Sequence record: DRR723986_6706
Length of the DNA: 33,512 nt
Reading direction: 5' to 3' (one strand)
Below the pieces are notes generated by a model. The model was not told the origin of the DNA. It was given only the letters and a program-made list of their open reading frames with translations, and ran no database searches. This document shows, one piece after another, positions 1 through 33,512 of the stretch; position 1 is the first letter of the stretch; every line of letters starts with the position of its first letter. A program made the translations under genes and the position numbers.

Positions 1-90
1 TTTTTTTTGTATCACTTCCCTTCGACACCTCCCTCTCCTTTTCCTGATTAAGCAGACCGTTACCGATCTACCCATACTCCACGTACTGAT

Positions 91-135
91 AAAAAAGCCG
101 CAAGAAATGCTACTGGGGGAAGCACAACTCGCGGC
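91..135 (-). terminator. Intrinsic terminator after the aldehyde dehydrogenase, with a C-rich loop
   Basis: Minus strand reads GCCGCGAG-TTGTGCT-TCCCCC-AGTAGCAT-TT-CTTGCGGC-TTTTTT, about 10 nt after the ALDH stop. Confidence 0.75.
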
Positions 136-144
136 AAGAAGCCC

Positions 145-1626
145 TTAATCGGTAACGACGGTAATAACCTTTTCTTCAGTGTAAGCCATTACTCCAGATA
201 AGCCGCACTCACGACCACTGCCACTCTGCTTAACGCCGCCCCACGGCAGCCTCGCATCAATGGGGGCCCAACAGTTAACCCCTACTGCTCCAGCCTTAAT
301 TTTCTTAGCCATTCGATGAGCACGCTTTACATCAGAGGTCCACACGGTAGCGCCTAAGCCGTATACCGTCCCATTGGCAATTTCTACAGCATCCTGTTCG
401 TCATCAAAAGGAATGACGGTAGCCACTGGGCCGAAAATTTCTTGTTGCGCGATAGCCATGTCATTGGTGGCCGCAGCAAAAACTGTTGGACGAACAAACC
501 AACCCTTCTCGTACGGACACTCACCACCCGCCAGCAGTGACGCCCCTGCCGCGACGCCCTCGCGGATATAGTAGTTAACTCTATCTAGCTGTGCTTTTTT
601 GCACACAGGCCCCATTTGGACGCCTTCCTCCTGGGGGTTACCAACGACAATATTGCTGGCCACGTCAGCAAGCTTCTGCGCAAACTCATCTGCGATATCT
701 CGCTGCACTAGTATTCGAGACCCTGCTGCACATATTTGCCCCTGATTAAAAAAGATCCCCATCGCGCATCCAGCCAGCGCCTCATCCTGATCTGCATCAG
801 AAAATACAACTTGCGGGCTTTTTCCGCCAAGCTCTAAAGATACTCGCTTGAAGTCTTTTGCGGCTTCAGTCTGAATATGCTGACCCACAGCCGGACTACC
901 TGTAAACGTGATCTTGTCTACACCAGGGTGACGTACGAGGGCATTGCCAATGACTGAGCCAGACCCCGTGACGACATTGACCACGCCATCGGGAATTCCG
1001 GCTTCCTTAGCAAGCTTAGCCAAATGTAACGCCGACATCGGGGTTTCTTCTGAAGGCTTGATCACCACAGTACACCCAGCCGCCAATAAAGGAGCGACTT
1101 TCCAGCATGTGATCATGAAAGGCGTATTCCAGGGCGTAATCGCGGCCACCACGCCCACAGGCTCATTTACCGTATAAGACAATGTAGCCCGACCAAGATA
1201 ACCCGGAGTGGGAATTGTCCGCCCCTCGATCTTGTCAGCCCAACCTGCCGAGGTCCGGATGGTTTGGATAGCATTGGGCAGATCCAGGATTCGCGGCTCC
1301 ATGGGAACCCGACCAATACAAACGGCATCCATATCTGCAATCAAGTCAGCATCGCGCTCCACGAGGTCTGCCAGCTTGTTTATCAGGCATCCGCGCTGAT
1401 AGCCGCTAAGACCGGACCAGACACCATTATCGAACTCTGATCTCGCCGCAGACACCGCGGCATTAACCTCGGCAACACCCCCAAATGAATAGCTTGCCAA
1501 CACGGTTTCATCGACGGGGTTTATCAACTCCCCCCGGGCACCATCTGAGGACTCGACCTCTATCCCATTGATAAAATGGAACATTTCTGTAGGCAACAGG
1601 CCAGCTTCTGACTGTAATTTCGTCAC
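145..1626 (-). CDS. NAD(P)-dependent aldehyde dehydrogenase, possibly phenylacetaldehyde/aromatic aldehyde dehydrogenase
   Basis: 493 aa; PWNxP, FTGS, catalytic LELGGKSP and FFNQGQICAAGSR, EIFGPV; GGAG RBS before GTG. Substrate inferred from paa context only. Confidence 0.9.
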   Translation of the reverse strand: MTKLQSEAGLLPTEMFHFINGIEVESSDGARGELINPVDETVLASYSFGGVAEVNAAVSAARSEFDNGVWSGLSGYQRGCLINKLADLVERDADLIADMDAVCIGRVPMEPRILDLPNAIQTIRTSAGWADKIEGRTIPTPGYLGRATLSYTVNEPVGVVAAITPWNTPFMITCWKVAPLLAAGCTVVIKPSEETPMSALHLAKLAKEAGIPDGVVNVVTGSGSVIGNALVRHPGVDKITFTGSPAVGQHIQTEAAKDFKRVSLELGGKSPQVVFSDADQDEALAGCAMGIFFNQGQICAAGSRILVQRDIADEFAQKLADVASNIVVGNPQEEGVQMGPVCKKAQLDRVNYYIREGVAAGASLLAGGECPYEKGWFVRPTVFAAATNDMAIAQQEIFGPVATVIPFDDEQDAVEIANGTVYGLGATVWTSDVKRAHRMAKKIKAGAVGVNCWAPIDARLPWGGVKQSGSGRECGLSGVMAYTEEKVITVVTD

Positions 1627-1698
1627 TATGTAATCTCCGCTTTTTATTCGCGATATCTCGTCTTTTCAGCATTTCACCCGAATTTGAGTGACACAACG

Positions 1699-1733
1699 TA
1701 CCGACATGTGCAGAGACAGTGACATTTTGTGCA
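1699..1733 (-). promoter_or_regulatory. Tandem TGCACA-headed direct repeats 21 bp apart, AraC/XylS-type activator site
   Basis: Minus strand TGCACAAAATGTCA (1733-1720) and TGCACATGTCGGTA (1712-1699); same arrangement upstream of paaK. Confidence 0.6.
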
Positions 1734-1748
1734 ATTGCCTGCCCGACC

Positions 1749-2063
1749 TTACAGGCTAACAACCTCGCTAAACTGCATGCTTGGCATAATATTCGTGTAA
1801 TTCTTTATATCCCGAATAATTGCCTTCTGTGCCACAGAAAACCTTTCGTTAAAATCATCGACACTGGTAACGTACAATTGGACCGCAGCGACAACTTCAG
1901 CCTGCTGTTCCGACTTCGCTCCGAACATGCCTTTATCAATCTCGCAACGCACACAGACATCCCCAAGAACCTCTTTCACCATCGGAATATGCGTTGACAA
2001 GTAGTAGTCATGATCAAAGCAACCATCGTCAGATCTGAAGTAGCTGATACTTACCTTTATCAT
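1749..2063 (-). CDS. EthD-family protein
   Basis: MIKVSISY...FDHDYYLSTHIPMVKE...DIKNYTNIMP matches the EthD pattern; start set at ATG 2063, just after the upstream stop. Confidence 0.8.
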   Translation of the reverse strand: MIKVSISYFRSDDGCFDHDYYLSTHIPMVKEVLGDVCVRCEIDKGMFGAKSEQQAEVVAAVQLYVTSVDDFNERFSVAQKAIIRDIKNYTNIMPSMQFSEVVSL

Positions 2064-2064
2064 T

Positions 2065-3249
2065 TTATCTCTCTGTTTTATTAAGGAATTGTGTGTTTTC
2101 CAGGATAATCGCAATACCATGTCCACTGTTTGAGGACGCAGCGCACAAAGCGTATCGAAGGTTTTTTGATTGCATACTGTTTATTGCAGTGACGACCAGC
2201 CTCGCGGATGAGGCTCCCGTTGCCTCACCAATGGCTAGGTCGCCCCCGCTACCATTTAGCTTCGCCAGTCCCAATGGAACGCCTAGGTCCTTCATTACAC
2301 TTATCGCCTCCACCGCACAAACCTCTCCAACCTCGATCACATCAAGGTCCTCGGGCTTGAGACCAGTTTCAGCAAATACTTTTCTGATAGCCGGGATACA
2401 ATATGGCGAATCAGCCGCCAGTGGACTTTCTACTACGGCGTGGGCCAGAACCCTCGCTCTCGCTCGCAAACCCAATTCTTCCACACCGGACATAGACGCC
2501 ACCAGCAGGCAACACGAGCCATCAACCGTCGGCGCGAACCCCTCATGCAATGACGGATGGATATCAACCAAACTGTCGACAAACCTGCGGCCATGCTCAC
2601 GCAGCCGCAAGCCATCAAGCTCATCTTCACTAAAATAGCCTCCACCCAGCTTCTGATCATTGCTAATCAGCATACACTCACGATCAAAGAATCCCCGTTG
2701 ACGCGCAGCCATCGTCCGTCCGTAAGCGGCTACGATATACGAGTTAATATTTTCATTTGATATGGCGTAGTTTTTCGCCAACATTGATCTGCGCGCAGCC
2801 TTCTCCGACAGCCTCGTGAACTTGAATTCCCCTTCTGAGCCGCTGTAATCGGCATTAGTGGCAGGCCCTCTCGCCTTAGAACTTGAGCTCACGCCGATAA
2901 CCACTGAAAGATTTGACGCGCCAGTACCTATGTCGCCGGCTGCCCGTTCGATGGCAGCCATACCCGTACAGTGCAACCAACCTAACGGCGTTACGCTTAC
3001 ATTGCGCTCGATTGAGGTCTTGTCAACGCAAACGTCGACAAACTTCTTTGCGCCCTCTAACGTGCATAAATTTTTATTATTGGAGCCCACATACAGACGA
3101 TCCACTCGACGCCAGTCAAGCTTTGGATTCCTTTTGACCATATCCGCCAACGGCAATGATGCAAGCTGAGCAGTCGAGTATCGCTCAAGGTAGCTATTTC
3201 GGATGGCAAAAGGTGTACGCACGGCTCCACATATGAATGCAGAGCTCAT
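2065..3249 (-). CDS. Thiolase-fold protein, PaaJ/PcaF-like, with catalytic residues lost
   Basis: AFICGAVRTPF, DGSCCLLVAS, LDVIEV, GASSARLVVTA and RYALC align with the PaaJ at 16762; active-site motifs are substituted. Confidence 0.75.
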   Translation of the reverse strand: MSSAFICGAVRTPFAIRNSYLERYSTAQLASLPLADMVKRNPKLDWRRVDRLYVGSNNKNLCTLEGAKKFVDVCVDKTSIERNVSVTPLGWLHCTGMAAIERAAGDIGTGASNLSVVIGVSSSSKARGPATNADYSGSEGEFKFTRLSEKAARRSMLAKNYAISNENINSYIVAAYGRTMAARQRGFFDRECMLISNDQKLGGGYFSEDELDGLRLREHGRRFVDSLVDIHPSLHEGFAPTVDGSCCLLVASMSGVEELGLRARARVLAHAVVESPLAADSPYCIPAIRKVFAETGLKPEDLDVIEVGEVCAVEAISVMKDLGVPLGLAKLNGSGGDLAIGEATGASSARLVVTAINSMQSKNLRYALCAASSNSGHGIAIILENTQFLNKTER

Positions 3250-3259
3250 ATCATTATTA

Positions 3260-4570
3260 CTACCGATAGTCCTTGACGCGTTTTGCCTTCCCTTCTGAGC
3301 GCGCTAAGCCTTCACCCTCGACCAGCTTCACCTTGATAGAGATCCCCACATAGGTCTTAACCAGATGCTTGAGCCGACTGACGATCTCTTCTCTAGCTTG
3401 CGCTCCCAACTCCTGATACTCCGGATTAAGCTCAACCGAGACCGTTACAACATCTAGATTTCCGTCTTTAGAAACTTCGATGAAGTAAATCGGCGCCAAC
3501 TCCGAGACCTTTAGCAGCAACTCTTCTATCTGAGTGGGAAACACATTGACGCCACGTATGATAAGCATGTCATCCGAGCGACCAGTAATCTTGCCGATGC
3601 GTCTCATGCCCCGAGAAGTAGGCGGCAGCAACTTGGTCAAATCGCGAGTTCGATAGCGTATAACGGGAAAGGCCTCCTTCGTCAGGGAGGTGAACACCAA
3701 CTCCCCGTCTTCCCCATCTGGCAAGACCTCTCCCGTCACAGGGTCAATGATTTCGGGAAGAAAATGATCTTCCCAGATCACCGGCCCGTCCTTACTTTCG
3801 ACGCATTCGCTTGCAACGCCCGGCCCCATGACTTCAGAAAGACCATATATATCTACAGCGTCGATACCCGCTCGCTCTTCAATTTCTTCCCGCATCGCAT
3901 TTGTCCATGGCTCTGCGCCAAAGATGCCGATCTCCAAGCTCGTTGACCTAGGATCGATACCCTGCCGCTCAAACTCTTCTATCAGGTTCAGCATATAAGA
4001 AGGGGTAACCATGATGATGCGGGGCTTAAAGTCCTGAATAAGCTGCACCTGCTTTTCAGTCTGCCCACCAGACATTGGAACCACTGTGCACCCGAGACGC
4101 TCTGCACCATAGTGAGCGCCCATCCCGCCAGTAAACAGGCCGTAACCATAGGCATTATGGAGAATATCTCCCGGACGCCCACCCGCCGCTCTGATACTTC
4201 TGGCAACCAAATTCGCCCAGTTATCAATATCCGCCTGGGTATAACCGACAACTGTGGGCTTACCCGTCGTCCCGCTAGACGCATGGATTCTGGCCACCTT
4301 TTCTCGCGGAACAGCGAACAGGCCAAATGGATAATTGTCTCGTAGATCCTGCTTCCCCAAAAATGGGAATTTATTCAGATCTGACAAAGAGTTAAGATCA
4401 TCAGGAGTGACGCCGGCTTCGTCAAACTTCTTCTTGTAGAACGGTACGTTTTTATAGGCGTTTTCTAATGTATTTTTAAGTCGTTCTAGCTGAAGAGCCG
4501 AAATTTCTTCTCTACTAGCCATCTCGATCGGTTCCAACTCGGGCTTGGAACTATTGGATAGGGTAGGCAT
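3260..4570 (-). CDS. paaK: Phenylacetate-CoA ligase
   Basis: 436 aa; HASSGTTGKPT P-loop, YGYGLFTGG, DIYGLSE, RYRTRD, RGVNVFP; GGAGG RBS. Confidence 0.95.
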   Translation of the reverse strand: MPTLSNSSKPELEPIEMASREEISALQLERLKNTLENAYKNVPFYKKKFDEAGVTPDDLNSLSDLNKFPFLGKQDLRDNYPFGLFAVPREKVARIHASSGTTGKPTVVGYTQADIDNWANLVARSIRAAGGRPGDILHNAYGYGLFTGGMGAHYGAERLGCTVVPMSGGQTEKQVQLIQDFKPRIIMVTPSYMLNLIEEFERQGIDPRSTSLEIGIFGAEPWTNAMREEIEERAGIDAVDIYGLSEVMGPGVASECVESKDGPVIWEDHFLPEIIDPVTGEVLPDGEDGELVFTSLTKEAFPVIRYRTRDLTKLLPPTSRGMRRIGKITGRSDDMLIIRGVNVFPTQIEELLLKVSELAPIYFIEVSKDGNLDVVTVSVELNPEYQELGAQAREEIVSRLKHLVKTYVGISIKVKLVEGEGLARSEGKAKRVKDYR

Positions 4571-4621
4571 TTTTATTCCTCCGTTTTCGAGGAACTTTGC
4601 CCGATTCCCGATGCATAAGCG

Positions 4622-4656
4622 TCACATAATGTGCAGCGCTGGAGGCATTGTGTGCA
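4622..4656 (-). promoter_or_regulatory. Tandem TGCACA-headed direct repeats 21 bp apart upstream of paaK
   Basis: Minus strand TGCACACAATGCCT (4656-4643) and TGCACATTATGTGA (4635-4622). Confidence 0.6.
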
Positions 4657-4668
4657 AAAGCATGACAC

Positions 4669-4696
4669 AAAAAATGAATGACATCCTGTCATTCAT
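4669..4696 (-). terminator. Terminator-like hairpin after the SnoaL gene, with GGA in the loop
   Basis: Minus strand ATGAATGACA-GGA-TGTCATTCAT followed by a T run. Confidence 0.65.
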
Positions 4697-4731
4697 CCTT
4701 CAGCACGAATAGATCTGCGCAGCCAACAAAT

Positions 4732-5505
4732 CTAGAACTTCCCATTGTCATTTTGCCACTGCTCTTTGGGCGGAACCTCTTCCACCACATCCCAATGCTC
4801 GACAATTTTTCCCTTAGAAATCCTAAACATGTCATAAAATGCCACGGGAGCTCCGTTAAACCTTCCCTCCGTAACTACAAGAACAAAATCACCTTTACCA
4901 AGGACAAAATGGATATTTTCGTAACAGACCTCCACCCCCGAAGACATCCAATCAGCAAAGGCCTCACGAAGCCCATCCAAACCATCTCTTACCAGCGGGT
5001 GATGCTGAAGGTACTCTGGCCCGACATATTCCTCAGCAACTGACAGATTCCCGCTCATTAGTACATTTTCTACAAATGCTCTTGCTACTCCTTTGCTATC
5101 AGCCAGGGACACACCCGCATCGCCAATATCTTCCTGACCATCAAGCAACGTTCTGCCGCTCGGATTCGGATCCAACATCGGCTGAGCAGCATCCCAATGC
5201 TCGACAATGCGCTCTCCATCAAACTTAAAAATGTCGAAGACGGCCAGAGTCTGATCCGCCGCTAACTCGCTATGGGCGACCACGTACTCCCCATCCTCGA
5301 ATACACGCCTGGTGCTGACTTTGGGCATACCGTCAGGCATCGAAAAAACAAAATCCAAAAAGCCCTGTCTTCCGTCAGCTACATGTAGGTTATGTTGCCT
5401 GTACTGGCTCTGACTGATAGCCGAAAAACCCTCAACATCCTTGCTCTCAATGGACTTCAGCAAGTTAACGATCAACGTTTCCCGATGAGTTCTCATATCA
5501 CCCAC
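4732..5505 (-). CDS. Tandem SnoaL/NTF2-like domain protein
   Basis: Two internal repeats YxQH..V.DG..G ... D.F(K/R)....IVEHWD; ends NDNGKF. Confidence 0.85.
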   Translation of the reverse strand: MGDMRTHRETLIVNLLKSIESKDVEGFSAISQSQYRQHNLHVADGRQGFLDFVFSMPDGMPKVSTRRVFEDGEYVVAHSELAADQTLAVFDIFKFDGERIVEHWDAAQPMLDPNPSGRTLLDGQEDIGDAGVSLADSKGVARAFVENVLMSGNLSVAEEYVGPEYLQHHPLVRDGLDGLREAFADWMSSGVEVCYENIHFVLGKGDFVLVVTEGRFNGAPVAFYDMFRISKGKIVEHWDVVEEVPPKEQWQNDNGKF

Positions 5506-5541
5506 TCCTCTATTCCGATAGGTAGTTCACGACACAATATA

Positions 5542-5560
5542 TGTATCTTTAAATGTTACA
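5542..5560. promoter_or_regulatory. Putative Rrf2 operator upstream of the SnoaL gene
   Basis: Imperfect palindrome TGTATC-N7-GTTACA; a related copy lies at 6032-6050. Confidence 0.55.
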
Positions 5561-5585
5561 TTTATAGGTAAATTTTTTTTTCCCT

Positions 5586-6008
5586 TTAACCTCCCTGCTT
5601 TGAAATTGAAACCGCCAAACTCGCTATAGAGTGCTGCTTCATCACCGAACGGTAGGCCTCAAAGCCATCCGAAAAAATGGCGTCCAACACGCCCGCAATA
5701 CTCTTACCGACAGGGCAAGCCGGGTTAGGATTGCTGTGCATTTTTGTCATTTCATTAGAAGTGACAACGGCGTCAAGCACATCAGTCAGACTTATTTCAC
5801 TCGCCGGACGCGCCAGTCTCGCCCCACCGGCTTTTCCCCTGTCAACGGAAACCAGCGACGCTTTCGACAACATCACCAACAGCTTGCGAATGACCACCGG
5901 GTTAGTGCCAACACTGGCGGCGAGCACTGACGATGTGACGGGCTCTCCATCGCTGACACATAACACCGACAGAACATGCACAGCCACAGAAAATCGCGTG
6001 TTGTTCAA
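5586..6008 (-). CDS. Rrf2-family transcriptional regulator
   Basis: RFSVAVHVL, SVGTNPVVIRK, GKAGGARLAR, NPACPVG; GAGG RBS before TTG. Confidence 0.9.
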   Translation of the reverse strand: MNNTRFSVAVHVLSVLCVSDGEPVTSSVLAASVGTNPVVIRKLLVMLSKASLVSVDRGKAGGARLARPASEISLTDVLDAVVTSNEMTKMHSNPNPACPVGKSIAGVLDAIFSDGFEAYRSVMKQHSIASLAVSISKQGG

Positions 6009-6031
6009 GTGATCACCTCAATCATTCAATA

Positions 6032-6066
6032 AGAAACAAATATAGTTACATTTACAGAAATGTCAA
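6032..6066 (-). promoter_or_regulatory. Sigma70 promoter of rrf2 overlapped by a putative autoregulatory operator
   Basis: Minus strand TTGACA (6066-6061)-N16-TATATT (6044-6039); operator AGAAAC-N7-GTTACA at 6032-6050. Confidence 0.6.
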
Positions 6067-6235
6067 CCGTCAAGATCAATTCCGGCTCAAAATTCTTGAT
6101 ACATTAATTTGTCGTAACTTTATTAATGTGTTACATATATGGGCGCGCCAGCTTTGAGGCGCAATTGATTCGATAAACGCGCCCCGCAAAAGGCTGCTTT
6201 ATATGCAAAATTTGTAATGAACATAGGGAGAAGTT

Positions 6236-6655
6236 ATGACTATAAAAAAAATTAAGGCTTACGGCCTTGGCCTTACTTTGCTTCTAAGTGCGAATATTGG
6301 CCACACCCAAATATCCGCTTTGATCACAACCCTGAACGACATCACTGCAGTGATTCCTGCAGCTCCTGGACTGGATGCAATCCTTCAGCAAGGAGCAGCA
6401 TTGAATAGCCAACTGCTTGGATCATTAATTCCTCTATCCAACGACTTACCATTAGTCGGTCCGCTCGTTGGCGAACTCGTACCCATTGGCACACAAATCG
6501 TGCTACCGCTGCTCCTCAACCCACCGGCGGACCTCCTGGCAATAGACCAGCTTGTCACAACAGCGCCTTCGTCGTTACTCGATGTAAGCTTTTTGCTTCC
6601 CGGCCAGGAGCTGAGCTTAATTGGACTACCAATGGATTTACTGCCTAATCAGTAA
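6236..6655 (+). CDS. Hypothetical exported Leu/Pro-rich protein
   Basis: 139 aa; basic then hydrophobic N-terminus; AGGGAG RBS; low-complexity L/P composition. Confidence 0.65.
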   Translation: MTIKKIKAYGLGLTLLLSANIGHTQISALITTLNDITAVIPAAPGLDAILQQGAALNSQLLGSLIPLSNDLPLVGPLVGELVPIGTQIVLPLLLNPPADLLAIDQLVTTAPSSLLDVSFLLPGQELSLIGLPMDLLPNQ

Positions 6656-6738
6656 AGTAACTCACATAGCTGAAACATTAACCGAATGGAGAAGTGCCTG
6701 TTTGTCACTTCTCCATCACCTCAACCTGGGAGACTGAA

Positions 6739-6924
6739 ATGGGACTAAGTGGAATTAGTATTTGGCAGCTTCTTATCATACTGACTATTGTAGCCATGCT
6801 ATTTGGTACAAAAAGACTGAGAAACATTGGCTCTGATCTTGGTGGCGCAATAGCGGGCTTCAAAAACAGCCTAAGCAACAAAAACGACGAAACACAAACT
6901 CTATCACCGCATGACAAAGAATAA
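6739..6924 (+). CDS. tatA: Twin-arginine translocase TatA/TatE subunit
   Basis: [50 protein letters not shown] before ATG 6739. Confidence 0.9.
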
Positions 6925-7006
6925 TCCACACGCTCCAAACCCTTGCCCCAATACCGAAATATATCCAACCGCGCATAGATAAAATTCTATGGCGAAACAA
7001 CAAATA

Positions 7007-7041
7007 TTCGCAATCCTGACATTACCTTCGCAAAGCTGATA
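7007..7041 (+). promoter_or_regulatory. Tandem direct repeats upstream of alkB, putative AraC-family activator site
   Basis: TTCGCAATCCTGACA (7007-7021) and TTCGCAAAGCTGATA (7027-7041), 20-bp period; TAATAT at 7060-7065. Confidence 0.55.
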
Positions 7042-7129
7042 GCCCCCTTTCCTTCTCATTAATATCATTTGCCAGTAACGGCTTAACGGCCGACTCGAAA
7101 CCTAAGTTACCAATAAAAAGGTGGTATAA

Positions 7130-8299
7130 ATGAGTGAAGTAATGAATCGCCAAAAAACACGAAATTTGGCTACCCGAGACAAAAAACGATACTTTTGGTG
7201 GCTTCCGCTTTTTATTGCGATCTCCCCCATTGTTGGAATCGAATTTTATAAAACCACCGGAAACTCCATCTATGCCTGGTTTACACCGATTCTATGGTAT
7301 TTATTTGTCCCTCTAGGTGACTTTTTGTTTGGTAGAGACGACAAAAACTATAGTGCACAGCGTGCCGACGAGCTAGAGAATGACAACTACTACAAATGGT
7401 TGGTTTTCCTGTCGGTCCCCCTGTTTTTTGTAACTTGGGTGTATGGTGCTTGGTGGGTGTCAACCCAAGCTGTCTCCGTATCCGACTACCTTGGTATGAC
7501 GATCGGTGTTGCCTTGACCAATGGACTGGCACTGGTAGTTGGACATGAGTTGGGACACAAGAACAATCGCCTGGAAAAGAACCTAGCCAAATGGGTTCTG
7601 GCAGTACCCGCTTACGGGCATTTCTCTGCTGAACACAATCGCGGCCACCACAAAGATGTCGCTACCCCTGATGATCCCGCATCTGCAAGGATGGGAGAGT
7701 CATTGTACCGCTTTGTTCTTCGAGAAATTCCTGGTGCTTTTGTCAGAGCCTTTCATGATGAAAAGGTACGACTCGAGCGAAAGGGTAAATCCGTAATCAG
7801 TGCCGAAAACCAGATCCTACAGTCATTCGCGATTACCTTTGTTCTCTATGGAGCTGCACTGACACTATGGGGCACTGTTGTTATTCCTTTTATGGTCATA
7901 TCAACTTTGTGGGGCTGGCAGTTTCTATCCACGTCCAACTATATCGAACACTACGGCCTACTGCGCCAGAAACAAGAAGACGGTCGCTTTGAGCGCACAC
8001 GCCCTGAGCACTCATGGAACGCTGATTTTCGAGTTTCCAACCTCGTAACCTACCACCTCCAGCGCCACTCAGACCACCACTCCCGACCAACCCGCCGTTA
8101 CCAGGTATTGCGCAGCGACGACGCCCCCGAACTTCCCACTGGTTACGCTGGCTGTTTCACCATGGCTTACTTCACACCGATCTGGCGCAAAGTCATGGAT
8201 CCAAAAGTACTCGAGGTCTATGGCGGAGACATTCTCAAAGCTAACCTCGACCCCAAACACCGCGATGCACTCATTGCGAAATATGGGAGAGCATCCTAA
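7130..8299 (+). CDS. alkB: Alkane 1-monooxygenase
   Basis: All AlkB His boxes present: HELGHK, EHNRGHH, NYIEHYG, LQRHSDHH; multiple TM segments. Confidence 0.95.
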   Translation: MSEVMNRQKTRNLATRDKKRYFWWLPLFIAISPIVGIEFYKTTGNSIYAWFTPILWYLFVPLGDFLFGRDDKNYSAQRADELENDNYYKWLVFLSVPLFFVTWVYGAWWVSTQAVSVSDYLGMTIGVALTNGLALVVGHELGHKNNRLEKNLAKWVLAVPAYGHFSAEHNRGHHKDVATPDDPASARMGESLYRFVLREIPGAFVRAFHDEKVRLERKGKSVISAENQILQSFAITFVLYGAALTLWGTVVIPFMVISTLWGWQFLSTSNYIEHYGLLRQKQEDGRFERTRPEHSWNADFRVSNLVTYHLQRHSDHHSRPTRRYQVLRSDDAPELPTGYAGCFTMAYFTPIWRKVMDPKVLEVYGGDILKANLDPKHRDALIAKYGRAS

Positions 8300-8469
8300 T
8301 GGCTAGTTATCGCTGCCCCGGTTGTGGCTATACATATGACGAAGATAAAGGCGATGAATTCGAAGGCTTTCCTGCGGGTACTCAATGGCAAGTGGTTCCC
8401 GACGACTGGTCCTGCCCCGACTGCTCTGTTAGAGACAAAATAGATTTCGAAAAAGTCGAGGACCAATGA
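8299..8469 (+). CDS. Rubredoxin, AlkG1-type (56 aa, absent from the ORF track)
   Basis: My translation: MASYRCPGCGYTYDEDKGDEFEGFPAGTQWQVVPDDWSCPDCSVRDKIDFEKVEDQ; ATG overlaps the alkB stop (TAATG). Confidence 0.92.
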   Translation: MASYRCPGCGYTYDEDKGDEFEGFPAGTQWQVVPDDWSCPDCSVRDKIDFEKVEDQ

Positions 8470-8472
8470 AGA

Positions 8473-8634
8473 ATGGCCAAATACGAATGCATCGTGTGTG
8501 GGTTTATTTATGACGAAGCACTTGGTCTTCCTGAGGACGGAATCCCCCCAGGCACAAAATGGGAGGACATACCGGACGACTGGACATGCTTTGAATGCAG
8601 CTGCCCCAAAACCGACTTTGAACTACTTAAATGA
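8473..8634 (+). CDS. Rubredoxin, AlkG2-like (53 aa, absent from the ORF track)
   Basis: My translation: MAKYECIVCGFIYDEALGLPEDGIPPGTKWEDIPDDWTCFECSCPKTDFELLK. Confidence 0.92.
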   Translation: MAKYECIVCGFIYDEALGLPEDGIPPGTKWEDIPDDWTCFECSCPKTDFELLK

Positions 8635-8646
8635 AAGATCATTACA

Positions 8647-10788
8647 ATGAAAAACAATAAACTTGGAATATCACTTTTTCCACTCCTAACCGCTGCGGCG
8701 GTTTTAACCCTGAGTGCCTGCTCGAACGGGTTCAACAAATATATTAGCAATGGCATAGACGCCACACCGCAGAAGAGCACAGCGAATACCGACTGGCCGA
8801 TGCACGGGAACAACCGCTACGAACAACGCTTTTCTGAACTTACCGATATCAACGCTAAAAATATCTCTGAACTTGGGCTTGCCTGGTATATCGACCTTCC
8901 TGAAAATCGCGGCCAGGAAGCAACGCCTCTGATTATCAATGGAGTGATGTATACGACCTCAGCATGGAACCATGTTCATGCATTGAATGCCAAAACCGGT
9001 GAAATACTCTGGCAGTACGACCCGAAGGTTCCGAAAAAACAAGGAATTAAAGGCTGCTGCGATTCAGTCACCCGCGGCCTGGCCTACGACAAAGGCCGCG
9101 TTATTCAGGCTACCCTCGATGGCCGCCTGATCGCCCTGGATGCCAAATCTGGTATTCCATTATGGGAAACCCGCACCTTCAAAAACACACTCAACTACAC
9201 AATCACTGGTGCTCCTCGCGTGGCCAGGGGAAAAGTTTATATCGGTAATGGCGGAGCAGAATACGGGGTTCGAGGCTATATCTCAGCCTATGATATAAAT
9301 AGCGGTAAACTTGTGTGGCGCTTTTATACCGTCCCCAGCTCCAAAAACTTAGATTCTGGCGTTGAGCCAGAGGCGTTGATGGCCAAAACCTGGTCGGCAC
9401 AGGGCAGCGATCTGGAGAAAGGTGGTACAGTCTGGGACAGCATCGTTTACGACCCTGACACCAACAGTATTATCTTCGGTGTCGGCAATGGGTCTCCCTG
9501 GAATCCGAATATTCGCTCACCTGGCGGCGGCGATAATCTATTCCTTTCCTCTATCGTGTCGGTGAACGCCGACACCGGCAACTACAATTGGCACTATCAG
9601 ACTACACCAGGGGAAGCTTGGGACTACACCGCAACGCAACCGATCGTCCTTGCTGATATGGAATTCGATGGCACGATGCGTAAAGTCGCCATCCAGGCTC
9701 CAAAGAACGGCTTTCTTTACATCCTCGACCGCATTAACGGCAAGTTGCTATCAGCTAAACCCTTTGTAGACGTCACCTGGGCCTCGCATGTCGATATGAC
9801 AACCGGCCGACCGGTAGTAAATCCGGAAGCCGAATATTGGAAGACTGGGAAGCCGGCTCTGGTCATGCCGTCATGGATGGGAGGACACAATTGGCACCCG
9901 ATGGCCTTTAACCCCAACAACAATGTCATCTATATCCCCACCCAAACATCAGCATTTCCCTACCTTGCTGAAGATGAACAAACACCGTCAAAACTGGCAG
10001 TAAACCTCGGTGTCGACACAAAGGCTGCGAACCTGCCCGATGACCCAAAAGTTATCCAGGCAGTTAAAGATGCAACCAGCGGGGCACTACTCGCAAGAGA
10101 CCTAAGAACTGGAAAGGATTTATGGAAGGTCGGATATCCCGGCGTCTGGAACGGCGGTGTGCTAGCCACTGCGGGTGAAATCATTTTTCAGGGATCGGCG
10201 ACTGGTTACGTAAACGCCTACCGCGCCGACAATGGTGAAAGGTTGTGGCGTTTCAATGCGCAAACCGGCGTCGTGGCACCACCGGTGACATACAAAATTG
10301 ATGGCGAACAATATATTGCGGTCAATGCTGGCTGGGGTGGTATTATGCCATTGATGACTGGTGAGCTGACAAAGGATGCCGCTCAGCAATATCCACGTAA
10401 CATCAGTCGACTACTTGTCTTCAAACTCGGTGCTAGTGCAAAGTTACCTGTCGATGATCGCGTGGCCCTACAGATGGCTCCAGTCACAACACAGATCGAC
10501 AAAGATGCCGCACACAAGGGTTTTGAGACATACGACCGCTACTGCGTCGTCTGCCACGGAGGTGGTGGTGTAGGTGGTGGAGTTGTGCCGGACCTTCGCT
10601 TTTCAGGCATTACCCAATCGGAAGAAGCCTGGGCTTCGGTAGTTCTAGGCGGCATACTCGAAAGCCGCGGCATGGTGTCATTCAAATCTGAACTGGATGC
10701 CGGGGATGCGGAAAATATTCGCCAGTTTATTCTTGATCGAATTCGCTATGCACACGAGGTTGGCGATACCAGCCGGCCGTATCGTTAA
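8647..10788 (+). CDS. PQQ-dependent quinohemoprotein (type II) alcohol dehydrogenase, probable lipoprotein
   Basis: Lipobox LSAC; RGQEATP; vicinal CC in GCCD; GNGGAE; WDYTATQ; GGHNW; C-terminal heme motif CVVCH. Confidence 0.92.
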   Translation: MKNNKLGISLFPLLTAAAVLTLSACSNGFNKYISNGIDATPQKSTANTDWPMHGNNRYEQRFSELTDINAKNISELGLAWYIDLPENRGQEATPLIINGVMYTTSAWNHVHALNAKTGEILWQYDPKVPKKQGIKGCCDSVTRGLAYDKGRVIQATLDGRLIALDAKSGIPLWETRTFKNTLNYTITGAPRVARGKVYIGNGGAEYGVRGYISAYDINSGKLVWRFYTVPSSKNLDSGVEPEALMAKTWSAQGSDLEKGGTVWDSIVYDPDTNSIIFGVGNGSPWNPNIRSPGGGDNLFLSSIVSVNADTGNYNWHYQTTPGEAWDYTATQPIVLADMEFDGTMRKVAIQAPKNGFLYILDRINGKLLSAKPFVDVTWASHVDMTTGRPVVNPEAEYWKTGKPALVMPSWMGGHNWHPMAFNPNNNVIYIPTQTSAFPYLAEDEQTPSKLAVNLGVDTKAANLPDDPKVIQAVKDATSGALLARDLRTGKDLWKVGYPGVWNGGVLATAGEIIFQGSATGYVNAYRADNGERLWRFNAQTGVVAPPVTYKIDGEQYIAVNAGWGGIMPLMTGELTKDAAQQYPRNISRLLVFKLGASAKLPVDDRVALQMAPVTTQIDKDAAHKGFETYDRYCVVCHGGGGVGGGVVPDLRFSGITQSEEAWASVVLGGILESRGMVSFKSELDAGDAENIRQFILDRIRYAHEVGDTSRPYR

Positions 10789-10847
10789 TCCAATAGTGAA
10801 CGTTGTCCCTCGTCAGTAAATAATAACAGCGTTTCCCGAGGTTCCAG

Positions 10848-11474
10848 ATGAGTTTTTACGATAATAAAATCCTTCCTCATATTCTAGATACCCTCTGTAG
10901 CCACGGGGCAGTGATGAGCCAACGTGAACGTGTTGTACCACGTGCACGCGGAGTGGTTCTCGAAGTCGGTATGGGTAGTGGCATCAATTTGCCGCTTTAC
11001 AACCCTGATATCGTTGATTTCGTCTGGGGACTTGAACCAGCAGAGGGAATGCGCAAAAAAGCCCTGCCCAACTTGGCCAAGTCACCAGTCGAAGTAAAAT
11101 GGCTGGATCTGCCAGGGGAGAAAATTCCACTCGACGACGAGAGCGTCGATACAGTATTGCTGACCTATACCCTTTGCACTATATCCGACTGGCAAAGCGC
11201 CCTTGAACAAATGCATCGTGTGCTTAAACACGAAGGGAAACTGCTGTTTTGTGAACATGGCCATTCGTGTCATGAACCGGTCTCAAAATGGCAACACAGG
11301 ATTACACCAATGTGGAAGAAACTAGCCGGCGGCTGTCATCTGAACCGATCGATCAGCGAAATGATTTCGTCAAGTGGATTCACCATTACCGAGCTCGATA
11401 ACTGCTATATGGAGAGCTTTCCGAAAATCACCGGTTATATGTATATCGGTGAAGCAGAAAAACAGATCGATTGA
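10848..11474 (+). CDS. Class I SAM-dependent methyltransferase
   Basis: VLEVGMGSG motif I; DTVLLTYTLC; LLFCEHG; GGCHLNR. Confidence 0.88.
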   Translation: MSFYDNKILPHILDTLCSHGAVMSQRERVVPRARGVVLEVGMGSGINLPLYNPDIVDFVWGLEPAEGMRKKALPNLAKSPVEVKWLDLPGEKIPLDDESVDTVLLTYTLCTISDWQSALEQMHRVLKHEGKLLFCEHGHSCHEPVSKWQHRITPMWKKLAGGCHLNRSISEMISSSGFTITELDNCYMESFPKITGYMYIGEAEKQID

Positions 11475-11477
11475 TAC

Positions 11478-11519
11478 ATACGCCCGCCGTTTCTAGACAA
11501 TAACTTGCGGCGGGGTGTA
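11478..11519. terminator. GC-rich hairpin between the methyltransferase and araC
   Basis: TACGCCCGCCG...CGGCGGGGTGTA imperfect inverted repeat; no clear U-tract. Confidence 0.35.
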
Positions 11520-11556
11520 GTATCAGGATTCTGGTAGCGACGTATGCAACTCGACT

Positions 11557-12546
11557 ATGATGAATAATAATATTGACGAGGTTTTACAATCGGTCTTCGA
11601 AAACAGCTCCGATCCTGACGATGCTTGTGAGCGAGTCAGCGCGTTGTACCAGCCCCATGATCTGAAGCTATGCCACCCCAGAGACCAACTACGCGCACAG
11701 ATGAAACACCGCGACGTTCGCGACACTTCCCTGAGCCGCCTACTCTACAATGCTGAAATCCAAATAGACTCCGAGCCGTTTAAAGATTTTTATCTGGTCA
11801 TGCTGCCAAGTAGTGGCCATTTCAATGTAAAACAAAACTTCATCGAAGGAGTTGCCTCCCCAAGCAAACCGATCATCCTCGATGCCGACAAACACATCGA
11901 TATGCGTTGGTCTGAGGACTGTAGTAACCTGATATACAAAGTTAACCGACGACTGCTCGATGAAACACTTTATCAGAGTTATGGCATAGAAGCTAAAAAC
12001 GCGGTTGAATTCAACTCATCAACAACCGGACTCGCCTCACTGTCTGAATTTTCGGAAGCACTGGGAAATTTTCTGATTAACAACCCCTACGCAAATGACA
12101 TGGCGAAAAATCCCGAACTGTTCGAAAAAATTGAACAAGTGCTTGCGTTATCTCTACTCTCACAAGGAAACAGTTATAGCGAAGCAATCCTCAACGCTAA
12201 GTACGGGGTTAGACCTCGGGTGGTCATCAGGGCCAAAGAATTTATTGAAGAAAATTACACCCGCAAGCTGACAGTGTTGGATATCGCTAACGCAGTTGGT
12301 GTAAGTGCAAGAAGTCTACAGAAAGGCTTCGAACAGTACGAGCACACCACCCCTATGCTGTACCTACGTAAATGGCGTTTGCGTCGGGCGCGGGAACTGC
12401 TGGTTTTTTCTAGAAACCAGAATATTCGGGTCAAAGTTTCAGATATCGCCATGAGTTGCGGCTTTTTTCATTTCGGCAATTTCAGCAAACTCTACTGTGA
12501 ATCATTTGGGGAAACTCCGTCCAAAACCCTGTCTGGAAGGCTTTGA
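11557..12546 (+). CDS. AraC-family transcriptional regulator
   Basis: C-terminal double HTH (DIANAVGVSARSLQKGF ... VSDIAMSCGFFHFGNFSKLYCESFGETPS). Confidence 0.92.
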   Translation: MMNNNIDEVLQSVFENSSDPDDACERVSALYQPHDLKLCHPRDQLRAQMKHRDVRDTSLSRLLYNAEIQIDSEPFKDFYLVMLPSSGHFNVKQNFIEGVASPSKPIILDADKHIDMRWSEDCSNLIYKVNRRLLDETLYQSYGIEAKNAVEFNSSTTGLASLSEFSEALGNFLINNPYANDMAKNPELFEKIEQVLALSLLSQGNSYSEAILNAKYGVRPRVVIRAKEFIEENYTRKLTVLDIANAVGVSARSLQKGFEQYEHTTPMLYLRKWRLRRARELLVFSRNQNIRVKVSDIAMSCGFFHFGNFSKLYCESFGETPSKTLSGRL

Positions 12547-12568
12547 GCCTACCCTTTATAGAAGACTT

Positions 12569-13006
12569 TCAGGACAGCAACGCCGTCCCAAGCTGATAAG
12601 ACTTACCTCGCATCACTGCGATAATCAGTCCCTCTTGATTTTCCACGCAGACATCATAGACCCCGGTTCGACGGCCACGGGAGACTTCACAGCAACTTGC
12701 CCTCAAGGTATCGCCAAGCTTACCGGGTTTAACATATTCGATACTACATCCCTGCGCTACAGTCACTTTATTGTATGTGTTGCATGCAAAGGCAAATGCG
12801 GTATCCGCAAGCGAAAAAATGTATCCACCGTGACAACTGCCATGTCCCTGGATCATGTAATCCTGCACTGACATCGTGATTGTAGCGGTGCCGGGCGACA
12901 CCGATTCGACATTCATCTGCAGGTGGCGGCTGGCGTCATCTCTTTGCATCAAGACCTCCGCACAGCGCTCCGCGAGCTCCTGAGCAGTGAGGCTTTCTAC
13001 TGCCAT
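12569..13006 (-). CDS. paaI: Hydroxyphenylacetyl-CoA thioesterase
   Basis: CHGGYIFSLADTAFAFACN hotdog-fold motif; start set at ATG 13006 after GGAG. Confidence 0.92.
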   Translation of the reverse strand: MAVESLTAQELAERCAEVLMQRDDASRHLQMNVESVSPGTATITMSVQDYMIQGHGSCHGGYIFSLADTAFAFACNTYNKVTVAQGCSIEYVKPGKLGDTLRASCCEVSRGRRTGVYDVCVENQEGLIIAVMRGKSYQLGTALLS

Positions 13007-13045
13007 GAATAGTTCTCCCACCTAGCCGCTATTTTGGTGATCGAC

Positions 13046-14137
13046 TTACTTCTCATCAAAGTTGACGACGACCTTCTCGGAAATCGGGTGCGCCTGACAA
13101 GTCAGTATATAGCCACGTTTAAGATCACTTTCTTCGAGGCCATGAGTAATATCCTGATCCACCTCGCCTTCAACCAACAGAGCCTTGCAGGTAGAGCAAA
13201 CGCCGCCTTTACAGCTATACGGTAGATCCATACCGTGACTCATGCCGGCATCTAGGATATTTTCGCCATCGGCGGCGAGATCGAAGGAACTTCCACGACC
13301 ATCAAAAATAACCGTGACCTCGCTGGTCTTTCCAGCGTAAGCGTTAGCGCGAGCATGGTGTTTCTCAATTACGGCACTGGCATCGTCGGCAGAGGCCCCA
13401 AATAGCTCATAGCGTATACTGTTCTCTTCAATACCCAGTCCACGCAGGCCCCTTGATACCTCAGAGATCATCGACTCAGGGCCACAAATGTAATACTCAT
13501 CATAGGATTTCAAGTCGATTAACTGTGTACCGAGAGCGCGCCCTTTGGCGTTATCGATACGTCCGTTGAGAAGATCGACGCCCTGGTCTTCACGGCTGAG
13601 AATATTGATCCACTGAAAACGCGTCAGATACTGGTTTTTAAGAAAGCTGAGTGCGTCGCGAAACATGATCGACGTCGTGCGCTTGTTGCCGTAGATCAGT
13701 GTTAACCGGCTATTGCTCTCAACATCTAGGATCGACTTGATATTGGATAGAATCGGAGTAATACCACTACCGGACGCAATAAACAGATAGTTCTTCCTAT
13801 TCCCCTGACTGATATCAGCGCAGAAGTTGCCCTGTGGCGGCATAACCTCAATCTGTGCTCCTGCGACTAGAGCGTCATTCGCAAAATTAGAGAACTTACC
13901 ACCCTCGACACGTTTTACCGCGATCGTCATGGCAGCATCGTTGATACCAGAGCAGATCGAATAGGAACGTTGTACCGACTCACCGTCGATATTGGCCCGC
14001 AGGGTGAGGTACTGGCCCGGCCGATATTTGTACAGTTCAGCTTGTTGCGCTTCGACATTAAAGCCAATCACAACGGCCGAATCCGTTTCTTTCTGCACAC
14101 TGGAAATGGTCAGCGGCTGGAATCCTCTCGTACTCAT
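13046..14137 (-). CDS. paaE: Phenylacetyl-CoA epoxidase reductase subunit
   Basis: PGQYLTL, RSYSI, GSGITP, CGP; C-terminal 2Fe-2S motif CKGGVCSTC...CQAHP. Confidence 0.93.
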   Translation of the reverse strand: MSTRGFQPLTISSVQKETDSAVVIGFNVEAQQAELYKYRPGQYLTLRANIDGESVQRSYSICSGINDAAMTIAVKRVEGGKFSNFANDALVAGAQIEVMPPQGNFCADISQGNRKNYLFIASGSGITPILSNIKSILDVESNSRLTLIYGNKRTTSIMFRDALSFLKNQYLTRFQWINILSREDQGVDLLNGRIDNAKGRALGTQLIDLKSYDEYYICGPESMISEVSRGLRGLGIEENSIRYELFGASADDASAVIEKHHARANAYAGKTSEVTVIFDGRGSSFDLAADGENILDAGMSHGMDLPYSCKGGVCSTCKALLVEGEVDQDITHGLEESDLKRGYILTCQAHPISEKVVVNFDEK

Positions 14138-14164
14138 TATCCCGATTCTCTCTTATCTTAATCG

Positions 14165-14686
14165 TTACAGATTCTTAAAATAGTCAAACGGCTCACTACA
14201 GCTTCGGCACTGATAGAGTGCCTTACACGCGGTGGAGCCAAAGTGGCTTACCAGTTTGATATCGAAGGAACCACAGTGCGGACAAGCAATACCTTCATCA
14301 TCTTTTTGCGACGGCGCTATACCGTAATCCGCCAGCTTTCGCTTTGCCTCAACAGACATCCAGCTGGTCGACCAGGCCGGGTGAAGTTGACGCAAGACCT
14401 CAACCCGTTCATAGCCTGCATTTTTCAGGCAGAGCTCAATATCCTCCGCCATAGCGTTAATGGCAGGGCATCCGGAATACGTCGGCGTGATGGATACGGT
14501 TACCGCTCCGTCTGTTACCAGCACATCCTGAAGCACGCCCAGCTCCCAGATACTGATTACCGGCACCTCGGGATCCTTGACACTGTCGAGCAGGTTCCAT
14601 ATCTCCGGCACTACTGAAGAATGTCGACGCTCACGGCGCTCAAACTCTTCCTGCGGCAGAATCGGGATAAGGTTGTTTTCACTCAC
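14165..14686 (-). CDS. paaD: Phenylacetyl-CoA epoxidase subunit D
   Basis: DPEVPVISI, TPTYSGCPA, CPHCGS, FGSTACKALYQC..C.EPFDYFK. Confidence 0.95.
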   Translation of the reverse strand: MSENNLIPILPQEEFERRERRHSSVVPEIWNLLDSVKDPEVPVISIWELGVLQDVLVTDGAVTVSITPTYSGCPAINAMAEDIELCLKNAGYERVEVLRQLHPAWSTSWMSVEAKRKLADYGIAPSQKDDEGIACPHCGSFDIKLVSHFGSTACKALYQCRSCSEPFDYFKNL

Positions 14687-14704
14687 AAACCGGATCCTCG
14701 TCAG

Positions 14705-15481
14705 TTACCAGGTACAACCCGGGTACGCACGCTGAACAAACTGCATTTCCGACAAGAGGTGTCCCAAGTGCTCCGTGTGAAAACCTGTACGCCCGCCTTT
14801 TACGCGCCAGGCCACATCCGGTAAGGTCACGCCGGCCTCGGCAAAGGTGGCATCACAGGCTGAACGCCAACCCTGTTCAAGACTCGCTCTGTCTACAGCA
14901 ACACCCTTCTCAGCCAGCTCCGTTTCCAGCGCGTCCATTTCAAACAGTTCGGGCGTGTAGCCAATCAACTGTTCCAGCGCAGTTTGCAGCCGCGCCCTGC
15001 TCTCCTCAGTTCCATTCCCCAGGCGCAACATCCATTCTTTGCTACGACGCAGGTGGTAGAGAGTTTCTTTCAGTGACTTTTCGGCAATTGCCGCTAGTGT
15101 TTCATCAGCGGACTGCGTCAGTGCCGTCAGGAACAGCAGTTCGAATTCATCCAGCAAATACTGTCTTGCGGTGGTGAAGGCGAAGTCGCCTCGCGGTAAT
15201 TCATAGATCAGCAGGTTGGTGTAGTCCAGACAGTCTCGGTCGTAAGCCAGTGTGTCTTCAGTAACACCTTCACCCGTCAATTCTGCCGCGTAGGTCAGGA
15301 AGTTACGTGCGCGACCGATATAGTCCAGAGCCACATTGGTCATAGCCAGATCTTCCTCGAGGAAAGGGCCGTTACTGCACCACTCGCTCAGACGATGGCC
15401 GTGAATAACGGAGTCATCGCCAAGCCGGATGGCATAAGCCGCAAGATCTTGTTGGTTATCAGTAGTCATACGCGGGCTCAC
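14705..15481 (-). CDS. paaC: Phenylacetyl-CoA epoxidase subunit C (start may be ATG 15469)
   Basis: LEEDLAMTNVALD, KETLYH, RLGNGTEES, HTEHLGHLLSEMQ, ends in W. Confidence 0.95.
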   Translation of the reverse strand: MSPRMTTDNQQDLAAYAIRLGDDSVIHGHRLSEWCSNGPFLEEDLAMTNVALDYIGRARNFLTYAAELTGEGVTEDTLAYDRDCLDYTNLLIYELPRGDFAFTTARQYLLDEFELLFLTALTQSADETLAAIAEKSLKETLYHLRRSKEWMLRLGNGTEESRARLQTALEQLIGYTPELFEMDALETELAEKGVAVDRASLEQGWRSACDATFAEAGVTLPDVAWRVKGGRTGFHTEHLGHLLSEMQFVQRAYPGCTW

Positions 15482-15765
15482 ATATTGTTAACTTTATCGG
15501 GAAGCTGGTAATGCGTCGCATGGCGATATGGCTTGTCATCCAGCGGGTCATAAAAGCTATCGCAGTCGCTTTCCTGAGAAGCACAAATGTCCGACGAATT
15601 AACCACCCAGATGCTGATACCTTCCCCGCGACGGGTATAGACATCACGCGCGTATTCCAAGGCCTGCTCGGCATCTTCAGCGTGCAGACTACCGACATGC
15701 TTGTGATCGAGACCGCGACGGCCGCGAACGAACACTTCATACAACTTCATATTGGATTGAGACAT
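15478..15765 (-). CDS. paaB: Phenylacetyl-CoA epoxidase subunit B
   Basis: YEVFVR..GLDHKHVGSLHA...ARDVYTRR.EGISIWVV...DKPYRH. Confidence 0.96.
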   Translation of the reverse strand: MSQSNMKLYEVFVRGRRGLDHKHVGSLHAEDAEQALEYARDVYTRRGEGISIWVVNSSDICASQESDCDSFYDPLDDKPYRHATHYQLPDKVNNM

Positions 15766-15777
15766 GGTTTCTATTCC

Positions 15778-16749
15778 TCAAGCAGTGCGGGCTGCAGATC
15801 TTTTACTTTCGTAGGCATCGAGCGCTTCGCGAACCCAGGCGCCCTCGTCATGGGCGCGGCGATGATGTGCAACACGGTCGCGGTTACAGTGTCCGTTTCC
15901 GGCGATGACTGAATAAAACTCCTCCCAGTCGATTTCGCCGAAATCGTAATGCCCACGCTCCTCATTCCAGCGCAGATCCGGGTCTGGCAGCGTCAAGCCA
16001 ATCGCTTCTGCTTGCTCTACACTTTGATCTACAAACTTCTGACGCAACTCGTCGTTGGACTGCCGTTTAATTTTCCAAGTCATAGACTGACCAGAGTGCT
16101 GGGAATCCGAATCGTGGGGGCCGAACATCATCAGCGATGGCCACCAGAAGCGATTCACCGAATCCTGAGCCATCTTGCGCTGACGCTCGTCGCCCTCCAT
16201 CAGGGTCATCAGAATGTGGTAGCCCTGACGCTGATGGAAACTTTCCTCTTTACAGATGCGCACCATGCCTCGGGCGTAGGGACCATAGGAGGTCCGTTGC
16301 AGCGAAACCTGATTTACGATGGCAGCACCATCAACCAGCCAGCCAATTGCGCCCATATCTGCCCAAGATAACGACGGGTAGTTAAAAATAGAGGCATACT
16401 TGGCAGCCCCGGTATGCAGCGCATCAATCAGCTCTTCCCTTGAAATACCCAGGGTTTCAGCAGCGCTATACAGATACAGGCCATGACCGGCTTCATCCTG
16501 AACCTTAGCCAGCAATACCGCTTTCCGATGCAAACTTGGCGCACGGGTAATCCAGTTACCCTCGGGCTGCATGCCAATCACTTCCGAATGTGCGTGCTGT
16601 GAGATCTGGCGAATCAGATTTTTGCGGTATGCCTGCGGCATCCAGTCTTTAGGCTCGATTTTTTCTTCGTTATCTATGCGGCGTTGAAATTCGGCTTCCA
16701 GCGTCTTTTCATCGGCAGAACGATTCATTTCATTCGTTGATAAACTCAT
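15778..16749 (-). CDS. paaA: Phenylacetyl-CoA epoxidase subunit A (diiron)
   Basis: [44 protein letters not shown]. Confidence 0.97.
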
Positions 16750-16761
16750 GGCTCATTCCTC

Positions 16762-17979
16762 TTAGTCAGAAACACGTTCAATAACCAGCGCAATGCCCTG
16801 GCCTACCCCGATACACATAGTGCACAGCGCATAACGCTGCTTTTTTTCAATCAATTCATACATGGCGGTAGTCACCAACCGTGCGCCGCTCATCCCGAGA
16901 GGATGGCCGAGCGCGATGGCTCCGCCATTGGGATTAATACGCGGATCGTCGTCCTTCAACCCGAGGGCCCGGATAACCGCAAGCCCCTGGGACGCAAAAG
17001 CCTCATTCAACTCGATCACGTCCATATCATTGATACTCAGACCCACCAGCTCCAGTACCTTCTTCGAAGCTTCATAAGGGCCAAACCCCATTATCGCGGG
17101 TTCAAGACCACTGGAAGCCATACCCAAGATCTTGGCTTTTGGCTGCAGACCATGCTGCTTTACTCCATCAGTGGAGGCGATCAACAGCGCGCAAGCGCCA
17201 TCGTTAACACCAGACGCATTACCAGCGGTCACACTGCCACTCTCCCGAAACGGGGTCGGCAATCCTGATAATTTCTCGTAGGTTGTCCCGGGGCGGATAT
17301 GCTCATCCTTGTCAAAAACCACCGGATCACTCTTACGCTTTGGAATAGTGACTGGCGTCACTTCAATGTCGAAACGACCCGAGGTTTGCGCTGCATGGGC
17401 TTTGGCGTGGGAGCGTACTGCAAATGCGTCCTGGTCCTCTCGACTGATATTAAACTTGGCGGCCACGTTTTCTGCGGTCTCAGGCATGGAGTCTATGCCG
17501 TACTGCGCTTTAATGGACTTGTTAACAAAACGCCAACCAATGGTGGTGTCGTAGATTTCCGCTCGACGATCAAACGCCGATCCGGCTTTCGGCATAACAA
17601 ATGGCGCGCGGGACATGGATTCAACCCCCCCGGCAATCGCCAGATTAATCTCACCGGCGCGAATAGCGCGCGCTGCCGTTCCAACGGCATCAAGCCCCGA
17701 TCCACAAAGCCGGTTTATCGTCATACCCGGCACGCTCGCAGGCAGTCCCGCCAGCAGGGCACTCATTCGCGCAACGTTGCGATTGTCCTCACCAGCCTGG
17801 TTTGCGCAGCCGTAAAATACATCGTCGACTTTTTCCCAGTCGACAGAGGGATTTCGTTCCATAAGTGCCTTCATAGGCACGGCGCCCAAATCATCGGCGC
17901 GAACCTCGGCAAGCGTACCGGCATATCGACCGATCGCCGTGCGCTGAGCATCGCAGATATAAGCGACTAGCGGCTCCAT
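16762..17979 (-). CDS. paaJ: 3-oxoadipyl-CoA/3-oxo-5,6-dehydrosuberyl-CoA thiolase
   Basis: GCANQAGEDNRNVARM, NRLCGSG, NEAF, GHPLG and MCIGVGQG all intact. Confidence 0.93.
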   Translation of the reverse strand: MEPLVAYICDAQRTAIGRYAGTLAEVRADDLGAVPMKALMERNPSVDWEKVDDVFYGCANQAGEDNRNVARMSALLAGLPASVPGMTINRLCGSGLDAVGTAARAIRAGEINLAIAGGVESMSRAPFVMPKAGSAFDRRAEIYDTTIGWRFVNKSIKAQYGIDSMPETAENVAAKFNISREDQDAFAVRSHAKAHAAQTSGRFDIEVTPVTIPKRKSDPVVFDKDEHIRPGTTYEKLSGLPTPFRESGSVTAGNASGVNDGACALLIASTDGVKQHGLQPKAKILGMASSGLEPAIMGFGPYEASKKVLELVGLSINDMDVIELNEAFASQGLAVIRALGLKDDDPRINPNGGAIALGHPLGMSGARLVTTAMYELIEKKQRYALCTMCIGVGQGIALVIERVSD

Positions 17980-18043
17980 TGATTATCTCCGTTCATCTTC
18001 TTGTCTTATTGACGCGGCGCGAGCGAAACTCGCATTCTAAAAA

Positions 18044-18835
18044 CTAGCGACCGACAAATTCAGGGGTGCGCTTATTCATAAACGCATCGACTCCAGCCTT
18101 GTAGTCTTGTGTTTGCCCGGCTGCACGCATCAACTCTTTTTCCAACTCGAGCTGCTCATCCAGTGTATTTGTGGCCGACGCATACAAGGCTTGCTTAGTA
18201 AAAGCAAAGCCCTTCGTCGGCTGTGCAGCAAGAGTGGTCGCCATCTCACGAGACTGCTCAACGAGTTGATCGTCATCAATAACGTCCCAAATCATGCCCC
18301 ACTCTTTTGCCTGCTCTGCCGAAATTTTTGGGCCGAGCATCGCCACCGCTTTGGCGCGCGCCATGCCTAGAAGACGTGGTAAATGCCAGGTACCACCGGA
18401 ATCCGGGATCAAACCCAGCTTGCAGAACGACTCGATGAAGCTAGCAGATCTCGCGGCAATCACGATGTCGCAGGCCAACGCGATATTGGCACCCGCACCG
18501 GCAGCAACACCATTCACTGCACAGATCACCGGTTTTTCCATACTGGTAATCATCCTGACAACGGGGTTGTAGTACTTCTCTACCGAATCCCCTAGGTCGG
18601 GAGAAGCCTCACCCGGCGCGACCGCTCGGTCGTTCAAATCCTGTCCTGCACAAAAACCGCGGCCTTCGCCGGTTAGCAACACACAGCGTATCGATTGGTC
18701 ATCGGCGCAACGCGTCAACGCATCCCTAAACTCCAAATGCATTTCCACAGTAAAACTGTTCAGTGCCTCAGGACGATTTAGCGTAATGAAGGCAGTACCG
18801 GCCTCAACCACGAATCGAATATTTTTATAGTCCAT
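18044..18835 (-). CDS. paaG: Epoxyphenylacetyl-CoA isomerase (crotonase fold)
   Basis: GRGFCAGQDL, GVAAGAGANIALACD, LIPDSGGT (catalytic Asp); start set at ATG 18835. Confidence 0.93.
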   Translation of the reverse strand: MDYKNIRFVVEAGTAFITLNRPEALNSFTVEMHLEFRDALTRCADDQSIRCVLLTGEGRGFCAGQDLNDRAVAPGEASPDLGDSVEKYYNPVVRMITSMEKPVICAVNGVAAGAGANIALACDIVIAARSASFIESFCKLGLIPDSGGTWHLPRLLGMARAKAVAMLGPKISAEQAKEWGMIWDVIDDDQLVEQSREMATTLAAQPTKGFAFTKQALYASATNTLDEQLELEKELMRAAGQTQDYKAGVDAFMNKRTPEFVGR

Positions 18836-18857
18836 CGTCTTCCCCCCTATCTGCGAA

Positions 18858-20900
18858 TCAATCGTCGCGACGCTCAACCAGCGTCATGATGTCGTACACA
18901 GCAACGGGTTCGTTATGTTGATTAACAACTTCGATAGCCCACTGCACAACACCGTTGGCTTTTTCGTCACCACGTTTTGCTTTTTTGATCTTCTTTTTCA
19001 CTGTCAGTTTGGCTTGGATCGTGTCGCCGATTCCCACCGGCTCAATAAAGCGCAGACTCTCCAGACCATAGTTGGCAATAACCGGCCCCTTGCCGGGATC
19101 AACGAACATGCCTGCTGCGGCGGAAAGCACAAAGTATCCGTGAGCGACGCGCTTACCAAAGAACGAGTCTTGGGCAGCAATCTCGTCGAAGTGGGCATAG
19201 AAATGATCACCGCTGATACAACCGAAGTTAACAATATCGGCTTCCGTCACTGTACGGCGATGTGTTACCAGCGTTTCGCCAATAACGAGATCTTCAAAAT
19301 ATTTTCGGAACGGATGTACGCCATCAGATTCCACCAAGGCGCCGCGATGGTATTCAGACGTGACCGCCATTAGTGAGCCAGGTGAACCCTGAATTGCTGT
19401 GCGCTGCATATAGTGCTTAACAGCCCGCAGGCCGCCCAGCTCTTCACCACCACCCGCGCGTCCCGGACCGCCATGGACCAACGGCATCAATGGCGAGCCA
19501 TGACCTGTAGATTCTTTCGCGCAATCGCGATTCAGGATAAGCATACGGCCGTGCCATGCGGCCGCCGAGGTAACCAGCTTCTTGGTTTCGACGTTGTCGT
19601 AGCTGTAAACAGATGCGACCAGACTACCCTTGCCTAGCTTGGCAATATCAATGGCGTCGTCCAACTCGTCGTAAGGCATAACGGTAGTGACCGGACCGAA
19701 GGCTTCAACTTCGTGCACCAGTGTCTTTTCAAACGGACGGTCGCAATACAACACGGTTTTTGGATAGAACGCGCCTTTGTTCTTGTCTGCACCGATGACC
19801 TCAAAGTCATCGCTGCCGCCGTGTACTATTTCGCACTCTTGAGTCAGGCGGGCGACCTGTTCCGCCACATCACGTACCTGATCGCGACTGATCAACGCCC
19901 CCATGCGAACACCTTCCTGGGAGGCATCGCCCATCGCGATCTTATCCAGCTTTGTCGACAAACCATCAATGACTGCTTTAACCTTTTCACGCGGCACAAT
20001 CACACGGCGAATAGCCGTACATTTCTGACCGGCCTTGATGGTCATTTCTTTACTGATTTCCCGTAAGAACAAGTCGAACTCAGGGTCGTCTTCCGACACC
20101 GTTTTACCCAGGATGGCGGCATTGAGAGAATCCGCTTCCATAGTAAATGGGATGGAGTTTTCAATAATGTTGGGATGCGTGCGCAGCTTTCGCCCGGTAC
20201 TGGCCGAACCAGTAAACGTCACCACATCCTGCTCATTCAGGTGTTCGAGCAAATCCCCAACCGAGCCACAAATAATCTGGATTGCACCTGCAGGAAAATA
20301 GCCACCATCAACGATATCTCTGACCATGGCTTCTGAAAGATAAGCGCTGGGCGTTGCGGGCTTAACAATCACAGGAACCCCGGCAATCAAACTGGGAGCG
20401 ATTTTTTCCAGCATCCCCCAAATCGGAAAATTAAACGCATTGATATGTACCGAGACACCCGGCTTAGACGTGAGAATGTGTCTCCCCAGAAAACTACCGT
20501 GTTTAGATAGCGTTTCCGTCTCCCCCTCAACCAGCACGGTATCGTTTGGCAGCTCGCGGGTAGCAAGGCTTGCATAAGAAAAAACTGTACCCAAACCACC
20601 TTCAATATCGACCCATCCATCAGCACGGGTTGCCCCAGTCTGTGCGGAGATTTCGTAGAACTTCTCCTTGTCAGCCATCAACGCCTTAGCCATGTTCTTC
20701 AGAGCCAGCGCGCGATCATGGAAGGTCATTTCACGAAGGGCTTTGCCACCGACTTCGCGACCGAAGCGAACCACTTCCGCGAAATTGATGCCTTCACTAC
20801 TGACGTGACAAACGGCTTCACCAGTGACGGCATTAAATGTTTCTACCCCTTGGCTGGTGCCCTCGTACCACTTTCCACATACGTAGCTGCTGAGCTTCAT
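18858..20900 (-). CDS. paaZ: Bifunctional oxepin-CoA hydrolase/aldehyde dehydrogenase
   Basis: [35 protein letters not shown]-terminal MaoC domain (GDHFYAH, RVAHGY). Confidence 0.96.
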
Positions 20901-21001
20901 AGAACTGACTCCAATGCGCGAATTTTCCAGTCTTTATTAGCGGCACCCGTCGAACAGTGCCGAATTATTCAGGCGATCGATGAATCGGCCTTTTTCATTA
21001 T

Positions 21002-21039
21002 GATACATAATTTTTACCTTTGGACAAGTTTTATGTAAC
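21002..21039. promoter_or_regulatory. Probable PaaX operator in the divergent paaZ / hydratase-dehydrogenase intergenic region
   Basis: GATACA-N26-TGTAAC, one mismatch from the GATACA-N26-TGTATC operator I recall for Pseudomonas PaaX; extends to TGATACATAA/TTATGTAACA. Confidence 0.7.
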
Positions 21040-21087
21040 ATATGAATCATCGAGAAGACGCTACATCACCGCAACAGGGGCACAGAT

Positions 21088-23196
21088 ATGTCTGCAGAAA
21101 ACCCGTCAATATCTTTAGAATCAGCCAGTTACGAGATCATCGACGGGATTGCCGTCACCGCAATCAACAATCCACCCATCAACGCCATTTCAGCGACCGT
21201 GCGACGCTCCCTGCTCGCCGCACTAAAAAAAGCAGAAGAAGATGGTGCGTCATTGCTGATGATTTACTGTGAGGGGAATACCTACATTGCCGGTGCAGAC
21301 ATCTCCGAATTCGGTAAACCACAGGACTTCCCACAGCTCCCAGATGTTGTTGCAGCGATTGAGAACGCGACTATTCCAGTCATGGTCGCCATGCACGGCA
21401 ATGCTCTGGGCGGTGGGCTTGAGATAGCGATGGCCGGACACTACCGAAGCGCCCTAAGCGGCACCAAACTGGGCCTTCCAGAAGTTAAGCTGGGAATACT
21501 GCCGGGATCGGGAGGCACCCAGCGATTACCTCGATTGGTCGGCGCCGAGAAAGCGCTCGCAATGATATTGGAGGGTAAATCCATTAGCGCGGAGGAAGCA
21601 CTTCAGGCTGGTCTGATCGACCGCACCCTCGACGGAGATCTCCGCGAATCAGCACTTAGCTATGCCAGAGAACTGGTACAAGCCAACGCATCGACCAGGC
21701 GTACCGGCCAGCTGTCAGTGGAAAACCCGGCACCCGAGTTGTTTGCTGCAGCGCGTGCAAAACAGGAGAAAAGTCGCAGCCAACTGCTTGCCCCTAACTA
21801 CATTATCGACCTTATCGAAGCGGCAACATGCAGCTCTATAGAACTAGGTCAAAAGCTGGAGCGCGAACGGTTTGTAGAGTGCCGCGCCTCGTCGGGCTCC
21901 CAGTCACTTCGTCACCTATTCTTCGCGGAGCGCACTGCCGCCAAGCCCAAGGGGATTGGCAACGATATCCCGCCGCGCAGCATTGACCGGGTTGCCGTTA
22001 TTGGCGCGGGTACCATGGGGGGCGGTATCGCCATGTGTTTTGCCACCGCAGGTTACGCGGTGACATTGGTCGAGTTGAGCAGCGACAACCTGCAGCGGGG
22101 GCTTGGCGTTATACAGGGCAATTACCAAAAAGCGGTCGATCGCGGCATTACGCAAAAAACGATTGCTGAAGAGGCCTTCAGGCGTATTACAGGCACCACG
22201 GACATTGGAAATATCAGCGACGCAGACTTAGTCGTTGAGGCAACATTCGAAAGCATGGATGTCAAAAGCGATGTATTTGCCAAGCTCGATGCCATTTGTA
22301 AACCAGGCGCCATCCTCGCTACAAACACCTCGTATCTCGATATCAATGAGATCGCAAGCATGACATCACGCCCACAGGACGTAGTAGGCGCTCACTTCTT
22401 CAGTCCAGCCCACATTATGAAACTATTGGAGGTCGTCCGCAGCGATAAAACCGCACCCGATGTCATCAAAACCCTGATGCAGGTCGCTAAGCGGATCGGC
22501 AAAATCCCCGTCACAGTTGGCGTGTGCTATGGGTTTGTCGGTAACCGGATGCTTCAGAAATATGCGCGCCAAGCTCAGCTTCTCCTCATTGAAGGCGCCA
22601 CACCCGCGCAGGTCGACAATGCAATCAAAAGCTGGGGAATGGCGATGGGACCGTTGTCTGTCGCGGATCTTGCCGGATTGGATATCGGTTACTTCTCCCG
22701 TCGTAATCAGGGTATCGAGGTGGGTAGTCAGCCAGAATGCTCCGTACCCGACGAGCTAGTCGACGAAAAAAGGCTCGGAAGAAAGACACTGGCTGGATTC
22801 TACGGATACGACGCCGTTAGCGGGACACAGTTTGAAGATGACTACGTCGTCGAAAAGATAAAATCCCACTCAAATAGATGGGGAATTACCCGCCGGGCGA
22901 TCTCTGATGAAGAAATTGTTGATCGTCTTATCCTGGCACTGGTCATAGAAGGCATCAAAATTCTGGAGGAAGGCGTTGCCGATAGATCCAGCGATATCGA
23001 TGTCGTCTACGTTAACGGCTATGGCTTCCCCCGTTGGCGAGGCGGCCCAATGTTCTATGCGGAGACGATTGGACTGGAGACTGCTCTTCAGCGCATCAGA
23101 CAATTCCAGCAACAGACCTTGGATGATTTTTGGGAACCACCCACACTCCTGATCAAAGCAGCTGAGCAAGGGTCTGCAACGCTGGCTATACGCTAA
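21088..23196 (+). CDS. Fused enoyl-CoA hydratase / 3-hydroxyacyl-CoA dehydrogenase (FadB/PimF-like)
   Basis: AGADISEF, GGGLE and PEVKLG (both hydratase Glu); GAGTMG, TNTSYL, HFFSP, GFVGNR. Confidence 0.92.
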   Translation: MSAENPSISLESASYEIIDGIAVTAINNPPINAISATVRRSLLAALKKAEEDGASLLMIYCEGNTYIAGADISEFGKPQDFPQLPDVVAAIENATIPVMVAMHGNALGGGLEIAMAGHYRSALSGTKLGLPEVKLGILPGSGGTQRLPRLVGAEKALAMILEGKSISAEEALQAGLIDRTLDGDLRESALSYARELVQANASTRRTGQLSVENPAPELFAAARAKQEKSRSQLLAPNYIIDLIEAATCSSIELGQKLERERFVECRASSGSQSLRHLFFAERTAAKPKGIGNDIPPRSIDRVAVIGAGTMGGGIAMCFATAGYAVTLVELSSDNLQRGLGVIQGNYQKAVDRGITQKTIAEEAFRRITGTTDIGNISDADLVVEATFESMDVKSDVFAKLDAICKPGAILATNTSYLDINEIASMTSRPQDVVGAHFFSPAHIMKLLEVVRSDKTAPDVIKTLMQVAKRIGKIPVTVGVCYGFVGNRMLQKYARQAQLLLIEGATPAQVDNAIKSWGMAMGPLSVADLAGLDIGYFSRRNQGIEVGSQPECSVPDELVDEKRLGRKTLAGFYGYDAVSGTQFEDDYVVEKIKSHSNRWGITRRAISDEEIVDRLILALVIEGIKILEEGVADRSSDIDVVYVNGYGFPRWRGGPMFYAETIGLETALQRIRQFQQQTLDDFWEPPTLLIKAAEQGSATLAIR

Positions 23197-23336
23197 GGAG
23201 AGCCTGGGCTGGCCCGACAATCGACTTCAGCTTGCAAGTTGCCTAAACTGCCGCCTAGGCGTTGGAGGTAACAGGGCCATAACAGGCTCCAGGGTCGCTC
23301 TGTTCGCCGGTATAGAGACAAGGAAAAGAATCAGTA

Positions 23337-24269
23337 ATGCCGAAGATTACTCGAAGTCCATCACTCGTCAGCTGGATAGAACGCTATATTGCAACGGAGC
23401 AACCACGCTCAAAATCTCTGATCATTACCGTATTTGGCGATGCTATCTCGCCCTTTTCCGAAGGCATTTGGCTGGGTGAGCTTATAAAGCTCATGGAAGC
23501 TTTTTCAGTGAACGAACGCTTGGTCCGTACCAGCGCATTTCGTCTGGCGGACGAGGGCTGGCTATCGTCAAGAAAAGAGGGCAGACGTAGCTTTTACTCA
23601 CTGACCGACGCAGGAACACGGCGCTTTGAGTCGGCGTATAAGCATATTTACCAAGAGTACAGTATTGATTGGGATGGAAAATGGACCCTGGTGGTTCTGC
23701 AGAAGAACATCGAAGCCACGACAGAGCGATCTGAGCTACGGAAAGAACTTGAGTGGAATGGTTTCAGCCTTCTCTCGAACGGTATTTTCCTCCATCCCCT
23801 CGCCACCCTTGATACCGCTAGGCAAATCATTGAGCGGAATGGCTATCAAGACCTAGCTATCCTATTCAGAGCTGAGTCCGCTGGAGATAGCAATGGTTTG
23901 AACAGCCTCACGAAGATTAGGGAGAGCTGGAATCTTGAGGAGGTTGAGCACCTCTACCGGAAATTCATCAATGACTTCACGCCCGTTCTGGACCTGGTAC
24001 ATGAGGATAAACTATCACCATTAGTCGCCTTTCAATTACAAACACTCATGATCCACTCATTCCGGCGAGCAAACTTGCATGACCCACTCCTGCCCACCGA
24101 ACTGCTTCCCGAAAACTGGCCCCACACTCAAGCCTACGAGATATGCAAGGATATCTATAAGGTAACGTGTGAACATGCACACGCCTTTCTCGCCATGCAT
24201 GCAGATGTTCCGGCTGACTTGCGCAAGGGAAACAGACTGAACATTTCCGTTGTTGATCGATTTAAATAG
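23337..24269 (+). CDS. paaX: Phenylacetate catabolism repressor
   Basis: SLIITVFGD, NERLVRTSAFRL, GRRSFYSLT, DPLLPTELLPENW. Confidence 0.93.
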   Translation: MPKITRSPSLVSWIERYIATEQPRSKSLIITVFGDAISPFSEGIWLGELIKLMEAFSVNERLVRTSAFRLADEGWLSSRKEGRRSFYSLTDAGTRRFESAYKHIYQEYSIDWDGKWTLVVLQKNIEATTERSELRKELEWNGFSLLSNGIFLHPLATLDTARQIIERNGYQDLAILFRAESAGDSNGLNSLTKIRESWNLEEVEHLYRKFINDFTPVLDLVHEDKLSPLVAFQLQTLMIHSFRRANLHDPLLPTELLPENWPHTQAYEICKDIYKVTCEHAHAFLAMHADVPADLRKGNRLNISVVDRFK

Positions 24270-24276
24270 ATTCACT

Positions 24277-24389
24277 CATCTTGCTGCTGTCTTTGCCGCT
24301 TGGCTCATTTTCACACATGCTATATTCACTCACACAGCTCCCTAAGGCTGGGCTGGCTTAGCAATCGACCAAGCGCTCGAGCACAAAAG
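24277..24389 (+). repeat. Copy A of a diverged ~115-bp promoter/leader repeat
   Basis: Shares CATCTTGCT, CCGCTTGGCTCATT, ACATGCTATATTCAC, TCCCT, GCTGGCTTAGCAA, CCAAGCGC and AAAAG in order with 27692-27807. Confidence 0.85.
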
Positions 24390-24517
24390 CTCCCGCCGCG
24401 TTTTACGCTTTTTGTTCTGGTATTCGGCTTCGGCGAAGGTAAGCTGGCTCATACAGTAGTCCGGTTGAAATTGGGGCGCAGAATTATCTCAAATTACGGG
24501 GGTTATGCAGAGATTCC
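24385..24517 (-). mobile_element. IS5-family remnant (left end plus first ~22 transposase codons)
   Basis: Minus strand CTAG target (24521-24518), then GGAATCTCTGCATAAC IR-like end; ATG 24452 gives MSQLTFAEAEYQNKKRKTRREL, the typical IS5 transposase N-terminus. Confidence 0.85.
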
Positions 24518-24698
24518 CTAGCTTATCAAGACGGCGGATGAGGCTTGAAGACCCTGATATCGCGAACATGAAACTTGGGCGCTTACCGTCGCCCACCGGA
24601 TTGGACGTTACGGTAGTAGGTTGTGGGCTGGTAACAGACCTCCCTGGTTTTTATTGGCCAAACAAGCCCTTTTGTAAGCCAGAAAACCACATTAATTA

Positions 24699-24818
24699 TC
24701 AGCTTGAACCCCAAACAATTAGCCCGCCTACTGCAATAGTCAAAACGCCCCACATAGGCGGAACAATGAAAAACGCACCGATACCAACAACAATTAAACC
24801 AACACCCAATAACGGCAT
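24699..24818 (-). CDS. Small two-helix membrane protein (39 aa, absent from the ORF track)
   Basis: My translation: MPLLGVGLIVVGIGAFFIVPPMWGVLTIAVGGLIVWGSS; GAGG RBS; starts 2 nt after the upstream stop. Confidence 0.6.
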   Translation of the reverse strand: MPLLGVGLIVVGIGAFFIVPPMWGVLTIAVGGLIVWGSS

Positions 24819-24820
24819 AA

Positions 24821-25417
24821 TCAACCTCTTCCTATCAATTTATTAACTGAAAATGCTTTTAATTCTTCCCGATACTTTTCTGAATCAATCGGCGCGCGTA
24901 TTACCATATAAACAACTATTAGAATTGGTATCCAAAAAACATAAGGGTACATACCATCGACATAAATCAAGCGAATAATGACCAAAAAAACAAGCCCTAA
25001 GATGGCTATCTGGCTGGTAACTCTGTCGCCAAAAAGATAAATCCCCGCTGCAAACGAGCCTGCGTAGTACACAGCACTTGCACCGGTACCACTAAAAATG
25101 AAAATATTTATGAGCACTGAAATAACCAAATAGTCCAGAATAAGAAGCCCAAGTAAGTGCAGATTTATTTTCTGGGGAAAATTGACTAAACCTTTTAAAA
25201 CCATGAACGCAACGATTAGTGCTGAAGCTAACCCTACAAATCCCGTAGGCAGCTCAGCCCCTAAGGTGTTGGTGTGGCCAAATCCAGTCAACGCATGCCA
25301 AATATTTGAATAATCACGCTCCCATATTGGAGTAAAAAAACTATTCTGCTTGAATTTTTGCATCCCCATCATGAAAATTAACGGGGCTAATAGGAGTGCA
25401 ATAATCGACCTGAAACC
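24821..25417 (-). pseudogene. Multi-pass membrane protein, probably 5'-truncated by the IS3 element
   Basis: Several hydrophobic segments; the only upstream start (TTG 25429) lies inside the IS3 inverted repeat. Confidence 0.6.
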
Positions 25418-25425
25418 TGTAGTGG

Positions 25426-26600
<1,175 letters not shown>

Positions 26601-26673
26601 CGTTTCCACCTGACTTTCTTCGTGAGTGATCATACACTCAAAATCAGATGGCCAAATTCACTATGCCACTACA

Positions 26674-26964
26674 AGATCCAGGTCAACGGTCGTCGATTTA
26701 TCCGACTACAAAGGCGTGGATTTCAGCGCAGTTTACGCGCAAACGACACATTCGCTCGAGCGCAATAACGAAACGGAGTACCGGCTCAATAAGCTGACAA
26801 TAATGGTCAGTGAAGTCTCTACCTTAAATTCTCAGCTAGATACCTTCGCATCACTAGACTGCGACGTGGAAATTATGACGACTACGTTCAGTAAAGCTTA
26901 CTCAGGGCTAGATGAAAGGTATGAATTCTGGCAACGCAATATCAACGCGTCACAACACGGATGA
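26674..26964 (+). pseudogene. Probable 5'-truncated hypothetical gene abutting the IS3 end
   Basis: Frame open from the IS boundary to TGA 26964; the annotated start lies inside the IS. Confidence 0.45.
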
Positions 26965-26971
26965 AAGGCTT

Positions 26972-27310
26972 ATGGAAATACATTACTGCTGGCGCTGCGA
27001 TGCAAAACTCCCCTTTCTCGACGAGACAGAGTACAGCATCATTGCACCTATGCTAGGCGTTCCCGTCCCGATAGCGATCAGCCCTTCAGAGTGGAAGCTG
27101 CTTGACCAACTGCCCCTCGATCTCTTTGAGAGTATCACAGGGTACCGGCTTCATTGCCGCGGCGATATCTACCACCATCGCCTCGCACGCATGGGGCCGA
27201 AATGCGACCACTGCGGCCATCTGCTTAGATCACCCAATGCCGCGATATGCGCGCACTGCTGGACGCCTTCTGAGAGGTTTGACAACACCCATCAGACTCC
27301 CATTGTATAA
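26972..27310 (+). CDS. Hypothetical Zn-ribbon protein
   Basis: CWRC, CDHC and CAHC pairs plus HHR; AAGG RBS before ATG 26972. Confidence 0.7.
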   Translation: MEIHYCWRCDAKLPFLDETEYSIIAPMLGVPVPIAISPSEWKLLDQLPLDLFESITGYRLHCRGDIYHHRLARMGPKCDHCGHLLRSPNAAICAHCWTPSERFDNTHQTPIV

Positions 27311-27407
27311 TGGTGGTTGGATATGCCGTGCTCGACACACTGAAAACATCATAGGCCCTACGTCAGAGAGGATGACCTACACTTTAGGGATGCAAGGAGC
27401 ATAAATT

Positions 27408-27590
27408 ATGAAAATCACTGTACTCATTATTTCAGTACTGGCGATAAGCGCATGCGCGGGAACCCATTTGAATGTGAATTCGTCAGGATCAGCCTCGCTG
27501 TCGACTCCTGTGGAATTAGGCATCGCTCAGTGCCGCATTACGGCAAATGGCAGCCGTGATATTCGCTATGGCCTACATTGCGACCGGTAG
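27408..27590 (+). CDS. Small putative lipoprotein
   Basis: MKITVLIISVLAISAC lipobox; AAGGAG RBS. Confidence 0.65.
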   Translation: MKITVLIISVLAISACAGTHLNVNSSGSASLSTPVELGIAQCRITANGSRDIRYGLHCDR

Positions 27591-27691
27591 CGATTTGTAG
27601 GGCTTCGAGCAGGGCGAAGCTTCAACCTAACCTACCTCTACCGTTTGGCATGATAGCGCGGAATGGTCACAACAAAGCCTCCGCGGTATCG

Positions 27692-27807
27692 CATCTTGCT
27701 TCTGCCATTACCGCTTGGCTCATTACTTATACATGCTATATTCACCCAACCCGTCCCTCACGGGCTAAGCTGGCTTAGCAAGACATCCAAGCGCGCGAAT
27801 ATAAAAG
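27692..27807 (+). repeat. Copy B of the ~115-bp promoter/leader repeat, directly upstream of the HEPN gene
   Basis: TTGGCT-N16-TATATT with extended -10 TG; hairpins CCCGT-CCCTC-ACGGG and GCTAAG-CTGG-CTTAGC; ends in the RBS. Confidence 0.85.
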
Positions 27808-27812
27808 GACTG

Positions 27813-28463
27813 ATGATGCATGATGCACTGAAAGCAAGACACAGAGCAGTACGCGACACCTTCCCCACGAACCTAAACCTACGCATTCATCGATCCCTCA
27901 GCTGGCTAAAGGCCTCTGAATCAACAGACGATGTGGATAGCCGCTTTATTTTTCTGTGGATTGCTTTCAATGCAGCCTATGCAGTAGAGATCGATGACCG
28001 ATACCGAACCGCAGAGCAGGAAGCCTTCAAAGAGTTTATCGGCAAGCTCTGCGACTTAGATGCAGATAAAAAATTAGAAAAGCTGGTCTGGGAGGCATTC
28101 CCCAAAGCGATACGCGGACTTCTCAATAACCGCTTTGTGTTTGCTCGATTTTGGGACTATCAAAACGGGAAAATGGAAGAAAGCGATTGGAAGGATGCCT
28201 TTTCCGCTGCCAACGCGGCGGCGCATAAAGCAGTAGGTCAACGAGAAGTACAAAAGGTCATCGGTATCGTATTAAGTCGCATCTACACCCTTCGAAACCA
28301 AATCGTCCATGGCGGCGCCACTTTCGGAGGGCAAGTTAATCGTGAGCAGCTCAAAGACTGCACGAACTTCCTGAGCCACCTCATTCCTACCATCATTGAA
28401 ATTATGCTCGACTCACCTGACACGCTGTGGGGCGAGGCCTGTTATCCGGTTGTAGAGGTCTAA
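27813..28463 (+). CDS. HEPN-domain protein (putative RNase)
   Basis: R-x4-H motif RNQIVHGG and FIFLWIAFNA helix; start set at ATG 27813 after AAAAGGA. Confidence 0.75.
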   Translation: MMHDALKARHRAVRDTFPTNLNLRIHRSLSWLKASESTDDVDSRFIFLWIAFNAAYAVEIDDRYRTAEQEAFKEFIGKLCDLDADKKLEKLVWEAFPKAIRGLLNNRFVFARFWDYQNGKMEESDWKDAFSAANAAAHKAVGQREVQKVIGIVLSRIYTLRNQIVHGGATFGGQVNREQLKDCTNFLSHLIPTIIEIMLDSPDTLWGEACYPVVEV

Positions 28464-28464
28464 G

Positions 28465-29538
28465 ATGGATACAGACACCTCTTTGGCACTGATAGAGAAA
28501 GCTCGGGGCTGCCTTCTGGCCGGCGCGGTAGGCGATGCCCTCGGCGCACCAGTTGAGTTTATGTCAATCGACGAGATTGTAAGGCAGTTCGGCTCGAGTG
28601 GAATCACTGGCTATGCGCCAGCATATGATGGCACTGGAAAGATCACGGACGACACGCAGATGACGCTGTTCACCGCGGAGGGCCTTATTCGCGCGTCGGT
28701 TCGAGGGCAACGCAAAGGCATTTGTCACTTCCCTAGCGTAGTCGCTCATGCCTATCAGCGCTGGCTGCTGACACAGGGCCACTCGAACCCTGAGATATCT
28801 GCGGCTACTGACGGCTGGCTCTTCGGCATAAACGAACTCCACTCTCAACGGGCCCCCGGGATTACCTGCCTAACCGCACTGGAATCGATGTCGTATTTTG
28901 GGGAAGCTGCTATCAACGACTCCAAAGGGTGCGGTGGCGTCATGCGGGTAGCGCCTGTCGCATTCATAGGCGCCGCAACAGGAGATAACACCAACGCCAC
29001 CAGCGCCTTTGAAACAGCCGTCGAGATCTGTGCTTTGACGCATGGCCACCCCACCGGCCAACTTGCTGGCGGTTACTTTGCTGCATTGCTGACTTTGCTA
29101 AGTAACGGTGAACAACTCCTTCCCGCTGCCATTAAATGCATCGATATACTGAGAAACCACGAAAACCACTCTGAAGTCCTAACACACATTGAGCGAGCAA
29201 TTGAAAAGTCTACAGCTAGCCCGAACTGTCGAAACACACTGACAGAGCTGGGCGAAGGGTGGGTAGCCGAAGAAGCGCTAGCGATGAGCCTGTACTGCGC
29301 TTTATCGAGCGATAATCTTAAAGACGCACTGATTCTTGCGGTGAATCACTCTGGAGACAGCGACTCAACAGGAGCAATTACCGGAAACATCGTAGGCTTG
29401 ATGGCCGGAGAGCGAGCTATACCTGCGGAATGGCTTGAAACGCTAGAACTGAAGAACGTGATCACCGAGGTCGCAGAGGATTTACTTACAGCCGACAACG
29501 GGACAGACTCCTGGTGGGCGAGGTATCCAGGCCACTAA
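28465..29538 (+). CDS. ADP-ribosylglycohydrolase (DraG/ARH family)
   Basis: GAVGDALGAPVEF, ITDDTQM, SKGCGGVMR, THGHP, GDSDSTGAITG. Confidence 0.92.
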   Translation: MDTDTSLALIEKARGCLLAGAVGDALGAPVEFMSIDEIVRQFGSSGITGYAPAYDGTGKITDDTQMTLFTAEGLIRASVRGQRKGICHFPSVVAHAYQRWLLTQGHSNPEISAATDGWLFGINELHSQRAPGITCLTALESMSYFGEAAINDSKGCGGVMRVAPVAFIGAATGDNTNATSAFETAVEICALTHGHPTGQLAGGYFAALLTLLSNGEQLLPAAIKCIDILRNHENHSEVLTHIERAIEKSTASPNCRNTLTELGEGWVAEEALAMSLYCALSSDNLKDALILAVNHSGDSDSTGAITGNIVGLMAGERAIPAEWLETLELKNVITEVAEDLLTADNGTDSWWARYPGH

Positions 29539-29599
29539 CAGTTCAATGAGATCTATTGGAGGGTGATACGAAAGTCCAATACAGAGCGAGGAGAGAGCT

Positions 29600-29842
29600 A
29601 TGAAGCATTACGAGCCCATCACTAGAACAGAACACGACGTTATTGCCATCACGTGCGACGCCTGTGGCCGGTACTTTCAGGACCAAGCCGAACTACAGGC
29701 TTTTGTTCATATTGCGAAAACCGGCAGTTACGGCAATATATTTGGTGACGGCGTCGAGATTTCATGCGACCTCTGCCAACACTGCCTCAAGGAAAGGCTT
29801 GGGGATGCCATCAACACCACGCCAGTTCAGGAACGCGCCTAG
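29600..29842 (+). CDS. Small Zn-binding hypothetical protein
   Basis: CDAC and CDLCQHC motifs; GAGGAG RBS. Confidence 0.7.
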   Translation: MKHYEPITRTEHDVIAITCDACGRYFQDQAELQAFVHIAKTGSYGNIFGDGVEISCDLCQHCLKERLGDAINTTPVQERA

Positions 29843-29867
29843 ACTGTCAATTCAGGGAGGAAAGACG

Positions 29868-30002
29868 ATGGGCGAATTGACTGCACTGCTGTTGGCGCTG
29901 CTATTGGTAGTCGCGGCGATTAGCGTGCCACTCATTTTTTACCTAAACGCGGAGCGACTAGCTGCCTACATCCAAAAGCGGCGGGCTCAGAAGAAGCCGT
30001 GA
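29868..30002 (+). CDS. Small single-pass membrane protein (44 aa)
   Basis: GGGAGG RBS; MGELTALLLALLLVVAAISVPLIFYL followed by a basic tail. Confidence 0.55.
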   Translation: MGELTALLLALLLVVAAISVPLIFYLNAERLAAYIQKRRAQKKP

Positions 30003-30085
30003 TGCCAGTCTTCCTTCGCGTGTTTCACTGTAATCTAGTACACTGCTCGCGCAAACTTCAGCAGCATGCACCGCACATTTACAAC

Positions 30086-30200
30086 CTAATCCGCTGTTTC
30101 TAATGACTTGACTAAACGTTTCCCTTTTGGGGTCAGGTAGTACTCAATCGGTAGCTTTCCTGGCCCCCTAGCCACATGCTTATCTTTCACAACTCTACGC
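30086..30200 (-). pseudogene. 3' half of a winged-helix gene split by IS66
   Basis: Continues in frame from 32815-33004 across the TSD: VVKDKHVARGPGKLPIEYYLTPKGKRLVKSLETAD-stop. Confidence 0.8.
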
Positions 30201-30251
30201 GTAACCGTCCGGTGAACTCACCTGCTATTTCGTGCGCTCATCCGCAATCAT

Positions 30252-30278
30252 AGTGTCCACTTATTTTAAGTGGACACT
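30252..30278. promoter_or_regulatory. Perfect 12-bp inverted repeat just upstream of IS66 tnpA
   Basis: AGTGTCCACTTA-TTT-TAAGTGGACACT. Confidence 0.7.
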
Positions 30279-30283
30279 TAGCT

Positions 30284-30643
30284 ATGGATACACAAGGGTT
30301 ACTTCCTCCCCCGGTTAAGCGGCATCGCCGCCGTCACTCCCGGCAGTTTAAGCAACAGGTCGTAACAGCCAGCTTCGTGCCCGGCGCCTCGATAGCCGGT
30401 GTCGCTCGCGAGTTCGAGATCAATGCCAACCTGGTTCATAACTGGCGCAAGCAGTTGGGGCAGGCTGCTCCGGAGAACACCGACTTCATTAGAGTGGCAC
30501 CGCTATCAATGGGATCTGATAAAGGGGTCACCGCAGTAGCGGAAACACTGCGGGTGGAGATAGCCAGCGCCATGGGCACAGTGACACTCCACTGGCCCAT
30601 GGCGCGTTTGGATCATCTTGCGGCCTGGCTCAAATCCTCATGA
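30284..30643 (+). CDS. tnpA: IS66 accessory protein TnpA (HTH)
   Basis: RRRHSRQFKQQVV...PGASIAGVAREFEINANLVHNWR. Confidence 0.9.
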   Translation: MDTQGLLPPPVKRHRRRHSRQFKQQVVTASFVPGASIAGVAREFEINANLVHNWRKQLGQAAPENTDFIRVAPLSMGSDKGVTAVAETLRVEIASAMGTVTLHWPMARLDHLAAWLKSS

Positions 30644-30975
30644 TCCGCATTGATGAGATCTGGTTAGCCCGTGAGCCCCTGGATATGCGCGCCGGGCCGG
30701 ATACCACGCTGGCACGTGTGGTGCAGAGCTTTGGCGAAGCCCGGCCCCACTGCGCCTACCTCTTTGCCAACAAGCGCGCCAACCGGATGAAGGTGTTGGT
30801 GCACGATGGCTTTGGCCTTTGGCTAGCGGCGCGTCGATTACACCGCGGCAAGTTTATCTGGAGCAATCTGCGCGAAGGGGGCGCGGTTGCCTTGGATGAG
30901 GAGCAGTTCCGGGCGCTGATCACCGGCTTGCCCTGGCAGCGCGCCGGTGGCGCGGCAACCATCTCGGTACTGTAA
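30640..30975 (+). CDS. tnpB: IS66 accessory protein TnpB
   Basis: PLDMRAG, LFANKRANRMKVLVHDGFGLWLAARRLHRGKF; ATGA overlap with tnpA. Confidence 0.93.
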   Translation: MIRIDEIWLAREPLDMRAGPDTTLARVVQSFGEARPHCAYLFANKRANRMKVLVHDGFGLWLAARRLHRGKFIWSNLREGGAVALDEEQFRALITGLPWQRAGGAATISVL

Positions 30976-31076
30976 ATCCCGTTAGGTATGCTGCGCTCGC
31001 GCAGCATAGTTACCCACCTTAGTCCATTTACAGAATCGTCATCGCAGGCGGCGCCACGTTCTGGCAACATCGCTGT

Positions 31077-32627
31077 ATGACTCAGCTTAAGCCTGCCGAC
31101 CTCCAACACCTCACTCCTGAACAGCTTCGGGCAATGGTGCTGCAACTGCAGGCAAACAATGATCAGCTTGTGTCTGCTAACAATGAGCTAGCATCGGCCA
31201 ACACCACGCTCTCTACCCACAACGACAAACTCACCCACGAGTTGGCCCTGCTGCGCCGACATCGCTTTGGCAAGCGCAGCGAAGGGATGGACAAGCATCA
31301 GCTGGCCTTGCTGGATGCGCTGGTGGATGAAGACATCGCCGCCATTGAGGCTGAGCTGGAAGCCCTCTCGCCAAAGGCCGCTGAGCAACGCGTGCGCAAA
31401 CGGGCCAAGCGCCAGCCGCTGCCCAAAGACCTTCCTCGCACCGAGATCCATCATGAGCCGGAAAACACCAACTGTTCCTGCGGCTGCGCCCTGACCCGCA
31501 TTGGTGAAGACGTCAGCGAGAAGCTGGATTACCAGCCCGGCATCTTTAGCGTCGAGCGTCATATCCGGGGCAAGTGGTGCTGCCGGGACTGCGACAGCCT
31601 GGTGCAGGCGCCGGTAGCCCCTCATATTATTGATAAAGGCATCCCCACCACCAATTTGCTGGCCCAGGTACTGATCAGCAAATACGCTGACCACCTGCCA
31701 CTGCACCGGCAGGCGCAGCAGTTTGCCCGGGCGGGCGTCAGTATCCCGCGCTCCACCCTGGCAGATTGGGTAGGCCGTTGTGGTGTAGAGCTGCAGCCCT
31801 TGATCGACGCTTTACGAGAGACCCTGCTCAAAGAAGCCGTCTTGCACGCCGATGAAACCCCGGTGGCGATGCTGGCGCCGGGGAAGAAGCAGACACATAA
31901 GGCCTATGTTTGGGCCTATGCCTCAACCCGGTACTCGGCCATCCAGGGCGTGGTCTATGACTTCCAGCCCGGCCGTGCCGGGCAGGCAGCGAGAGACTTC
32001 CTGGCCGAGTGGCAAGGCAAGTTGGTCTGCGATGACTATGCTGGCTACAAGGCTGGCTTTGCCAATGGCATCAGCGAAGTCGGTTGCTGGGCCCATGCAA
32101 GGCGCAAGTTCCATGATTTGCATGTGGCCAATAAGAGCCAGATTGCTGGGCAGGCGCTGAATTATATCCAAGACCTGTATCGGATTGAGCGGGAGCTGGC
32201 TGAACTGACGCCGCAAGCGCGACAAGTCCAGCGGCAAGAACGATCAAAACCGATCACCGACCAATTGCATCACTGGCTCATTGCCAAACGACAGCAGGTG
32301 CCCGATGGCAGCGGCACCGCCAAGGCCATCAACTACAGCGTAAAACGCTGGGAGGCCTTAACCCGTTATCTCGATGACGGCGCCATCCCCATCGACAACA
32401 ACTGGGTGGAGAATCAAATCCGGCCTTGGGCGCTCGGGCGTTCAAACTGGTTGTTTGCGGGATCACTGCGCAGTGGACAGCGGGCGGCAAATATCATGAC
32501 CCTGGTCCAGTCCGCGAAGATCAACGACCTCAATCCGCAGGCCTATTTGAAAGACATTATGGAGAGGCTGCCGACCCAGAAGGCATCGAGAATCGGTGAG
32601 CTGCTACCCCACAATTGGAAGCCCTGA
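31077..32627 (+). CDS. tnpC: IS66 DDE transposase TnpC
   Basis: FGKRSE, Zn finger (CSCG...CRDC), KYADHLPL, HADETP, CDDYAGY, CWAHARRKF, IDNNWVENQIR. Confidence 0.96.
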   Translation: MTQLKPADLQHLTPEQLRAMVLQLQANNDQLVSANNELASANTTLSTHNDKLTHELALLRRHRFGKRSEGMDKHQLALLDALVDEDIAAIEAELEALSPKAAEQRVRKRAKRQPLPKDLPRTEIHHEPENTNCSCGCALTRIGEDVSEKLDYQPGIFSVERHIRGKWCCRDCDSLVQAPVAPHIIDKGIPTTNLLAQVLISKYADHLPLHRQAQQFARAGVSIPRSTLADWVGRCGVELQPLIDALRETLLKEAVLHADETPVAMLAPGKKQTHKAYVWAYASTRYSAIQGVVYDFQPGRAGQAARDFLAEWQGKLVCDDYAGYKAGFANGISEVGCWAHARRKFHDLHVANKSQIAGQALNYIQDLYRIERELAELTPQARQVQRQERSKPITDQLHHWLIAKRQQVPDGSGTAKAINYSVKRWEALTRYLDDGAIPIDNNWVENQIRPWALGRSNWLFAGSLRSGQRAANIMTLVQSAKINDLNPQAYLKDIMERLPTQKASRIGELLPHNWKP

Positions 32628-32643
32628 TCACCGACAAAAGCAG

Positions 32644-32746
32644 AATAAAAATAGCAGGAAGGCCGGCCATCATGGCCATACCCACCTTCCGTAGTGTCCT
32701 CTCATCCTGAGAACGCCTCCCTGCAATAAGCACATCCTGTGCCTAC
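32644..32746 (-). ncRNA. Candidate CsrA/RsmA-binding sRNA (CsrB/RsmX/Y/Z-like) inside IS66
   Basis: Hairpins GUAGGCAC-AGGAU-GUGCUUAU, UGC-AGGGAG-GCG, UUCUC-AGGAU-GAGAG, CACU-ACGGAA-GGUG, a further GGACA, then GGCC-AUGAU-GGCC and a U-rich tail. Confidence 0.7.
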
Positions 32747-32751
32747 CGTGA

Positions 32752-32779
32752 ACTATAGATACACGAATCAAATTTGCAA
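32752..32779 (-). promoter_or_regulatory. Sigma70-like promoter for the candidate sRNA
   Basis: Minus strand TTGCAA (32779-32774)-N16-TATAGT (32757-32752), 5 nt before the first hairpin. Confidence 0.6.
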
Positions 32780-32814
32780 ACTTGAATTAAGTATGGGGTT
32801 CACCGGACGGTTAC

Positions 32815-33004
32815 CTCTACGCGACATAAGTTCAGAATGTCGACGAACGACTTTATTCAAAGAGCCCCGATCAACACCCAGCTCGTCCAGCATGACTTGA
32901 GGCCGGCGAGGTGTCTTCAAAAACAGCAATATCTTTAGCGCTTGTGGTGTCAGATTATTCCTCAGCATAACCCTGACCACATGCTCAGCGAAATGTGTAC
33001 TCAT
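32815..33004 (-). pseudogene. 5' half of a winged-helix gene split by IS66
   Basis: MSTHFAEHVVRVMLRNNLTPQALKILLFLK...DRGSLNKVVRRHSELMSRR up to the TSD. Confidence 0.75.
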
Positions 33005-33129
33005 TGGTTGATCTTTCCAAAGTAGTCGTGAACGACTATATTCTTATAAACAGCCAAAGGTGTGAGAGCAGTTGCGAAAACGCTCAAGGCATCGCCCTGA
33101 CTCAGCTATCACTCACACCATCAGCAAAA

Positions 33130-33282
33130 ATGGTGGCATACATGATCTCAATGGGTTTCGTTCTATTCAACGCTGCAATTGTATTCGTTGCTAGCTTGGC
33201 ATTCCTTGAGCTTAACCGGTACTACAACAGAACGTGGCGAGACTTGCTTTTTTCTAAAGATTCCTACGGATCAATTAACTAG
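33130..33282 (+). CDS. Possible small membrane protein (start uncertain)
   Basis: MVAYMISMGFVLFNAAIVFVASLAFLEL hydrophobic stretch; no clear RBS. Confidence 0.35.
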   Translation: MVAYMISMGFVLFNAAIVFVASLAFLELNRYYNRTWRDLLFSKDSYGSIN

Positions 33283-33377
33283 AACAGAATACGTCGTAGC
33301 GCTGTGGCGCTTACTACCGAGCTTTGCACAAGTCTCTAGAATCGAGAGTGACACAACTTCGTGCAAAGGATAGGTTC

Positions 33378-33512
33378 ATGAAAAAAGCTAATGAATCCGA
33401 CAGTCAAATACAAATAATGCGACTTGGCGAGCTAAGGATGCTTGGTATCGAACCACCTGATGCCCTGCGAGAAGCACCCGATGAGGATATGCTCACCATG
33501 CCTCGACCTGCC
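33378..33512 (+). CDS. Partial hypothetical protein running off the window
   Basis: AAGGATAGG RBS then MKKANESDSQIQIMRLGELRMLGIEPPDALREAPDEDMLTMPRPA, open to the end. Confidence 0.5.
   Translation, partial: MKKANESDSQIQIMRLGELRMLGIEPPDALREAPDEDMLTMPRPA

Follow-up and report, generated by a model that had tools for sequence, protein, structure and literature searches.

The window analyzed here, a stretch of 33,512 nt from sequence record DRR723986_6706, carries within part of its last 3.3 kb a complete insertion sequence of the IS66 family (Table 1). The genes follow the order tnpA-tnpB-tnpC with a DDE transposase encoded by tnpC, the terminal inverted repeats begin with GTAA (in full GTAACCGTCCGGTGAAC), and the insertion is flanked by an 8-bp target duplication, as is typical of this family. 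Next to its DDE domain, the tnpC product was found by Pfam to contain zinc-finger, leucine-zipper and C-terminal domains. The site of insertion is an open reading frame that starts at position 33004 on the minus strand (32815-33004) and reads into the element; its remaining N-terminal piece of 63 residues had no Pfam match. A second transposase gene, IS3-like and with an rve integrase core, is located near the IS66 element (regions 25426-26265 and 27663-29538). Beside it lies a weak match to the RiboL-PSP HEPN domain, followed by an ADP-ribosylglycohydrolase gene, and this whole region, which looks like a variable island, is positioned directly downstream of phenylacetate-pathway genes including PaaX. 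The window probably originates from a Zhongshania-like member of the Spongiibacteraceae, since a public contig of Zhongshania aquatica and one genome of the genus share a stretch of 3017 nt without any difference and since the closest IS66 relatives of the element come from the same species.

Table 1. Coordinates of the IS66 element and of the predicted small RNA gene behind tnpC, with the evidence for each feature.
Feature	Position	Strand	Evidence or remark
Complete IS66-family element, 2614 bp	30201-32814	+	Terminal inverted repeats match over about 17 nt
Target-site duplication, left copy, 8 bp CTCTACGC	30193-30200		Read directly from the sequence
Target-site duplication, right copy, 8 bp CTCTACGC	32815-32822		Read directly from the sequence
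tnpA, helix-turn-helix protein	30284-30643	+	Pfam HTH_Tnp_1, E = 5e-10
tnpB, IS66 Orf2-like	30640-30975	+	Pfam TnpB_IS66, E = 3.8e-26
tnpC, DDE transposase	31077-32627	+	Pfam DDE_Tnp_IS66, E = 9.6e-106
Cargo module, about 160 bp, not in relatives of this IS66	32628-32787	-	Right-end comparison and RNA model
Right inverted repeat and inner flank	32788-32814	-	Aligns with right ends of relatives without the RNA
Sigma-70-like promoter	32752-32779	-	Promoter scan; both boxes conserved in the family
Predicted small RNA, about 100 nt, ends inferred	32644-32746	-	Fold, model hit of 102.6 bits, covariation
Hairpin 1, 5-bp stem, AGGAU loop	32729-32743	-	3 of 5 pairs compensatory; GGA in 17 of 18 copies
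Hairpin 2, AGGAU loop	32696-32714	-	3 of 5 pairs compensatory; GGA in 18 of 18 copies
Central GGA site ACGGAAG, unpaired or weakly closed	32686-32692	-	GGA in 17 of 18 copies
Hairpin 4, GGCC-AUGAU-GGCC, without GGA here	32665-32677	-	Single-sequence and consensus folds
Long closing helix, likely terminator	32652-32725	-	13 pairs, 5 with compensatory changes

Between the stop codon of tnpC (32627) and the right end of the element (32814) lie 187 bp, in agreement with the roughly 190 bp that an earlier, sequence-only reading of the window had placed there, inside the element as bounded by its target-site duplication. This interval was compared with 80 loci encoding relatives of the TnpC of the window at 61-80% identity. 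The right-end motif could be located in 45 of these loci, while the search pattern matched no end in the other 35. For 43 of the 45 located ends the distance from the tnpC stop amounts to 28-36 bp, the remaining two being found at +53 and +81, and in the closest relatives (78-80% identity) the stop codon passes directly into the inverted repeat. The element in the window therefore contains about 160 additional base pairs. A covariance model of the RNA described below matched none of the 80 related loci at E values up to 1, which supports the earlier proposal that this IS66 carries a self-contained small RNA gene. A blastn search of positions 32560-32830 against plasmids yielded no match. A chimeric right end, with the inner portion of its repeat derived from another IS66 lineage, was considered and dropped because relatives without the RNA have the same CCCCA motif and because the alignment scores were indecisive.

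The additional module is predicted to be a compact unit on the minus strand, consisting of a promoter, an RNA of about 100 nt and a terminator stem. The promoter motif TTGCAA-N16-TATAGT, already pointed out from the sequence, was found again, with the -35 box TTGCAA at 32779-32774 and the -10 box TATAGT at 32757-32752 separated by a spacer of 16 nt. Since 3 promoter-like sites were observed in 4 kb, as compared to 2.3 in shuffled sequences, this match is not significant on its own; both boxes are conserved across the members of the RNA family. The single-sequence fold of the RNA has a free energy of -46.6 kcal/mol (z = -3.46). From its 5′-end onward the RNA is laid out as an AGGAU hairpin, a closing stem that surrounds a second AGGAU hairpin, an open GGA and the GGCC-AUGAU-GGCC hairpin, and finally a run of U residues. 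The 5′-arm of the closing helix (32725-32714) contains the motif GGGAGG, its 3′-arm occupies 32663-32652, and the helix, which encloses hairpins 2 to 4, is directly followed by the U-run (32651-32644). It was not flagged by a simple terminator scan because its “loop” is branched. Regarding the placement of the GGA motifs, the sequence-only reading had assigned four of them to hairpin loops. This holds for the two AGGAU motifs, whereas in the consensus structure of the family AGGGAG is part of the 5′-arm of the closing stem and thus paired, and ACGGAA is located in the weakly closed central region. The further hairpin with an AUGAU loop described in that reading is real in both the single-sequence and the consensus fold, and in 3 of 18 copies its loop does contain a GGA.

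When 101 genomes surrounding the nearest genome were searched with the insert by blastn, nine of them gave matches, one being a spurious 19-mer. Eight copies were aligned with MAFFT, and on this plain alignment RNAalifold returned a consensus of 28 pairs. A covariance model built from the alignment (R1) and searched against 40 genomes of the taxonomic family detected the RNA in 13 genomes, all belonging to one genus (13 of its 28 genomes), and a second model (R2) found the same 13 of 28. When R2 was applied with stricter filters to 151 genomes sampled across the order, three contained the RNA, two of them from the genus and one (G165) from another family. Altogether 21 copies were collected with the covariance model, 18 of which are distinct. 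Among these 18, standard pairs occupy 94.5% of all pair cells, as compared to 34-55% when the partners are slid against each other, in an alignment whose fitting to the model biases it towards the structure; the same fold was obtained from the alignment made without such fitting. Compensatory double changes are present in 15 of the 28 pairs, and none of 500 shuffles reached the observed covariation values. The insert is thus a member of a real, conserved and structured RNA family. The indels within the family do not occur in multiples of three (alignment of 8 copies), which argues that the gene is non-coding. The copy in the other family of the order (L123, G165:C2:153248-153355) is more distant and has the same layout, i.e., a 5′ AGGAU hairpin followed by a branched domain with GGA-loop hairpins that is closed by a terminator stem, and suggests that the architecture of this RNA extends beyond the genus.

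The five GGA motifs reported earlier within about 50 nt are located at positions 10, 27, 40, 48, and 57 of the RNA. Five GGA were reached by 839 of 5000 dinucleotide shuffles and in 1.6% of the 103-nt and 0.12% of the 56-nt windows of this DNA. The density of GGA motifs alone is accordingly a weak signal and not significant against dinucleotide shuffles; the feature stands above chance because it is conserved and covaries across relatives. A neutral hitch-hiker or decaying relic without present function, or an accidental resemblance to a decoy, would be compatible with this unremarkable density and with the visible decay of two IS-linked copies, one of which has lost two GGA sites (L116) and the other of which has a degenerate inverted repeat (L099). 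Such a passenger would, however, hardly be expected to show compensatory changes in more than half of its pairs while keeping its loops, to be carried by three separate IS66 clades and to be present as identical copies at several sites, and we consider this explanation very improbable.

Four GGA sites are conserved in the family, two of them in AGGA pentaloops, one in the central open region and one in a paired position, the latter being the GGA of the 5′-arm of the closing stem that is kept in 18 of 18 copies. The copy that departs from this conservation is a decayed IS-linked relic. The comparison of related IS66 copies that had been suggested as a check for the GGA loops was carried out, and the loops were found to be kept while the stems covary. 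In both pentaloops, which are closed by C-G pairs, the GGA is fixed, whereas variation is seen at the fifth base of the loop and in the stems. A fixed GGA in hairpin loops with variable stems is the pattern expected of binding sites for CsrA, and a number of four sites lies at the low end for known Csr/Rsm decoys.

A scan against Rfam yielded no match at the gathering threshold, and the RNA is not a member of the RsmZ, RsmY or CsrB families. The near-matches obtained were RsmZ (RF00166) on the minus strand of the window over the full length of the model (18.3 bits, gathering threshold 44, E = 0.019), RsmY (RF00195) on one paralogue (21.3 bits, threshold 57, E = 0.15), and CsrB (RF00018) on another paralogue (20.1 bits, threshold 71, E = 0.05). 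These three families, which form one clan (CL00106), were the only ones for which sub-threshold matches were seen. In the four genomes that were searched for canonical CsrB, RsmZ and RsmY, none was found above threshold, and the weak RsmZ and RsmY matches elsewhere in these genomes turned out to be ordinary terminators at gene ends. The CsrA family (PF02599) was present above cut-off in four of four genomes searched. The nearest genome, which is not the genome of the window itself, contains three csrA-family genes above the Pfam cut-off on three different contigs (G001:C3:5960-6115, C5:208115-208270, and C1:152735-152899), and also a UvrY/GacA-like regulator that scores 269 bits, just under the NCBIfam cut-off of 280 bits. 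The former description of the RNA as similar to a CsrA/RsmA sponge is therefore upheld by the exclusive nature of the near-matches and by the csrA genes of the nearest genome, but is not matched by any score above an Rfam threshold.

We interpret the RNA as a mobile decoy of the Rsm/Csr type that is carried by IS66 as cargo, and assign a probability of roughly 0.6 to this reading. It might alternatively be a real small RNA with another role, either pairing with mRNAs, in which case the AGGA loops would act as seeds or Shine-Dalgarno mimics, or binding to another RNA-binding protein. Structure and loops are conserved in a manner that is also compatible with other ligands, only four GGA sites are present, the family is patchily distributed within the genus, and the regions upstream of its copies yielded no GacA box. 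On the other hand, the GGA is fixed in C-G-closed pentaloops while the stems vary, as is the case for CsrA sites, and all Rfam near-matches belong to Csr/Rsm families, so that a role other than that of a CsrA decoy appears unlikely.

A GacA/UvrY box upstream of the gene is usual for Csr/Rsm decoys, although it does not strictly define them. Using the consensus TGTAAG-N6-CTTACA, taken from general knowledge, no match with four or fewer mismatches was found in the 350 nt upstream of the gene in the window, and none with two or fewer mismatches within 350 nt upstream of the 18 copies. Matches with three to four mismatches occurred at the frequency expected by chance. The absence of such a box, which the sequence-only reading had stated for the short stretch up to the end of the element, thus extends to 350 nt in the window and to the other copies. 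Since only about 35 bp of the element are located upstream of the -35 box, the gene would have no fixed activator site; an upstream site of this kind could be provided only by the inverted repeat or by the DNA of the landing site. Judged from this arrangement, it is plausible that the IS-borne copy has escaped from GacA-type control.

Thirteen runs recorded as RNA, belonging to several studies, hold part of the stretch. Four of these were examined and consist of assembled contigs, which carry no information on strand, ends or level. In this assembled and strandless form, contigs of two studies cover 32300-32814, contigs of two other studies end at 32676 within a palindromic hairpin, and one contig of 94 nt spans 32647-32715 and then continues into adapter sequence. 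With regard to the mode of action of the proposed decoy, transcription of the RNA of about 100 nt would start at its own near-consensus promoter, proceed from the right end into the element in convergent orientation to tnpC, and end at the long stem and the U-run. Via its two AGGA loops and the open GGA, the RNA could bind about two dimers of the CsrA/RsmA of the host, and the titration of CsrA would relieve CsrA control of target mRNAs. As the gene would move together with its own promoter and without a fixed upstream activator site, each new copy of the element would add to the dose of the decoy. Transcription, CsrA binding, dose and host effect are all inferred here from the anatomy of the gene and its conservation.

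The right end of the element together with the RNA was found at five different flanks, namely in the window, in the nearest genome and in three metagenome contigs. Over all 2614 bp, the elements in two of the metagenome contigs show 100% identity. One of these is bounded by an 8-bp duplication of its own; the other, at 700-3313 of the metagenome contig L096, lacks a target-site duplication, which could be due to recombination between copies or to an assembly join. The identical element copies or right ends at distinct sites confirm that the RNA gene is mobile, as had been claimed. While the nearest genome contains one copy of the insertion sequence, other genomes contain several IS-borne copies of the RNA.

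In total, four IS66 lineages (A-D) hold the module directly behind the tnpC stop codon, in the same orientation and reading inward, with the promoter lying inward of the right repeat at a distance between a few bases and about 45 nt. Lineage A comprises the form found in the window, a relative with 86% TnpC identity that also has the module, and a copy in another genus that is cut by the end of its contig. The TnpC proteins of lineages B and C are 38-41% identical to that of the window and about 82% identical to each other. The elements of these two lineages have left and right repeats of their own that match, and occupy at least six distinct insertion sites in three genomes, in addition to two decayed relics. 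Lineage D, whose TnpC is 54% identical to that of lineage C, comes from a genome that belongs to a different family of the order and in which both RNA copies detected are IS-linked. Among the best 30 relatives of the lineage C TnpC, the RNA was seen only in lineage D; two close relatives are cut by contig ends, could not be judged and were left out of the TnpC tree. In this tree, obtained from a quick maximum-likelihood search with 38 rows and containing several long branches, the RNA-bearing elements form three well-supported clades with SH-aLRT values of 97, 99, and 100. Each of these clades is nested among relatives without the RNA, and the tree requires at least three changes of state, a count that, given the quick search and the long branches, has to be taken as a minimum and not as a history. 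At the DNA level, the RNA modules share 67-76% identity, whereas the transposases of their carriers share only about 40% of their residues, which implies that the module postdates the split of the lineages in at least some of them. At another locus (L138, G008:C35), the left inverted repeat of an IS66 shows a tandem duplication of its first 17 nt.

The position and orientation of the module, which are the same in all four lineages, would also be expected if it served the transposon itself, either by opposing or ending the transcription of tnpC (convergent transcription with a shared terminator) or by pairing of the RNA with the leader of tnpA. Directly upstream of the tnpA start, at 30252-30278, a hairpin with an 11-bp stem is located, which is the same in an IS66 relative without the RNA (L008). 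The RNA bases GGACACTA (32699-32692) are complementary to the 5′-arm of this hairpin (30251-30258). By a rough estimate, the chance of such an 8-nt match is about 0.1, and the complementary segment of the RNA is specific to the IS lineage of the window and not common to the other lineages. Moreover, most IS66 relatives manage without the module, members of the family occur at non-IS sites without IS66 genes nearby, and the conservation of the GGA sites would be left unexplained. A role restricted to the transposon is therefore rather improbable, and the reading as a mobile Rsm/Csr-type decoy is preferred.

The RNA family is found inside IS66 elements as well as at sites that are not linked to insertion sequences. 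A tblastn search with the three IS66 proteins of the window yielded no hit in 11 non-IS loci (L123, L124, and L125 left out). Four of the non-IS copies share an arrangement in which the RNA is located between genes for a UDP-glucose dehydrogenase and an NAD-epimerase, two more adjoin the epimerase gene, including the second copy of the nearest genome, and the others adjoin unrelated genes. A universal native locus beside the epimerase gene was ruled out, as the epimerase loci of four further genomes contained no RNA even with the filters switched off. The family is absent from 15 of the 28 genomes of the genus, and with this patchy occurrence the RNA does not qualify as a universal CsrA antagonist in this genus. 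Two other IS-borne copies share 85-89% identity with the RNA of the window, and a further group shares 72-76%. The chromosomal copy in the nearest genome shares only 67%, so the module of the window was not captured locally in recent times. At one non-IS locus (L100, G025:C16, around 1497-1900), the RNA copy and its upstream region are contained in a unit of about 290 bp flanked by a direct repeat (about 24 bp, core GGGGTCAGTGTAAAAACGCC), which hints that this unit arrived as an insertion.

Insertion sequences are usually viewed as carrying genes for transposition only, and the decoy RNAs of the Csr/Rsm systems as fixed chromosomal genes under the control of GacA. Similar to RsmX, RsmY and RsmZ of Pseudomonas and to CsrB and CsrC of enterobacteria, the RNA described here is predicted to be a small non-coding RNA with its own promoter and terminator and has repeated GGA motifs, some of them in short hairpin loops, and the nearest genome has csrA genes; its predicted length of about 100 nt resembles that of RsmX and RsmY. 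It differs from these RNAs in that it stays below all Rfam thresholds, has only four conserved GGA sites, consists of one 5′ hairpin followed by a branched domain that is closed by the terminator stem, has no detectable GacA/UvrY box, is carried by a transposon and is patchily distributed within the genus.

Genes for CsrA/RsmA proteins are described on plasmids, phages and integrative elements, examples being RsmQ of plasmid pQBR103 and CsrT of Legionella elements (PMC9928087; PMC7366521). Common to these cases and to the RNA proposed here is a component of the Csr/Rsm system on mobile DNA, along with the notion that post-transcriptional control of the host is tuned by such DNA. There the component is a protein encoded by large conjugative or viral elements, whereas here it would be the antagonist RNA on an insertion sequence of 2.6 kb. 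What is known are csrA protein genes on mobile DNA, and what appears to be new is a probable RNA of the Rsm/Csr type as cargo of IS66. Full-text searching of the literature, supplementary files aside, revealed no insertion sequence, and no IS66 in particular, with a Csr/Rsm-type RNA. RNAs encoded by insertion sequences include RNA-OUT of IS10, the 5′UTR RNA of IS200, the omega RNA of IS605 and the bridge RNA of IS110. RNAs of this kind, which act on their own element, are likewise non-coding and located within the insertion sequence near one end (PMC5435999; PMC11208160). Whereas such RNAs overlap the 5′-region of the transposase gene or guide the recombinase, and are confined to their own element family, the RNA of the window lies behind the 3′-end of tnpC, has chromosomal relatives and is absent from most IS66 elements. 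No antisense overlap with the translation start of the transposase, as in the case of RNA-OUT, was found, the RNA being located 3′ of tnpC and not overlapping it.

Taken further, IS66 elements may have gained the CsrA-decoy RNA at least three times or swapped it between lineages, spreading it across genera and shifting the Csr/Rsm state of their hosts by copy number and free of GacA control. We put this extended scenario forward as tentative and hold it to be possible, though doubtful. If it were true, the shift of the Csr/Rsm state could either benefit the host or lift a repression of the element by CsrA, and IS66 would represent the first known case of an insertion sequence with a decoy for a global regulator as cargo. 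The analysis defines a strongly covarying, structured RNA family that Rfam lacks, and the IS66 relatives with and without the module provide a natural on/off comparison that involves one RNA and one protein. A decoy within a transposon of 2.6 kb, present in separate lineages of IS66, would represent a very small and mobile means of resetting global post-transcriptional control, and its carriage would complement that of csrA protein genes by plasmids and phages.
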